From positions 608,001-672,000 of the forward strand of contig CAWDVR010000002.1 in the NCBI GenBank assembly GCA_963805975.1: 64,000 nucleotides of DNA. The letters are read 5' to 3'. Source of the DNA: an uncultured Acidobacteriota bacterium. Its GTDB lineage: Bacteria > Acidobacteriota > Thermoanaerobaculia > Multivoradales > SZUA-115. The stretch's first letter is position 1. Each line of letters opens with the position of its first letter. Below are positions 1-64,000 of this stretch, piece after piece. Both the position numbers and the translations under genes were made by a program. The notes beneath the pieces are model-generated. The model was not told the DNA's origin. It saw only the letters and a program-made list of their open reading frames with translations, and ran no database searches.

Positions 1-230
1 AGGCGGCTCTCGACCACGGCCGGGCGCAGCTCCGGTGCCAGGAAGGAGGCGAACCGCTCGCCGAGCGCCGTCTGCTGCACCACGCTCAGGCCCTGGAAGC
101 GATACGGCCCACCGGCGAAGTCGATCCGGATCTCGCAGGAGCCGAAGCTCTCTCCCGAGCGCCGCCGGGGCGCGAGGTCCGGCGCCACGAGAAACCGCTC
201 GCCGAAGCTCGAGCCGCTCCGGTCGCTCAC
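1..230 (-). CDS. Hypothetical protein, 5' part only (continues beyond the window start); possibly HPr-kinase-like
   Basis: GTG start overlaps the S24/S26 stop (GTGA at 227-230). The frame is open to the window edge: MSDRSGSSFGERFLVAPDL...IDFAGGPYRFQGLS. The product is guessed from context only. Confidence 0.5.
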   Translation of the reverse strand, partial: MSDRSGSSFGERFLVAPDLAPRRRSGESFGSCEIRIDFAGGPYRFQGLSVVQQTALGERFASFLAPELRPAVVESR

Positions 231-655
231 CGCCGCAGCCACCCTCGGGCCCGCGCCACGGTGAACGAAAGCAAACGGCGGCAGGCGTGCCGGCGGACGC
301 TCCACGGCACGGACGTGAGGCCCCGGGCCTGCCCTTCGACCGCCATGACGCGCCCGAGCACGGCGGAGAGCGGCACCGGGCTGTCCGGCTCGGGTGCGGC
401 GTCCCCCTGGGTGACGGCGAGAAGCCTTCCCCGCCAGGCGTAGAAGCCCAGCAGGCGATGCACCAGCCGGGTGCCTTCCGGTGACACCAGGGCCACCACG
501 TCGCCAGGCCAGTAGATCCGCCGGCGGACGATCGCCACCCGCTCGCCGTCCGCGAGCAGAGGGCGCATCGAGCCGCCGCGCACGCGGCACTCGAGCGGCG
601 CCTCGGCGGCCAGCTCGCCGAGCGCGGCGCTCACCTCGCGGGAGCCTGGAACCAT
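227..655 (-). CDS. S24/S26 family peptidase (signal peptidase I-like)
   Basis: V-R-G-G-S-M-R-P-L-L Ser motif, GDVV, and LVHRL (His in the Lys position). Confidence 0.8.
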   Translation of the reverse strand: MVPGSREVSAALGELAAEAPLECRVRGGSMRPLLADGERVAIVRRRIYWPGDVVALVSPEGTRLVHRLLGFYAWRGRLLAVTQGDAAPEPDSPVPLSAVLGRVMAVEGQARGLTSVPWSVRRHACRRLLSFTVARARGWLRR

Positions 656-692
656 GATCGCCGAGTATACGGCCGGGTGAGGGCTCCCTTCC

Positions 693-3155
693 CTACGTGC
701 TCACCAGCATCTTCACCAGGTTCGGCAGACCCGCGCCCTGCTGCGGCGGGTGGCGCCGCAGGTCGGTGCAGGAGCCGAGCAGGATCTCCTTGACGCGGTC
801 CGGATAGCCGATGAACTCACGACGCAGCGAGAGGAAGGCCGCGATCACCCCCGAGACGTGCGGCGCCGCCATGCTGGTGCCGCTCATCGCCACGTAGAGG
901 TCGTCTGCCGTGCCCTCGCTCCGCAGCCGATGGCGGCAGGAGAGGATGCGCTCGCCGGGGGCCACCACGTCCGGCTTCTGGCGGCCGTCCGCCGTGGGGC
1001 CGCGCGACGAGAAGTACGACACGCCGAAGGTGTGCGGGTTCTCCTTGTGGACCGAGCCCACGGCGATCGCCTCCTCGAGGTTCGCCGGGTCGCCGATCGA
1101 GAGCGCCATGTTGGCTTCGATCGACCCGCCTTCGGTGGCCAGTACCGCGAAGCCCTCGTTGCCGGCGGCCAGCACCACCACCACGCCCTGGCGCCACAGC
1201 CGGCGCAGCTCGCGGCAGAGCGGCGAGTGGCCGCAAGCGTAGACGCTCTGGTCGAAGCCGCCGCCGAGCGAGAGGTTGGCGCCCTGGATCACCAGCTGGC
1301 CGGCGCGCTCGTTGGTCTCGGCGATGTGGTCCAGGGCCTTGATGATCCAGGAGTCCTTGCCGTCGCCCTGGCGGTCGAGGACCTTGTAGACGTGGAGCTT
1401 GGCGAGCGGCGCCATGCCGAAGAACTGGCGCTCGCGGCCCGCGGGCTGGGCCGTGCCGGGCTTGGGAGGCTCCTCGACCGTGAGCTCGCCGGCGATGATG
1501 CCCCCCACGTGCGTGCCGTGGCCGTGCTCGTCCGGGGCCGTGCCGGCCTTGAGCTCTCCCGGCAGCGTGCAGTCGTACTGGGCGGCGATCGTGCCGTGGG
1601 TGGCGAAATGCGGGTGCTCGGCGTAGACGCCGGAGTCCAGCACCGCCCAGTGGATGCCCTCGCCGGTGGCCCGGTAGGCGATGTGCGCCGGCCGCGCCTG
1701 CACGGTGTTGACCGAGGCCTCGATCAGCGCCCGCTTGGCCGAGTTCTTCCAGATCCGGCGCACGGCGCAGCCGCTGCCGTCGCCCAGGGACCAGGCCAGG
1801 CGCTCGGTCTCGGTGCGGGTGAGCTCGGCGGCCACGAAGCGCTTCAGCGCCTCGATCTTGAGCCGCCCCTTCTCGGGACCGGCCATCTCCTCGAGCTTCG
1901 CCACCACTTCCTCGCGCTTCTTGTCGAGCTGGCGGTCGCCGGCGCCGGTGACCTCGGCGAGCTCGATCAGCACCTGGTGGCGGGACTCGAGGGCGCCGTC
2001 CTCGATCGCCCGCGCCACGTCCCGCGCGATGACGAAGCTCGCCACCGGCTGGAAGAGGGCGGTGTCGACCGCCTCGCGCACCATGGTGCGCACCGGCTTC
2101 ATCGACAGATAGCCGCTGCCCGAGTGGGGATGGCGGGGGCTGTCCGGGTTCCAGCCCGGATCGTCCGCGATCGCGACGCCGCCGGTGGGCTGGTACTCGC
2201 CCGCCAGCCGTTTCTTGAGCGCCACCGGGTCGAGCGGGTCCGCGACGTTGAGCCAGGCGCGCACGCACTCGGGCACCGCGAGCTTCTTCTGGCCGGTGAT
2301 CTTCTTGATCTGGTCCTGCACCTCCTGGATGCCGAGCGGCGAGCCGATGGTGACGAACAGGTCCACGTCGAGGTCCGCCTTCTTGAAGCGCGACAGCACG
2401 TCGTAGGCGATCATCGAGCCCTGGCTGTGGCCGATCACCACGAACGGCCCGCCGCCGGCCGCCAGGCGCTCGAGCACGCTGTCCTCCATCACCTTGCGGC
2501 GGTCGGCCTCGAAGAAGAAGTCGTTGACGTCGCGCAGGAAGGCGCGGGTGAGCTTCTTGGTGACCCACCTGCGCAGCACCGCCGGCACCGGGAGCAGCCG
2601 GGCCTCCACCGCGCGCACGCGGATCTCGGCCTCGGAGACCGCCGGCTGGTCGCTCTCGATCTCGTCCGCGATGGCGAGCAGCACGCGCTGCTCACTGGGC
2701 TTCGCCGTCAGCTCGGCGACCTCGCTCTCGATCGAGATCGCGTCGGCCGCCGCCTGCACCGACATGCCCTTTCCCGCCGGCTCCTCCTCCACCGCCGTCA
2801 AGTCGCCGGAGACGCAGGTGCCCGCCTCGGGCTCTGGGAACCGCTCGCGGTTCACCCAGTACGCGAGGCGGCTCCTCTCCCCCAGGTCGAAGCCGAAGAG
2901 GGCATGATCCCACTGGCACTTGAGCACCGACGCCACCGGCTTGTTGCCGATGCCGTGCACGTAAATAATCGTCTTCGCCCGCCCGGCGAGCGAGGTGGTG
3001 AGGGCGGAGAGGAGGGAATCGGAGGCAGCGGCGGTCGCGACCGTCCTCTTGGATGGCGTAGCGGGTACGGCCTTGGAGCGTGCAGGCGTTGCCTTGCGCT
3101 TCGAGGGAGAAGGTCGGGAGGGCTTGCGGGGTGAGCCGGATTGGGGCGTGGGCAT
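693..3155 (-). CDS. S8 subtilase fused to an N-terminal alpha/beta-hydrolase-like domain
   Basis: S8 triad motifs VLDSG, HGHGTHVGG and GTSMAAPHVSG, plus AAGN. The N-terminal domain has VHGIG, GHSQG, TIGSPLG and a late PH. No signal peptide. Confidence 0.9.
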   Translation of the reverse strand: MPTPQSGSPRKPSRPSPSKRKATPARSKAVPATPSKRTVATAAASDSLLSALTTSLAGRAKTIIYVHGIGNKPVASVLKCQWDHALFGFDLGERSRLAYWVNRERFPEPEAGTCVSGDLTAVEEEPAGKGMSVQAAADAISIESEVAELTAKPSEQRVLLAIADEIESDQPAVSEAEIRVRAVEARLLPVPAVLRRWVTKKLTRAFLRDVNDFFFEADRRKVMEDSVLERLAAGGGPFVVIGHSQGSMIAYDVLSRFKKADLDVDLFVTIGSPLGIQEVQDQIKKITGQKKLAVPECVRAWLNVADPLDPVALKKRLAGEYQPTGGVAIADDPGWNPDSPRHPHSGSGYLSMKPVRTMVREAVDTALFQPVASFVIARDVARAIEDGALESRHQVLIELAEVTGAGDRQLDKKREEVVAKLEEMAGPEKGRLKIEALKRFVAAELTRTETERLAWSLGDGSGCAVRRIWKNSAKRALIEASVNTVQARPAHIAYRATGEGIHWAVLDSGVYAEHPHFATHGTIAAQYDCTLPGELKAGTAPDEHGHGTHVGGIIAGELTVEEPPKPGTAQPAGRERQFFGMAPLAKLHVYKVLDRQGDGKDSWIIKALDHIAETNERAGQLVIQGANLSLGGGFDQSVYACGHSPLCRELRRLWRQGVVVVLAAGNEGFAVLATEGGSIEANMALSIGDPANLEEAIAVGSVHKENPHTFGVSYFSSRGPTADGRQKPDVVAPGERILSCRHRLRSEGTADDLYVAMSGTSMAAPHVSGVIAAFLSLRREFIGYPDRVKEILLGSCTDLRRHPPQQGAGLPNLVKMLVST

Positions 3156-3311
3156 GGCTGGGTCCTCTTGTCCGTAGGCGCCTTGGCGCGCTCGTCGTTA
3201 CCGAATCTCCTGAGCTTTGCCCAGAGGTGAATGACCCGCGCCGCGGCGGCGCTCGTATCAGCTCGAGACTTCTCTCAGGCACCTACCGCGACACAGAAAG
3301 GTGTACGAACG

Positions 3312-3776
3312 ATGTTACGACACAGACTCCTCCGAAACAGCCTCCTCTCCACCTTCTTCGCCCTCCTCTTCCCTCTGGCCGGGCAGGCTGTGGAGCCGAT
3401 CAACAAAACCTTCTTCGGCGGCTTGGCGATCGAAGGCTATGACGCGGTGGCGTACTTCACGGACGGCAAGGCGGTCGAGGGCAGCAAGGAGATCGCGCTC
3501 TCCTGGAAGGGAGCCACCTGGCGCTTTGCAACGGCCGCTCACCTCGACGCCTTCAAGGCGGCGCCGGAGCGGTTCGCGCCGCAGTACGGCGGCTACTGCG
3601 CCTACGCGGTGGCCAATGGCTCGACCGCCGGGATCGACCCCACGCAGTGGACGATTCACGACGGCAAGCTCTATCTGAACTATGACCGGAAGGTCCAGGC
3701 CACCTGGCTCGAGGACAAGGCCGGCTACATCGCCAAGGCGAACGAGAACTGGCCGAAGATTCTTGGCGCCGAATGA
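3312..3776 (+). CDS. YHS-domain (seleno)protein family, secreted
   Basis: Signal peptide; motifs GYDAVAYF, WRFA, PQYGGYCAYA and IHDGKLYLN. AAGGTG RBS before ATG 3312. Confidence 0.85.
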   Translation: MLRHRLLRNSLLSTFFALLFPLAGQAVEPINKTFFGGLAIEGYDAVAYFTDGKAVEGSKEIALSWKGATWRFATAAHLDAFKAAPERFAPQYGGYCAYAVANGSTAGIDPTQWTIHDGKLYLNYDRKVQATWLEDKAGYIAKANENWPKILGAE

Positions 3777-3823
3777 GCGGGAGGGCTTCGGTGTTACCCT
3801 CGGGGCCGCTCCTGGAGACTCTC

Positions 3824-5971
3824 ATGCGCCGACATACTTCACTGGTTCCTTCTCTGGTCCTCGCCTCGTTTTTCATCTCGGGAGCTGCCTCGGCGCAGCT
3901 CGTGCCGCTGGGCGCGGGCTTCCGTGTCAACGCCACCACCGCCGGCAACCAGGATCTCGCGAGCGTGGCGAGCTCGCCCGACGGCACGTTCGTGGTCGTC
4001 TGGCAGAGCGAAGGGGCTCCTGGCGACCCGTCGGTCCGCGCCCAGCGCTACGACCGCACCGGCCTGCCGCAGGGCGGCGAGATCGTGGTCAGCACCTCGC
4101 CGCCGGTCTTTCACCTCGCCACATTGCTGGCCAGAGCCACCGGCGCCGGCCGCCTGTCGCCCTCGTTCGCGGGCCCATTCTCTGCCCCACCTCAGGTGGC
4201 GGTCCACGCCGGCGGCGACTTCCTCGTGGTCTGGGCAGGCCCGGCGGGAGCGATCGACATCCGCGCCCGGCTGATCCGTCGCACGGGCACCCCGGCCGGC
4301 CCGGACTTCGTGGTCAATACCTCGAACTTGGGCGAAGAGTCGCTGCCGGTAGTGACGGCCGTGGCCAACGGCTTCGTCGTCGCCTGGACCGATCCCGCTT
4401 TCTCGAAGATCCACGGCCGGCTGCTCGACCGGAACGCCCAACCGGCCTCGGCCGAGCTGGACATCGCCGGCGCGGTGCCCGGCAAGCGGTTCGGGGCCGT
4501 GCTGGCGCCCGGCGCCCACGGCGGCTTCGTCGCCGCGTGGACGGGCGAGGGGGCCGGAGAGTCGGACCTCGGGACCTTCGCCCGCCTCTTCGACGCCCAG
4601 GGCAGCGCACTGGGCCCGGCCTTCCTGGTGAACACCACGGTCGAGGCCCCGCAGACGGCGTCGTCCGTGGCATCCGATGCCGCCGGCAACTTCCTGGTCA
4701 CCTTCGTGAGCGGCGACTCCACGCTCCCCCCGGCCGATCTCGACGCGCTGGCCCAGCGCTTCGCGAGCGACGGGCAGCGGGTCGGCGGCGAGCTCCGCGT
4801 CCACGCGGCACCGGCGGGCACCCAGTCCCACGGGCGCGCCGCCCTCGACGAGACCGGCGGCGCGGCCGTCGTGTGGCAGAGCGCCACCGGCTCGCCGGCG
4901 ACCAGCGGGCTTTTCGCGAAGCTCTACGCCAGCGCCGGCCCGGCGCTCACCAACGAGGTGCCGCTCGACCTGGCCGGGACCGACAGCCCGGCGCTCGCCG
5001 CGGACTTCGGCGGCGACTTCGTGGCCGTGGCCACCGGCACGGACGGCGCTTCGAGCACCGGCATCTTCGCCCGGCGCTTCACTCGCGCCTGCGAAGTGCG
5101 CGGCCACAACCTCTGCTTGCAGAACGGGCGCTTCAAGGTGGAGGCCGCCTGGCGCACCAACCCGACGGAGAACGGCCTCGGCTTCGCCCAGGCCTTGACC
5201 GCCGACACCGGCTACTTCTACTTCTTCAACCCCAACAACGTGGAGCTGGTGGTGAAGGTGCTCAACGGCTGCCCGGTCAACAACCGCTTCTGGGTGTTCG
5301 CCGGGGGCTTGACCAACGTCGAGGTCGACCTGATCGTCACCGACACCGAGACCGGCGCCATTCGCCGCTACGTCAACCCGGCGAACACTCCCTACCAGCC
5401 AATCCAGGACACCAGCGCTTTCGCCACCTGCGCCGCCCCGGTGACTGCGGATGCGTCCCCGGGCCTCGACGACGAAGCGGCCGCACCGCCCACGATGGAC
5501 GAGGCGGCGCGGCAGGAAGCGCGCCTCGAGCGGCGGGAGCTCCGGCGCCTGCTGACCCGGCTCGACGCGGCGGTCGAGAGCGCGCGCTCGGCCGAGCTCG
5601 TCTCCCGCGCCGCGGCCGGCGCCTGCACCCCGAGCGCCACCCGGCTCTGCCTGCGGAGCGGACGCTTCGCCATCACCGTGGACTGGACCCGGCCGGACGG
5701 CATCGCGGGCGACGGCAGGGGCATCCCGCTCACCTCCGACACCGGCTACTTCTGGTTCTTCAACCCCGCCAATGTCGAGATGCTGATCAAGGTGCTGAAC
5801 GGCTGCCCGGTCAACAACCGCTACTGGGTCTTCGCCGGCGGCCTGACCAACGTACGGGCCGAGATCACCGTCACCGACACCTCGACCGGCGCCCAGAAGA
5901 CCTACGTCAACCCGGTGCAGACACCCTTCCAGCCGATCCTGGACACGGGGGCCTTCGCGACCTGCCCGTAG
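3824..5971 (+). CDS. Secreted/surface protein with N-terminal repeats and two copies of a C-terminal Cys-containing domain
   Basis: Signal peptide; repeated 'FVVVW...ARLFD..G...G..F.VN' units; two ~105-aa repeats 'LCL..GRF.V...W...DTGYF.FFNP.NVE...KVLNGCPVNNR.WVFAGGLTNV...DT.AFATC'. Confidence 0.75.
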   Translation: MRRHTSLVPSLVLASFFISGAASAQLVPLGAGFRVNATTAGNQDLASVASSPDGTFVVVWQSEGAPGDPSVRAQRYDRTGLPQGGEIVVSTSPPVFHLATLLARATGAGRLSPSFAGPFSAPPQVAVHAGGDFLVVWAGPAGAIDIRARLIRRTGTPAGPDFVVNTSNLGEESLPVVTAVANGFVVAWTDPAFSKIHGRLLDRNAQPASAELDIAGAVPGKRFGAVLAPGAHGGFVAAWTGEGAGESDLGTFARLFDAQGSALGPAFLVNTTVEAPQTASSVASDAAGNFLVTFVSGDSTLPPADLDALAQRFASDGQRVGGELRVHAAPAGTQSHGRAALDETGGAAVVWQSATGSPATSGLFAKLYASAGPALTNEVPLDLAGTDSPALAADFGGDFVAVATGTDGASSTGIFARRFTRACEVRGHNLCLQNGRFKVEAAWRTNPTENGLGFAQALTADTGYFYFFNPNNVELVVKVLNGCPVNNRFWVFAGGLTNVEVDLIVTDTETGAIRRYVNPANTPYQPIQDTSAFATCAAPVTADASPGLDDEAAAPPTMDEAARQEARLERRELRRLLTRLDAAVESARSAELVSRAAAGACTPSATRLCLRSGRFAITVDWTRPDGIAGDGRGIPLTSDTGYFWFFNPANVEMLIKVLNGCPVNNRYWVFAGGLTNVRAEITVTDTSTGAQKTYVNPVQTPFQPILDTGAFATCP

Positions 5972-5974
5972 GGG

Positions 5975-7510
5975 CTAGGGAGCCAACGCCCCCGTCATGA
6001 ACCCCACCACGTCGTCCCGCAGCTTGCGGTGGTCGGCTTTGCGGATGTACATCATGTGGCCGGACTCGTAGAAGGCGATCGAGACGTTGCCGCGCAGGGG
6101 CTCGGGCAGGCTCAGGTGCTCGGTGGTGTAGATGGCGTCGAAATACGGTGTCGCGAAGTCGTAGTAGCCGCTCGCGACCAGCACTTTGAGCGAGGGGTTC
6201 CGGGTGATCGCTTCCCGGAGGTTCTCGGCCAGGTTGGGATAGCCCTGGCCATCGATCCACTTCCACGGCCGGACCTTGGAGCTGAGCGACTCGTAGGGCA
6301 GGTCGCTCTCGAATTGCAGCTCGCGTCGCAGGTAGTCGTTGAGGAGCGCCACGTAGCCCACCTTGGCGACTTCCATCGCGGGGTCGAAGTCCGGTTCCTC
6401 CCCCGCCGCGTCGTAGTCGTAGCCGGTGAAGCGGCTGTCCAGGCGGCCCACCGTCTTGCCCTCGGTGCGGAGCAGCTCCTTGAGGAACCGCTGGAGGTAG
6501 ATCCGCAGGTTGGTCTGCTCCACGTACTCGACCGACAAGCCGGTGTACCGCGCCACCCGCTCGGCGATGCGGCGGCGCTCGGCGGGCGGCAGGCTGTCGC
6601 CCGCGTGCAGGGCGAGGGCGTAGTCCGTGCGCGCGAAGCGCTCCACCTCTTCGAGCGTCTTCCGCAGGTCGCCCGAGAGCTCGGGCGGCAGCTTCTTGTG
6701 GTACCAGGCGGCCGCCGCGTAGCTCGGCAGGTGGATGATGTAGGGCACGTCGTTGCCGATCGCGAACTCCTGGTTCTGCCAGTTGAGAATCACCGAGAGC
6801 AGCATCAGGCCGTTCAGGTACATGCCGTGCCGGACCTGGAGATACGAGGCCAAGCCAGCGGCGCGGGTGGTGCCGTAGCTCTCCCCGGCGATGAACTTGG
6901 GCGAGGCCCAGCGCTGGTTGCGGGTGGCCCACAGGCGGATGAAATCGCCCACCGCCGCGACATCCTCTTCGACGCCGTGGAACTGCTTGGCATCGACGCC
7001 CGGCGCCGGCCGGGAGTAGCCGGTCGAGACCGGGTCGATGAACACCAGGTCGGTCGCCGGCAGCAGGGTGAACTCGTTGTCCACCAGCTTGCCCGGTGGG
7101 GGCAGCGAGTGGCCCTCGTCGCCCATCAGCACCTTCTTGGGGCCGAAGGCGCCCAGGTGGACCCACACCGCCGCCGCGCCGGGGCCGCCGTTGAAGCTGA
7201 AGGTCACGGGCCGCGTGCCCGCGTTCGCGACACCGTCGAGCGTATAGGCCACGAAGAACACCGAGGCCTGGGCCTTGCCTTCCTCGTCCCGCAGCACGTA
7301 GGTGCCGGCGGTGGCGGTGTAGGCGATCTTGTCGCGGCCGACCGTCATCGTGTGATGGGTCACGGAGGACTTCTCCTCCGGCTCCGACTGCTTCTCGTCG
7401 GCGCTCTTCTCCTTCTCGGCCGACTCTTCGGCACCCCAGGCCACGCCGGTGAAACAGGAAAAGATCAGGATCAGCGACAGGACGGCGAACCACGGGCGTC
7501 GGGCAGGCAT
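5975..7510 (-). CDS. Peptidase S10 serine carboxypeptidase
   Basis: Motifs FNGGPG, FIDPVSTGYS, GESYG, GYYD and GHMMY; signal peptide. Confidence 0.92.
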   Translation of the reverse strand: MPARRPWFAVLSLILIFSCFTGVAWGAEESAEKEKSADEKQSEPEEKSSVTHHTMTVGRDKIAYTATAGTYVLRDEEGKAQASVFFVAYTLDGVANAGTRPVTFSFNGGPGAAAVWVHLGAFGPKKVLMGDEGHSLPPPGKLVDNEFTLLPATDLVFIDPVSTGYSRPAPGVDAKQFHGVEEDVAAVGDFIRLWATRNQRWASPKFIAGESYGTTRAAGLASYLQVRHGMYLNGLMLLSVILNWQNQEFAIGNDVPYIIHLPSYAAAAWYHKKLPPELSGDLRKTLEEVERFARTDYALALHAGDSLPPAERRRIAERVARYTGLSVEYVEQTNLRIYLQRFLKELLRTEGKTVGRLDSRFTGYDYDAAGEEPDFDPAMEVAKVGYVALLNDYLRRELQFESDLPYESLSSKVRPWKWIDGQGYPNLAENLREAITRNPSLKVLVASGYYDFATPYFDAIYTTEHLSLPEPLRGNVSIAFYESGHMMYIRKADHRKLRDDVVGFMTGALAP

Positions 7511-7614
7511 CGATCGGCTCCTCGTCGGGCTGGGGTCGCTCCTACATACGTCGGCGGGCAGCCGAGAGTTCTGGCGGCCACCCGCGGTGCGGGTTGGACC
7601 GCCGCAGCCGCTCG

Positions 7615-7965
7615 TCAAGCCTTCCGCGGCTCGGACAGAAGCTCGCGAAGTCGTTGGAGGAGAGGTGGAAGGTCTTCTTGGATTGTCTGCCAGACGATCT
7701 CGAGGCTGATTCCGAAGTACTCGTGCACCAGGACATTGCGCATGTCGCGCATCTCGGACCAGGGGAGATCCGGCGCCGCGGCCACGAGCTCAGCGGAAAC
7801 CCCCTGGGCTGCCTCCCCGATCACGCTCAGGTTTCGGATCACCGCGTCGAAAGTGCGTTCATCGCGACAGAAGCTCTCGTAGTCCAGATTTGCCGTGTAG
7901 CGGCGAATCTTCTCGATCGCCTCGGCGATGTCCTCCAGCCGAAGCCTGGCGTCCCTAGGCGGCAC
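7615..7965 (-). CDS. hepT: HepT-like (DUF86) HEPN ribonuclease toxin
   Basis: IGEAA and RNVLVHEY (Rx4HxY); lies downstream of the MNT gene. Confidence 0.88.
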   Translation of the reverse strand: MPPRDARLRLEDIAEAIEKIRRYTANLDYESFCRDERTFDAVIRNLSVIGEAAQGVSAELVAAAPDLPWSEMRDMRNVLVHEYFGISLEIVWQTIQEDLPPLLQRLRELLSEPRKA

Positions 7966-8266
7966 GGACCAGCTCAGCCAAGACTCGGCTGCGAAGAGCG
8001 GGCTTCAGGGCATCCGGGGTCACCAGATCCACTCGGAAACCGAGCGCATCTTCGAGCAAACGCCGCAGGCGAAGAAACGCGAACAGTCCAATCGGCTTCT
8101 CGAACTCGACCATGAGATCGACATCACTCCCCGGACCGGCTTCGTCTCGGGCGACGGAGCCGAAGACTGCGAGGGACCTGACACCGAAGCCTCGCGCCAC
8201 CGCCTCGGCGGTCCGCAGCCGATCGAGGACCAGTGCCAAAGAGGGTCGAGCCGTGTGGGTGATCAT
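7955..8266 (-). CDS. mntA: Minimal nucleotidyltransferase antitoxin (MntA-like)
   Basis: FGSVARDEAGPGSDVDL (GSx10DxD) and VDLVT; overlaps hepT. Confidence 0.88.
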   Translation of the reverse strand: MITHTARPSLALVLDRLRTAEAVARGFGVRSLAVFGSVARDEAGPGSDVDLMVEFEKPIGLFAFLRLRRLLEDALGFRVDLVTPDALKPALRSRVLAELVRAA

Positions 8267-8336
8267 CAGCGCTCCAGACAGCCAGCGACTCTACCAGGAA
8301 GCATAGGAACGATCAGTTCCGAGCCTGTACTCTCCA

Positions 8337-10064
8337 CTACTCCCCCAGCCCCAGCTCCTTGACCTTGCGGTAGAAGGTGCTGCGTGGCAGCTCGAGCAGC
8401 TCCATGGCGCGGGCCGAGTCGCCCTCGGCGGCGGCCAGGGCCACCTGTAGGGCCTGGCGCTCGGCGGCGGCCACGGCGTCGTCGAAGCGGAAGCTGGCCG
8501 CCGCCGCGCCGCTGCCCCGGCCCTGCTGCACGCGCCGGGAGAGGTGAGGCAAATCCAGCGCCTCGCTGCCTTCGAGCAACAGCGTCGCCTTGGCGATCTC
8601 GTTCTCGAGCTCGCGCACGTTGCCGGGCCAGTCGTAGCGCACCAGGGCGCCGAGCGCCGGGCGCCGGATGCCCCGGCTCGAGAGGCCGTTCTTGCGCAGC
8701 TCGCGATGGAAGAAGTGCGACGCGAGGGCCGGGATCTCCGGGCGCCGTTCGCGCAGCGGCGGCACCTCGACCTCGAAGGCGGCGAGCCGGTGGTAGAGGT
8801 CGAGACGGAAAGCCTTCTCCTCGACCAGGGCCGGCAGGCGGCGGTTGGTGGCGGCGACGAAGCGCACGTCGACCTCGACCGGCGCCCTGCCGCCGACGCG
8901 GTAGAGCCGCGTGTTCTCGAGCACCCGCAGCACCTTGGCCTGGGTCTCGAGCGCCATGTCTCCGATCTCGTCCAGGAAGACCGTGCCGCCGGCCGCCCGT
9001 TCGAGCAGCCCCGGCCGGGCCTCGACGCCGGTCGCGACCCCGCGCTCGATGCCGAAGAGCTCCGCTTCGAGGAGGTCGCGCGGCAGGGCGGCGCAGTTGA
9101 CCGCCAGGAACGGCCCCCGCGCCCGCCGGGACTGTTCGTGGACGAAGCGGGCGAGCACCTCCTTGCCCACGCCGGACTCGCCCAGGATCAGCACCGACAC
9201 GTCGCCGCGCGCCACCTTGGCCACTTGCTTGTAGAGCGCGGCCATGGCCGAGGCCACCGCCGGGGCGCGCGGCTCGGCGGCGGCCTCGGCATCTTCCTGC
9301 CGCCGTGGCACGCGGACGGCGCGCGGCGCCTCGAACGCGGCGAGGAGCGCCAGGGCGAGGCGCAGGAGAGGTTCGAGGGGCTCCAGGGCTCGCGGTTCGG
9401 CGAGCCGCAGGCGGAGCTTCCAACCGCTCTCCCCCGCCACCTCGTGCGTGTGGCTCTCGCGGCCGGCGCGCGGCGACGAGGCGGCGGCGATCACCTCGTC
9501 TTCGCCAGCCGTGGCCCGGAGGATCTCGGCACGGGTGAGGGGCAGGATCAGGAGCCAGTCTTTGAGCAGCACGGCGCCGGCTTCCCCCGCCGAGGAACCG
9601 GCGGGAAGCCCCTCGGCCAAGCGCTCGAGGCTCGCTGCCAGGGGCCCGACCGGGCCCAGCGCCTCCGTCCGCGGGACGTTGGTCGTCGGATGGCGGGGAT
9701 CGGGCTGGGACTCGGCCGGGCTCCCCAGCAGCACCTGCGCCGCGGCGGCATCGGTCGGTACGAGCATCGCCTCGGCGCCGCCGAAGGCCAGGGTGCTCCA
9801 TCCCGGGGCGCTCGCCCGCCGGATGCGCCTGCCCTGGAGGAAAGTGCCGTTCTTCGACTCGAGATCGGTGACCACCACGCCGCCGTCGGGCAGCACCTCG
9901 AGCCGCGCGTGGCGCCGCGACACGCCGGAATGGGCGAGCACCACGTCACAGGTGGGCGCCGAGCCCACCACGTGGGTGCCCGGCTCGAGCACGAAGCGCT
10001 GCACCGAGCCGCCGTCCCCGGCGAGGATCTTGAGGTGATAGGCGGGCGAGGGGTCGCTGCGCAT
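8337..10064 (-). CDS. FHA-domain sigma54-dependent Fis-family activator
   Basis: FHA motifs (VSRRHA, SKNGT); AAA+ motifs GESGVGKE, FLDEIG and WPGNVRELEN; C-terminal HTH (LPRSTFYRK). Confidence 0.9.
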   Translation of the reverse strand: MRSDPSPAYHLKILAGDGGSVQRFVLEPGTHVVGSAPTCDVVLAHSGVSRRHARLEVLPDGGVVVTDLESKNGTFLQGRRIRRASAPGWSTLAFGGAEAMLVPTDAAAAQVLLGSPAESQPDPRHPTTNVPRTEALGPVGPLAASLERLAEGLPAGSSAGEAGAVLLKDWLLILPLTRAEILRATAGEDEVIAAASSPRAGRESHTHEVAGESGWKLRLRLAEPRALEPLEPLLRLALALLAAFEAPRAVRVPRRQEDAEAAAEPRAPAVASAMAALYKQVAKVARGDVSVLILGESGVGKEVLARFVHEQSRRARGPFLAVNCAALPRDLLEAELFGIERGVATGVEARPGLLERAAGGTVFLDEIGDMALETQAKVLRVLENTRLYRVGGRAPVEVDVRFVAATNRRLPALVEEKAFRLDLYHRLAAFEVEVPPLRERRPEIPALASHFFHRELRKNGLSSRGIRRPALGALVRYDWPGNVRELENEIAKATLLLEGSEALDLPHLSRRVQQGRGSGAAAASFRFDDAVAAAERQALQVALAAAEGDSARAMELLELPRSTFYRKVKELGLGE

Positions 10065-10174
10065 CTCGCAACCATAACGCGCGGGCGCCCGGCGTGTAAC
10101 ATTGCGCCCCCGAAAGCCCGTACCGCTCGTCCGGGCGCCGTCCGACGACAAGAACTTCCGAGGAGCTCCGCCCG

Positions 10175-11290
10175 ATGAATGATGTGCGCGCCGCCAAGCT
10201 GGCCGAAACCCTGGTCCACTACTCCTGCGCCCTGGTCCCCGGTGAGAAGGTGCTGATCGAGTCCTTCGACGCGCCCGTGACTTTCGTCAGCCAGCTGGTC
10301 CGCGCCGCCGCCGCAGCCGGTGCCCATCCGCTGGTGCAGCTCAAGAGCCAGGCCGTACTGCGCGAGCTGCTGCTCGCGGCCGACCCCGCGCAGCTCCGGG
10401 TGATGGCCGAGGCGGAGGCGGTCACCATGTCGCAGGTCGACGCCTATATCGGCGTGCGGGGCGGGGAGAACGTGGCAGAGCTCGCCGATGTGCCGGCCGA
10501 GAAGATGCGGCTCTACGAGTCGCTGGTGTTTCGCCCCGTGCACCTCGAGCTGCGCGTCAAGCGCACCCGCTGGGTGATCCTGCGCTGGCCCACGGCGGCG
10601 ATGGCACAGCTCGCCGGCAGCTCGACCTACGCCTTCGAGGAGTTCTTCTTCCGCGTCTGCACGCTCGACTACGCCCGCATGTCGCGCGCCCTGGTGCCGC
10701 TCAAGGAGCTGATGGAAGCCACCGACCGCGTGCGGCTGGTGGCGCCCGGCACGGACTTGCGCTTCAGCATCCGCGGCATCCCGGCGGTGCCCTGCGACGG
10801 CCGTAGCAACCTGCCCGACGGCGAGGTGTTCACGGCGCCGGTGGCGGACAGCATCGAGGGCACGATCCGCTACAACGCGGCCTCGATCTACCGCGGCATC
10901 CTGCACGAGAACGTGACCTTCCGCTTCGAGCGCGGGCGCATCGTCGAGGCCGGCAGCAGCAACCCGCGGCACCTGGCGGAGATCCTCGACAGCGACGCCG
11001 GGGCGCGGTCGATCGGCGAGTTCGCCATCGCCTTCAACCCGCACATCACCTCGCCGATCAAGGACATCCTCTTCGACGAGAAGATCGCCGGCAGCATCCA
11101 CCTGACGCCGGGCAACAGCTACGACGAGGCCTCGAACGGCAACCAGAGCCAGGTGCACTGGGACCTGGTGCTGATGATGGCCCCCGAGCACGGCGGCGGC
11201 GAGATCTGGTTCGACGACCGTCTGGTGCGGAAGGACGGAAGGTTCGTGCTGCCGGAGCTCGCGGGGCTCAATCCCGAGAACCTGGTGTAA
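10175..11290 (+). CDS. Aminopeptidase, M29 family (thermophilic metalloprotease)
   Basis: Motifs NLPDGEVFTAP, IGEFAI, FDEKIAGSIH and VHWD. Confidence 0.92.
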   Translation: MNDVRAAKLAETLVHYSCALVPGEKVLIESFDAPVTFVSQLVRAAAAAGAHPLVQLKSQAVLRELLLAADPAQLRVMAEAEAVTMSQVDAYIGVRGGENVAELADVPAEKMRLYESLVFRPVHLELRVKRTRWVILRWPTAAMAQLAGSSTYAFEEFFFRVCTLDYARMSRALVPLKELMEATDRVRLVAPGTDLRFSIRGIPAVPCDGRSNLPDGEVFTAPVADSIEGTIRYNAASIYRGILHENVTFRFERGRIVEAGSSNPRHLAEILDSDAGARSIGEFAIAFNPHITSPIKDILFDEKIAGSIHLTPGNSYDEASNGNQSQVHWDLVLMMAPEHGGGEIWFDDRLVRKDGRFVLPELAGLNPENLV

Positions 11291-11305
11291 GGGGCGTCCG
11301 TCCCC

Positions 11306-11368
11306 CAGGTCCTTCGCTGCGCTCAGGATGACAAATGCGCTGTCATCCTGAGCGCAGCGAAGGATCTG
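11306..11368. repeat. REP-like inverted pair (GTCATCCTGAGCGCAGCGAAGGATC family)
   Basis: caggtccttcgctgcgctcaggatgaca ... tgtcatcctgagcgcagcgaaggatctg forms a near-perfect long hairpin between convergent genes. Confidence 0.85.
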
Positions 11369-11401
11369 GGCGGGGCGCAGGTCTCCCCGCTACGTTAGCG
11401 A

Positions 11402-11520
11402 CCCTCACCCCAGCCCTCTCCCGCACGCGGGAGAGGGAGCCAGAGAAGGAAGGCTGCTTCCGGCTTCCGATCCCCTCGCCCCGCGCGAAGCGGGGAGAGG
11501 GTTAGGGTGAGGGTGAGGGG
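11402..11520. repeat. Palindromic repeat element (CCCTCACCCCAGCCCTCTCCC...GGGAGAGGG family)
   Basis: Terminal inverted repeats ccctcacccc..ccctctccc / gggagaggg..gggtgaggg with internal hairpins; a similar copy lies at 23422-23539. Confidence 0.85.
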
Positions 11521-11533
11521 CGGTCGCGGTACC

Positions 11534-14875
<3,342 letters not shown>

Positions 14876-14882
<7 letters not shown>

Positions 14883-15478
14883 CGAGAACCTCCCGTTCGT
14901 AGCTCGATTCGATTCGCGAGATCCACCGCTTCACCCGGCGGGGAAGCCGCCAGGCGCTCGATCATCTCGGCCGGCTCTGCTCCCACCTGGAGCAGGGCCC
15001 GTTGCTCCGCGCGCAAGAATCCTTCGGTCACCAGCCGGTCGAGAAAGGTGACGAGAGGGCGGAAAAAGCCGTCGACGTCCAGCAGTCCGACCGGCTTGGC
15101 GTGCAGGCCGAGCTGCCGCCAGGTCCAGATCTCGAACAGCTCGTCGAGGGTGCCGATGCCGCCCGGCAAGGCCAGGAAACCGTCCGCCAGCCGCGCCATG
15201 AGCGCTTTGCGCTCGTGCATGGAGCCCACGACGTGCAGCTCGGAGAGACCACCATGGCCCACCTCGCGTTCGGAGAGGTGGCCGGGGATGACGCCGATCA
15301 CCTCACCCCCGGCCGCCAGCACGGCATCCGCCACCACACCCATCAATCCCACCCTGCCGCCCCCGTAGACCAAGCCGATGCCGCGCTCGGCGAGGAGCGT
15401 CCCTGTCTGCCGGGCCGCCTCGCTGAAGGTGGGCTTGGCCCCGTGATTCGAGCCGCAGAAGACACACAGGCGTTTCAT
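14876..15478 (-). CDS. LOG family protein (TIGR00730 Rossmann fold)
   Basis: Motifs CVFCGS, LVYGGG, SMHERK and PGGIGTLDE. Confidence 0.93.
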
Positions 15479-15690
15479 CGTAAGTGGTTGGAACAGCAGG
15501 GCCAATGACCCGATAGACAGCGGCCCCCGAAAGTCCGGGCAGGCTACTACAACCATCGGAAACGGTCAAACCGCGCCGCCTCCGCAAGGGGTTTCGAGCC
15601 GCCGTGCCGCGGCTTCTTTCCCGGGAGTTAAATAGCGATTCGTCGAAGCATTGATTCAGAGGTCGCGCGTGTCCCGGCGGCCGAAACTTC

Positions 15691-15719
15691 TTGCACTAGG
15701 GAAGAAACGGGCTCATCAT
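15691..15719 (+). promoter_or_regulatory. Putative sigma70-type promoter for the peptide/TPR operon
   Basis: TTGCAC-17 nt-CATCAT in an AT-richer intergenic region. Confidence 0.4.
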
Positions 15720-15823
15720 AGAGGCCATTTCCGGTCACTCTCGCTTGGCTCCCTTGCTCTCGGGCCGTCCCGGGACGGAGCGAGCGGGTCGAGCCCCTCT
15801 CTTGCAGTACCTAGGAGGCAGGG

Positions 15824-16135
15824 ATGAGACCCTCGGTTTTCTGTAAGACGTACCGTAATCTGTCGCTGGTATTACTGATCACGGCCGGCCTCCTGCTGGG
15901 CCCGGTGAGCACCGCTTGGGCGCGGCCCCTCGACCTGGCCGGCTCGCCCGGTTGGAGCACGAGCCTGTTCGAGCTGGTGCAAGGGGCCTGGGGCTGGGTC
16001 GAAGGCTTGCTCGGCGATAGAGGTCCCGCCGCCAAGAGCTCTCGCGCCGAGGCTGCGCCGCCGAAGGGTCCGGGTAACACCACGGATGGCGGAGACTGCG
16101 GGCCGGCGCCGGGCCCGGATGGCTGTCCGAAGTAA
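15824..16135 (+). CDS. Small secreted peptide precursor ending ...DGGDCGPAPGPDGCPK
   Basis: AGGAGG RBS, signal peptide (..STAWA), amphipathic 'LFELVQGAWGWVEGLL' segment and a C-terminal two-Cys motif. Confidence 0.7.
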   Translation: MRPSVFCKTYRNLSLVLLITAGLLLGPVSTAWARPLDLAGSPGWSTSLFELVQGAWGWVEGLLGDRGPAAKSSRAEAAPPKGPGNTTDGGDCGPAPGPDGCPK

Positions 16136-16184
16136 ACGATCCCCGAGCGCAGGGTGTCGTAGACCTCAGAGGGAGGTGCGCCAA

Positions 16185-17384
16185 ATGATCGATTCACACC
16201 TCGATCAGGAGACCCTGGGCCCCGAGGCCTACCGCCAGCTTTTCCAGCGGCTGCAGGACGGCCTGCGCCGTCGTGTCGCCGAGATCGGGGCCGAGGTGGA
16301 GTCTGCCGAGCGGCAGCTCGAGCTGCTCCTGGCACTGTCGCCGGGCGAGCAGCTCCTGGTGATCCGCGGGGGCGGTGCCTCGATCTCGCGCGCGCTGGCG
16401 CAGCATCTCCTCGACCTCTGCCGGGAGTGCTGGGTAGCCTCCCCGGCCGAGGCCGAGGGGTTCGCCTACCTCGCCCTCGAGGTCATCGATCAGCTCGACG
16501 GCGCGCAGCCGGCGGTCAGCGACCTGCGCGCCCAGCGCTGGGCGTACCTCGGCAACGCCCGCCGCATCCAGTCCGACTTCCGTTCCGCCGAAGACGCCTT
16601 CACTCTCGCCAGATCCTTCCTCGATGTGGGCTCGAGCGACCTCCTGCTGCGCGCCGAGATCTTCGACCTCGAAGCCTCGTTGCGCCAGGACCAGCGCCGG
16701 CTCGACGAGGCCCGGCGGCTGCTCAACCGGGCCGCCAACCTCTATCGCCGCACCGGCGACGACCATCGCCTCGGCAGGGTGATGATGAAGCAGGCCATGT
16801 TGACCAACGACGCCGGTCACCCGGATCTCGCCATCGGACTGCTGCGCCAGGCTTCCGACCTGATCGATACCGAGCGCGAGCCCCGGCTGCGCAACACCGT
16901 GATCCAGCAGCTCGTCTACCTGCTGCGCGAGGCTGGGCGCCAGCCCGAGGCCATCGCCCTCCTGCCGCAGGCCCGTGCGGCCGTGGCGCAGTTCGGCACC
17001 CGTTCCGACGCGTTGCGGCTCTCGTGGACCGAGGCGTTGCTCGCCGCCGACCTCGGCAACTGGGCCGAGGCCGAGCATGCGTTCCGGGAGGTGAGGAGCG
17101 GCTTTATCGAGGAGGGCATCGGCTACGACGCGGCCCTGGTGTCTCTGGACCTCGCGCACCTCTACCTGTCGCGAGGCCGCACCGCCGAGACCCGCCGGCT
17201 GGCGGCCGAGATGCTGCCCATCTTCCAGTCGCGCGACATCCACCGCGAGGCGCTGGCGGCGCTGATGGTCTTCTACCGGGCGGCCGAGATCGACAGGGTG
17301 ACGACCTCGATGATCGAGCAGATCGCGGCCTGCGTGCGGCGCATCCGGCCGTCGCAGCCGGTGCGCGCCGAACGTCCGTCGTAG
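16185..17384 (+). CDS. TPR-repeat protein
   Basis: GGAGGT RBS; helical repeats 'WAYLGNARRIQSDF..AE.AF'; C-terminal GIGYDAALVSLDLA...EMLPIFQSRDIHREALAAL. Confidence 0.8.
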   Translation: MIDSHLDQETLGPEAYRQLFQRLQDGLRRRVAEIGAEVESAERQLELLLALSPGEQLLVIRGGGASISRALAQHLLDLCRECWVASPAEAEGFAYLALEVIDQLDGAQPAVSDLRAQRWAYLGNARRIQSDFRSAEDAFTLARSFLDVGSSDLLLRAEIFDLEASLRQDQRRLDEARRLLNRAANLYRRTGDDHRLGRVMMKQAMLTNDAGHPDLAIGLLRQASDLIDTEREPRLRNTVIQQLVYLLREAGRQPEAIALLPQARAAVAQFGTRSDALRLSWTEALLAADLGNWAEAEHAFREVRSGFIEEGIGYDAALVSLDLAHLYLSRGRTAETRRLAAEMLPIFQSRDIHREALAALMVFYRAAEIDRVTTSMIEQIAACVRRIRPSQPVRAERPS

Positions 17385-17441
17385 CGCCGGGCGACTCCGG
17401 CTCGCCACCCTCCTCGTCACGGGGCCTATACTTACGCCTCG

Positions 17442-19880
17442 ATGGCGCCCCGTTTCGACTTTGACACCCTGCGGCTCGACCTCTCGGTCGCCGACCTCCT
17501 GGAACAGCGGCTCCTCGCGAGCCTCGGCTTCGCCAACCGCGGCGGCTACGAGCGTCTGTGGCTGGGCCAGGCGATCCACAGCCGCTACCAACAGCAGGCC
17601 TTGGAGGAGGACCCCACCTACCGGCGCGAGGTCTGTGTCGAGCACACCTTCCAGCACCGCGGCTGGGAGATCCGCGTGCGCGGCCGCATCGACGGCCTGC
17701 GCCGGGACCCCGACGGCATCACCGTGGTCGAGGAGATCAAGTCCGTGCGCCGGGAGGGCGCCCTCGCCCCGGCGGTGCGCGATGTCTACGAACAGCAGGC
17801 CTCGATCTACGCCTGGATGCTCGCCAGGAGGGACGGCCTCGCCGTGCGGCCGGAGCTGGTGCTGATCTCGATCGGCGGCTTCGAGATCGAGCGCCTCGAG
17901 GTCTCCTTCGACGCCGCGACCTTCGAGGCGGCGGTCGTCAAGCGGCTCAACAGCCTGATCCGCACCGCGGAGGGCGAGCGCATGGCGATGCTCGCGCGGC
18001 GCGAGGCGGCCGAGACCCTGGCCTTTCCCTTCTCCGCCGTGCGCCCCGGCCAGGGCGAGATCATGACCGCGGTGGCCACCGCCCTCGAGCAGCGCGATCA
18101 TCTGTTGATCGAGGCCACCACCGGCATCGGCAAGACGGTGGCCGCCCTGCTCCCCGCCCTGCGCTACTGCCTGGCCCACGACAAGCGCCTCTTCGTGCTC
18201 ACCGCCAAGACCTTGCAGCAGGAGATGTCGGTCGCGGTGCTGCGCCTGCTCAACGCCGGCGGCGCGTTCCGCTCGCTCCGATTGAAGGCCAAGGCCAAGA
18301 TGTGCGCCAACGGCGAGGTGCTCTGCCACGAGGAGTACTGCCCCTACGCCCGCGACTACTACGCCAAGCTGGTGACCTCCGGTGTGACCCACCGCCTGCT
18401 CGACGAGCACGCGACCCTCGAGCCGGATGCGGTCTTCGCGGCGGCGAAGGGCGCGGAGGTGTGCCCGTTCGAGGTCAGCCTCGAGCTCTCCGGCCGCGTG
18501 CAGGCGACGGTCTGCGATTACAACTACGCCTTCGACCCCTACGTGGCCTTGACCGAGTTCGGCTCCGAGGCGGACCTCTCGGACGTGGTGCTGGTGATCG
18601 ACGAGATCCACAACCTGGTCGACCGCGGGCGCGGCTACTGGAGCCCGGTGCTGTCGAGCCGTGCCGCGCGGCGTGCCGCCATCGCCTTCCAGGTCGGCCC
18701 GGACCCGATCCACCTGCGCATCGCGAGCCTCTGCGGCAAGCTCGCGGCGCTCGTCGAGCAGGCCACCGACGAGGCGCTCGACGAGCTCGGCAGCGGCCCC
18801 GGCGCCCACGACCGGGCGGGCGAAGAGGCGGTGGTGGCGGCCCTGCCGGCGGAAGAGCTCTGGGCTCTGCGGCCGGCCTTCGACGCCGCCTTCGTCGACT
18901 ACCTGGAGCACCGCCGCGAGACCCGGAGCTTCCGCGCCGAGGACCCGTTCGTCGATCTCTACTTCGAGCTGCTGCGGTTCCTGAACGGGCTGGTGGTCTC
19001 GGACGCTTCCTTCAGCCATGCCGTGGAGCGGAGCGCCGCCACCGGCGACCGGCGGCTCAAGATCCTGTGCCGCGATCCCAGCCGCTTCCTGGGCGCGGTG
19101 CTGGCCCGCACCCACTCGACCATCGGCCTCTCGGCGACGCTGTCGCCGCCGGAGTTTTATCGCGACCTCCTGGGCTTCGAGCCGGCGCGCACCTCTGCGG
19201 TCTCGATCCCCAGCCCCTTCCCCGCGGCCAACCGCCGGATCGTGATCGATCCTTCGGTCGCCACCACCTACCAGGAACGGCCGGCCTACTACGGCATCCT
19301 GGCCCAGCGGCTGGCGGAGTTCGCGGACTCGGTGCCCGGCAACTGCCTGGCGCTCTTCCCCTCCTACGGCTTCCTGGCCGAGGTGGCCGCGCGCCTGCCG
19401 CCCTCGGGCAAGCGCCTGCTCATCCAGCAGCGGGCGGACGGCGACCGCGAGCGCGAGGAGATCCTCGACCACCTGCGGCGCGGCCTCCTTGGCGACCTGC
19501 TGCTCCTGGCGGTGGCCGGCGGCGTGTTCGCCGAGGGCGTGGACTATCCCGGCGACATGCTGCGCGCCGTGGCCGTGGTGGGGCCCTGCCTGCCGGCGCT
19601 CACGCTCGAGCAGCAACTGCTCCGCGAGTACTACGAGGAGCGCTTCGAGCGCGGCTTCGAGTACGCCTACGTGGTGCCGGGGATGACGCGGGTGGTGCAG
19701 GCCGCCGGCCGGCTGATCCGCTCGGCCGAGGACAGCGGGGTGATCGCGCTCTTCGACCGCCGTTTCCTGCTGCGGCCGTACCGCGACCACCTGCCGGCGG
19801 ACTGGGTGCCCGCCGAGGGCCTGCGCACGGTGACCGGGCACCCGGCCCGCGCGGCGCAGGAGTTCTTCCGCCAGCGCTGA
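17442..19880 (+). CDS. DinG/XPD (Rad3)-type Fe-S DNA helicase with N-terminal PD-(D/E)XK nuclease domain
   Basis: Nuclease motifs GRIDGL..EEIKS..QASIY; Walker A ATTGIGKT; Fe-S Cys (MC..LC..YCPY..VCPF); DEIH, SAT and QAAGRLIR. Confidence 0.9.
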   Translation: MAPRFDFDTLRLDLSVADLLEQRLLASLGFANRGGYERLWLGQAIHSRYQQQALEEDPTYRREVCVEHTFQHRGWEIRVRGRIDGLRRDPDGITVVEEIKSVRREGALAPAVRDVYEQQASIYAWMLARRDGLAVRPELVLISIGGFEIERLEVSFDAATFEAAVVKRLNSLIRTAEGERMAMLARREAAETLAFPFSAVRPGQGEIMTAVATALEQRDHLLIEATTGIGKTVAALLPALRYCLAHDKRLFVLTAKTLQQEMSVAVLRLLNAGGAFRSLRLKAKAKMCANGEVLCHEEYCPYARDYYAKLVTSGVTHRLLDEHATLEPDAVFAAAKGAEVCPFEVSLELSGRVQATVCDYNYAFDPYVALTEFGSEADLSDVVLVIDEIHNLVDRGRGYWSPVLSSRAARRAAIAFQVGPDPIHLRIASLCGKLAALVEQATDEALDELGSGPGAHDRAGEEAVVAALPAEELWALRPAFDAAFVDYLEHRRETRSFRAEDPFVDLYFELLRFLNGLVVSDASFSHAVERSAATGDRRLKILCRDPSRFLGAVLARTHSTIGLSATLSPPEFYRDLLGFEPARTSAVSIPSPFPAANRRIVIDPSVATTYQERPAYYGILAQRLAEFADSVPGNCLALFPSYGFLAEVAARLPPSGKRLLIQQRADGDREREEILDHLRRGLLGDLLLLAVAGGVFAEGVDYPGDMLRAVAVVGPCLPALTLEQQLLREYYEERFERGFEYAYVVPGMTRVVQAAGRLIRSAEDSGVIALFDRRFLLRPYRDHLPADWVPAEGLRTVTGHPARAAQEFFRQR

Positions 19881-19967
19881 GATCGCCGGTCAATCTGGCC
19901 GGGCGTGGCGCGGTTCGGCGTCGAAAATGTCATGTAAACATGTGCCGGCCGGGCTGCGTATAGAAAA

Positions 19968-20050
19968 GGCAAGGGAGATGACAAGACAGTCTCCTCGCGG
20001 AACAAACCTCCTCCTTCACCCCGCCCCTCGCTAGGGCGGGGTCTTTTTTT
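19968..20050 (+). ncRNA. Candidate small RNA with anti-SD motif
   Basis: TATAGA -10-like box at 19959-19964, a ggaga...tctcc stem, single-stranded ACCTCCTCCTT and an intrinsic terminator; no ORF. Confidence 0.4.
20018..20050 (+). terminator. Rho-independent terminator
   Basis: accccgccc-ctcgcta-gggcggggt followed by c and T7. Confidence 0.85.
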
Positions 20051-20074
20051 GTACAGGGTCGTGCCAGCGAACAG

Positions 20075-20157
20075 TGGATTCCCGCTTTCGCGGGAATGAC
20101 AGGTGGGGAGCGGCTTTCCTGCGTCTTCGCCATCATTCCCGCGAAGGCGGGAATCCA
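20075..20157. repeat. REP-like inverted pair (GTCATTCCCGCGAAAGCGGGAATCCA family)
   Basis: tggattcccgctttcgcgggaatgac at 20075-20100 and atcattcccgcgaaggcgggaatcca at 20132-20157. Confidence 0.9.
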
Positions 20158-20194
20158 TCCGGTAGTTCCGCGAACCGACCTGCTCCCGTGGCCC

Positions 20195-20779
20195 TCACTC
20201 CTCCGACGGCACCGTCACCACCGAGCCCGGGCGGCCGGTGACCACGCCGCGGCCGGCCAGGCGCTCGATGGCGTTGAGCGCCAGGGTGCGCGCCGCCGCG
20301 GGCCGGCCGGCCTCGTCGCCCACGTCGACCATGATCAGGAGGTGGTGGTCGCCGGACAGCGCCTGCAACTGGTTGAGCTTGCCCCCCACCCAGACCGCTT
20401 CCTCCCCCACCTCGGCGACCGGCACCGGAGCCACCAGCGAGAGCCGGCCCAGGGCCTTGGTGGCATTGCCGTAGCTCTTGCGCGCCTCGACCGGCCCCGG
20501 GAAGCGCCGCACCTCGAGGCTCACGATCTTGTACACGCCGTCGATCGGAGCGCCGAAGCTGCACTTGGCGGAGGTGTCGCCCACCGCGCGGTCGAGGGGG
20601 GTGGCCACGGTGTCGACCGGCATCCCGGCCGCGGCCTCCGCCTCGCGTTGCAGGATCAGATTGCAGGCCTCGATGGGCGGCCTAGTCGGCGCCGGGGGTG
20701 CGGGAGCAGGCTCGGGCTTGCCGCAGGCGGTGAGCAATCCGGCGAGGGCAAGGCCGGTGAGGAGCAGGGCTCTGTGCAT
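20195..20779 (-). CDS. Putative lipoprotein (DUF3558-like)
   Basis: Lipobox LLTAC, Pro-rich linker, two conserved-looking Cys (ACNLIL, KCSF) and VGEEA. Confidence 0.65.
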   Translation of the reverse strand: MHRALLLTGLALAGLLTACGKPEPAPAPPAPTRPPIEACNLILQREAEAAAGMPVDTVATPLDRAVGDTSAKCSFGAPIDGVYKIVSLEVRRFPGPVEARKSYGNATKALGRLSLVAPVPVAEVGEEAVWVGGKLNQLQALSGDHHLLIMVDVGDEAGRPAAARTLALNAIERLAGRGVVTGRPGSVVTVPSEE

Positions 20780-20818
20780 CGTTCCTCCGATCGCGGTTTT
20801 TCCGCTGGCGTGGGCGCG

Positions 20819-21778
20819 CTAGATCCAGCGCTTGCGGCGGAACCACAGCAGCATACCGCCGGCCGCCGTCGCCATGGCCGCGAGCACGGCCGGGTAGCCG
20901 CCCCGCGTGGCGAGCTCGGGCATGTGTTCGAAGTTCATGCCGTAGATGCCGGTGATCACCGTCAGCGGCAGCAGCACCGCCGAGATCACGGTCAGCACCT
21001 TCATGATCTCGTTGGTGCGCTGGCCGACCACGGACATGTAGGTGTCGCGGGCGCTCGACAGCAGCTCGCGCATCACGTCCAGGGACTCGGTCAGGCGCAC
21101 GATGTCGTCGTAGACGTCGCGGAAGTAGAGCGCCTCGCTGTCCGAGATCTCCTCGGCGCTGCCGGTCGCCAGGTGGTTGAACACCTGGCGGTGCGGGAGC
21201 ATCACGCGGCGGATGGTGGAGAGCCGCTGCTTGAGACGCTGGATGACGACCAGGTGCTCCTGCTTGGGCTCGCGGAAGATCTCTTCCTCGAGCGCCTCGA
21301 CCTCGGTGCCCACCTCGTCGACCAGCGGCTGGTAGAGCGAGATCAGCTCGTCGTAGATCAGGTACAGCAGGTGGGGCAGGCCGCCGCGCGGCGCTCTGCC
21401 GATCTCTTTGAAGCGGTCGCGCACCGTGTTGAGGCTGCGCAGCGGCGCGCGGTGAAAGGTCACCAGCCGGTCCTTGGTGAGGAACGCGGCGAGCTTCAAG
21501 GTGTCGAGCCGGTCGCTCTTCTTGTTGAAGTCGATGCCGCGCACGATGACGAAGAGGTGCCCGTCGTACTCCTCGAAACGCGGCTGGTGCTGCAGCGTGA
21601 ACGTGTCCTCGACCGCCAGCGGATGGAAGCCCATCCCGGCGACCAGATCCTGGTTCTCCGAGGTCTGGCCCTGGAGGTCGATCCACACCACGGCGCCCTC
21701 GGGCAGAGGGACGTCGAGCAGCTCCTGGCCCCCGCACTCGAGGGAGCCGTCGGGGAAGATGACGGTCGTCTGGATCAT
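20819..21778 (-). CDS. corA: CorA Mg2+/Co2+ transporter
   Basis: Motifs WIDL, FHPLAVED, NEIMKVLT, GIYGMNF and MPEL. Confidence 0.95.
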   Translation of the reverse strand: MIQTTVIFPDGSLECGGQELLDVPLPEGAVVWIDLQGQTSENQDLVAGMGFHPLAVEDTFTLQHQPRFEEYDGHLFVIVRGIDFNKKSDRLDTLKLAAFLTKDRLVTFHRAPLRSLNTVRDRFKEIGRAPRGGLPHLLYLIYDELISLYQPLVDEVGTEVEALEEEIFREPKQEHLVVIQRLKQRLSTIRRVMLPHRQVFNHLATGSAEEISDSEALYFRDVYDDIVRLTESLDVMRELLSSARDTYMSVVGQRTNEIMKVLTVISAVLLPLTVITGIYGMNFEHMPELATRGGYPAVLAAMATAAGGMLLWFRRKRWI

Positions 21779-22317
21779 CGCGCGTCCGATGAATGTATCA
21801 CCGGACGGCGCAGGCGCCGGCGCTCCCCGAGCGGTGGCCGGCCGGCCGCCGGGCCCTGGCCGGCGAAGGCCCGCAGGCGCTCCAGGAAGCGCAGGTACTG
21901 CTGCTGCTGGCCGGCGGAGAGGAGGCCGCGCACGTCGAGCACCAGGCCGGCGAGCTCGCGCTCCAGCTCGGCGTAGGTGGCGCTGGCCTCGTCGATCAGC
22001 CGCTCGGCTTCGGCCCGGTCGGGCTCGGCCGCGGTGAGCTCCTGCCGCAGCTCGGCGCGCTGACGCCGGAGGCGCGCGAAGGGCTCGCGGGAGGACTCGA
22101 AGAACCGGCGGTGCCGCTCGAGGAACGAGCGCCTCGCCTCTCCTTCGAGCTCCAGCCGGTCCGCAAAGCGCTCCACCCCGGCGCGCACCGCCAACAGGCC
22201 GCCGCGCTCGGGCTGCGCCACGACCGGCCGCAGGCGCCCGATGACCTGGGAAGCGAGCAGGCCCAGGTTGAGCCCCACTGACAAGAGCAGCGCGATCCAC
22301 AGCCACCACCGCCTCAC
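21775..22317 (-). CDS. Periplasmic Spy/CpxP-like (heavy-metal sensor) protein
   Basis: GTG start overlapping the upstream stop; TM segment LLLSVGLNLG; helical body; LSAGQQ (LTxxQ-like) motif. Confidence 0.75.
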   Translation of the reverse strand: MRRWWLWIALLLSVGLNLGLLASQVIGRLRPVVAQPERGGLLAVRAGVERFADRLELEGEARRSFLERHRRFFESSREPFARLRRQRAELRQELTAAEPDRAEAERLIDEASATYAELERELAGLVLDVRGLLSAGQQQQYLRFLERLRAFAGQGPAAGRPPLGERRRLRRPVIHSSDAR

Positions 22318-22748
22318 GGCTCGGCCTCGCCGCCGTCCTCGACCACGGCCTCCCAATAGCTCTCCGCCAGGCTGGGCGCCAGGAGCTCGGTTTCCTCCGC
22401 GCTCTCCGCGCCTTGCCAGAGGCCGGCGCCGACGCCCAGGGCCAGGCCCGCGGCGAGCGCCAGCACCGCCGTGGCGCGCAGCCAAACGGGAGCGGCCCGC
22501 AGGTCGCCACCCGCGGCGGCGGCCCGCGCCCGCGACGCGACGCGGGTGGCGAAGCCCGGCGGCACGCCCGCGGCCGGCGCCAGCTCGAGGATCTGCCACT
22601 GCCTCGCCAGCCGCTCCCAGGCGGCGGCCAGCTCCGGCTCGCGCGCCAGGCGAAGGGTGAGCGGCTCGGCCTCGGCCGGCGGCAGCTCTCCCGCCACCAG
22701 GCGCAGCAGCGCCGGCTCTTCAGGGTGAGAACGGTGCTCGGAGCTCAT
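22314..22748 (-). CDS. Putative transmembrane anti-sigma factor
   Basis: HP...L...GEL N-terminus (zf-HC2-like but without Cys), VPPGFA and one TM helix; directly follows the ECF sigma. Confidence 0.7.
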   Translation of the reverse strand: MSSEHRSHPEEPALLRLVAGELPPAEAEPLTLRLAREPELAAAWERLARQWQILELAPAAGVPPGFATRVASRARAAAAGGDLRAAPVWLRATAVLALAAGLALGVGAGLWQGAESAEETELLAPSLAESYWEAVVEDGGEAEP

Positions 22749-23383
22749 GGCTTGCCTTCCTTGGAAGAAACCCTCGACGCGGGCGCTTCCTGCGCCGCCT
22801 CGAGGTTGCGCAGAGCGCGCACCAGGCGGCTCTCGACCGCCCCGATGGTGATGCCGAGCGCCGCGGCGATCTCACGATACGACAGGCCCTCGAAGCGGGC
22901 CAGGACGAGCACCGCCCGCTGGTTGGCCGGCAGCCGGTCGATCGCCCGCCGGGTCGAGCGCCAGCGACGCCGCGCCTCGAGCACGGCCACCGCGTCCGGC
23001 GCGCCGTCCTTCACCTCGGCTGCCGGGCCGGCATCCTCGCTTGGTGCGGCCAGACGCAGGAACTGCACCAGGCGCCGCCGGCGCATGCGGTTCAGGCAGT
23101 GGTTGACGGCGATGCGATAGAGCCAGGTGTAGACCTGGCCCCCGGGAGCCACCGAGCCCGCTTTGCGGTAGGCCTTGAGGAAGACCTCCTGTGCCGCGTC
23201 GCGGGCCTCCTCGACATCGCCGAGCAGGCGCTCGGCCAGACGCAGCAGGCGCTCCTGGTGGAGCTCGACGAAGCGGGTGAAGGCGTCGCCGTCACCCGCC
23301 GCGGTGCGGGCGAGGAGCGCCCAGCCGGGATCGTCGGCCGGTTCGGCGGCGGGGCTCCTCATCACGGTCGCGATCGCCCCCAC
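22745..23383 (-). CDS. ECF RNA polymerase sigma factor
   Basis: Motifs DAAQEVFLKAY, TWLYRIAVN, LSYREIA and VESRLVRA. Confidence 0.93.
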   Translation of the reverse strand: MGAIATVMRSPAAEPADDPGWALLARTAAGDGDAFTRFVELHQERLLRLAERLLGDVEEARDAAQEVFLKAYRKAGSVAPGGQVYTWLYRIAVNHCLNRMRRRRLVQFLRLAAPSEDAGPAAEVKDGAPDAVAVLEARRRWRSTRRAIDRLPANQRAVLVLARFEGLSYREIAAALGITIGAVESRLVRALRNLEAAQEAPASRVSSKEGKP

Positions 23384-23421
23384 GAGGGTTGAACCCGCGG
23401 TCGGCAGGAAACCTGCGGCAG

Positions 23422-23539
23422 CCCCTCACCCCGGCCCTCTCCCCGCTCACGCGGGGCGAGGGGGCCAGAACGGAATCCGCCTCGCTGCCTCTCTCTGGTC
23501 CCCTCTCCCCGCCTGCGGGGAGAGGGCTAGGGTGAGGGG
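23422..23539. repeat. Palindromic repeat element (CCCTCACCCC..CCCTCTCCC family)
   Basis: Same terminal inverted repeats as 11402-11520. Confidence 0.85.
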
Positions 23540-23540
23540 C

Positions 23541-26163
23541 TCACGCGCTCAGCTTGTCGAGCTCGGCGGCCAGTGCTTCCACCTTCGCGAAGCGGTTCTC
23601 GGGCCGCTTGGCCAGGCAGACGAGGATCATCTGCTCGAGCTCGCGCGGCATCTCGGGCCAGAAGCCGGAGGGCGCCGGCGGCTCTTCCTGCAGGTGCTGC
23701 ATCACCACCTGCATCGGGTTGTCGCCGGAGAACGGCAAGCGGCCGGTGAAGATCTCGTAGAGCACCACGCCGGTCGAGTAGATGTCGGCGCGGGCGTCGA
23801 CCTCGCGGCCCTCGAGCTGCTCCGGGGACATGAACTGCGGCGTGCCGACGATCCAGCCCTGCTGCGTGTGGCCCGCGGCCTGCCGCACCACCGGCCGCGC
23901 GATGCCGAAGTCCATCAGCTTGGCGTTGCCCGCCTGGTCGAGGATCAGGTTGTCGGGCTTGATGTCGCGGTGGATCACGCCCTGCGCGTGCGCCGCCCCG
24001 AGGCCGGCGCAGAGCTGCTTCGCCACCCGCAGGCCGGCCGAGAACGGCAGCCGGTCGGTCTGGTCGAGCATGTAGCGCAGCGTCACGCCGCGCACGTACT
24101 CCATGGAGATGAACTGCACCCCGTCGAGCTCGCCGAAATCGAAGGTGCGGAGCACGTTCGGGTGGGTGATCTTGCGCGCCAGGCGGAGCTCGTCCTTCAG
24201 GCGCTCGAGCTGCACCGGGTCCTGCCAGGCCTGCCGGCGCAGAACCTTGAGCGCCACCAGGTCGTCGAGCTCGCGGTCGCGCGCCTTGTAGACGATGCCC
24301 ATGCCGCCGGAGCCGAGCTGCGACAGGATCTCGAAGCGCGACGCCCAGGAGCTTGCCTGGGCCGAGCTCGGCGAGGAGCGCGCTGCGGGTCGTCACCCGG
24401 GTGGGCGCCGCGGCAGCCGCCGCGTCGACGCCGGTGAGGCGCGCCGCCTCCTCGCCCCGCACCACGAAGTAGGGCATCGGGTTGACCACGCCGCGCTGCG
24501 CGGCGGCGGTGATGCCGGCTGAAGAGAGCAGGGGGGCCAGCTCCTCGTGGACCTCGCGGGTGAGGAGCAGCTCGCCGGGTGTCGCCTCGCGCATCAGCGA
24601 CTCGACCTTCTGCACCGGCAGGCCGAGGAGCACCGGCGCCGGCAGCTCCTGGTGGGTGACGGTGCCGGTGGTGACCATGCCGCCGGCCAGCGCCACCAGC
24701 GGCTCGGCGGGCTCGTCGAAAGCGTCGTCGGGGGCGCCCACCGCGGCCATCACCTCCGCCGCCGCCGCCAGCGCGCGCCCCGCCTTGCCGTCGCCGTCGA
24801 AGGTGGCGACCAGGCGGTGGCCGAGCGGTGCCTGCAAGCGGCCGTGACGGGAGGAGATGGCGTTCTCGGCGCGCCGCAGGTCGCGGGCCAGGCGGCGCAG
24901 CGTCTGCTCCGGATCGGTCGATGCCTCCTTCCGGGCGTAGCGGCGCAGCTCGACGGCGAGCACGATCACGTCCCTGAGCTGCGGCGTTGCCGCCGGGGCC
25001 GCGGCGGCCCTGGCCGGCTCGGGCAGGGTACGCGACAGGTCGCCCAGGTAGCTCTCCATGTCGCGCTTCTCGCGCAGGTCGGAGAGCAGGTGGTTGAAAG
25101 CAGAGGCGAGCTGGCCCACCTCGTCGCTGCGCTCGACCTTCACGCGCTGGTTGTAGTCGCCCTGGCGGGCGGCCTCGGCGCTCGCCGCCAGGCGCCGCAC
25201 CGGGCCCAGCGTGCGCCGCGACAGGGCGTACGAGAGGAGCGAGGCGGCGATCAGGGCCAGCGCTCCGGCGGCGAGCAGCACCCACTGGATGCGCCGGAAG
25301 GGCTCCAGCGCCTGTTTCAAGGAGGCGAGAGCCACGGTGGCTCCCACCGGCTTACCGTCGGAGCCCTCGAGCGGGGTCAGCCGCGCCACCCAAGGCTCGC
25401 CCGAGAGCTGGACCTCGAGCTTGCTGCCATCGGTGCCGGCTTGCAGCGCCGCCTGGCCGCGGCCACTGCGCACCGCGGTCTCGAGATCCCGCTGGTCGTT
25501 GCTGCCCAGGGTGGCCGAGACCACGCGCGTGCCGTTCGAGGTGGTACGCGCCACGAAGGCCACTTCGGTGCCGCTCGCGGCAGCGAGGTCGCGGGCCACC
25601 AGCTCGTCGATCTTGAAGCCGGCCACGAAGCAGCCCTCGACGCCGGTGCCGCTCACGATCGGCACCGCGGTCACGTTGTAGAGCTGCTCGCCGTCCACCC
25701 ACAGACCGATCTCGGTCTGCTGGCGCTCCATGGCCCGCGCCACCAGGGGCCGGCGCGCCATCTCGTCTCCACCCCAGGCCCCGCGGGGGATGCTGGTATA
25801 GACCCGGCCATCGCGACCGAGCACCACCGCGAAGGTGAAGCCCAGGTCGTCCTGGCGGTCCTGGAGCTGGTCGTCGATCGAGTCGCGGTCGGCGTTGGCC
25901 AGGCCCTCGGCCACGTAGGCGGTGAGATAGGGCTCGCGGAAGGCCGCCGCCAGGCGTTCGAGCTGTGCCTTGTTCTGCTGTCGCAGGTTGCCCTGCGCCG
26001 CCGCGGCGCGGTCCAGGGCCTGGTCCACGGCACGGCGCGCGATGGTGCTCGACAGCGTGACGGTGAGCGCCACGGCGGTGCCGACCGCCGCCGCGACCAG
26101 CAGGGCCGTGATGAGGAAGATGCGGGTACCGAGCGAGAGGCCGAAGCGTCGCTTATCCGTCAT
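23541..26163 (-). CDS. Membrane Ser/Thr protein kinase (sensor domain-HAMP-cyclase-like-kinase), frameshifted near 24340
   Basis: Two TM helices; HAMP (DEVGQLASAFN). After a frame change at ~24340 it reads RFEILSQLGSGGMGIVYKA, then HRDIKPDN, DFG and GTPQFMSPE. Confidence 0.85.
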
Positions 26164-26851
26164 AGCGGTCCCGGCGCTCCTTGCTGTAGGCCTGGCCGTG
26201 CTTGTTGGTGTGCTGCGGCACCCGCTCGCGAACCACCGTCAGGCGCGCCTCCGGCGGCGCCGCGCCCGGCTTGAGGTCGCTCTTCCACGGGTCGGTCTGC
26301 GGGTGCCACACATGGAGCGTGCCGCCGCCCTCGGGCAGGCCGCCGAGGAGGAAGCCGCCCTTGGCGTCGGCCTTGGTGGAGAACGCGGTGTCGAGCACCA
26401 GCACGTAGCCCACCATGGCGCGGTGCACGTTGCAGAACACCCGCACCACGCCCGGGCCGTTGAAGGTCCAGGACTTGCCCGGCCCCTTGGAGTACAGGCC
26501 GAGGTCGAAGCGGTTGGCGCCGGAGACCGAGAAGACGTTGTGCAGGATGGGGTCGAAGTTGGGAAACTTCACCGTCGAGCCGCGCGGTACCGCCAGCACC
26601 GTGGGAACGAACTCCTTGCCGCGGGTGACCATCTCGGCGGTGACCGGCGCCGGCCGCGCCACGGCCGCGGCGCGCGGCTCGAAGTAGGCGACCGCCTGGC
26701 GCGGGTCGGCGAGGCCGGCGGCGGCCTTGCCCGTTTTGTCGAGGAAGGCGATGCGGCCCGAGACCTGCGCCGCCCTACTGCTCTGCGCTGCCAGCCCGAC
26801 GAGGCAGAGGCCCGACAGGGCGATGCTCCACCGTCGCTGTGGCTTCCTCAT
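26153..26851 (-). CDS. Secreted cupredoxin-like/carboxypeptidase-regulatory-domain protein
   Basis: Signal peptide; FPNFDPILHNVFS, VFCNVHRAM (His/Cys/His/Met Cu-type ligands) and VWHP. Confidence 0.8.
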   Translation of the reverse strand: MRKPQRRWSIALSGLCLVGLAAQSSRAAQVSGRIAFLDKTGKAAAGLADPRQAVAYFEPRAAAVARPAPVTAEMVTRGKEFVPTVLAVPRGSTVKFPNFDPILHNVFSVSGANRFDLGLYSKGPGKSWTFNGPGVVRVFCNVHRAMVGYVLVLDTAFSTKADAKGGFLLGGLPEGGGTLHVWHPQTDPWKSDLKPGAAPPEARLTVVRERVPQHTNKHGQAYSKERRDRYDG

Positions 26852-26933
26852 CCGGGATCCTCGGCTGCAGCCTGGAAAGAACGGCGCGATGCTAGCACGG
26901 AGGAATGGCCGACCCTGGCGCAGGGTGTGAGGG

Positions 26934-27039
26934 TGGATTCCCGCTTTCGCGGGAATGACGCGGTAGAGAGTTATCCCGGCGGCCGGCTGAGCAACCACGC
27001 GCCTCAGAATGGCGTCATTCCCGCGAAAGCGGGAATCTA
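26934..27039. repeat. REP-like inverted pair (GTCATTCCCGCGAAAGCGGGAAT family)
   Basis: tggattcccgctttcgcgggaatgac at 26934-26959 and gtcattcccgcgaaagcgggaatcta at 27014-27039. Confidence 0.9.
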
Positions 27040-27067
27040 TCTCTCGCGCCCGCTAGAATCTCCCGCC

Positions 27068-28159
27068 GTGCCGACCGAGCCCACCGCTCTTCGCGAGCCC
27101 ACCGTCCTTCGCGAACATATCGCCCGCTTCCTGGCCGACCCCGCGGCCGACGACTTCGAGCGCCTGGCGCTCGCCGCCTTCGCTCTCCAGCTCGAGCGCG
27201 TGGCCCCCTACCGCGCCTGGTGCCGGCGCCGCGGCGTGACCGCCGAGAGCGTCGAAAGCTGGCGGCAGGTCCCCTGGGTGCCCACCGCGGCTTTCCGCAG
27301 CCTGGAGCTGGCGGTCGAGCCGGCCGTGGAGGTCTTCCGCAGCAGCGGCACCACCGCCGGCAACGAGGCGAGGAGCGTCCAGCACCAGCCCTACCCGGAC
27401 CTCTACCGGGCGGCGATCGACGCTTCGTTCCCGCAGTTCTGCCTGCCCTTCGCCGGCAGCCCGCCGATCCTCTCGCTGATTCCCTCGCGGGAGACCCTGC
27501 CGGATTCGAGCCTGTCGTTCATGGCCGCGCACGTCGTCGATCGCTTCGGCGCGCCGGGCAGCGTGACGGCCTTCGGCGCCCGCGGTGTGGATTTCATGGC
27601 GCTGCGCTCCTGGTGCTCGGCCCGCCAGCGCGACCGCCGGCCCGCCCTGGTGCTGGCGACGGCGCTCGCCCTGGCGCAGGCCCTCGAACGGCTGGCACGG
27701 CTGGAGCTGCGCTTCCGGCTGCCGGCGGGAACGGTGGTGTTCGAGACCGGCGGCTTCAAGGGCCGGGCGAGCGAGGTGACCCGCGAGGGCCTGCTGACGG
27801 GCCTCGGCGAGCGCCTGGGGGTGCCCGGCGAGCAGGTGGTCCGCGAGTACGGGATGACCGAGCTGACCAGCCAGTGCTACACGCGGGTGCTGGCAGGCGG
27901 CGACCCGGACCTCTTCGTGGCGCCGCACTGGGTGCGGGTGCGGGTGCTAGACCCCGTGACGCTGGAGGACGCCAGGCCCGGCGAAGCCGGCCTGATCGCG
28001 GTGCTCGACCTGGCGAACCTGGGCTCGGCGATCCACTTGCTGACCGAGGATCTGGGAGTCGCCGAGGGCGAGGGCTTCAGGCTGGTGGGCCGGGCGGACG
28101 GCGCACAGCTCCGAGGCTGCTCGTTGGCGGCGGAAGAGCTGGGCCGCCCCTCACCCTAG
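27068..28159 (+). CDS. LuxE/PaaK-like acyl-protein synthetase
   Basis: Motifs FRSSGTT, ETGGFKGR, EYGMTELTSQ, DLANLGS, TEDLG and RGCS. Confidence 0.85.
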   Translation: MPTEPTALREPTVLREHIARFLADPAADDFERLALAAFALQLERVAPYRAWCRRRGVTAESVESWRQVPWVPTAAFRSLELAVEPAVEVFRSSGTTAGNEARSVQHQPYPDLYRAAIDASFPQFCLPFAGSPPILSLIPSRETLPDSSLSFMAAHVVDRFGAPGSVTAFGARGVDFMALRSWCSARQRDRRPALVLATALALAQALERLARLELRFRLPAGTVVFETGGFKGRASEVTREGLLTGLGERLGVPGEQVVREYGMTELTSQCYTRVLAGGDPDLFVAPHWVRVRVLDPVTLEDARPGEAGLIAVLDLANLGSAIHLLTEDLGVAEGEGFRLVGRADGAQLRGCSLAAEELGRPSP

Positions 28160-28575
28160 CCCTCTCCCGCCCGAGCGTCCTGGCTCCACAGCCCCAGCAG
28201 GTTCCCCTCCGGGTCGCGGAAGCTGGCGAACCGGCCGAAGGCTCCCACCGGGCGAGGCGAAGCGTGCATGATGCCGCCCGCGGTCTCGATCGAGCTCAGC
28301 ACGTCGTCGAGGCTCGAGCCGCTGATGTGAACCATCAGCAGCGGGTGGTCCGCACCCACAGCAGCGGGTTCCCCCAGGCCGCCGTGGATGGCTCCGGGAA
28401 CGTCCTTGGACGCAGGCGAGACGGGTGGCCCTGTGCGGATCGTGAAGTAGGTCGGGCCGTCCCAGGTGAGCGGCTTCACCTCCCAGCCGAAGACCTCGCG
28501 ATAGAAAACCGCCAGCCGCGCCGGGTCGCGGGCCGGGACCTCGAAGGCGCTGACGGTGGCGCGGAGGGCGGCCAT
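28156..28575 (-). CDS. VOC (glyoxalase/bleomycin resistance) family protein
   Basis: FEVPA.D..R...FYREVFGW and FRDPEGNLLGL. Confidence 0.85.
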   Translation of the reverse strand: MAALRATVSAFEVPARDPARLAVFYREVFGWEVKPLTWDGPTYFTIRTGPPVSPASKDVPGAIHGGLGEPAAVGADHPLLMVHISGSSLDDVLSSIETAGGIMHASPRPVGAFGRFASFRDPEGNLLGLWSQDARAGEG

Positions 28576-28711
28576 ATTTCGGTTTCCAGCGATCTTGGAG
28601 CGGAGGTCCAGAGCCCTGGGAGGATCGCTGCGTTACCCGCAGGGGGCGTCGAGCACCGCACCAGGGTCTCTGGACCTCCGCTCGGACCGCACCCAGGATA
28701 CGGTATTGACG

Positions 28712-29989
28712 ATGCTTCAGGATCACGCCGTTCCATCTGGGTTCCGCCCGGTCGAGCACCGGACCGAGCGAGCCGGCGTTCGCTACCTGGCGGCGCAGTG
28801 GACGCCCGCCGAGTTGGCGAAGCTCGCCGAGCACTTGGCGAGCGAGGGTGGCCGGGCACTGGCCGGGCTCGGCCGCGAGCGGCTCGTGGCGGCGTGGGGG
28901 GAAACGATCGAGGCGCTGCTCGACCGGTCCTCGCCCGAGCGGCAGGAGCTTGCCGAGGCCATGGCTCCTCTCTGCCGGCTGTCGCGCGCGGGGCTCGAGG
29001 CCGGGCTCGATGCGGTGCTGGGGGGCGTGCGGAGCGGGCCCGTGCTCGCCTTGCGGCGGGAGGCCGAGGCGCTGGGCGCCGCCGCAGGCACCGCGCCACC
29101 GGCCCTGGTGGTGCTGGCCTCGAACCTGCCGGCGCTCGCCGTACAGCCGTTGCTGCCGGCGCTGCTCGTCGGCCGGCCGGTGATTCTCAAGTCCCCGAGC
29201 GCGGAGCCTCTGTTCGCTCCGTTCTTCGTTCGCGCGCTGGCCCGGCGCGAGCCGGCGCTCGCCGAGGGAGTCGCCGCCTTGACCTGGCCGGGCGGCGACC
29301 AGGCCCTGGAGGCGCCGCTCCTCGAGCGCGCCGGCGTGGTGCTGGCCTACGGCGGGGCCGAGAGCCTGGCGAGCCTCGAACGCCGCACGCGGGGCCGGTT
29401 CGTGGGTTTCGGCCCGCAGACCAGCCTGGCGGTGATCGGCACCGCGGTCGATCCGGCGCGCGTCGCCCCCGGCCTGGCGCGGGACGTGGCCCTCTTCGAC
29501 CAGCGGGGTTGCCTCTCCGTGGCCGCGGTCTACACCACGGGCGATGCGCCGTCTCTGGCTCGCGAGCTGGCCGCGGCGCTGGCCAACATCGCCCGGGAGC
29601 TGCCGCCAGGCCCCGCGGAGCTCGCGGCGCTCGCCGCCGTCCGCCAGGCGCGGGCCGAGGCCGAGATGCGAGGGCTGTGGGTGGCGGACCTGCCTATCGA
29701 AGCGGGAACGGTGATCCTGGAATCGAAGCCCGACTTCCGCCCCTCGCCCGGGCTGCGCACGGTCCGCGTTCACGGGCTCGGGGCCCTGGGCGAGCTGGCC
29801 GCGGCGCTCAGCGCCTGGACCGGCCGGCTACAGGGTGCGGGGTTGGCGGGAGAAGACGCCTGGAGCGTCCGGCCGAGGCTCGAAGAGCTCGGCGTCTCTC
29901 GCTTCGCCTCACCGGGAGACCTGCAGCGGCCGGATGCGACGTGGAGGAACCGCGGCCTGAGCCTGCCCGCGGTGCTCGCGCCGCCCTGA
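28712..29989 (+). CDS. LuxC-like acyl-CoA reductase
   Basis: Motifs LASNLP, LKSPS, AYGG, GFGPQTS and FDQRGCLS (catalytic Cys). Confidence 0.82.
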   Translation: MLQDHAVPSGFRPVEHRTERAGVRYLAAQWTPAELAKLAEHLASEGGRALAGLGRERLVAAWGETIEALLDRSSPERQELAEAMAPLCRLSRAGLEAGLDAVLGGVRSGPVLALRREAEALGAAAGTAPPALVVLASNLPALAVQPLLPALLVGRPVILKSPSAEPLFAPFFVRALARREPALAEGVAALTWPGGDQALEAPLLERAGVVLAYGGAESLASLERRTRGRFVGFGPQTSLAVIGTAVDPARVAPGLARDVALFDQRGCLSVAAVYTTGDAPSLARELAAALANIARELPPGPAELAALAAVRQARAEAEMRGLWVADLPIEAGTVILESKPDFRPSPGLRTVRVHGLGALGELAAALSAWTGRLQGAGLAGEDAWSVRPRLEELGVSRFASPGDLQRPDATWRNRGLSLPAVLAPP

Positions 29990-30015
29990 GCCCGCCTTGC
30001 CTGGGCCTAACCTCT

Positions 30016-30453
30016 TCAAGGCGTCAGGCAGGAGATCCGCTCCTCCAGACATTCGAGAAGGCGATCCTGATCGTCCGGCCCCGAGGCCGGCCGACAGCGC
30101 GGGCAGGGCTTCGGATTGTCGTCGGGCTCCAGTTCGCAGGGATCCTCCTCCTCGTCCTCGCAATCACCCCGGAACCGGCAGGCGGCGGACTCCAGCAGCC
30201 TGTCGACCGCTCGGTCGAGCTCGGACTCCCGCTCGACCTGCCGCAGAAGCGCCAGTGCCACCAAGGGATACTTCGCCTTGGCTTCCTTCCACTGGCGCAG
30301 GAACTCCTGGTTGTCTCGGCTTGCGGGCCGCGTCAGCGGCCCGGCCTTCGCAGCGACGGTCTTCTCGGCGCTCCCGGCGTCGCCTCCGGCCGCCGCCGGC
30401 CACGCGAGGACAGTCCCCAGAGCCACCGCCAATGCCCATCGAATCGCTCGCAT
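30016..30453 (-). CDS. Secreted Cys-containing hypothetical protein
   Basis: AGGAGGG RBS, signal peptide and 7 Cys in the C-terminal half. Confidence 0.6.
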   Translation of the reverse strand: MRAIRWALAVALGTVLAWPAAAGGDAGSAEKTVAAKAGPLTRPASRDNQEFLRQWKEAKAKYPLVALALLRQVERESELDRAVDRLLESAACRFRGDCEDEEEDPCELEPDDNPKPCPRCRPASGPDDQDRLLECLEERISCLTP

Positions 30454-30510
30454 AGCGTCCCTCCTCTCCGATCCGGTTGGAGAGAATGGGCGCGCACCGG
30501 CCGGGGTTCG

Positions 30511-31875
30511 TTACTTCTTGAAGCGCAGGGTCGCCAGAACCTCGTTGTTCTCCCGCTCTGCGCCGCTCGCCAGGATGAAGCTGTTGTCGGCGTACTCCAC
30601 GGTCAGGTCCACGCCGGGGACGATCCCCAGCCGGATGCCGTAGTCGAGCTTCTCCCATTCCCAGGTCACGCTCGGCGCCGGGAAGAAGGGGGAGGCCCGG
30701 AACTCCGGGTCGAGCTTCGAGTAGCGGACGGACGGCTGGATGGAGGGGAAGAGCTGCTGCCCGGCGAGGCCCCACACCACCGGCAGGTCGATGCGCCACG
30801 CGAGCTCGCCCTCGTAACCGGTGCGTACCAGCCCGGCGACCTCCTGGTCGACGTACTGGCCGAAGAAGGAGAAGCCGTCGAGATAGAGCCAGAGGTTGCC
30901 GCCGAACTCTGTCTTCTCGCGGCCGTCGAGCCCGACGAGCGGATGGAGGTCGAGCGGGCCGTTCAGCAGGTCGAGGTCCCCGCCGTAGAAGGTGCCGTTG
31001 AGCGCCACGGTGTCGGCCAGGTCGCGCTGGTAGCCGAAGGCCAGTAGATCGAAGCCGCGGCTGCCGTCGGCGTTCGAGAAGCGCAGGCCGAGACCGGCGC
31101 CCGCCTCCATCTCGCCGGAGGTGTCGAAGTCCTCGATCTCGGCGTCGTAGAGGATCAGGATGCCGGAGCCCAGGGGCGGATCCCCCTGGAGGCCGGGGGT
31201 GAAGGTGCGGATGGTGCCGTTGTCGCCGGCGAGAGCGTTGGGGTCACGGAAGAAGACCGGGTTGCCGGTGGTGTACGAGCCCCGCAGGTAGAGATGGCGG
31301 CCGAGGTCGGCACCCAGCTCGACGCCGAAGTCCTCGAAGCGGTTGAAAGCCGTGGAGATCAGCCCGTAGCTCTCGAGGTGGCGGTCGTTCTGGCGCTCGA
31401 ACTTGGGCATCTTGCCCACCTTCACGTAGACGCCGGGGCGCTCCGGCACCACCGCCGGCTCCGAGGCGCGGCCGAAGCGGACCCATGCCTCGTCGACGTC
31501 GACGTTGTGATCCTCGGAGGTGGGGTTGCGGTCGTAGGTGTCGATGGTGTCGATCTTGAAGTGCGCGGCGAGCGACTCGCCCCACTCCACGTCGGCGTAG
31601 AGCGTCACGGTCGAGAGCTCGAGGTGGTCGCCCTCGTCCACCGTCTCGAGGAAGAACCGTGTTTCCGGCGGCAGGCCCAGCTCCGGTGCCGGGCGGAAAG
31701 CGAACCGGTTCTCGTCGCTCTGCCGGAAGTGCGCCTTGCCCTCGATGTGGAAACTGAAGGTCGGGCCGCTCGGCTCTTCCGCCACCGCGGGCGGAGGCGT
31801 CTCCTCCTGCTGAGCGAGAACGGGCTGGGCCAGAGCGAGAGTCAGCGAGACGGTCACCAGCAGGCGTGGTGGCAT
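30511..31875 (-). CDS. Outer-membrane beta-barrel (porin-like) protein
   Basis: GGAGGA RBS, signal peptide, alternating beta-strand pattern (VDEAWVRF), and C-terminal LATLRFKK. Confidence 0.7.
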   Translation of the reverse strand: MPPRLLVTVSLTLALAQPVLAQQEETPPPAVAEEPSGPTFSFHIEGKAHFRQSDENRFAFRPAPELGLPPETRFFLETVDEGDHLELSTVTLYADVEWGESLAAHFKIDTIDTYDRNPTSEDHNVDVDEAWVRFGRASEPAVVPERPGVYVKVGKMPKFERQNDRHLESYGLISTAFNRFEDFGVELGADLGRHLYLRGSYTTGNPVFFRDPNALAGDNGTIRTFTPGLQGDPPLGSGILILYDAEIEDFDTSGEMEAGAGLGLRFSNADGSRGFDLLAFGYQRDLADTVALNGTFYGGDLDLLNGPLDLHPLVGLDGREKTEFGGNLWLYLDGFSFFGQYVDQEVAGLVRTGYEGELAWRIDLPVVWGLAGQQLFPSIQPSVRYSKLDPEFRASPFFPAPSVTWEWEKLDYGIRLGIVPGVDLTVEYADNSFILASGAERENNEVLATLRFKK

Positions 31876-31977
31876 GAAGTTCCTCCGCACAAAATGGCTC
31901 GACCGCCAGCAGAGGCGGCCGAGCTCGAAACCACAGAAGAAGTCTTGGATACTACGGAGCGAAGTCTAGTGTAGATG

Positions 31978-32835
31978 TTACTTCGAGCCCTCGATCACGG
32001 AGGACAGGCTGCGCTCCACCTTCAGGAAATCGTTGCTCGACATGCGGCCGGCCTCTTTGCCCGCCACGTAGACGATCGCCGTCGGCACCCCCTTGACGCC
32101 CAGCCGCACCACCTCGGCGTCCTGCCAGGCGGCCGGCGGACGGGGCAGGCCGTAGTAGTCGAAGGTGACCTTGGAGCCCACCAGGCCTTCCTCGACCTTC
32201 AGGATGTGGGGCAGCATCTGCCGGCAGTGCCCGCACCAGGAGCCGAAGAAGACCCGGACCTTGACGTCCCGGAGCTGGCCGCGGAGGCGGTTGAGGAGCT
32301 GCGGGTCCGGCTGGTAGGTCGCGGCGCCGCGCCCGTACTCCGGCGTGTGGGCGAGGAGATCGACGCGCGGGTGCGAGCCGGTGAGCGGGGGCGATGCCTT
32401 GAGGCTCGCGGCCTTGCCGGCCATGTTGAAGGAGATCTCGGTGTAGTCCTTGTTCACCGCCGCGGTGCCCAGGGGCTCGAGCGTCGCGTCCGCCAGGAGG
32501 TCCACCGAGCCGTTCGCCTGCTTGGCGACCTTCATCAGGTCCACGGTCTCGACCGAGAGGGAGCGCTTGCCGACCAGCACCGGCGAGGCGAAGGACGAGG
32601 TGACGATCAGGTAGGCGCCGGCCACCGGGGAGTCGTAGACCTCCGCCTTCGGCACCTCTTTGCCGGCCACCCACAGGCGGTACTCACTGGTGGGCTCGAA
32701 ACCGCGGAGCACGGCGTCCGACTGGGCAAGGAGGGAAACGGCGGCGCCGAGCGCGAGGAGCAGGGCGGAGGCGATCGCGAGCCGGCGGAGGCGCCGGCTC
32801 GAGGCCGCGTTGCGAGGGCGGAGCATCATCATCAT
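31978..32835 (-). CDS. Secreted thioredoxin-family protein
   Basis: FFGSWCGHC and cis-Pro motif GVPT; signal peptide. Confidence 0.85.
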   Translation of the reverse strand: MMMMLRPRNAASSRRLRRLAIASALLLALGAAVSLLAQSDAVLRGFEPTSEYRLWVAGKEVPKAEVYDSPVAGAYLIVTSSFASPVLVGKRSLSVETVDLMKVAKQANGSVDLLADATLEPLGTAAVNKDYTEISFNMAGKAASLKASPPLTGSHPRVDLLAHTPEYGRGAATYQPDPQLLNRLRGQLRDVKVRVFFGSWCGHCRQMLPHILKVEEGLVGSKVTFDYYGLPRPPAAWQDAEVVRLGVKGVPTAIVYVAGKEAGRMSSNDFLKVERSLSSVIEGSK

Positions 32836-32865
32836 GAGGTACGTCTCCTGAAATCCAGACTCGAG

Positions 32866-33873
32866 TCAACCGGCCAGCTCGCTCGCAGGCGGCAGGCCGG
32901 GGTACGTTCGGATCACGATGCCGTCCTGCACCACGAAGCTGCGCGGCATCCGCCGGTACAGCGGGCGCAGCAGCGCCAACGGCGCCTCGCGCACTTCGAA
33001 GGCCGGCGCAGAGCTCCAATCGAACTTGCGGCGCTCCTCCTCCGGCGATGCGGTCAGCAGCCACAACGTCGGCCGGCCGCCGGAGCGCACGTGGACGTTC
33101 CACGCCTCCACTGCCTGGCCGACCGACGGGTCGGTGAGATCGGCGATCACCACCAGGTGCTCACCCTCCGCCAGCTCGCCGATCACCAACTGCCCCAGGC
33201 AGATCCGCTCCGTCCCGCGGCCGGTGCACAGGTCCGCTGCCCGCGCGCCGGGATGCAAGCGGGTCGCCAGGTCGTCGAGCGGCAACGCGGGCGCCCGAAT
33301 CGCGAGCACCACGCTCGCCGCCACGCCCAGGACGACCACGCCGAGCCGCCAGCCGATGGCGCGCGAGCCCAGGCGGGGAGGCGCCAGGAAAGCGAGCAGC
33401 AGCGGCGGCACGAGGAGCAGCAGGTCCTGCCAGAAGGCCTGGGCGGGGGTGCGCTCGACGAGGTTGCCGAAGCAGCCGCAGGAGGCCGCTTCCGGGCGCA
33501 GGCCGTGCGCGTCGAGGTACCAGGCGCGGCCGTTCAGCACCAGGAACGCCGCCACCAGGAGAGCGGCCGGGATCAGCACCCAGGGCCGGCGCAGACCCAG
33601 GATCAAGGCCAAGCCCAGGCCCACTTCGATGGCGATCACCAGCCAGGCCACGGCCTTGGCGGAGAGCAGGAAGTCGAGCCCTTCGGTGGTGATCAATTCG
33701 GCGAAGGACAGGGGGTCGATCGTCTTCGCCCAGGCGGCGACCAGGAGCACGGCACCCAGGACCGCGCCGCCAGCGTAACCCACCGCCCGGCGCCATAACG
33801 GCGAGCCAAGCGGCGAAAGCGGCATGCTCAGGCTCCGGTCGGCACTGTGGTCGGCGGCCACCATGGTGGCCAT
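32866..33873 (-). CDS. MauE/DoxX-family redox-associated membrane protein
   Basis: TM helices with AAWAK, IEVGLG and SCGCFG. The start may instead be ATG 33825. Confidence 0.8.
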   Translation of the reverse strand: MATMVAADHSADRSLSMPLSPLGSPLWRRAVGYAGGAVLGAVLLVAAWAKTIDPLSFAELITTEGLDFLLSAKAVAWLVIAIEVGLGLALILGLRRPWVLIPAALLVAAFLVLNGRAWYLDAHGLRPEAASCGCFGNLVERTPAQAFWQDLLLLVPPLLLAFLAPPRLGSRAIGWRLGVVVLGVAASVVLAIRAPALPLDDLATRLHPGARAADLCTGRGTERICLGQLVIGELAEGEHLVVIADLTDPSVGQAVEAWNVHVRSGGRPTLWLLTASPEEERRKFDWSSAPAFEVREAPLALLRPLYRRMPRSFVVQDGIVIRTYPGLPPASELAG

Positions 33874-33888
33874 CCTAGCAGGAGCCCC

Positions 33889-34992
33889 TCACCCCCGACG
33901 CGCCACGTAGCTCCCCGCCATCAGATCGTGGAGCGCCCGCTTCTGCGGCCCGAAGAGGGCCACCAGGAAGCCGGCGCCGAGCGGGATGGCGCTCACCAGG
34001 TAGCCCAGCCAGCGCACGATCGCCCGGCCCAGGGGCAGGCCCACGGTGCCGGAGACGTCGCACACCACCAGGCCGAGGAGCTTCTTGCCCGGCGTGGTGC
34101 CGAAGCGCGACCAGCCGATGATCGACAGCAGGGCCGAGCCGGCGAAACCGAGGAGGCCGGCGACCAGCGAGGCGCTGGGGTTCTCGAGCCCGCCCAGCGC
34201 GAAGAAGGCGGCGACCTCGACCACGGCGAGCAGCAGGCCGTCGACGAGCAGCGCGGCGAAGCGGCGCAGAAAGCCCGCCGGCGCAAGCGTCTGTGCCACG
34301 GCCCGCCGCGCGCCGCGCGCTGCCGGCACGGCGGCCTCCTGCGCCGCGAGCTGGCGCTCGATGTCGTCGATCGAGGGCAGCAGCTCGGCGGTCGAAGGCC
34401 GCTCGGGGGCCGGTGTGGCCGGAACCTTCGGGTAGGCAGGCGGCGCTGGAGCCGGCGGGGGCGGCGGCACCGCGACCGGGCGCGGCCGGATCGCCGGCCC
34501 GTGGTCGGTCTTCTCCCAGGCCGCCGGCGCCTGGGCCAGCACCTCCCCTACCGCCATCACGTCGCCCACCGCGATCGCCTCCGAGGAGGTGGGCCGCGGC
34601 ACGAGGCGCGTCGAGAGGTCCGAGGCGGGAGCGGGGCTGGCAGGGACCGCGACGGGTTGGCGGCGGAAGACCAGCTCGCTCTCGCCGATCGCCACCACGT
34701 CGCCGGGGGCGAGCTCCACCTCGGTGCCGAGCCGCGCCCCGTTCAGGAAGGTGCCGTTGCTCGACTCGAGATCCTTCACCGTCACCCGGTCGCCGTCGCG
34801 CGACAACAACGCGTGGTTGCGGGAGACGGCCAGGTCGTCGAGGCGCACGCCGCAGGTACGGCTGCGCCCGATGGTGGTCGAGCCCGGCGCAATGTCGAGG
34901 CGCTGACCGTTCAGCTCGAGGAAGATCGTGGCAGAGCTCAAGGTCGCTCCATCCTCATCAGGGAATCTCCAAGCTTTGCGCAAGCATACCAT
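33889..34992 (-). CDS. FHA domain + RDD family membrane protein
   Basis: FHA motifs IGRS, VSRNHA and SSNGTFLNG; RDD motifs RRFAALLVD, TPGK and LHDLMAGS. The true start is probably near 34941. Confidence 0.85.
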   Translation of the reverse strand: MVCLRKAWRFPDEDGATLSSATIFLELNGQRLDIAPGSTTIGRSRTCGVRLDDLAVSRNHALLSRDGDRVTVKDLESSNGTFLNGARLGTEVELAPGDVVAIGESELVFRRQPVAVPASPAPASDLSTRLVPRPTSSEAIAVGDVMAVGEVLAQAPAAWEKTDHGPAIRPRPVAVPPPPPAPAPPAYPKVPATPAPERPSTAELLPSIDDIERQLAAQEAAVPAARGARRAVAQTLAPAGFLRRFAALLVDGLLLAVVEVAAFFALGGLENPSASLVAGLLGFAGSALLSIIGWSRFGTTPGKKLLGLVVCDVSGTVGLPLGRAIVRWLGYLVSAIPLGAGFLVALFGPQKRALHDLMAGSYVARRG

Positions 34993-37834
34993 CGGCCCCG
35001 GTGGCCCCCGCCCCCTCTTCGGCCCGCGCCGGCAGCCACTTGAGGAAGGCGCGCAGCTCGTCGGCCGTGGGGCTCTCGGCGCGCTCCAGGAAGGTGCCCA
35101 GCGAGCCGCAGTGCAGCAGGCTCCCGCCGTGCTCGCCGCCGCCCGGCCCGAGGTCGATCACCCAGTCGGCGCGCGCCACGAGGTCCAGGCTGTGCTCCAC
35201 CACCACCACCGTGTCGCCGCGCTGCACCAACCGGCGCAGCGTGTGGTAGAGCACGTCGATGTCGGCGAGGTGGAGGCCCGTGGTCGGCTCGTCGAAGAGG
35301 AAGAGCCGCGGCTTCTCGGAGGGCGGGCGGTCGAGGAAGCTCGCGAGCTTCAGGCGCTGCGCCTCGCCGCCCGAGAGCGTGGCCGTGGGCTGACCCAGCC
35401 GCAGGTAGCCGAGGCCCACGTCCGAGAGCAGCTTCAGGCGCCGCGCCAGCCGCTTCTGGGGAGCGAAGATCCCGGTGGCCTCCTCGACCGTCAGGTCCAG
35501 CACCTCGGAGACGTTCCGGCCCTGGTAGCGCACCGCCAGCACCTCGGGCTTGAAGCGGTGCCCCTGGCACGAGTCGCAGACCACGGTCACCGGCGCCATG
35601 AACTGCATGTCCACCTCGACCACCCCCGTGCCCTTGCACACCGGGCAGCGCCCGCGGTCGACGTTGAACGAGAAGTGCGCCGCCGTGATGCGCCGCGCCC
35701 GCGCCGCGACGGTGCCGGCGAAGAGCTTCCGGATCTCGTCGTAGGCCTTGACGTAGGTGATGGGGTTCGAGCGGCTGGAACGGCCCAGCGGCCGCTGGTC
35801 GACGAGGGTGACGTCCGCCAGGTCCGCGAGGCCCGAGAGCTCGTCCACCTCCCCGGGCTCGACGTCCACCACTCCCCGCGCGCGCTGGTAGGTGCCGTAG
35901 AGCACGTTCTCGATCAGCGTCGACTTGCCCGATCCCGACACGCCGGTGACCGCCACCAGGGTGCCGAGCGGCAGCTCGACGTCCAGGTTCTTCAAGTTGT
36001 GGGCCCTGGCGCCGCGGATCCGTACTCGTGGCCGGCCCGCCAGCTCCTCTTCCAAGGTCTCCTTGCCCTGCTCGCGGCGGAAGCGCGCCACGTGCGCGCG
36101 CGCCGGGGTGGGAACACGCTCGCGCAGATAGAGGGCGGTCAGCGACTCCTCGCACTCGAGCACCCGGTCGATCGCCCCCTCGACCATTACCCGGCCGCCG
36201 TGCTCGCCGGCCTTGGGGCCCAGGTCGATCACCCAGTCCGCGCCCTGGATCAGCGTGCGGTCGTGCTCCACCACCAGCACCGTGTTGCCGCGCGCGGCGA
36301 GGTCCGAGAGCAGGGCGAGGAGGCGTTCCGAGTCGCGTGGATGGAGGCCGATGGTGGGCTCGTCGAGCACGTAGAGCGTGCTGGTCAACCCCGAGCCGAG
36401 GGCCGCCGCGAGGTGGATGCGCTGCGCCTCGCCGCCCGAGAGCGTGCGCGCCTGGCGGTCGAGGGTCAAGTAGTCGAGACCCACGCGGGAGAGCACCTCG
36501 ACGCGCTCGGCCAGCTCTGCGAGCAGGTGGCCGGAGAGCTCGCGCTGGCGCGCCGTCCACTGCCGCGCCGCGAGCCAGGCACGGAGATCCTCGACGTTCA
36601 TCGCCGTGAGCTGCGGCAGCGTGCGGCCCTCGAGCTGCACCGCCAGGGCCTCCGGCTTGAGGCGTTTGCCCCGGCAGACCGGGCAGACCTCGTAGGCGCG
36701 GTAGCGCGCCAGCAGCACGCGCACGTGGACCTTGTAGATCCGGCCCTCGAGCCAGGAGAAGAACTTCGCGAGATTGACGAACGGGCCCTCGCCGCTCCAC
36801 ACCCACTCGCGGGCCGCGTCCGGCAGCTCTTCCCAGGGCACGTCGAGCGGCACCTTGCGCCGCCGGGCGGCCTTGTAGAGGCCGTCGTAGAGATCCTCGT
36901 AGGCGGGTGAGTTCCAGACCGCGATCGGCCGCTCGCGCAGGCTCTTCTTCGGATCCGGGACCACCCGCTCGCGGTCGACCCCGATCACCCGGCCGAAGCC
37001 CTGGCACTCGGTGCAGGCGCCGAGCGGCGAGTTGAACGAGAAGAGGGCCGGCACCGGCCGCCGCGCGGTGGCGCCGCAGGTGCCGCAGACCAGATCGGTC
37101 GCGAAGTAGCGCGCGCCGTCCGGCCCCACCGCCTCGACCCGGTTGCCGGTGAGGCGGTAGCCCTCCTCCACCGCGGCGGCGATGCGTCCCGTGCTCTCGG
37201 TCGTGGCGGTGAAACGCCCCAGGGCGAGCGGCAGCGGGTCCAAGGCCTTGCGCCAGAGAGTGCCCGGCTCCATGCGCACCACCTCGTCCCCTTCGAGCCG
37301 GCGCGCCCAGCCCTGGCGGATCAGCTCGGCCAGCGCCTGGTCCGCGTGCTTCTTGGGCCGGGGAACGCGGGCCACCACCGTGAAGCGCTCTCCCGCCTCG
37401 CCGGCCGCCAGCGCGGCCGCCGCCTCCTCCGCCGCGTAGCGCCGCAGCGGGCCGTGACCGTTCGGGCAGTGGACCTCGCCCAGGTGGGTGTAGAGCAGCC
37501 GCAGCACGTCGTGCGTCTCGGTGATGGTGCCCACCGTCGAACGCGCGTTCTTGATCGCGTTCGAGGCCGCGAGCGCCACCGCCGGGAGCACGTTGTGCAC
37601 CGCCTCGACGGGCGGGCGCTCCATCTGGTCGAGGAACTGGCGGGCGTAGGTGGACATCGACTCCACGAAACGCCGCTGCCCCTCGGCATAGATGGTGTCG
37701 AAGGCGAGAGAGGACTTGCCGGCCCCCGACGGCCCGGTCACCACGGTCACCTTGCCGTGCGGCACGCGGCAGTCGATGCCCTTCAGGTTGTGCGTGCGGG
37801 CCTTGACGACCTCGATGGCGGTAGGAGTGCGCAT
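34958..37834 (-). CDS. uvrA: Excinuclease ABC subunit A
   Basis: Two ABC domains (GPSGAGKSS, GVSGSGKST, LSGGEAQR x2, DEPT), Zn fingers and ARTHNLK. Confidence 0.95.
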   Translation of the reverse strand: MRTPTAIEVVKARTHNLKGIDCRVPHGKVTVVTGPSGAGKSSLAFDTIYAEGQRRFVESMSTYARQFLDQMERPPVEAVHNVLPAVALAASNAIKNARSTVGTITETHDVLRLLYTHLGEVHCPNGHGPLRRYAAEEAAAALAAGEAGERFTVVARVPRPKKHADQALAELIRQGWARRLEGDEVVRMEPGTLWRKALDPLPLALGRFTATTESTGRIAAAVEEGYRLTGNRVEAVGPDGARYFATDLVCGTCGATARRPVPALFSFNSPLGACTECQGFGRVIGVDRERVVPDPKKSLRERPIAVWNSPAYEDLYDGLYKAARRRKVPLDVPWEELPDAAREWVWSGEGPFVNLAKFFSWLEGRIYKVHVRVLLARYRAYEVCPVCRGKRLKPEALAVQLEGRTLPQLTAMNVEDLRAWLAARQWTARQRELSGHLLAELAERVEVLSRVGLDYLTLDRQARTLSGGEAQRIHLAAALGSGLTSTLYVLDEPTIGLHPRDSERLLALLSDLAARGNTVLVVEHDRTLIQGADWVIDLGPKAGEHGGRVMVEGAIDRVLECEESLTALYLRERVPTPARAHVARFRREQGKETLEEELAGRPRVRIRGARAHNLKNLDVELPLGTLVAVTGVSGSGKSTLIENVLYGTYQRARGVVDVEPGEVDELSGLADLADVTLVDQRPLGRSSRSNPITYVKAYDEIRKLFAGTVAARARRITAAHFSFNVDRGRCPVCKGTGVVEVDMQFMAPVTVVCDSCQGHRFKPEVLAVRYQGRNVSEVLDLTVEEATGIFAPQKRLARRLKLLSDVGLGYLRLGQPTATLSGGEAQRLKLASFLDRPPSEKPRLFLFDEPTTGLHLADIDVLYHTLRRLVQRGDTVVVVEHSLDLVARADWVIDLGPGGGEHGGSLLHCGSLGTFLERAESPTADELRAFLKWLPARAEEGAGATGADGMLAQSLEIP

Positions 37835-37981
37835 GCGGCGGCTCGCCCGAAGGCAAGCCGGCTATTCTAGCTCGCGGGGTGGCACGGATTGCCGCGTCAG
37901 AGCCTTGACGACACTCTCCCCGTAAGGCAAACTGTCCTACGATCCTGAGCACGACCCGTAGCACGAGCGGGCTCCCTGTCC

Positions 37982-38227
37982 ATGACCACTCTGAGCATCC
38001 GCATCCCCACCGCCCCTAACGAGAGGCTCAGCCGTAAGGCGCGCGCCGCCCGGGTGCCTCGCTCCGTCGTGGTGCGAGACGCCCTGGCGGACTTCGTAGC
38101 GCGCAAGGAGGAGGAGAGATTCATAACGGAGCTCGTCGCCGCGGCCAAGGCGCTGGCCCGGAGCCCTACCGGGTCTCTCGCCCTCGCAGAGGAGTTCCAC
38201 CGCTCGAGAACGAGGCGTTGGACCTGA
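37982..38227 (+). CDS. Ribbon-helix-helix (CopG-like) antitoxin, probably frameshifted at the 3' end
   Basis: MTTLSIRIP...LSRKAR...RSVVVRDALADF RHH pattern; an alternative frame reads PLENEALD. Confidence 0.7.
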   Translation: MTTLSIRIPTAPNERLSRKARAARVPRSVVVRDALADFVARKEEERFITELVAAAKALARSPTGSLALAEEFHRSRTRRWT

Positions 38228-38426
38228 CCACCCAGCTTTGGCCCGCGCTGGAGCCGATCCGCGTCAGGATCCCAGCTCGCGGGCGTCTCACACAAGACTG
38301 TCACGAGATGGTCGAGCAGGTGCGGGTCGTAGACCGCCGCCTAGGTGAGGTCCTCTCACTGTGCTGACCGCCGATGAGCTGGCAGCTCTCGGACGTAGCC
38401 TGAAGGCTGTGCTAGGTCTGCGGTAG
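38224..38426 (+). pseudogene. mazF: PemK/MazF toxin remnant (5' deleted, frameshifted)
   Basis: Reads LTTQLWPALEPIRVRIPARGRLTQDCHEMVEQVRVVDRRLG/EGPLTVLTADELAALGRSLKAVLGLR*, matching the C-terminal half of PemK/MazF. Confidence 0.75.
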
Positions 38427-38458
38427 TACACTGACTCCGACGCCGCGTCAGGGCACCT

Positions 38459-38959
38459 GTGGAACGAGTAGGCAAGCATCTCGCCGAGGTCGCCACTTCG
38501 AAGAGCAGCGTCGACGAGATCGACCTCTTCGCGCGCAGCGCCTTTAACCGCTTCTACTATGCCGCCTTCCTCGCCACCCGCGAGACACTACGGAAGCTGG
38601 ATGACCGTTGGAGGGAGCCCAACCATAAGGATGTTCCAGCGATTCTGCGAGGCAGAGTAGTCGACCGGGTCACAGAAGAGCTGAAGCGGCAGAGCGATGC
38701 TGGCATTCCACTCCTCCCGGGCCTGCCGCAGCTGACGCACGAGATTCACGCGGCTACCGATGCACTGGCGCAACTCCTTAAGCAAGCGTACAGCGTCCGC
38801 CGGACGGCTGACTACAAGCCGGAGGCTCGAGCGCTGAGGTCTGCGGGGATGATCATGCTTGATCAGGTCAAGCTCTCCCAGGCAGAGCATTGGCCTCGGC
38901 GCGCCAGGGCGTATGCACTGCAAATCGAGAGAGTCTATGGAAAGCTCGCGCTCCTCTAA
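38459..38959 (+). CDS. HEPN-domain protein (putative retron effector)
   Basis: RSAFNRFYYAAF, NHKDV and RRTADY are motifs of the 'RxYY...H...RxxADY' HEPN family. Confidence 0.8.
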   Translation: MERVGKHLAEVATSKSSVDEIDLFARSAFNRFYYAAFLATRETLRKLDDRWREPNHKDVPAILRGRVVDRVTEELKRQSDAGIPLLPGLPQLTHEIHAATDALAQLLKQAYSVRRTADYKPEARALRSAGMIMLDQVKLSQAEHWPRRARAYALQIERVYGKLALL

Positions 38960-39698
38960 GGTCGAGGGAGTCCGCGAGCTCCTTGCGGCTAGAGGGCTCG
39001 ATTTCGTGAGCCGGATCGAACACAGCAATTCGCCCCCACCCGACCTCGTGCTCTTCGTTCCGGGTAGCCGCGTCAGCGCAGAAGCCGGGAAAGGCAAAAC
39101 GTCTCGGCGCCAACTGGCTGCGCTCGCTCGATCGATCCAGGAAAGCTTCGGCCTTACTGTGGAGTGGCTACTCTTTCAGAGCCCTGAGGACGAGACTCTC
39201 GAGCAGGATCTGAGCGCCCTTCTGGAGCACAGATTCCCAGCTACGGTCGGCCATCTCTCTGTCTCCGGGGCTGGCCTGCCGCAGCCGACCGTCTGGGTCG
39301 AGAGAGTTCCTGGTCGTAAGCCGACGATCGAGCCGGAGCAGATCCGAAAAGTCGTGGCCGAGTTCTTCGAGCTCTACCGACTCGGCTCTCCAGGCGTGGT
39401 GTTCAACGACGAAGCTCCTGAGCCGACCGGTCCGTTGATCCTTAGGGTGATCAAGCAGCATTCCCCCACGGATCCCGAGCTCTTGGAGGAGTGCCTGCGG
39501 GCAAGAGGTTTCTGGGTGCCGAAGCCCGGGGCGCTGGCAGCCAAGCTCGACCTGCTGAGGAAGAAGGGACTAGTCAGCCGGCTCGAGGATGGCTCGTATG
39601 TGCTCACGGAGGAAGCCTTGCAGATCGTCCCGCACGGTCGGTACCGCAGCAGCTCCGACATCGAGCGTGCCCTTGCTCTCGCGAAAAGGAAGTGGTAG
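38937..39698 (+). CDS. Retron-associated protein with C-terminal winged HTH
   Basis: Overlaps the HEPN gene; C-terminal 'ILRVIK...LDLLRKKGLVSRLEDGSYVLTEEAL' wHTH pattern. Confidence 0.72.
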   Translation: MESSRSSKVEGVRELLAARGLDFVSRIEHSNSPPPDLVLFVPGSRVSAEAGKGKTSRRQLAALARSIQESFGLTVEWLLFQSPEDETLEQDLSALLEHRFPATVGHLSVSGAGLPQPTVWVERVPGRKPTIEPEQIRKVVAEFFELYRLGSPGVVFNDEAPEPTGPLILRVIKQHSPTDPELLEECLRARGFWVPKPGALAAKLDLLRKKGLVSRLEDGSYVLTEEALQIVPHGRYRSSSDIERALALAKRKW

Positions 39699-39704
39699 AA
39701 GGAC

Positions 39705-39883
39705 GCGAGGAATGACGGTGGAACTCTCGCGCGGGCGTGCATCACGCCCATTAGCGAAGACCGGCGAAAGAAGGTGCCTGCCCAGCGGCAGCCGCTCCTT
39801 CGAACCGCCCGCCGCTGGGCAGGCGATCGCCCTGAAAGCAGATTCAGCTTTGCTCTTCCCGTGAAACCGCCGCCATTCCTCGT
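39705..39883 (+). ncRNA. Retron msr-msd non-coding RNA
   Basis: 17-nt inverted arms gcgaggaatgacggtgg (39705-39721) and ccgccgccattcctcgt (39867-39883). Hairpin gggcgtg-cat-cacgccc at 39733-39749. Perfect 14-bp stem at 39776-39789/39811-39824. Confidence 0.8.
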
Positions 39884-40814
39884 CAGCTTCCCCGACGAAA
39901 CCTCCCTCAGACAGGCTCTCACTGGCGAGTCTCAGTCCTATTGGCCGGAAGTGGAAGCGCTCCTAGAGCAACGTCTTCCGCCAGTCGTCGCCATCAGAAT
40001 CCTCGCCTGCATGTTTGGCTATAGCGCTCGTTTCGTAGGGGCTCTCCAGCGCCGCCCAGAGCGCTACTACCGCACCTTCCTAGTTCACAAAGGTAAGAAG
40101 AAGCGCGAGATCCAAGCACCAAGAGTGGCACTCAAGGTCATTCAGAAGTGGTTCGCTCACCACTTGGCGCAGGCGGTAGAGCTCGACGAGTGCGTGTTCG
40201 GCTTTGTGCCCGGGCGATCTGCCCCGCATGCGGCAGCACGCCATTGTGGAGCGAACTGGGTATACGCGATCGACCTTGCCGACTTCTTTCGATCGACGCC
40301 ACGGGAGCGCGTAGAGGCTGTGTTGCGGGATCTGGGCTACCCCTCTCATGGAGCAGACCTCGCCGCTCGCCTCTGCTGCTACGGCGACTACCTGGCGCAG
40401 GGCTCGCCAGCGAGCCCAGTGCTTTCGAACCTGGTGCTGCGCCCCTTGGATGGGAGCTTGAAGCAGATCGCCATCGACGCTGGCGCCACCTATACACGGT
40501 ACGCAGACGATCTGGTCTTCTCTGGTTCGGGCGACTTCCCAGCGGGCCTCGACGAGAGAGCTCGACAGGCGGTCGCAGAGGACGGCTGGAGGCTCGCCGA
40601 GGGCAAGGAGCATCTGGCGAAGCTTCCGCAGCGCCTCAAAGTGCACGGGCTCTTGGTGCACGGCCCACGCCCGAGGCTGACCAAAGGCTATCGAAATCGC
40701 CTGCGAGCGTTCCGGCATCTCATCGAGCACAATCGCGTCAAGGAAGAAGATCTAGGGCGCTTACAGGGGCACCTTGCGTACGCGGAGTCCGTTGAAGGCT
40801 TCAAGCCCGCGTGA
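39861..40814 (+). CDS. Retron-type reverse transcriptase
   Basis: YRTF...KREIQAP..LKVIQ, FGFVPGRS, HAAARH (region X, NAxxH-like), IDLADFF, LAQGSPASPVLSN, YADD and KVHGL (VTG-like region Y). GTG 39861 was chosen because the upstream in-frame stretch is ncRNA. Confidence 0.93.
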   Translation: MKPPPFLVSFPDETSLRQALTGESQSYWPEVEALLEQRLPPVVAIRILACMFGYSARFVGALQRRPERYYRTFLVHKGKKKREIQAPRVALKVIQKWFAHHLAQAVELDECVFGFVPGRSAPHAAARHCGANWVYAIDLADFFRSTPRERVEAVLRDLGYPSHGADLAARLCCYGDYLAQGSPASPVLSNLVLRPLDGSLKQIAIDAGATYTRYADDLVFSGSGDFPAGLDERARQAVAEDGWRLAEGKEHLAKLPQRLKVHGLLVHGPRPRLTKGYRNRLRAFRHLIEHNRVKEEDLGRLQGHLAYAESVEGFKPA

Positions 40815-40910
40815 TAGGCGACGACACCCGCACTCGACCCACCAGAAGCTCAAGCCGGCAAGTTAGCGGCACTTCTCCTTGGCCAGGACTTCGCGCTCGA
40901 CTGCACGCGC

Positions 40911-41333
40911 TCACCGAACCCTCGTGTCGCTCCCCCAGTCCTCGACTCGGAGGCCAACGACACGCAGCATGTGCTCGAGATTGGCCGTCACCAGAACCGC
41001 GCCGGTGGCGAGAGCGTGGGCCGCGATGGCGGCATCGAAGTCCTCTATGACCCGGCCCTTCTTCTCCAGCTCCGCCTTGATCGCCCCGAAGCTCTCGCTC
41101 ACCCGGTCGGTCCACTCCGCGCGAGCCAGCTCGGAACGGATCGTCTCGAACCGCTCCTCCAGTGCCTGCCTCCGCTTGGACCGCGGCAACCGCGCCAGCC
41201 CGTACGCGATCTCCGCCAGCACGGGCTGAGGCAGCGCGACATCCGCCCGGCTGACCTGCTTCAGCCGGTCGAGGAATCCGGCCTCGCCCTTCATCAGTGC
41301 CGAGACTGCGTTCGTGTCCAGGAGGTATTTCAT
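40911..41333 (-). CDS. vapC: VapC PIN-domain toxin
   Basis: Motifs YLLDTN, E, FDAAIAAHAL and LVTAN. Confidence 0.92.
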   Translation of the reverse strand: MKYLLDTNAVSALMKGEAGFLDRLKQVSRADVALPQPVLAEIAYGLARLPRSKRRQALEERFETIRSELARAEWTDRVSESFGAIKAELEKKGRVIEDFDAAIAAHALATGAVLVTANLEHMLRVVGLRVEDWGSDTRVR

Positions 41334-41578
41334 AGCAGTCTTGGCGGCTTCGACCGGCGCCCGGCAGCGATCGCCGCCAGCAGCTCGTCGGCCGCCTGGC
41401 CGATCTCCGCGTTCGTCGCGCTCAGCCGCTCGAAGAAACCGGGAGACCAGTCCCCACCGCCGGCCAGCTCTCGCTCCAGAGCACGGACGATGAGGCGGTT
41501 TCTGCTCACTCCGAGGTTACGGGCCCTGCGGTCCGCGGCGTCGAGCAAAGGCCGGGGAATGTGGACGCTGGTCGACAT
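41330..41578 (-). CDS. VapB-like RHH antitoxin
   Basis: MSTSVHIPRPLL..ADRRA...GVSRN.LI..AL; ATGA overlap with vapC. Confidence 0.82.
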   Translation of the reverse strand: MSTSVHIPRPLLDAADRRARNLGVSRNRLIVRALERELAGGGDWSPGFFERLSATNAEIGQAADELLAAIAAGRRSKPPRLL

Positions 41579-41580
41579 GC

Positions 41581-41603
41581 CGCAAATATACTCGCAAACA
41601 TAC
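41581..41603. promoter_or_regulatory. Putative autoregulatory operator of the vapBC operon
   Basis: Direct repeat CGCAAA(T/C)ATAC x2 immediately upstream of the antitoxin ATG. Confidence 0.5.
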
Positions 41604-41685
41604 CAAGAGCGGCAACTCTGAGCCTTGCCGAGCGCCTGTGGCAACCGGGCCAAGCCGCTCCGCGGGCCGGTGCTACCATCCGGTC

Positions 41686-42111
41686 ATGGGCGAGCCGCCG
41701 CGCGGCGCCGGGCCGGACGACCGCACTCTGCTCTTCGACGGCGTCTGCAACCTGTGCAGCGGCTGGGCGCTGTTCGTGATCCGGCGCGACCGCCGCGGGC
41801 TGTTCCGCCTAGCCGCCATCCAGTCCGACGCCGGCAGCGCCATCCTGCGCTGGGCCGGCCTGTCGGAGACGGACCTCGACACCATGGTGCTGGTGGACCG
41901 GGGGCGCGTCTTCACCCGCTCGGATGCCTTTCTCAATGCCGTTCGCTACTTTCCCTGGCCCTGGCCCTGGTTGGCGGCCGGCCTCGTCGTGCCCCGGCGC
42001 CTGCGCAACTGGCTCTACGACCGGGTGGCAAGAAACCGCTACTCCCTTTTCGGCCGCCAGGAGACCTGCATGCTGCCGACCCCGGAGATGCGCGGCCGCT
42101 TTCTCTCCTGA
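41686..42111 (+). CDS. DCC family thiol-disulfide oxidoreductase (DUF393)
   Basis: FDGVCNLC and YDRVARNRY.LFG..TC. Confidence 0.9.
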   Translation: MGEPPRGAGPDDRTLLFDGVCNLCSGWALFVIRRDRRGLFRLAAIQSDAGSAILRWAGLSETDLDTMVLVDRGRVFTRSDAFLNAVRYFPWPWPWLAAGLVVPRRLRNWLYDRVARNRYSLFGRQETCMLPTPEMRGRFLS

Positions 42112-42207
42112 GCCCTGGCGCTCCTGGTGAGATTCCAGGCGCCCTCGCGACAGTAGCTCGGTCGAGGGAAATCGCTCCCTCGAGCAACCGAGAAGAGGAG
42201 AGATGCC

Positions 42208-43317
42208 ATGCTGAGACCCGGCGCCACTTCCCTGCGTCCCAAGCGTCTGCTCGCCGCGAGCTTGCTGGTGCTCGCCACGGCCATCCTGGCCAGCCCGCCC
42301 GCGACGGCAGCGGAGCGGGCGACCACCACGTTCGACGCCACGCAGGCCCAGGACCCGCAGTTCTCCGCCACCGCGCCCGAAGCGTTCTGGACGCAGCAGC
42401 GAGTCAAGGCGGCCAAGCCCCTGCCGTTCTACGACGACGATTCCGACCTCGCCAAGGGCAAGGGCCCCGAGGTGCCGCCCGTCGTGGGGCCGTCGGGCCT
42501 CACCGCCGGCGGTCGTCCCCGGCTCAAGCCTCCGACCCCGTCGGCGGTGAGCTCCGGCGAGGCGAGCCCCTCACCGGCCGAGGCGGCACTCCTCGGCACG
42601 CAGAACGTCGGCGACAACACCTTCCTCAACCGGAACACGACCCTCTGGTTCAGCTACCCCTGGGTGACCATCGGCAAGGTGTTCTTCACCACGGTGAGCG
42701 GCTCGGACACCTACTGCTCGGCGTCGGTGATCAGCGGCAACAGCATCATCGTGACCGCCGCCCACTGCTGCTGGGATCGCGGCGCGGGCCAGCCCAACCG
42801 CAACTTCACCTTCGCTCCGGCAGTGCGCGAGGCTACCGCTCCATTCGGCATGTTCGGCTTTCGGCAGGGCCGGGTCCTGGCGGCCTGGACGACCGGCGGT
42901 GGCCGCGCCAACGACGTCTGCGTGCTCAGCCTCAACCCGCGCGGGGACGGCCAGGCGGTGAGCAACGTAGTGGGCTGGCTGGGGCGCTCGTGGAACCAGG
43001 ACCCCACCCAGCACCACTTCGCCTTCGGCTACCCGGGCGCCATCGCCGAGGGGCAGTACAAGTACGAGTGCTCCGCCGAGAGCTATGCCAACTGCGGGGA
43101 CGGCCAGGTTCTGGGGATGGGCTGCAACATGACGGGCGGCAGCAGTGGCGGGCCGTGGGTGCGGATGTTCAAGAAGTTCGAGTCCGGCTCGGTGAACGCC
43201 GTCAACGGGGTGGTGAGCGGCTACGACGAGTGCACGGGCACCGTCGGCCAGTCCTTCAACAGCCCGCGGTTCACCAGCAACAACATCGTGCCGCTCTGCA
43301 CCGCCGAGGGCTGCTAG
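42208..43317 (+). CDS. Secreted trypsin-like (V8-type) serine protease
   Basis: Signal peptide; motifs CSASV, TAAHC, GYP and GGSSGGP. Confidence 0.9.
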   Translation: MLRPGATSLRPKRLLAASLLVLATAILASPPATAAERATTTFDATQAQDPQFSATAPEAFWTQQRVKAAKPLPFYDDDSDLAKGKGPEVPPVVGPSGLTAGGRPRLKPPTPSAVSSGEASPSPAEAALLGTQNVGDNTFLNRNTTLWFSYPWVTIGKVFFTTVSGSDTYCSASVISGNSIIVTAAHCCWDRGAGQPNRNFTFAPAVREATAPFGMFGFRQGRVLAAWTTGGGRANDVCVLSLNPRGDGQAVSNVVGWLGRSWNQDPTQHHFAFGYPGAIAEGQYKYECSAESYANCGDGQVLGMGCNMTGGSSGGPWVRMFKKFESGSVNAVNGVVSGYDECTGTVGQSFNSPRFTSNNIVPLCTAEGC

Positions 43318-43376
43318 AGCGCCGGCTTCGATCGTTCGGCAGCGCGGGCTCCAGCGCGGGCCCGCGCCCGCCGCGG

Positions 43377-44612
43377 TCAGAGCAGCAGCCAGGCGAGCCC
43401 GACGACTGCGGCGAGCGCGTAGCCGACCCCCACCCGGAGCAGCATGCCGCGGCTGCCGAGCACGGCGACCATGCCGGCCTTGAAGGCCAGGTTGGCGAGC
43501 GTCGCCAGCACCACCAGCCGGGCGCCCACCGCCGCCTCCAGCCGGCCCGCGGAAACCAGGTTCGCGGTCGAGAGCGTGATCGCGTCCACGTCCGTGAGCC
43601 CGGAAACGGCCGCCACCGCGTAGAGCCCTGCCTCGCCCAGGTGTCGGCGGGCCGCCTCGACCGCCACCAGGATCACGGCGTAGAGGAAAGCGAAGATCAG
43701 CGCCGGCTTGAGCTCCGAGGGATTCCCCGCCTCCGGCACCTTGGCCTCGGCCGCCGAGTGCTGGCGCCAGAGCACCAGTGAATAGACCGCGAAGGTGACG
43801 AGGAGCAGGCCCAGGGGCAGGGCGACGGCGGCGAGAAAGGCCGGCGCCACCACGCCGATCTCGACCAGCACGCGCACACAGGCCACTCCGGAAGCGAGGA
43901 TCACCACCAGCGCCGCGAGGCCGCTCGCCGGGGGTGAGGCCTCCGCCCGCCGGGAGTACGAGACCGTGGTCGCCGTGCTCGAGATGGCGCCACCGAGAAC
44001 GCCGGCGAGGAGGGTGCCAACGCGGTCTCCCAGCGCCTTGTAGGCCAGGTAGCCGACCAACCCGAGGCCGACGATCAGCACCACCATGAGCCAGATCTCG
44101 CGCGGGTTGAGCACCTGGTAGGGCCCGAAGGTGCGGTCCGGCAGCACCGGCAGGATCACCAGCGTGATGAGCGCGAACTGCATGATGGCGCGGAAATCGG
44201 CGTCGGCGATCCTCGTGGAGAAGTCGTGGAGCTGCGGCTTCAGGTGCAGCAACACCGCCACCACGCTGCCCACCACGATCGCCACCGGGGCCGGGCCCAC
44301 CACCACGAAGGCGCCGACGCCGAACATCAGGAGCATCGCCACCTCGGTGGTGAGGCCGGGGTCTGCCTTGCCTCCCTCGAGCTTGGCGAGGTTGCCGACC
44401 ACCATCAGCCCGGCGAGGCTGACCAGACCGGCAGCCACCACCCAGCCGCCGAAGGGTTCCGCGAGGTACGCGGTGAGCGTGCCGGAAAGCGTCACCAGCG
44501 CGAACGTACGCACCCCGGCGAGGCGCGACTCCGACCGCTCGCGCTGCAAGCCCACCAGCAACCCCAACCCGAGCGCGATACCGAAGTGGAGAAATATGTC
44601 GGGGAGAGTCAT
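43377..44612 (-). CDS. MgtC/SapB family protein with DUF4010
   Basis: Motifs GLQRE, AGVRTF, GLTTE, SSTATT and GLTDVDAI. Confidence 0.9.
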   Translation of the reverse strand: MTLPDIFLHFGIALGLGLLVGLQRERSESRLAGVRTFALVTLSGTLTAYLAEPFGGWVVAAGLVSLAGLMVVGNLAKLEGGKADPGLTTEVAMLLMFGVGAFVVVGPAPVAIVVGSVVAVLLHLKPQLHDFSTRIADADFRAIMQFALITLVILPVLPDRTFGPYQVLNPREIWLMVVLIVGLGLVGYLAYKALGDRVGTLLAGVLGGAISSTATTVSYSRRAEASPPASGLAALVVILASGVACVRVLVEIGVVAPAFLAAVALPLGLLLVTFAVYSLVLWRQHSAAEAKVPEAGNPSELKPALIFAFLYAVILVAVEAARRHLGEAGLYAVAAVSGLTDVDAITLSTANLVSAGRLEAAVGARLVVLATLANLAFKAGMVAVLGSRGMLLRVGVGYALAAVVGLAWLLL

Positions 44613-44653
44613 GGGGAGACCGGAGGTGGTGAAGGGGCAGTACGACTCGGACG

Positions 44654-44947
44654 CTAGCGGCGGCCCGCTCGCGCCGGTTTCGAGGTCGAGGCTCCGCGCG
44701 GGAGGGGGGATCGAGGTGGCGAGTGATGATCCGCATAGGAGTCCAGAAGCCGACGGATCATCCGCTGATATTGCGTCCGATGTGTGGCTGCCTCGCGCTT
44801 GAAGAACTCCACGCTCTTCCTGCTGAGCGAGATGGTGACCTTGACGCCTTCCTCCTGGAAGGCAAGCTCCTCGGGCGGCGGCAGGAAATCCGCGACCACC
44901 TCCAACCTCCCCAACGGCTCATTCGTGTACTTGATTGGTCTGCTCAT
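44654..44947 (-). CDS. CopG/BrnA-type antitoxin
   Basis: DFLPPPEEL..KVTISLS..SVEFFK..A...YQRMIRRLLD.Y. Confidence 0.8.
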   Translation of the reverse strand: MSRPIKYTNEPLGRLEVVADFLPPPEELAFQEEGVKVTISLSRKSVEFFKREAATHRTQYQRMIRRLLDSYADHHSPPRSPLPRGASTSKPARAGRR

Positions 44948-44981
44948 AGTAGAGCCTCTTCCCCCTTCGCCAGTAGCCGGC
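44919..44981 (-). pseudogene. C-terminal remnant of a BrnT-type toxin
   Basis: AGYWRRGKRLYYEQTNQVHE* overlaps the antitoxin start; the upstream part is missing. Confidence 0.55.
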
Positions 44982-45037
44982 AAGCGCCCGGCGCTCGCGT
45001 TCTAGGGCCAATACCGTTCACTGAAGCCTCTTGGCTC

Positions 45038-45110
45038 GTCATCCCCGCGAAAGCGGGGATCCATCTTGGTCTCGTCGCCCGCCCTGGATCCCCGCTTTCG
45101 CGGGGATGAC
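45038..45110. repeat. REP-like inverted pair (variant GTCATCCCCGCGAAAGCGGGGATCCA)
   Basis: 45038-45063 and 45085-45110 are exact reverse complements. Confidence 0.9.
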
Positions 45111-45165
45111 GACAGGAAAAAAAGAGCTCGATTGGAAGACAGTCGCTAAGTGAACAGTATTGGTT

Positions 45166-45978
45166 CTAGGGCTTCTCAGCGGTCGCCGCCGGCTTGAAGA
45201 CCTCGTTCAGCACCCCCGCCAGCCGCACTCCCGCCTGCTGCAGGCGGCGCTCGAGAATCGGCAGCACCTTGAAGGTGTAGGGGTAGCCCAGCCGGGCGTT
45301 ACCGATGTCGTAGACCTGCGGGCGCAGCGCGATCGACTCGCGGAGCCAGTCGGCGATCGTGGCCTTCTGCCACTCGGCGACCTGGGCGGACGGCACTTTT
45401 CGCAGAACCTCGGCGTACTCGGAGAACGACAGGCGGCTGTCGTTGATGATCTCCGAGTCCCACACCGAGTGCAGGTTCGAGATCTTGTCCCCCTGCCAGG
45501 TGACGATGATCTCGTTGCCGCCGCGGTCGGCCCGGCGGCCGATATGGAGCGGCTGGTGAATGTCTCCCACCAGGTGCACTAGCCACTTGAGCGCCGCCGC
45601 CCTGTCCGCCGGGCTGGCGCCGGCGTTGCGAAGAGTGGCGATCGAGGTCTCGAGCGTCAGGAGGGCGTCCCCTTTCGGGTCACGGGCCGTGGTTTCGAGC
45701 GCTTCGCCGTCGTCGATCGAGAAGAAGTGCCAGCGCCACTGGTCGCCCTTCTCCCAGGCCGGGTCGCTGCGCATGTCGTCGGCCCACACGGCGACCCTGG
45801 CGAGCGTCTCGACCCCGAGCAGAGCCTCGACCGCGGCCGTGGCCTCGTCCGACAGGTGGTACTCGGCGATGCGGCCCACGATGCGGTGGCCGGTCGGCCC
45901 CCAGGCCCGGGCGGCGCCCGGCGCCAAGACGGCCCAGGCAGCGGCGGCGAGCAGCAGAAAACGCCTTGTGGTGATCAT
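45166..45978 (-). CDS. S1/P1 nuclease
   Basis: Motifs WGPTGHR, WAD, HLVGDIHQPLH and NLHSVWD. Confidence 0.93.
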   Translation of the reverse strand: MITTRRFLLLAAAAWAVLAPGAARAWGPTGHRIVGRIAEYHLSDEATAAVEALLGVETLARVAVWADDMRSDPAWEKGDQWRWHFFSIDDGEALETTARDPKGDALLTLETSIATLRNAGASPADRAAALKWLVHLVGDIHQPLHIGRRADRGGNEIIVTWQGDKISNLHSVWDSEIINDSRLSFSEYAEVLRKVPSAQVAEWQKATIADWLRESIALRPQVYDIGNARLGYPYTFKVLPILERRLQQAGVRLAGVLNEVFKPAATAEKP

Positions 45979-45985
45979 CGCCAGA

Positions 45986-46465
45986 TCATCGCATAGCCCG
46001 GATAAACGCGGCCGTGGCGGCGAGGGCCGTGAGCGTCCGTACGTGGTTCCAGGCCGTCCAGGTGGACAGGTAGCCGGCCCACAGCCGGCCGGCCTCCAAG
46101 CTCACCGGGTCGACGGCCGCGAGCGCGTTGTTGCGCGGCACGTTGCAGACCATCGTCACCAGGATGACCCCGACGAGGTAGAGCAGGCTGCCGGCCAGCC
46201 GGTAGCCCGAGCCCGGCGTGTCCCACCGCCAGAGCGAGTGCGCGGCCAGGAACGCGCAGGCCACCGCCGTACCGAGGAACACCAGCAGGAAGACCGGGTT
46301 GACGATGACGACGTTGATGGACTGCATGGCGGCGATGCCCTGCGCCGAGGGCAGGCGCCCCAGGGCGCTCATCACCGATACCGAGAAGGCGAAGAACAGC
46401 CCGGCCATCAGTCCGCTGCCCAGAGCCGAGCCGAAGGTCAGGCTGAAGAGCAGGTTGTCGAGCAT
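45986..46465 (-). CDS. DUF1772 (anthrone oxygenase family) membrane protein
   Basis: Motifs GLFFAFS, AMQSIN, NVPRN and WTAWNHVR. Confidence 0.88.
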   Translation of the reverse strand: MLDNLLFSLTFGSALGSGLMAGLFFAFSVSVMSALGRLPSAQGIAAMQSINVVIVNPVFLLVFLGTAVACAFLAAHSLWRWDTPGSGYRLAGSLLYLVGVILVTMVCNVPRNNALAAVDPVSLEAGRLWAGYLSTWTAWNHVRTLTALAATAAFIRAMR

Positions 46466-46570
46466 CTGCCACCTCCTGCCGCCGGGTAGGCATCCGGGAG
46501 CTCGCTGCCGAAGCGACCGATTCGACGATATCAGTCAGGACATCCATGTCAGGTCCGGCCTCATGAACTA

Positions 46571-46627
46571 GCAACTCAACGGTTGCATTTCTGGGAAGGT
46601 TCCCCTAAGATGCAACCAGGAGGTTGC
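46571..46627. promoter_or_regulatory. Tandem palindromic operators, likely for the ArsR regulator
   Basis: GCAAC-N6-GTTGC at 46571-46586 and 46612-46627; the second overlaps the RBS. Confidence 0.7.
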
Positions 46628-46629
46628 TC

Positions 46630-47094
46630 ATGAACGAGACCAGCACGGATCGCATCGAGAAAGAAGTGTTCCTGAAAGCGCCCATCGCGAGGGTCTGGCG
46701 CGCGCTGACCGACGCTGCCGAGTTCGGCCAGTGGTTCGGCGCCGACATGAAGGGCCCTTTCGCGGCCGGTGCGCACGTCCGGGGGAGGGTGACGCAGCCG
46801 GGCTACGAGCACATGACGATGGACATCACGATCGAGCGGATGGAGCCGGAGCGGGTGTTTTCATGGCGCTGGCACCCCGGTGCCGCCGAGCCGGGCGAGG
46901 ACTTCTCGCACGAGCCGACCACGCTCGTGGTGTTCGAGCTGACGGAGGTCGCCGGTGGAACGCGGCTCAAGGTCGTCGAAACGGGCTTCGACCAGCTCCC
47001 TCTCGACCGCCGCGCGAGCGCCCTGCGCGACAACACGGGCGGCTGGATCGAGCAGCTCCAGAACATCGCGAAGTATGTCGGCGAGCAGCACTGA
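46630..47094 (+). CDS. SRPBCC (Aha1-like) domain protein
   Basis: APIARVWRALTD, FSWRWHP, TLVVFEL, VETGF and GGW. Confidence 0.88.
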   Translation: MNETSTDRIEKEVFLKAPIARVWRALTDAAEFGQWFGADMKGPFAAGAHVRGRVTQPGYEHMTMDITIERMEPERVFSWRWHPGAAEPGEDFSHEPTTLVVFELTEVAGGTRLKVVETGFDQLPLDRRASALRDNTGGWIEQLQNIAKYVGEQH

Positions 47095-47431
47095 CCCCCG
47101 CGCGAAGGCGGTGGTGCCCACGGGGGCGGCTCCGGTCTTCGCCGCCCTGGGGGACCCGACGCGGCTTCGTCTGGTTGCCCGCCTCGGCGCCGAGGGGCCG
47201 CTGTCCATCGCCCGGCTCACCGCCGGCACCGCGGTGAGCCGGCAGGCGGTCACCAAGCACCTGCGCGTGCTGGCGGGCGCGGACCTCGCCCGAGCGGTGC
47301 GCCAGGGGCGCGAACAGATCTGGGAGCTGCTGCCCGAGCCGCTCTCCGAGGCGCGCCGCTCACTCGACCTCATCTCGCGTCGTTGGGACGAAGCGCTCGC
47401 GCGCCTCAAAGCTGCGGTGGAAGAAGAGTGA
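47075..47431 (+). CDS. ArsR/SmtB family transcriptional regulator
   Basis: FAALGDPTRL, SRQAVTKHLRVL and GRE. Confidence 0.9.
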   Translation: MSASSTDPRAKAVVPTGAAPVFAALGDPTRLRLVARLGAEGPLSIARLTAGTAVSRQAVTKHLRVLAGADLARAVRQGREQIWELLPEPLSEARRSLDLISRRWDEALARLKAAVEEE

Positions 47432-47445
47432 CCGGCCGCGGCCAG

Positions 47446-47880
47446 TCAGCGCGGCGTGGCCGGCCGCGCTCTGGCCGCACGCCATTCGTCGATCGAAAAC
47501 CGTCCGGCGCCGAGAAGCAACAGGCAGAGCGCGCCGGCCAGCATGGCGGCGGGGTCCAGCGCCTCGCGGAAGGGCATCGCCGGGTGCACCATGACGAGGG
47601 CGACCACGAAGTTCACCACCATGGCGAGCGCCGCCCAGCGTACGAACGCACCGGCCAGGAACAGCACACCGGAGAGGAACTGCGCCGCCACCGACACCAC
47701 GGCCGACGCGAGGGGGAATGGAAACCCGTGCTGGTGCAGGAAGCCCGCGAACTCCTCCATGCGCGCCCAACTGAAGACGTTGTCCTGGGACATGTGGACC
47801 AGAAACGTCCCCGCGAAGAGGCGCAGGAAGAGCGGTGCGAGGTCACGCCGTTCGTCCAGCCAGGCCCACAGTGCGTTCAT
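47446..47880 (-). CDS. DoxX family membrane protein
   Basis: LRLFAG, four TM helices and GAGRFSID. Confidence 0.85.
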   Translation of the reverse strand: MNALWAWLDERRDLAPLFLRLFAGTFLVHMSQDNVFSWARMEEFAGFLHQHGFPFPLASAVVSVAAQFLSGVLFLAGAFVRWAALAMVVNFVVALVMVHPAMPFREALDPAAMLAGALCLLLLGAGRFSIDEWRAARARPATPR

Positions 47881-47952
47881 CGGTCCGGTTCCTCGTGAAT
47901 CCCAAACTGGCCAGTGAGTAGGCGTCTCGCGGCGCCGGGCTCGCCCCCGGCC

Positions 47953-50900
47953 TCAAGGGCGCGGCAACGACTTGTCCGGATACGGCGGCGGCGAGGGTAC
48001 CACCGGCGGCTGCTCGCGGATGAGCCGCTGCAAGTGCGCGACCGCGGCCTCGAGCTGCGCGTCGCGGCCGTCGAAGGTGGCCCGCGGCAGGTTCTCGACC
48101 ACGAGGTCCGGCTCGACGCCGTGGCCTTCGATCAACCACCGGCCTTCCGGCCCGTAGACGCCGAACTCCGCCGCCGAGGCGATGCCGTTGTCCACCAGCG
48201 TGTTGCTCGCGGTGAGCCAGATCTCCCCGCCCCAGGAGCGCGCGCCGATCACCTGCCCCAGCCCCAGCCGGCGGAAGCCTTCGGCGAACGCCTCGCCGTC
48301 CGAGGAGGTCCATTCGTTCATCAGCACCACGGCGTGCCCGGCAAAGGCAAATTGCATATTGCGGTAGGGCCAGCCGACCCGCGGCTGCCACCACATCCAC
48401 GCCTTGCGCACGAGCTGGCCCAGCACCCAACTGTCGATGCTGCCGCCGCGGTTGTGCCGCACGTCGATCACCAGGCCCTGGCGCTGGAAGACCGGGAAGA
48501 AGTGCCGCGCCCACTCACTGTAGTTGCCGCCGCCCATGGCCCGCAGGTGGACGTAGCCGATCTCGCCGCCGCCCAGCCGCTCGACCTCCTGGCGCCGGCT
48601 GAGCTCCCAGGCGTCGTAGCGCAGCTCGGTGGCACCCTTGGGGTCGAGCGGCTCGACGATCACCTCGCGCGGCTTGCCCGTCCCGCCGGGCGAGACGGCG
48701 AGCAGCACCTGCTTGCGCGCCTGGTTGCGCAGCAGGGCGCCGGCGTGCGGGGCGGAGAGCGCCGGCACGCCGTTGACGGCGAGGATCACGTCGCCTTCGC
48801 GCACCTCGACCCCCGGCCGCGCCAGAGGCGAGACCTCCTCGGGCACGTCCGGGTCGGCGGGATAGATCTCGACCACGCGCAGGCCGCCGGCCGCCTCGTC
48901 GCGCTCGAGCACCGCACCGAGCGAGGCGGGCTCGATCGGGTCCTCGCCCTTGCGGAGGTCGCCGCCGCTCACGTAGTGGTGGAGCGCCGAGAGCTCGCCG
49001 GTCATCTCGCCGAAGAGGTCGGAGAGCTCGGCGCGGTCCGCCACCCGCGCGAGAAGCGGCCGGTACTTGTCGAGCACGCCCTGCCAGCCGACGCCGTGCA
49101 TGCCGGGGTCGTAGAAGTAGTCCCGCAACAGGCGCCAGCTCTCGGTGAGCATCTGCCGCCATTCCTCCTGCGGATCGAGGAGGACCTTCCAGCCCGCGAG
49201 GTCCACGCGGTGCTCGGCGAGGTCGGCGATCGCCTCGGCGGTCGCGGGGCGGACGAAGAGCTCCTTGCCCTTGCGCAGCAGGAGCTTCTTGCCGTCGGCC
49301 GAGAGCTCGTAGTCGCCGAGGCCGGAGTGCAGGGTCTTGGGCTCCGCCCCCTCGCGCTTCACCGGCAGCACCACCAGCTCCTGCTCCTCGGACTCGGCCG
49401 CCGCCGAGAGGTAGAACAGCAGCTCGCCGTTGGTGGCGAGGGCACCGTAGTTGCCGGCCGGCGCGGGGGCGACGAACAGCCGCTCGGCCAGGCCCTCGGC
49501 GTCGATCTCGACGCGCACCTCGCTCGCCGAGGCTCTCTTGGCCGCGGCCTCGTCTTTCGCCTTCCCCGCTTCCGGCTGCGCGGCGGTGGTCAGCTCGTTG
49601 GGCGCGGCGAACGGCGAGTCGAGCCCGGCGCGGAGCGCCAGGAAGTAGATGCGGGTCTTGCGGTCGAGCCACGGGCTCGGCTGGTAGCTGCCCCACGGGC
49701 TCTGCGACACGGAGTTGAGCGTGCGGTTCGACAGGAAGTAGAGATAGCGGCCGTCCGGCGAGAAGACCGGGCTGAAGTTGTCGAAGCGGTCGCTGGTGGC
49801 GTCGAGACGGCGACCGGTTGCCACCTCGTAGAGGCGGATGCGGGTGAAGAAGTTCTCGGAGGGCACCCTGTAGGCCAGCCAGCGGCCGTCCGGCGACCAG
49901 GTGAAATCGAACACGTCGCCGAGCTCCGAGCGGTCCACCCGGCTGAGCTTCCGGCTCGCCACCTCCACCACCCACAGCTCCTGGTTCTTGTCGGTGAAGG
50001 CGATGCGCGCTCCGTCCGGCGAGGCCAGGCCGTCGAAGCGCAGCACGGTGCCGCCCTCGGTGAGCCGCCGCGGCGCTGCGAGGCCCCGCGCGTCGAGCGT
50101 CCAGACCTCCACCTCGCCGCTCTCGTCCGAGAGCACGGAGAGCGACTTGCCGTCCGGCAGGAAACGGGCGCTCCGGTAGCGCACGCCCGGCCGGCGGCTC
50201 GCCTCCACCAGCCGCCCGGCCTCGACCGGCACCACGAACACCTGTCCGCGGGCGGTCGCCACCACGCGGTCGCCGGAGGGCGAGAGGTGGGCGGCCGTCA
50301 AGTAATCCATGGGCTCGTCGAGCCAGCGCTCGCGCCGCTGGTCGAAGTCCGAGGCCAGGGTGATGGGGAGCAGCCGGTCCTCGCCCGTCGCGAGGTCCAG
50401 CAGGCGCAGGTCGGCGCCGAGCTGGTAGGCGACCCGGCCCGCAGACAGGCTGGGCGAGCGCAGGTCCCAGCCATGGTGGCGGGTGTGCTGGGTGAGCCCG
50501 GTGCCGTCCTCCTCCATGGACCACAGGTTCAGCGTGCCGTCGCGGTCGCTCGCGAAGTAGACCCGACCCTGCCACCACGAGGGCCAGCGGCTGGTGCCGG
50601 CGAAGTCGGCGGTGAGCGGCCGGGCCTCGCCGTCGCCCTCGGCAAAGCGCCAGAGGTTCTGCGCCGTACCTCCGCGGTAGCGCTTGGTGAAGCTCGGCTG
50701 CGGCGAGAAGCGGGTGAAGAAGAGGGTCTTTCCGCTCGGCTCGTAGGCGGCCTCGCTCGCCTGCGCGAGCGGCAGCAGGCGCTCCGCCAGCGTCTTCGGG
50801 TCGACGATCACGAGCTGGTAGTTGGGCAGGGTCGAGAAGTGGCGCGTCGTGTAGATCACCTCGCCGGCCGGCGTCCAGCCGGCCACGTGCGCCGTCTCTC

Positions 50901-51231
50901 CCAGCCAGGTGAGACGCTTGGGGAGGCCGCCCGCGAGCGGCATCACGTAGACCTCCGTCGCCCCTTCGTAGTCCGCGGAGAACGCGACCTGGGTGCCGTC
51001 CGGCGAGATCGCGGCCCGGGTCTCCTGGCCCAGGTGCGTGGTCAGCCGCCGTGCCTCGCCGCCCTCGGTGCTCACGGTCCACAAATCGCCCTCGGCCGTA
51101 AAGACCACGGTCGCCCCGTGCAAGGCCGGAAAGCGGTAGTAGCCGGCCGGCTCGGAGCCAGCGGGCTCGGGAGCGGCGGCCACAGGGAGGGCCGAGAGAA
51201 GACTGACTACCAGAACCGCTCGCCAACGCAT
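47953..51231 (-). CDS. Tricorn-like protease (S41)
   Basis: Signal peptide, WD40/PD40 propellers, PDZ domain, IDVRHNRGG, SSDGE and EGHGVEPD. Confidence 0.93.
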   Translation of the reverse strand: MRWRAVLVVSLLSALPVAAAPEPAGSEPAGYYRFPALHGATVVFTAEGDLWTVSTEGGEARRLTTHLGQETRAAISPDGTQVAFSADYEGATEVYVMPLAGGLPKRLTWLGETAHVAGWTPAGEVIYTTRHFSTLPNYQLVIVDPKTLAERLLPLAQASEAAYEPSGKTLFFTRFSPQPSFTKRYRGGTAQNLWRFAEGDGEARPLTADFAGTSRWPSWWQGRVYFASDRDGTLNLWSMEEDGTGLTQHTRHHGWDLRSPSLSAGRVAYQLGADLRLLDLATGEDRLLPITLASDFDQRRERWLDEPMDYLTAAHLSPSGDRVVATARGQVFVVPVEAGRLVEASRRPGVRYRSARFLPDGKSLSVLSDESGEVEVWTLDARGLAAPRRLTEGGTVLRFDGLASPDGARIAFTDKNQELWVVEVASRKLSRVDRSELGDVFDFTWSPDGRWLAYRVPSENFFTRIRLYEVATGRRLDATSDRFDNFSPVFSPDGRYLYFLSNRTLNSVSQSPWGSYQPSPWLDRKTRIYFLALRAGLDSPFAAPNELTTAAQPEAGKAKDEAAAKRASASEVRVEIDAEGLAERLFVAPAPAGNYGALATNGELLFYLSAAAESEEQELVVLPVKREGAEPKTLHSGLGDYELSADGKKLLLRKGKELFVRPATAEAIADLAEHRVDLAGWKVLLDPQEEWRQMLTESWRLLRDYFYDPGMHGVGWQGVLDKYRPLLARVADRAELSDLFGEMTGELSALHHYVSGGDLRKGEDPIEPASLGAVLERDEAAGGLRVVEIYPADPDVPEEVSPLARPGVEVREGDVILAVNGVPALSAPHAGALLRNQARKQVLLAVSPGGTGKPREVIVEPLDPKGATELRYDAWELSRRQEVERLGGGEIGYVHLRAMGGGNYSEWARHFFPVFQRQGLVIDVRHNRGGSIDSWVLGQLVRKAWMWWQPRVGWPYRNMQFAFAGHAVVLMNEWTSSDGEAFAEGFRRLGLGQVIGARSWGGEIWLTASNTLVDNGIASAAEFGVYGPEGRWLIEGHGVEPDLVVENLPRATFDGRDAQLEAAVAHLQRLIREQPPVVPSPPPYPDKSLPRP

Positions 51232-51389
51232 GCGATCAATCCTCCCAAACCCGCCAGGAACAACCCTTGCCAATTGGGCGCCGCCCACGACCAAGCGTAC
51301 GACAAATGTAGGTGCAGGTTTCGCGTGCGGGGTTGAGTGCCGGACGCAAGGAGCCCAAGGTGGGCCCACGCCTGAGCTACACTGGCCCG

Positions 51390-51650
51390 ATGCAGAAGAG
51401 AGCTGCGCTCCACACCTTGGTCGACGAGCTCCCCGAGGGTGAGCTGGTCACTGCCGAGAGGTTCCTCGACTATCTCCGCTCCCGAGCGCAAGAACGGCTC
51501 GAGGTTCATCTGGCAGAGGCTCCCCTCGACGACGAGCCGGTGACCGGCGACGACTTGGCGGCGATTCGTGAAGGCCGAGACCAAGTCGAGCACGGCGAGG
51601 TCGTCTCCCACGAAGAGGTCAAGCGCCGCATCCTGGGCTCGGCTCGGTGA
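51390..51650 (+). CDS. Putative antitoxin
   Basis: LHTLVDELPE...DDEP....AIREG......G..VSHEEVK; GTGA overlap with the toxin gene. Confidence 0.75.
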   Translation: MQKRAALHTLVDELPEGELVTAERFLDYLRSRAQERLEVHLAEAPLDDEPVTGDDLAAIREGRDQVEHGEVVSHEEVKRRILGSAR

Positions 51651-51904
51651 ATCAGGAGGCTCGTTGGACCAAGCGAGCCCTCAAGGAGCTCGAGACGCTC
51701 GATCGCCGCCTTCAGGAACGCATCCTCGGCGCGCTGGATCGCCTGGTGTCCGAGGCTCGCGGTGACACGCGCCGCTTGCAGGGAATGGCCGAAGCCGTCT
51801 ATCGGCTGCGGGTGGGAGACTGGCGAGTGATCTTCACCCGTGACCAGGACGGGGCCATTCTCGTGCTTCGGGTGCGGCCCCGCGGCTCGGCCTACGAGCC
51901 GTAG
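51647..51904 (+). CDS. RelE/ParE family toxin
   Basis: A.KEL..L, YRLRVGDWRVIF and RGSAY. Confidence 0.88.
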   Translation: MNQEARWTKRALKELETLDRRLQERILGALDRLVSEARGDTRRLQGMAEAVYRLRVGDWRVIFTRDQDGAILVLRVRPRGSAYEP

Positions 51905-53015
51905 ACGCCTTCACGCTCGCCCGCTCCACCGGCAGCGAGGTGCGGGCGAGGAGCGGATGGGGAGCCCGCTCGCGACCCTGGTAGCGCGGCGCTACCTCGT
52001 CGTCGCGGATCACCTCGTCGAGGTTCTCGATCGTCAGGTAGCCCAGCTCGTGCAGGTACTCGACGTGCGCCCCGGCCTCGGAGAGGGCGAGCATGGCTCC
52101 ATAGCCCTGCTGCGCGCCGAAGAGATGGCGGGAGATTTCGCTCACCGTCGACGGCAAGCCATGGCAGGTCTCGAAGACCTGCCGCAGCCGCCGCTCGTGG
52201 TGGGCCAGGGTCTCGGCCACCCGCTCGGTGATGCGTGGGATCGGCGCCTCGTGGCCGCCCAGGCCGAGAGCGAAGTCCCCCCAGGCGAGGAGCTTCTCGA
52301 GCGAGCGAAAATAGTTCTCGAGCCCCATGAACGGCGTGATGCTCTGCGGGCGCTGCACCGGCGTGATGCGGGCGAGGAGGTGGTCGGCAGTGAGCAGCAC
52401 GTCGTCGACCGCCAGGCAGATCATCCCCGGGCAGTGCCCCGGCACGTGGAGCACCCGCCAGCCGGGGCCCACCCGGTCGCCATTGAGGAGCCGGCGGTCG
52501 GGCTCGAGATCGGGGAACAGGTCCTTGTTCTCCCGGTAGAGGGTGATGAGCCCCTCCACCTCGCCGCGGTCGAGCCCGGTCTGCAGCAGGTAGTGGCGAA
52601 AGTCCCGCGTCGCGAGCAGGAAACGCTCACGGAAGCCCTCGATGGCGCGGGCGTCGAGCTCGTGGATCGAGATCGGCGTGCCGCGCTCCGCGAAGGCGTG
52701 AGCGCCGCCGAAGTGGTCGATATGGGCGTGCGAGAGGACCAGCTCGGCCAAGCCCTCCAGCCGGGTGCGGACCCCGAAGCGCTCGCCGATCTCCTCGAAC
52801 CGGGCCGCGAGCTGGCCTCGCGCCGCCTGGTCGCCGGAGGCGGCGTCGAAGAGCAGCGGGTGCTCCGGGTGATCGACCAGATAGAGGTTGTTGACGTGGC
52901 CGAAGAAGGTCTCGACCGGCAGCAGGTAGATGCGCGTCCCCGCCGCGGTCACGATCTCCGCGGCCGAAGACGGGCGGCCCTTGGCGTCGGCGGAAAAGGC
53001 GCTGATGGTGGCCAA
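51834..53015 (-). CDS. Metallo-beta-lactamase fold hydrolase
   Basis: SHAHIDHFG, PGHCPG, ADH and GHE; C-terminal wHTH-like EAGAHVEYL. TTG start after GAGGA is inferred. Confidence 0.85.
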   Translation of the reverse strand: MATISAFSADAKGRPSSAAEIVTAAGTRIYLLPVETFFGHVNNLYLVDHPEHPLLFDAASGDQAARGQLAARFEEIGERFGVRTRLEGLAELVLSHAHIDHFGGAHAFAERGTPISIHELDARAIEGFRERFLLATRDFRHYLLQTGLDRGEVEGLITLYRENKDLFPDLEPDRRLLNGDRVGPGWRVLHVPGHCPGMICLAVDDVLLTADHLLARITPVQRPQSITPFMGLENYFRSLEKLLAWGDFALGLGGHEAPIPRITERVAETLAHHERRLRQVFETCHGLPSTVSEISRHLFGAQQGYGAMLALSEAGAHVEYLHELGYLTIENLDEVIRDDEVAPRYQGRERAPHPLLARTSLPVERASVKASTARRPSRGAAPEAREWPRPGHG

Positions 53016-53057
53016 GGGAAGGCGATCCTCGGGGACGGAGTCTACAGGCCCCGTGGG

Positions 53058-53083
53058 GATCCTTCGCTTCGCTCCGGATGACA
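53058..53083. repeat. Single REP-like unit related to 11306-11368
   Basis: gatccttcgcttcgctccggatgaca. Confidence 0.65.
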
Positions 53084-53185
53084 AGGGGTATCTAATACCG
53101 CCGCCCCTCTCGAACGTCAGAAGGAGCAGGAGCTCGGCAGGTTCCGCGCGCCGCGGGGCCGTTTTCCGGGCTATGGAGCCAACCC

Positions 53186-56100
53186 ATGACTCGTCGGCAC
53201 GCTGTTTCGCCTCGGTTCGTCGCCCTCTGGCTCGGTCTCGTCCTCTGTGCGGTGTCACCGCTCACCGCTGCACCCACGGGCTGGCGCCCGCTGGGCCCGG
53301 CACTGATCCTCGATGGGCAGGCATGGGAGGGGCGGGTGCCGGTGACCGGCCGCATCAACGTGGTAGCCCCCAACCCGATGAACCCCCTGGGCGACATCTG
53401 GATCGGCTCGGCCGGCGGCGGCGCCTGGCGCGGTTCGATCATGCCGGTGGTCCACTGGCAGCCGATGACCGACCAGGCCCCCACCCTCGCAGTGGGCGAC
53501 ATCCAGCTCGACTCCTGCGACACCGAGCACTGCGCCACTGTCTGGATCGGCACCGGCGAGAACGGCATCCGCCGCGACACCCAGCACGGCCGCGGTGTGC
53601 TCAAGGGGACCTGGAGCCCGGCCCATGCGGACTACGGCTGGGCGCTCCTGGGCGAGGAGGTCTTCTCCTACGGCAACGTGTCGCGGCTGCTGCTCGACCC
53701 CACCACCGCGGACGGGCCCAATAAGCGCCTCTGGGTGGCCCTGTCGAGCGGCGTCACCAGCAACGCCACGCACTCGACGGTCACCACCAAACCTTTGGGC
53801 GCTCTCGGGATCTGGCGCTCCGGGAACGCCGGCACCACCTGGAAGAACGTGCTCGATGTAGGCGCCGAGGCCACGGACCTCGAGATCGACCCGCAGGACG
53901 CGCGGGTCCTCTTCGCCGGCTTCCGTGGCCAAGGCCTCTACCGCTCCGTCGACAGCGGTGACAACTGGGAACCGATCCACAACGGCATCCCGCCGGCGCT
54001 CCTCGCCGCGGCGGACTGGCCGGAGATCGCCGTCCACCGGGCTCCCAGCGACGCGCGGGCGATCCTGTACGTGGTGCTGGGAAGCTGCCCGCACCCGCAC
54101 GAGAAGCAGGCCCTCGGCTACTGCTCCCCGGCCGTCTATCGCTCCACGACGTCCGGCGACTCCTGGACCGAGGTGAAGCCGGCCCTCGACCCGCCGCCCG
54201 AGCACGGCGCGCCGCTCACCTCCTACACCTCGTACACGCACGCGCTGACCATCCATCCCACGGACCCGGACCGGCTCTGGTACGGCGGTATCAACCTCTA
54301 CCGCTCGACCGACGGCGGCCAGAGCTGGGAGACAGTCGGCAGGAACAAGCTCCACCCCGACCATCACCAACTGGTGATCGTCCCCACCAAGGAGCTGGTG
54401 GGCGGCTATGCCTTCCTGGACGTGAGCGACGGCGGCTTCTTCGTGGGCGACGGCGACAAGCAGTGGAACGGCACCTTCCAGCACGGGCTGGCGGTGACGC
54501 AGGTCCAGTCCCTCTCGGCGCTCGGGAGCACGCTCCTCGCCGGTACGCAGGACAACGGCAGCAACCTCTTTCTGGGCGCCGGCATCTGGCAGCACATGGA
54601 TGACGGCGGCGCGGCCTCGACGCTGATCGACCTCGACACCGGCGACACATTCTTCTCCACCTTCGTCGGCGTCTCTCCGCGGCGGTCGGCCCACCCCGGT
54701 CTCGGCTGGTACCAGTGGCCGGAGATCGCCGGCGACCCCGGCCTCAGCAGCGCCCTGCCGGTGAGCCCGCACGTCTCCTGGTACCCGCCCTTCGTCCAGG
54801 ACCCGAGCGCGGTCGAGGGCCAGCACCCCCTCTACTTCGCGGCCGAGGACCTCTATCGCAACGTGAGCGGCGGCGGCGACCCGGCCATGGAGCCGGGCTG
54901 GGCGCCGGTGACCCCGCCCGGGCTCGGCGGCCTGGCCCCGATCCCCGAGCTCGCCGGCATCCACAACCCGATCACCGCGGTCGCCGTGGCGCCGTCGAGC
55001 TCCAACCGCCTCTACGTGGGCTACTACGACGGCAGGCTGGTGACCACGGAAAGCGCCCTGGCGAAAGAGCCCAAGTGGGTGCCGGCCGATGCCGGACTGC
55101 CGGCCCGGCCGGTGGCGGCGATCGCCGTCGCTCCCATGGACCCGACCTCGGTGCTGGTCGCCTTCGAGGGCTTCGGGGAGCACTCGCTCTACCGCAGCAA
55201 GGACGCCGGCCAGAGCTGGGCGCCGTTCGACGACTCGGCCGATTCGACGCTCGCCGGACGGCCGATCCACGCGGTGGTGATCGAGCCCGGCCCGGTGCCG
55301 CAGATCTGGATCGGCACGGAGGACGGCGTCTACACCCGGCCGAGCTTCGATCCCGCCGACGTCTTCGTCAAGAACCTCGGGCTGCCGAACGTGCCGGTCT
55401 ACGACCTCGAGATGCTGCCGGAGGGCGAGGCCTTCTTCGCCGCCACCCACGGCCGCGGCGTGTGGATGCTCGCCAAGGAGCCCCGGGCCGAGGTCCTGCT
55501 CGAGGACTGCTGCACCTCTTCCGGCGTCTACGATCCCAGGCCGTTCGTCGCCGTGTCGGCGGCGGGCTTCGACCCGGGCAAGTCGTGCTCGCTGGCGCTC
55601 TGGGCCGGCACCACACCCTGCGGCACCTCCGCCTTCGACGCCCGCGGCGCCGCGATCTCGACCGACGACCGCGGCTTCCTGGTCTCGACGAGCACCGGCA
55701 ACTTCGAGGACCGGGCCTTGGCCTGGGCCTGCTACGAGGGCTTCTGCGCCGGCGGCCTCGACTACTCCACCTGTCCGGTGAGCGCGGTCCACATCAAGTG
55801 CGGCGACCGCGAGGCCGGCTCCGCCGTGCGCGTGCCCCAGGAGAAGCTCGACCCGGCCTCCACATTGCTCTCCTTCCGGCCGTGGCACAACGCCGGGACG
55901 CTCCACGTCAAGGCCGTGCTGAAGCGGAGCACCGGCCCGTCCGAGGTGCTCTGCGAGGTGACGACCGGCTACGCGGAGGGTGAGGCCGGGGCCAGTGTCC
56001 TCGGCCGGGTGGCGGAGCAGTTCAACTTCTTCGCGGACTGCGGGCGAACCGGCCTCCAGGCATACCTCCTGGACCGCGTCCCCGCCGGCACCCGGGAGGA

Positions 56101-56557
56101 CGAGGTGCCGGCCCCCGCCCGCCTCGGCCTGCGCGCGCCGCTCGTCACCGGCGTGCAGCTCATCACCGAGGTAAGGCTCTCGGGGCCCGGCACGATCGGG
56201 ATCAGCGCCTTCGGCGACCTCCGCCACGGCAGCGAGGTGGTGCCGCGCGTCACCGTCACTGGCAACGCGACCGGCGGCCAGCTCATCTTCCGCACCGCTT
56301 CGCCCCTCGGCCGATACAACCTGGCGGTCGACACCGAGGTGGGCGCCACCGGCTTTCAGGTCGCCACCTCGATCCACGACGGCATGACCGGCCGCGACAC
56401 CGGCGGCGGCCTGCCCATCGGCGGCGTCGGCGGCCCGCCCAAGAAAGCCTACGCCGGAGTGCAGACCGACCAGGCCGTGGACCTGCCGCACGTCGACGCG
56501 ATCGAGGTGGAGAGCCTCGACGCCGGCCTCACGCTGACCCTCGGCAGCGGCTGGTAG
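53186..56557 (+). CDS. Large secreted BNR/Asp-box beta-propeller protein with an uncharacterised C-terminal region
   Basis: Signal peptide, TGRIN, Asp-boxes (RSVDSGDNW, RSTDGGQSW, RSKDAGQSW), GTQDNG and ATHGRGVW. Confidence 0.8.
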   Translation: MTRRHAVSPRFVALWLGLVLCAVSPLTAAPTGWRPLGPALILDGQAWEGRVPVTGRINVVAPNPMNPLGDIWIGSAGGGAWRGSIMPVVHWQPMTDQAPTLAVGDIQLDSCDTEHCATVWIGTGENGIRRDTQHGRGVLKGTWSPAHADYGWALLGEEVFSYGNVSRLLLDPTTADGPNKRLWVALSSGVTSNATHSTVTTKPLGALGIWRSGNAGTTWKNVLDVGAEATDLEIDPQDARVLFAGFRGQGLYRSVDSGDNWEPIHNGIPPALLAAADWPEIAVHRAPSDARAILYVVLGSCPHPHEKQALGYCSPAVYRSTTSGDSWTEVKPALDPPPEHGAPLTSYTSYTHALTIHPTDPDRLWYGGINLYRSTDGGQSWETVGRNKLHPDHHQLVIVPTKELVGGYAFLDVSDGGFFVGDGDKQWNGTFQHGLAVTQVQSLSALGSTLLAGTQDNGSNLFLGAGIWQHMDDGGAASTLIDLDTGDTFFSTFVGVSPRRSAHPGLGWYQWPEIAGDPGLSSALPVSPHVSWYPPFVQDPSAVEGQHPLYFAAEDLYRNVSGGGDPAMEPGWAPVTPPGLGGLAPIPELAGIHNPITAVAVAPSSSNRLYVGYYDGRLVTTESALAKEPKWVPADAGLPARPVAAIAVAPMDPTSVLVAFEGFGEHSLYRSKDAGQSWAPFDDSADSTLAGRPIHAVVIEPGPVPQIWIGTEDGVYTRPSFDPADVFVKNLGLPNVPVYDLEMLPEGEAFFAATHGRGVWMLAKEPRAEVLLEDCCTSSGVYDPRPFVAVSAAGFDPGKSCSLALWAGTTPCGTSAFDARGAAISTDDRGFLVSTSTGNFEDRALAWACYEGFCAGGLDYSTCPVSAVHIKCGDREAGSAVRVPQEKLDPASTLLSFRPWHNAGTLHVKAVLKRSTGPSEVLCEVTTGYAEGEAGASVLGRVAEQFNFFADCGRTGLQAYLLDRVPAGTREDEVPAPARLGLRAPLVTGVQLITEVRLSGPGTIGISAFGDLRHGSEVVPRVTVTGNATGGQLIFRTASPLGRYNLAVDTEVGATGFQVATSIHDGMTGRDTGGGLPIGGVGGPPKKAYAGVQTDQAVDLPHVDAIEVESLDAGLTLTLGSGW

Positions 56558-56706
56558 GAAAGGCGAGGGCTTCCCGGCCGGCAGCGATTTCCGGGCCCTC
56601 CGGCTCCCGGGCCTGCCGGCAGGCCCGGTTCCACGGCAGCCCGGCCCGGGGGGCGCCCTGGCCCAGGGGTTGCTCGGAGCACTGGCATCCGCGAAGGGAG
56701 AATGCC

Positions 56707-57267
56707 ATGCGCAAACCGAGAAACTTGAGCCTCCCCAGCACCGGCTGGGCCGTCGTCCTCGCCCTTGTCCTCGCCGCCGCCCTGCCCGTGCAGGCTCACG
56801 GCGAGCGGTTCCGGGCCACCCTGGTGGACATGCAGGAGGGTGAGAACGACCCGATCTTGATCTACATCGAGCAGTACTCGAGCGACGAAGAGGTCGCCAA
56901 GCTCCGGGGCATCCTCGCCGAGAAAGGGCCGGAGGCGCTGAGCGACGCCCTGTGGGACTACGAGAAGGGCTACATCCGCATCGGCGGCGGCCTCGGCTAC
57001 CCGATCGCCGCGGCGCGCACCCGAGACACGGACAGCGGCCGTGTGGTCCGCATCATGATCGACCGCGCCATCTCCTTCCGCGAGCTGGCGAGGAACGCGC
57101 GGAGCCTCGACTACCCGTTCAGCTACATCGAGCTGACGCTCGACGAGAGCGGCAAGGGGGAAGGGAAGATGTACGCGGCGGCGCAGGTGAAGCTCGAAAA
57201 CGGCGGGGTCGAGATCGAGAGCTACACCGCCCAGCCGCTGCGGCTGCTCAACGTGCAGATGGAGTGA
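56707..57267 (+). CDS. Secreted hypothetical protein
   Basis: GGGAGA RBS, signal peptide, strong GC3 codon bias and RSLDYPF motif. Confidence 0.75.
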   Translation: MRKPRNLSLPSTGWAVVLALVLAAALPVQAHGERFRATLVDMQEGENDPILIYIEQYSSDEEVAKLRGILAEKGPEALSDALWDYEKGYIRIGGGLGYPIAAARTRDTDSGRVVRIMIDRAISFRELARNARSLDYPFSYIELTLDESGKGEGKMYAAAQVKLENGGVEIESYTAQPLRLLNVQME

Positions 57268-57303
57268 GAGCGCGCCGCGGCGGACTGCCAACCGGCAGCG
57301 ACC

Positions 57304-57561
57304 TCAGGCAGTGGTCGAGCTCGGCGGCGGGCTGCCGTCGTCCGGATGGTAGACGGTGTGCCACGAGACCTCGCCGCACTGCGGGCACAGCATCAGGCGG
57401 CGCGGCCTGCCTGCCGCCTTCCAGCGGATGCCGCCCGCGTCCCAGACCGACCTCTCGAAGCCGCACCGGCAGCGGATCATCCACCGGTGGGAGTCTGCTT
57501 CCATCGACCGCGCCCAGCTCGCCGGCAGCAGGGCCGTGAAGAACCTTTGTATGGAGCTCAT
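57304..57561 (-). CDS. Small Zn-ribbon-like hypothetical protein
   Basis: CRC...GGIRWKA...CPQC; AGGAAGGGG RBS. Confidence 0.7.
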   Translation of the reverse strand: MSSIQRFFTALLPASWARSMEADSHRWMIRCRCGFERSVWDAGGIRWKAAGRPRRLMLCPQCGEVSWHTVYHPDDGSPPPSSTTA

Positions 57562-57642
57562 CGTGCCCGCCCCTTCCTGACTGGCTTCGAGTCTCGGAAT
57601 CCTACATTGGCGCTGCTAGAGTCGACTGCGTCGGAGGTCCGC

Positions 57643-58984
57643 ATGATCCAGCCAGCCGAGCTCGACACCGAGCGTCCCCACGGGCCGTGGTCCTGCCGCG
57701 GCTGTGATGTCTGGGACGTGCTCTGCGCCGCGCGGAGCGGCGATGCGGCGGCGATGCGCCGCCTGCTCGAGCGCGACCCGAACCTCTACCGTGCCGAGCA
57801 CTGGTACACGCAACCCATCCACTTCGCGGTGCGCGAGGGGCACGCGGAGGCGGTCCGGGTGCTGCTCGACGCGGGGGCGGACCCGCACTTCGTGGGCCTC
57901 CGAGGCGAGGACCTGATGACCACCGCCCGGGAGCGCGGCCACGAGCCGGTCGCGCACCTGATCGAGGAAGCTCGAGCGCATATGCGGCCGGTCGTACCGG
58001 CAGGCGTTCCGCCCGAGCCTGCGGCCGATCTGCCAATCCACCTCGCGGCGGCAGACGGCGACCTGGGTCGCGTGCGGGAGCTGCTCGACGCCGAGCCGGG
58101 GCTCCTGCACGCGGAGGGTCACGCGTGCGCCACGCCGCTCTCGCGGGCGGTCGCGGCGTCCGCAGGCGAGGTGGTGGCACTGCTCCTCGACCGCGGCGCC
58201 GACCCCAACTGGCCGGAAGGCTCCGATCGCGCCCCGCGGGAGGGCGCTCCACATCGCCGCCCGCGCCGGCGACCGGCCGCTGGTGGAGCTTCTTCTGGCT
58301 CATGGCGCGGACCCCAACGGCTGGATCGACTCCTCCGGCAGCGCCACCTACGCCGCTCGCACTCCCGGCCTGCGCGCTCTGCTCGTCGAGCACGGCGGCA
58401 CGCTCGACACCTACGACCTGGTCTGGCTGGGCGAGGACGACGAGGCGGTGCGCCGCGTGACCGCGGACCCGCGCTCGGCCGATGCCGGCTGCGGCGGCGC
58501 GCTCGCGGCGGCCTCGACGCTGGGCAAACGCGAGCTCCTGGTGCGCCTCCTCGCCGCCGGGGCGCGGGTGCCGCCGGTCCTGACCGCGTGCCGCTCGTAC
58601 CTGCTCGCCGACCCCGAGATGCTCCGCCTGCTGCTCGCGAGCGGCATGGACCCCGACCTGCCCAACTGGCTGCACGCGACGCCGCTGCACGACCTCTGCG
58701 GGCGCGACAGCCGGGGCCGGCCGCTGCCGCACCGCACGGAGTGCGCGACGATCCTGCTCGACGCCGGGGCCGCGATCTCCGCGCGGGACGAGGACTACCG
58801 CTCGACGCCGCTCGCCTGGGCGGCGCGGAGCGACCTGCCGGACATGGTCGAGCTGCTCCTCGCCCGCGGCGCCCCGACCGAGCTTCCGGACGACGAGCCG
58901 TGGGCCACCCCGCTCGCCTGGGCCACCCGGCGAGGGCATGCCCGCATCGCCGAGAGGCTGCGCGCAGCCGGCGCAACGGCGTGA
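57643..58984 (+). pseudogene. Ankyrin-repeat protein, frameshifted near 58240
   Basis: Ankyrin repeats (PIHFAVREGH, PIHLAA, TPLAWA) run across two frames joined at ~58240. Confidence 0.8.
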
Positions 58985-59002
58985 GCCGAGGAGGACGAAC
59001 CG

Positions 59003-59320
59003 ATGGTGCCGCAACTGCTCCGGGTCCTGGCCCCACTCCTGGTGATCTTGATCGTCCGCACCGATCGCCGGCTCATCCGCGCCGTCGAAGGCACTCGTCG
59101 CGATCAGCCGGCGCTGCTCCCGCCCCTCAACCGGCTCGCGAGATGGCGCCTCCAGCGTCTCCTGGCCGTGGGTGCGATCGTCCAGGCCTCAGAGGGCCGC
59201 TTCTTTCTCGAGCCGGATGGCTGGCAGCGGTATCGCGCTCGCCGGCGCAAAAGGGTGGCGATCGTCCTGGTCGCCTTGCTGCTCGTCGTTCTTGCCCTCT
59301 GGGCAGCAAGCCGCGGCTGA
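59003..59320 (+). CDS. Small membrane hypothetical protein
   Basis: GAGGAGG RBS; C-terminal basic stretch followed by a TM helix. Confidence 0.6.
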   Translation: MVPQLLRVLAPLLVILIVRTDRRLIRAVEGTRRDQPALLPPLNRLARWRLQRLLAVGAIVQASEGRFFLEPDGWQRYRARRRKRVAIVLVALLLVVLALWAASRG

Positions 59321-59342
59321 AGCGGCGCTTCCGTTGCGCCCT

Positions 59343-60038
59343 TCACACGCCGGGATAGCGGCCGAAGTAGATGAGGAGGAACGCCACGGTGTTCGAGACC
59401 CCGTGGGCGACGATGGGCACGGCCAGGTTTCTGCCGGTGCCCAGGTACAGCAGCCCCAGGAGCAGGCCGGCGAACGCCTCCTGCAGCATACCGGTCACCT
59501 CCTGGGCCTCGTGCCCCCAGCCGAAGAAGGCGCTGACCAGGACCAAGCTGAGCACCCAGGCCCCCCGCGTGCCCCGCCCGAGCCCGGCGACGCGGTTCAT
59601 GAGGTAGCCGCGGTACACCAGCTCCTCGCCGAAGGCCGCGAGCAGCCACATCGGCACCAGCAAGGCGAGCACCAGGCCGAGGTCTCCCACCAGCGGCCGG
59701 AAGTCGGAGAGATCCGGCGGCTGGCCGGTGAGCCGGGTCAGGAAGGGCACGCTGACGAAGGTCGAGAAGAGCTCCATGGCGATGCCGGCGAGGGCCCCCA
59801 GCGCAAGGGCTCGGGGCCAGCTAGGAGGCCGCGCGAACCCCACGTCCCGCCACCTTCGGCCGCAGAGGCGCAGCGAGATCCAGCCCAGGGCGAACAGAAA
59901 GGGCGTCTTGCTGAGCGGGACGAGGCCATAGAGGTCCGCGATCGCCAGCCCGACGACCAGGGCGAGCTCGATCCAGGCCAGAGACCTGTTCTCACTCCAG
60001 CGCAGGCCGCGGGACGAAATGCCTTCGGCGGTCGGCAA
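59343..60038 (-). CDS. CPBP/Abi (CAAX) intramembrane glutamic protease
   Basis: EELVYRG, FGWGH and AHGVSN; AAGGAG RBS before TTG 60038. Confidence 0.88.
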   Translation of the reverse strand: MPTAEGISSRGLRWSENRSLAWIELALVVGLAIADLYGLVPLSKTPFLFALGWISLRLCGRRWRDVGFARPPSWPRALALGALAGIAMELFSTFVSVPFLTRLTGQPPDLSDFRPLVGDLGLVLALLVPMWLLAAFGEELVYRGYLMNRVAGLGRGTRGAWVLSLVLVSAFFGWGHEAQEVTGMLQEAFAGLLLGLLYLGTGRNLAVPIVAHGVSNTVAFLLIYFGRYPGV

Positions 60039-60153
60039 AGGGGCTCCTTTCGTGGCGGCGGTCGGAGCCTGGGCGGCTCGCCTGCGTGAACAAACGCAGA
60101 ACCGTGGCGCAAGGTTCACCTGACAGGCACAGCACACGCCAATTCGAGATATG

Positions 60154-60181
60154 TTGACTCACCCTATTTTGCGGATAGAAT
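60154..60181 (+). promoter_or_regulatory. Putative sigma70 promoter for the Cys-rich peptide gene
   Basis: TTGACT-16 nt-TAGAAT in an AT-rich patch. Confidence 0.6.
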
Positions 60182-60312
60182 ACCCCTAACTACTGGCATC
60201 CGAAATGACGACGTTGACGATCGGTGGGTCCGCCGCGCTGCAACCACCGGCACGAACGTCGAGACTTCGAGCGCTCGACGACCGCGCCGCTATCCGTAGA
60301 AAGGAGATCGCC

Positions 60313-60765
60313 GTGAAACTGAGGAAAATGGTGCTCCGCCTCGGCATGGCCGCGCTTTCGGTTGCTGTCGCATCGACCCTTCTGACCGGCCCGGCCAGGG
60401 CCGAGGAGAGCCAGGCCGGCGAGAGCTCGAAGGTCGCAGCGCCTGCCGTGTCCCAGGCCCGTTGCGGTGTCTCCTCGTTGTTCGAGTCCCCCGGCCAAGC
60501 GGTGGGGGGCCCAGCGCTGGGAGGCCAAGCGCTGGTGAGTCTGGTCCCGGTGCCGTCCCAGAGCGAAGGAAGCCTCTTCGGCACGCCGGCGCCGGCGCCG
60601 GTCTGGCTGTCGTGCTCCGGCGACAACTGCGGCTGCTTTGACCCATCCTGCCCGGAGCAATGCGACGGGGAGCCCAACTACAACCAGTGCGTTTCGAGCT
60701 GCATGCATGGCCAGTCGCGCTGTGCGCTCTGTTGCTGCTGCGGGCCATGCCCACCCTATTGCTGA
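60313..60765 (+). CDS. Secreted Cys-rich peptide precursor
   Basis: AAGGAG RBS with GTG start, signal peptide (..PARA), spacer, then 14 Cys in the last 50 aa. Confidence 0.75.
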   Translation: MKLRKMVLRLGMAALSVAVASTLLTGPARAEESQAGESSKVAAPAVSQARCGVSSLFESPGQAVGGPALGGQALVSLVPVPSQSEGSLFGTPAPAPVWLSCSGDNCGCFDPSCPEQCDGEPNYNQCVSSCMHGQSRCALCCCCGPCPPYC

Positions 60766-60814
60766 TCATCCGGCCCTGAGGGCCTCGGGCCGAGAGCGCC
60801 CGGGCCGCCGGCGC

Positions 60815-63800
60815 CTACCTCGCATCCCCGCTGAGCTCGAAGGCGGCCCAGTGGAAGGGGTGGGCGGTGGCGCCGCCGGCCGCGAGCAGCGCCTGCTGGG
60901 CCTCGGCGAGCGCCTGATCGCGGGGCGCGCCGGCCGCCCAAGCCGTGTAGAAGCGGCGCATCAGCTCGGCGGTCGAGCGGTCGGACACCTGCCACAGCGA
61001 GGCCAGCACCGAGCGCGCACCGGCGTACTGGAAAGCGCGGGAGAGGCCGGTCAGACCCTCGCCCGCTCCGTCCCGCCCGAGCGCCGTCTCGCAGGCCGAA
61101 AGGGTGACCAGGTCGGTGTCGAGCCGCACCTGGTCGAACACCTCCCAGGCCTGGAGCAGGCCGTTGTCGCCCTCGGCGCCTTCTCTTGCGGAAGCGGCGA
61201 GGGCGACGCCCGAGTCGAGAGGTGAGGCGAGGTCCAGGAGCGCGTGGCTCGCGAAGTGAACGAAGCCGGTCCGGGCAGGCAGGTCCTTCACCCGCTCCTC
61301 GCGAGCCTCGGCGCCGGTCAAGACCGTGAGCCCACCGGCGAAGAGCGCCGCGAGGGCGCTCGCCTCCTCGCGCGGGCCGGCGAGCGGCGGCAGGCCGGCA
61401 CGGTAGCGCTCGAGGGCTGATCCTTGCGCCGTGGCCTTGCCTGGCGCGGGCGGGAAGGCGGGTGCCGCAAAGGCGAAGCTGGGGCCGCTCTGCCCCGCCT
61501 CGCGGCGTGACCGCCGGAGCTCCGCATGGAGCGTCGCCGAAAGCGAGAAGAGCAGAGGCTTCTCCTGTGCGAGATAGCGCACCGCTCCCGCCGGCCCACC
61601 GGGCAGGGCCAGCGCGGCGAAGGGCAGGTGATGCAACGGCCCGTCCGGGCTGAGGAGCAGCCGCTCTGCCCGGGCCACGGCCGGTGCCGCGGGGGCGAGC
61701 AGCAGGTCGTAGAGCCTTCGCGCCTGCGCCACGAGGGCCGCGGCCTCGCCCGGCTCCCGCTGCCCGAGGAGGACCAGGCTGCGGAAGATCGCCACCTCCT
61801 TGGCCAGGCGCTCGCGGCCGATGGGCAGGCGGTGGACGGCGAGACCCGCGGCGGATGGCGGCTCGTCTGCCGCAGACGAGACCACGAACAGGAAGCTCTC
61901 GTTCGGGCCCACGCTGTAGGCGAGCCACAGCGTGCCGGGATCGATCGCGCGGCGCAGCGCGGCCAGATCCGGCGCCACCGGATAGCGGAGAGCGGCGTAG
62001 CGCGGCGCGCTCGCCGCGAGGCGCTCCCGGAACACGGCTCGACGGCTGCGGAGCGCCGCCAGCTCCGCGAGCAGCGCCTCCCTCCGGGCGGCCGCGTGCA
62101 CGGCGTCGGTCTGCGCCAGCTCGCGCTGTGAGCGGTCGTAGGCGCGGTCCAAGTCGCGCTCCTGGGTCGCCAGCTCGGGGGCGAGGTGTGGTCTCCAGCC
62201 GAGCTCGCGCGCCACGAGCTGGGCGAGGAGCCCCCGGCCGCGGGAGCGCTCCAGCGCTTCGAGCGCCGCGGCCGGACGGCCGAGCGCCAGCTCCAGTGCG
62301 ACGAGGCGCTGGTAGAGCGGCGCGTACTCGACCTCGAAGCTGGCGCGCGCCTCGGCATCGCCGCCCAGGCGGCTCACCTGGCCTTCGAGCGCCTCGATGC
62401 CGGAGCGCTGGGCCTCGGCCGCCGACGCCAGCCTGCCGGTCCGTTCGAGGTGCGCTCCCAGCCCTCCCCAGGCTCTCGCGAGCTGGAAGGAGTCCGGTGC
62501 CAGGCGCGAGAGCAGCTCGATCGCCTCCCGGAGCGCGGCCTCGGCCGGGGCCTTGCGACCGGCGCGGCTCAGCAGCTCACCCCAGGTCTCGAGCCCGATC
62601 GCCAGGCGGAGCGAGCCCGGCACGGCCTTGCGCTTCCAGGAGAGAGCGCGCTCCATCCGGGCGATGGCGGTCGCCAGGTCGCCGCGCTCGGCTGCGATCT
62701 CCGCCAGGGTCTGGAGGCTCGCCGAGCTCTCCGGGGTCTCGTCCGGCGCCTCGGGAGAAGACGCCTTCGCGATCTCCAGCACGCGGCCGGCGAGGCTCTG
62801 TGCCTCCGCGAGCTGCTGGCGCCGGAAGAGGACCCAGGCGAGAGCGGACAGGCTCCGTGCCTCGGCAGTCGAGGCCGGGGCCAGCTTCTGGCGGATGGCG
62901 AGCGAGCGCCGCAGCAGGGTCTCGGCCTGCGGGTAGTCGGCACGGTCGCGCGCCACCTTGCCCAGGTTCTCGTAGATCTGCGCCACGGCCAGGCTCTCCG
63001 GCTCCTGGTTCGGGGGCGCCAGGGCCTCGAAGCGCGCCAGGGCTTCCAGCAGCAGCGCCTCGGCCGGCACCAAGTCGCCGCGGTCGAGGGCCACCAGCGC
63101 CAGGTTGACGAGGTTGCGGGCGCCGTTCTCGCCCGCGGGCTCGAGCGTCTCGTAGAGCGCCCTCGCCTCCGCGAAGTGCCGGCCGGCGGCTTCGAGGTCG
63201 CCCTGCTCCCGCGCCAGGAGGCCCAGGTTCGAGGCCACTCCCGCGAGCTCGCGGCTCTGGGGAAGGGCCTTGGCCATCAGGCTGCGGGCCCGCTCGTAGG
63301 ACTCCCGCGCCGCCGCGTAGTCCTGGCGGAGATAGGCGTCGATGCCGAGGTTGACCAGGGTCCAGGCGAGGTCGACGCTCTCCGGCGCCAGCCTTTCGAG
63401 CAGCGCGCGTGCCTCCCCCAGCGCCCGATCGGCGGCGGCCAGGTCTCCCCGCCGCTGCTCGAGCTGGCCGAGCCCGTGCCAGCTCGCCGCCTCCGCCAGG
63501 CTGCCTGGAGCCGCCTGCCGGCGTAGCTCCAGGCCCTGCGACAGGGCTTTCTCCGCTTCCTCGAACCGCTCCTGGGCGAGGAGGGTCATGCCCTGGCGGT
63601 GGCGCGCCAGGGCGAGCCACCGCGGTTCCCCGAGCTCGGCCAGGGCCGCCTCCGCCGCGGTGAAGGCCGCATCGGCGTCCGGCCAGCGGCGGTCCGAGTA
63701 GGCTTGGCGGGCCTGTCCGAGCGCGCGGCAGGCCCGCTCCGCGGGCGAGGGTCCGCTGCCCGGCGCCACCTCGACCCGCCAGTCTCCCGGCGGCAGCTCG

Positions 63801-64000
63801 ACGCGGATCTCTCTTTCCTCGCGCAGCAGGGAAAGCCGAACCGCGCCGCGTGGCGCCTGCTCGATCTCCACCTCGGCCAGATCCAGGCAGGAGCGGATGG
63901 GCCCGGAAGACGAGGGCCTGGAGAAGGAGAGCAAACGGTCGCCGGCCACGAGCCCGGCCCGTGCCGCGGCGCCACCGGGCGCGACAGTCACCACCTCGAC
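60815..64000 (-). CDS. PDZ-TPR-CHAT (caspase-like) domain protein, 5' end outside the window
   Basis: PDZ-like (AARAGL..GD), many TPRs, SPDGPLH.LPF, catalytic HFASHA and LSACET, SLWQV and HPFHWAAF. Confidence 0.92.
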   Translation of the reverse strand, partial: VEVVTVAPGGAAARAGLVAGDRLLSFSRPSSSGPIRSCLDLAEVEIEQAPRGAVRLSLLREEREIRVELPPGDWRVEVAPGSGPSPAERACRALGQARQAYSDRRWPDADAAFTAAEAALAELGEPRWLALARHRQGMTLLAQERFEEAEKALSQGLELRRQAAPGSLAEAASWHGLGQLEQRRGDLAAADRALGEARALLERLAPESVDLAWTLVNLGIDAYLRQDYAAARESYERARSLMAKALPQSRELAGVASNLGLLAREQGDLEAAGRHFAEARALYETLEPAGENGARNLVNLALVALDRGDLVPAEALLLEALARFEALAPPNQEPESLAVAQIYENLGKVARDRADYPQAETLLRRSLAIRQKLAPASTAEARSLSALAWVLFRRQQLAEAQSLAGRVLEIAKASSPEAPDETPESSASLQTLAEIAAERGDLATAIARMERALSWKRKAVPGSLRLAIGLETWGELLSRAGRKAPAEAALREAIELLSRLAPDSFQLARAWGGLGAHLERTGRLASAAEAQRSGIEALEGQVSRLGGDAEARASFEVEYAPLYQRLVALELALGRPAAALEALERSRGRGLLAQLVARELGWRPHLAPELATQERDLDRAYDRSQRELAQTDAVHAAARREALLAELAALRSRRAVFRERLAASAPRYAALRYPVAPDLAALRRAIDPGTLWLAYSVGPNESFLFVVSSAADEPPSAAGLAVHRLPIGRERLAKEVAIFRSLVLLGQREPGEAAALVAQARRLYDLLLAPAAPAVARAERLLLSPDGPLHHLPFAALALPGGPAGAVRYLAQEKPLLFSLSATLHAELRRSRREAGQSGPSFAFAAPAFPPAPGKATAQGSALERYRAGLPPLAGPREEASALAALFAGGLTVLTGAEAREERVKDLPARTGFVHFASHALLDLASPLDSGVALAASAREGAEGDNGLLQAWEVFDQVRLDTDLVTLSACETALGRDGAGEGLTGLSRAFQYAGARSVLASLWQVSDRSTAELMRRFYTAWAAGAPRDQALAEAQQALLAAGGATAHPFHWAAFELSGDAR

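What the first reader, a model, noticed from the sequence alone, without database searches (positions are those of the whole stretch)
38459..40814. Complete retron (HEPN + wHTH + msr-msd + RT) in a small defence island beside uvrA
Seen: three tightly packed genes (HEPN, wHTH protein, compact ~317-aa YADD RT) with a structured non-coding gap just before the RT. The RT has retron-type region X (HAAARH) and region Y (KVHGL), and no group II intron maturase or endonuclease tail. Known: retrons are RT/ncRNA/effector anti-phage abortive-infection systems, and a HEPN + HTH partner set matches the type IX class as I recall the Mestre et al. classification. Inference: this is a divergent, probably uncharacterised retron from a Thermoanaerobaculia-like host, in which a HEPN RNase is held inactive by an RT-msDNA-wHTH complex.
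Basis: partly seen in the sequence, partly recalled or inferred. Interest (0 to 1): 0.88.

Follow-up and report, generated by a model that had tools for sequence, protein, structure and literature searches.

The report
Intact type IX anti-phage retron
This is an intact new copy of a known bacterial anti-virus system (a type IX retron), in which an RNA-cutting toxin is likely held off by a DNA-RNA-protein scaffold until a phage damages it; it is ordinary for its family, but its structured RNA is predicted to fold back onto the first codons of its own reverse transcriptase gene.

Summary
Confirmed. The three genes match PADLOC HEPN_IX, HTH_IX and RT_IX, and each has a Retron-Kva2 chain (PDB 36HT) as best solved relative. 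The residues shown essential in Kva2/Sen3 are kept (HEPN H56/R114, RT YADD, WH D205/R208/K209/R215). The gap is a retron ncRNA: 29 of 42 predicted pairs show compensatory changes over 26 loci, and the predicted msDNA tip matches Kva2 base for base. Type IX was solved in three 2026 preprints, so this is a new member of a known kind, untested itself and rare in its phylum (0 of 300 sampled genomes). Corrections: the ncRNA runs into the RT gene; the 'island' is a toxin-antitoxin slot (broken pemK, vapBC), not a multi-system island. Side result: in 68 of 68 type IX loci the ncRNA's outer stem is predicted to pair with RT codons 1-9, with compensation at proline wobble positions, and the candidate priming G lies 9 nt before the RT start, which has no Shine-Dalgarno site. 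Overlap is known for Retron-Eco11; I did not find it discussed for type IX. A regulatory role is speculation.

The parts
37982..38227 (+). Ribbon-helix-helix antitoxin-like gene (shortened relative to the same-genus copy); neighbour, not part of the retron
   Evidence: Pfam RHH_1 E 6.4e-5, CcdA E 3.8e-5; 76% identical to G001 copy
38224..38426 (+). Broken pemK/mazF-like toxin gene (5' part missing, frameshifted); neighbour
   Evidence: 86% identical over 42 aa to an intact 113-aa PemK_toxin gene (E 2e-25) at the same site in G001
38459..38959 (+). Type IX HEPN RNase effector, 166 aa; F32-Y33-Y34, H56, R114 (Kva2 Y40-42, H64, R122)
   Evidence: PADLOC HEPN_IX E 2e-46; PDB 36ht_I E 5e-21, ungapped alignment; H56 and R114 invariant in 76 of 76 homologues
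38937..39698 (+). Tandem KH-like plus winged-helix accessory protein, 253 aa; R58, Q59, D205, R208, K209, R215 (Kva2 R50, Q51, D197, R200, K201, R207)
   Evidence: PADLOC HTH_IX E 2e-57; PDB 36ht_B E 4e-16; conservation in 69 homologues
39705..39883 (+). Retron ncRNA, whole predicted extent
   Evidence: z -5.3; 42-pair consensus, 29 pairs with compensatory change
39705..39721 (+). 5' arm of the outer closing stem (pairs with 39867-39883)
39733..39749 (+). msr stem-loop 1 (17 nt; equals Kva2 G18-C34), enclosed by a 4-bp stem 39727-30/39754-57; linker 39750-39759 equals Kva2 A35-G44
   Evidence: Kva2 numbering
39760..39833 (+). Predicted msd template (74 nt) with long hairpin 39776-39824; tip 39797-39803 gives msDNA dT31, dG33, dA34, dG36 as in Kva2
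   Evidence: Kva2 contacts
39834..39852 (+). Stem-loop 3; G39834 candidate opposing G, G39852 candidate branching (priming) G, 9 nt before the RT start
   Evidence: both G invariant in 26 of 26; 19-nt spacing as Kva2 G121/G139
39867..39883 (+). 3' arm of the outer closing stem, lying in RT codons 3-8
   Evidence: (columns 199-205)
39861..40814 (+). Type IX retron reverse transcriptase, 317 aa, YADD at 214-217
   Evidence: PADLOC RT_IX 430 bits against 209 for the next profile; PDB 36ht_A E 3e-76 against 2e-25 for Ec86
40911..41578 (-). vapBC pair (PIN toxin 40911-41333, RHH antitoxin 41330-41578); neighbour
   Evidence: Pfam PIN E 2e-14, RHH_1; NCBIfam VapC below cut-off

Best explanation
The locus is an intact type IX retron operon (HEPN, KH-winged-helix protein, ncRNA, reverse transcriptase) that likely works as an abortive-infection system in the way shown for Retron-Kva2, Sen3 and Yin1. 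Shown here: gene order, profile identity, kept catalytic and msDNA-binding residues, and a covarying ncRNA. Inferred from those homologues: the RT copies 39833 back to 39760 into a ~74-nt DNA hairpin, primed from G39852 at the 3' end of stem-loop 3; RT, msDNA and the WH protein assemble around HEPN dimers and block the composite H56/R114 site; a phage nuclease that cuts the msDNA (or a DNA-binding protein that displaces WH) frees HEPN, which cuts tRNA and rRNA and stops growth of the infected cell.
For: PADLOC type IX profiles are the only (HEPN, HTH) or by far the best (RT) hits. Kva2 chains are the best PDB relatives of all three proteins. All 23 HEPN positions conserved in at least 85% of 76 homologues are kept; 11 of 12 in WH; all but 3 in RT. 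76 of 80 related RT loci with enough upstream DNA carry both partner genes. ncRNA: 95.1% of cells paired, 29 of 42 pairs compensatory, 0 of 500 shuffles, slid controls 34-47%. msDNA tip bases fall on the Kva2 numbering. The genome encodes an RNase H-fold protein and ExoVII large subunit. Mechanism: Results sections of three preprints.
Against: Nothing was tested at the bench for this copy. No sigma-70-type promoter was found (0.2 expected by chance, so uninformative). WH has Ala199 where 59 of 69 homologues have Trp (10 others also lack it), and lacks Kva2 D190/N193, which are variable in the family. The neighbouring pemK is broken, so the site does accumulate decay. The three preprints disagree on assembly (sheet, ring, asymmetric) and trigger (nuclease or D5), so those details cannot be transferred with confidence. 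The structure counted was predicted from the same alignment.
Confidence: 0.88

Rival explanations
1. The operon is a type IX retron by descent but is silent or decaying in this host, stranded in a slot of decaying toxin-antitoxin genes.
For: Adjacent pemK is a pseudogene; no promoter-like site; WH Trp-to-Ala at 199; codon third-position GC 0.71-0.74 against 0.91-0.95 in flanking core genes.
Against: No stop or frameshift in any of the three genes; every tested catalytic and tip-binding residue and every ncRNA helix is kept although the nearest RT is only 62% identical.
Confidence: 0.07
2. It acts mainly as an addiction or stress toxin-antitoxin module (HEPN toxin, WH plus msDNA antitoxin) rather than as phage defence.
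For: Sits between two type II TA loci at a variable site; WH alone partly neutralises HEPN in Kva2.
Against: Kva2 and Sen3 give phage defence that needs RT, HEPN and WH; no integrase or transposase among the 52 other window proteins scanned.
Confidence: 0.04
3. The RT belongs to a non-retron class (group II intron, DRT/UG, DGR) and the partners are chance neighbours.
For: Canonical NAXXH and VTG motifs read AAXXH and VHG; NCBIfam retron models score below their cut-offs.
Against: Group II and DRT models score 54 bits or less; Kva2 has the same motif variants; partners co-occur in 76 of 80 loci.
Confidence: 0.01

Closest known systems
Retron-Kva2 (type IX, Klebsiella variicola; PDB 36HT; bioRxiv 10.64898/2026.07.14.738597, PMC13405049)
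   Same: Gene order, protein sizes, H/R composite HEPN site, YADD, RT R71/F73, WH tip-binding D/R/K/R, 17-nt SL1, 10-nt linker, 19-nt SL3 bounded by two G, msDNA tip bases.
   Different: Distant in sequence; F for Y at the first substrate-positioning residue (12 of 76 homologues too); WH lacks D190, W191, N193 equivalents; msd template 74 rather than 76 nt; other phylum; untested.
Retron-Sen3 and Retron-Yin1 (type IX; bioRxiv 10.64898/2026.07.14.737667)
   Same: Operon definition, HTH residues D197/R200/K201/R207, msDNA tip T-x-G-A-A-G-G.
   Different: Their sequences were not compared directly; ring assembly and B14T trigger cannot be assumed here.
Retron-Eco11 (type III-A3; PMC12746101)
   Same: ncRNA overlaps the 5' end of the RT gene on the same strand (passage read).
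   Different: PRTase effector; its terminal repeats carry the predicted branching G, whereas here the candidate G is on a separate 3' hairpin.
Retron-Vpa2 (type VI; bioRxiv 10.1101/2025.10.22.683967)
   Same: Precedent for a retron RNA that both templates msDNA and represses translation of a gene it contains (abstract only).
   Different: There the repressed gene is the toxin; here it would be the RT, and no such control is shown.

Membership tests
Type IX retron | Clade-7/type IX retron RT | tested here: met
   RT_IX 430 bits, next 209; Kva2 RT E 3e-76. No tree with other retron types was built.
Type IX retron | Upstream HEPN gene without Rx4-6H but with the distant His/Arg pair | tested here: met
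   H56 and R114 align to Kva2 H64 and R122, invariant in 76 of 76
Type IX retron | Overlapping second gene with C-terminal winged helix | tested here: met
   HTH_IX E 2e-57; overlap 23 nt here, 8 nt in 38 of 69 loci, 23 nt in 3
Type IX retron | Family IX ncRNA between WH and RT (SL1, msd hairpin, SL3 with two G) | tested here: met
   the published covariance model itself was not available, Rfam has no match
Type IX retron | WH residues and msDNA tip bases that form the inter-unit contact | tested here: met
   D205, R208, K209, R215; dT31, dG33, dA34, dG36; N193 equivalent is absent and variable
Retrons in general | Literal NAXXH and VTG motifs | tested here: not met
   AAXXH and VHG instead, as in Kva2 and nearly all 85 homologues; a type IX trait, not a defect
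Retrons in general | Makes branched msDNA | not testable with these tools
   needs expression
Type IX retron | HEPN-dependent abortive infection | not testable with these tools
   needs phage challenge
Group II intron / DRT RTs | Maturase or DRT profile above cut-off | tested here: not met
   54 bits of 300, 33 of 390, 18 of 200

The most novel reading that the evidence does not exclude
Type IX retrons prime msDNA from inside the RT's own ribosome-landing region and lock the first RT codons in the ncRNA's outer stem, so one transcript is either translated into RT or consumed as retron RNA: a built-in feedback that sets RT, msDNA and hence antitoxin supply. The family-wide N-terminal proline run of the RT would then be conserved partly as RNA, and one clade has replaced the priming hairpin altogether.
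Probability: 0.3. Interest if true: 0.6.

Novelty: new member of a known kind. Interest (0 to 1): 0.3.

Why it matters
As a system it adds one intact, distant, high-GC member to a type that was solved in 2026 from enterobacteria only; it could serve as a test of whether triggers and assembly hold outside Pseudomonadota. The side result matters to people working on type IX: the ncRNA must be taken to include the first RT codons, so recoding or N-terminal deletion of the RT in the native operon would also cut the RNA (for example the Kva2 RT 39-residue deletion, if made that way; the methods sections I read do not say), and the overlap offers a direct test of translational feedback.

Tried and rejected
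Rfam: only two chance miRNA matches far below threshold. Pfam and NCBIfam do not name the HEPN or WH proteins. Single-sequence locus search with the WH protein found nothing; the RT alignment worked. The 346-aa RT start at 39774 was rejected (it lies in the msd hairpin; homologues start at the 39861 position). No sequencing run was listed, so no reads were laid. Earlier scan notes: none. No promoter-like site. No flanking repeats or second copy in the genome. 37982-38227 was first scanned on the wrong strand and redone. PADLOC hits of UvrA (mad3), the ArsR protein (Csa3) and others are generic domain matches and were not taken as systems. The careful tree did not finish; the quick tree is used. 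No structure or complex prediction was run, since solved homologues exist. Gain here or loss in G001 could not be decided.

Full report
Observation. The window holds three same-strand ORFs at 38459-38959, 38937-39698 and 39861-40814, in a stretch of 62% GC against 70% for the genome; third-position GC is 0.71-0.74 against 0.91-0.95 in four flanking core genes. PADLOC gives HEPN_IX (E 2e-46) and HTH_IX (E 2e-57) as the only hits for the first two, and RT_IX at 430 bits, twice the next profile, for the third. In the PDB the best relatives are the three protein chains of Retron-Kva2, 36HT. The RT_IX profile starts at residue 31 of the mechanical 346-aa ORF, and homologues are 316-322 aa as a rule, so the RT most likely starts at GTG 39861.

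What is known. A search for retron, type IX and HEPN gave 7 papers, 5 listed. I read the whole Results, Discussion and two Methods sections of bioRxiv 10.64898/2026.07.14.738597, parts 1-2 of 3 of the Results of 10.64898/2026.07.14.737667 and part 1 of 2 of the Results of PMC13405049, and passages of PMC7736814. They show phage defence by abortive infection that needs RT YADD, HEPN H64 and R122, WH and the msDNA tip; tRNA and rRNA cleavage; and activation by phage nucleases or T5 D5. Hayashi et al. propose unusual priming from G139 at the 3' end of stem-loop 3. Supplements of the two bioRxiv-only papers and all figures were not seen; one supplement of PMC13405049 was searched, several of its pages being pictures.

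Proteins. From 89 related loci (80 genome, 8 viral-collection, 1 relative) I extracted homologues. H56 and R114 (Kva2 H64, R122 by an ungapped alignment) are invariant in 76 of 76 HEPNs; WH D205, R208, K209, R215 are the majority residue in 65, 64, 52 and 57 of 69; YADD is invariant in 85 of 85 (2 WH and 4 RT sequences dropped as short). Departures at positions at least 85% conserved: none in HEPN, one in WH (Ala199 for Trp, also missing in 10 of 69), three conservative ones in RT. Of 80 loci with at least 1.5 kb upstream, 76 carry both partners (9 loci too short; the profiles were built from these same loci).

ncRNA. 39699-39890 folds at z -5.3 into an outer stem, a 4-bp stem around SL1, the msd hairpin and SL3. 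Lengths match Kva2: SL1 17 nt, linker 10 nt, SL3 19 nt between two G, template 74 against 76 nt. Numbered from the base before G39834, the predicted msDNA has T31, G33, A34, G36, the bases WH reads in Kva2, and C9, G10, C58, C60 of the basal triples, but not G59 or A61. An alignment of 26 loci (chosen from the 27 of this subgroup that have SL3, one near-duplicate left out) gives 42 consensus pairs, 29 with changes on both sides; 95.1% of cells pair against 79.1% in shuffles and 34-47% when slid. The structure was predicted from this alignment, and the loci are kin, so the controls flatter it; the msd helix alone has 17 of 20 pairs compensated.

The ncRNA overlaps the RT gene. The outer stem pairs 39705-39721 with 39867-39883, RT codons 3-8. 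Of 90 loci, 70 gave a usable WH-RT gap and 68 a start codon. In 68 of 68, partition-function folding gives at least 6 expected pairs between the first 35 nt and RT codons 1-9. In 59 of 68 the first 27 coding bases are the best partner among 20 consecutive windows of the same gene; in 66 of 68 the own RT start pairs better than the mean of other loci of the subgroup, though it ranks first in only 18. The two variable pairs of the consensus stem are proline wobble positions, each with 8 of 26 double changes. SL3 was found in 58 of 68; its 3' G lies 9 nt before the start in 17 of 27 loci of this subgroup and 5 nt before it in 27 of 31 of the other. A Shine-Dalgarno-like site precedes 9 of 68 RT starts against 24 of 64 HEPN and 30 of 62 WH starts (anti-SD motif recalled). 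A locus whose RT begins with the same 11 residues as Kva2 (L092) has the same overlap, and the published 173-nt Kva2 ncRNA runs 34 nt past G139, so it probably includes these codons without saying so (inference). The words overlap and start codon do not occur in the main text of the three preprints; searches and passages showed nothing for type IX. Overlap with the RT start is described for Retron-Eco11, so the arrangement is not new for retrons. Whether it regulates RT translation is untested; simple compaction explains it too.

Context. The locus lies beside one of three UvrA-like genes. A same-genus genome (G001) has at this site an intact RHH-PemK pair followed at once by vapB and the first codons of vapC, without the retron, plus further TA genes. 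In the window pemK is broken and 38427-41310 (retron and most of vapC) fills the gap. The cut vapC in G001 suggests deletion there; the low GC suggests earlier lateral gain; the order cannot be fixed. The retron starts 32 nt after the pemK remnant and may be read from the RHH promoter (inference). HEPN_IX was found in 1 of 40 relatives and 0 of 300 genomes sampled from the phylum. In a quick RT tree of 87 rows the window groups with two Acidobacteriota RTs and the same-order one (support 89).

Verdict. An intact type IX retron, new member of a known kind. Identity is near certain; function is inferred from homologues (0.88). Interest 0.3, carried mostly by the family-wide ncRNA-RT overlap and the SL3-less clade.

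Noticed in passing
L011, L015, L023, L026, L030, L034, L041, L074-L076 (about 2835-3030): Ten type IX loci lack the SL3 priming-hairpin motif; their RTs form one clade (support 98). In several, the 5' part of msd is predicted to pair with bases just before the RT start instead: possibly another priming geometry.
   Followed up: partly
31 loci, e.g. L031, L058: A second subgroup has an RT beginning M-R-L-P, and its outer stem covers the start codon itself; one side of a branch in the tree (support 92).
   Followed up: partly
L010, L018, L080, L082: Type IX-like RTs with no HEPN or WH upstream; in L010 a divergent 383-aa plus 565-aa gene pair (the second a P-loop ATPase; by eye Sir2-HerA-like, not scanned) stands directly upstream.
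   Followed up: partly
L067:1459-2887; L071:1223-2914: 1.4-1.7 kb of extra DNA between WH and RT, perhaps insertion elements in the ncRNA.
   Followed up: no
L038:2888-3024: ncRNA about 30 nt short, msd hairpin tip missing.
   Followed up: no
L002/L109 (G025): Type IX retron directly behind a DNA methyltransferase-like gene in a same-order genome.
   Followed up: no
window 7615-8266, 44654-44983, 51312-51904: Further TA genes in the window: MNT-HepT pair, lone BrnA-like gene, ParE pair.
   Followed up: no
L003 (G000:C4:585407-586072): A second RT in the genome, 551-aa open frame, not type IX.
   Followed up: no
L103:2461-3472: The same slot in G001 holds a Phd-PIN pair and a lone VapB-like gene, so the site next to this uvrA paralogue collects TA modules.
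   Followed up: partly
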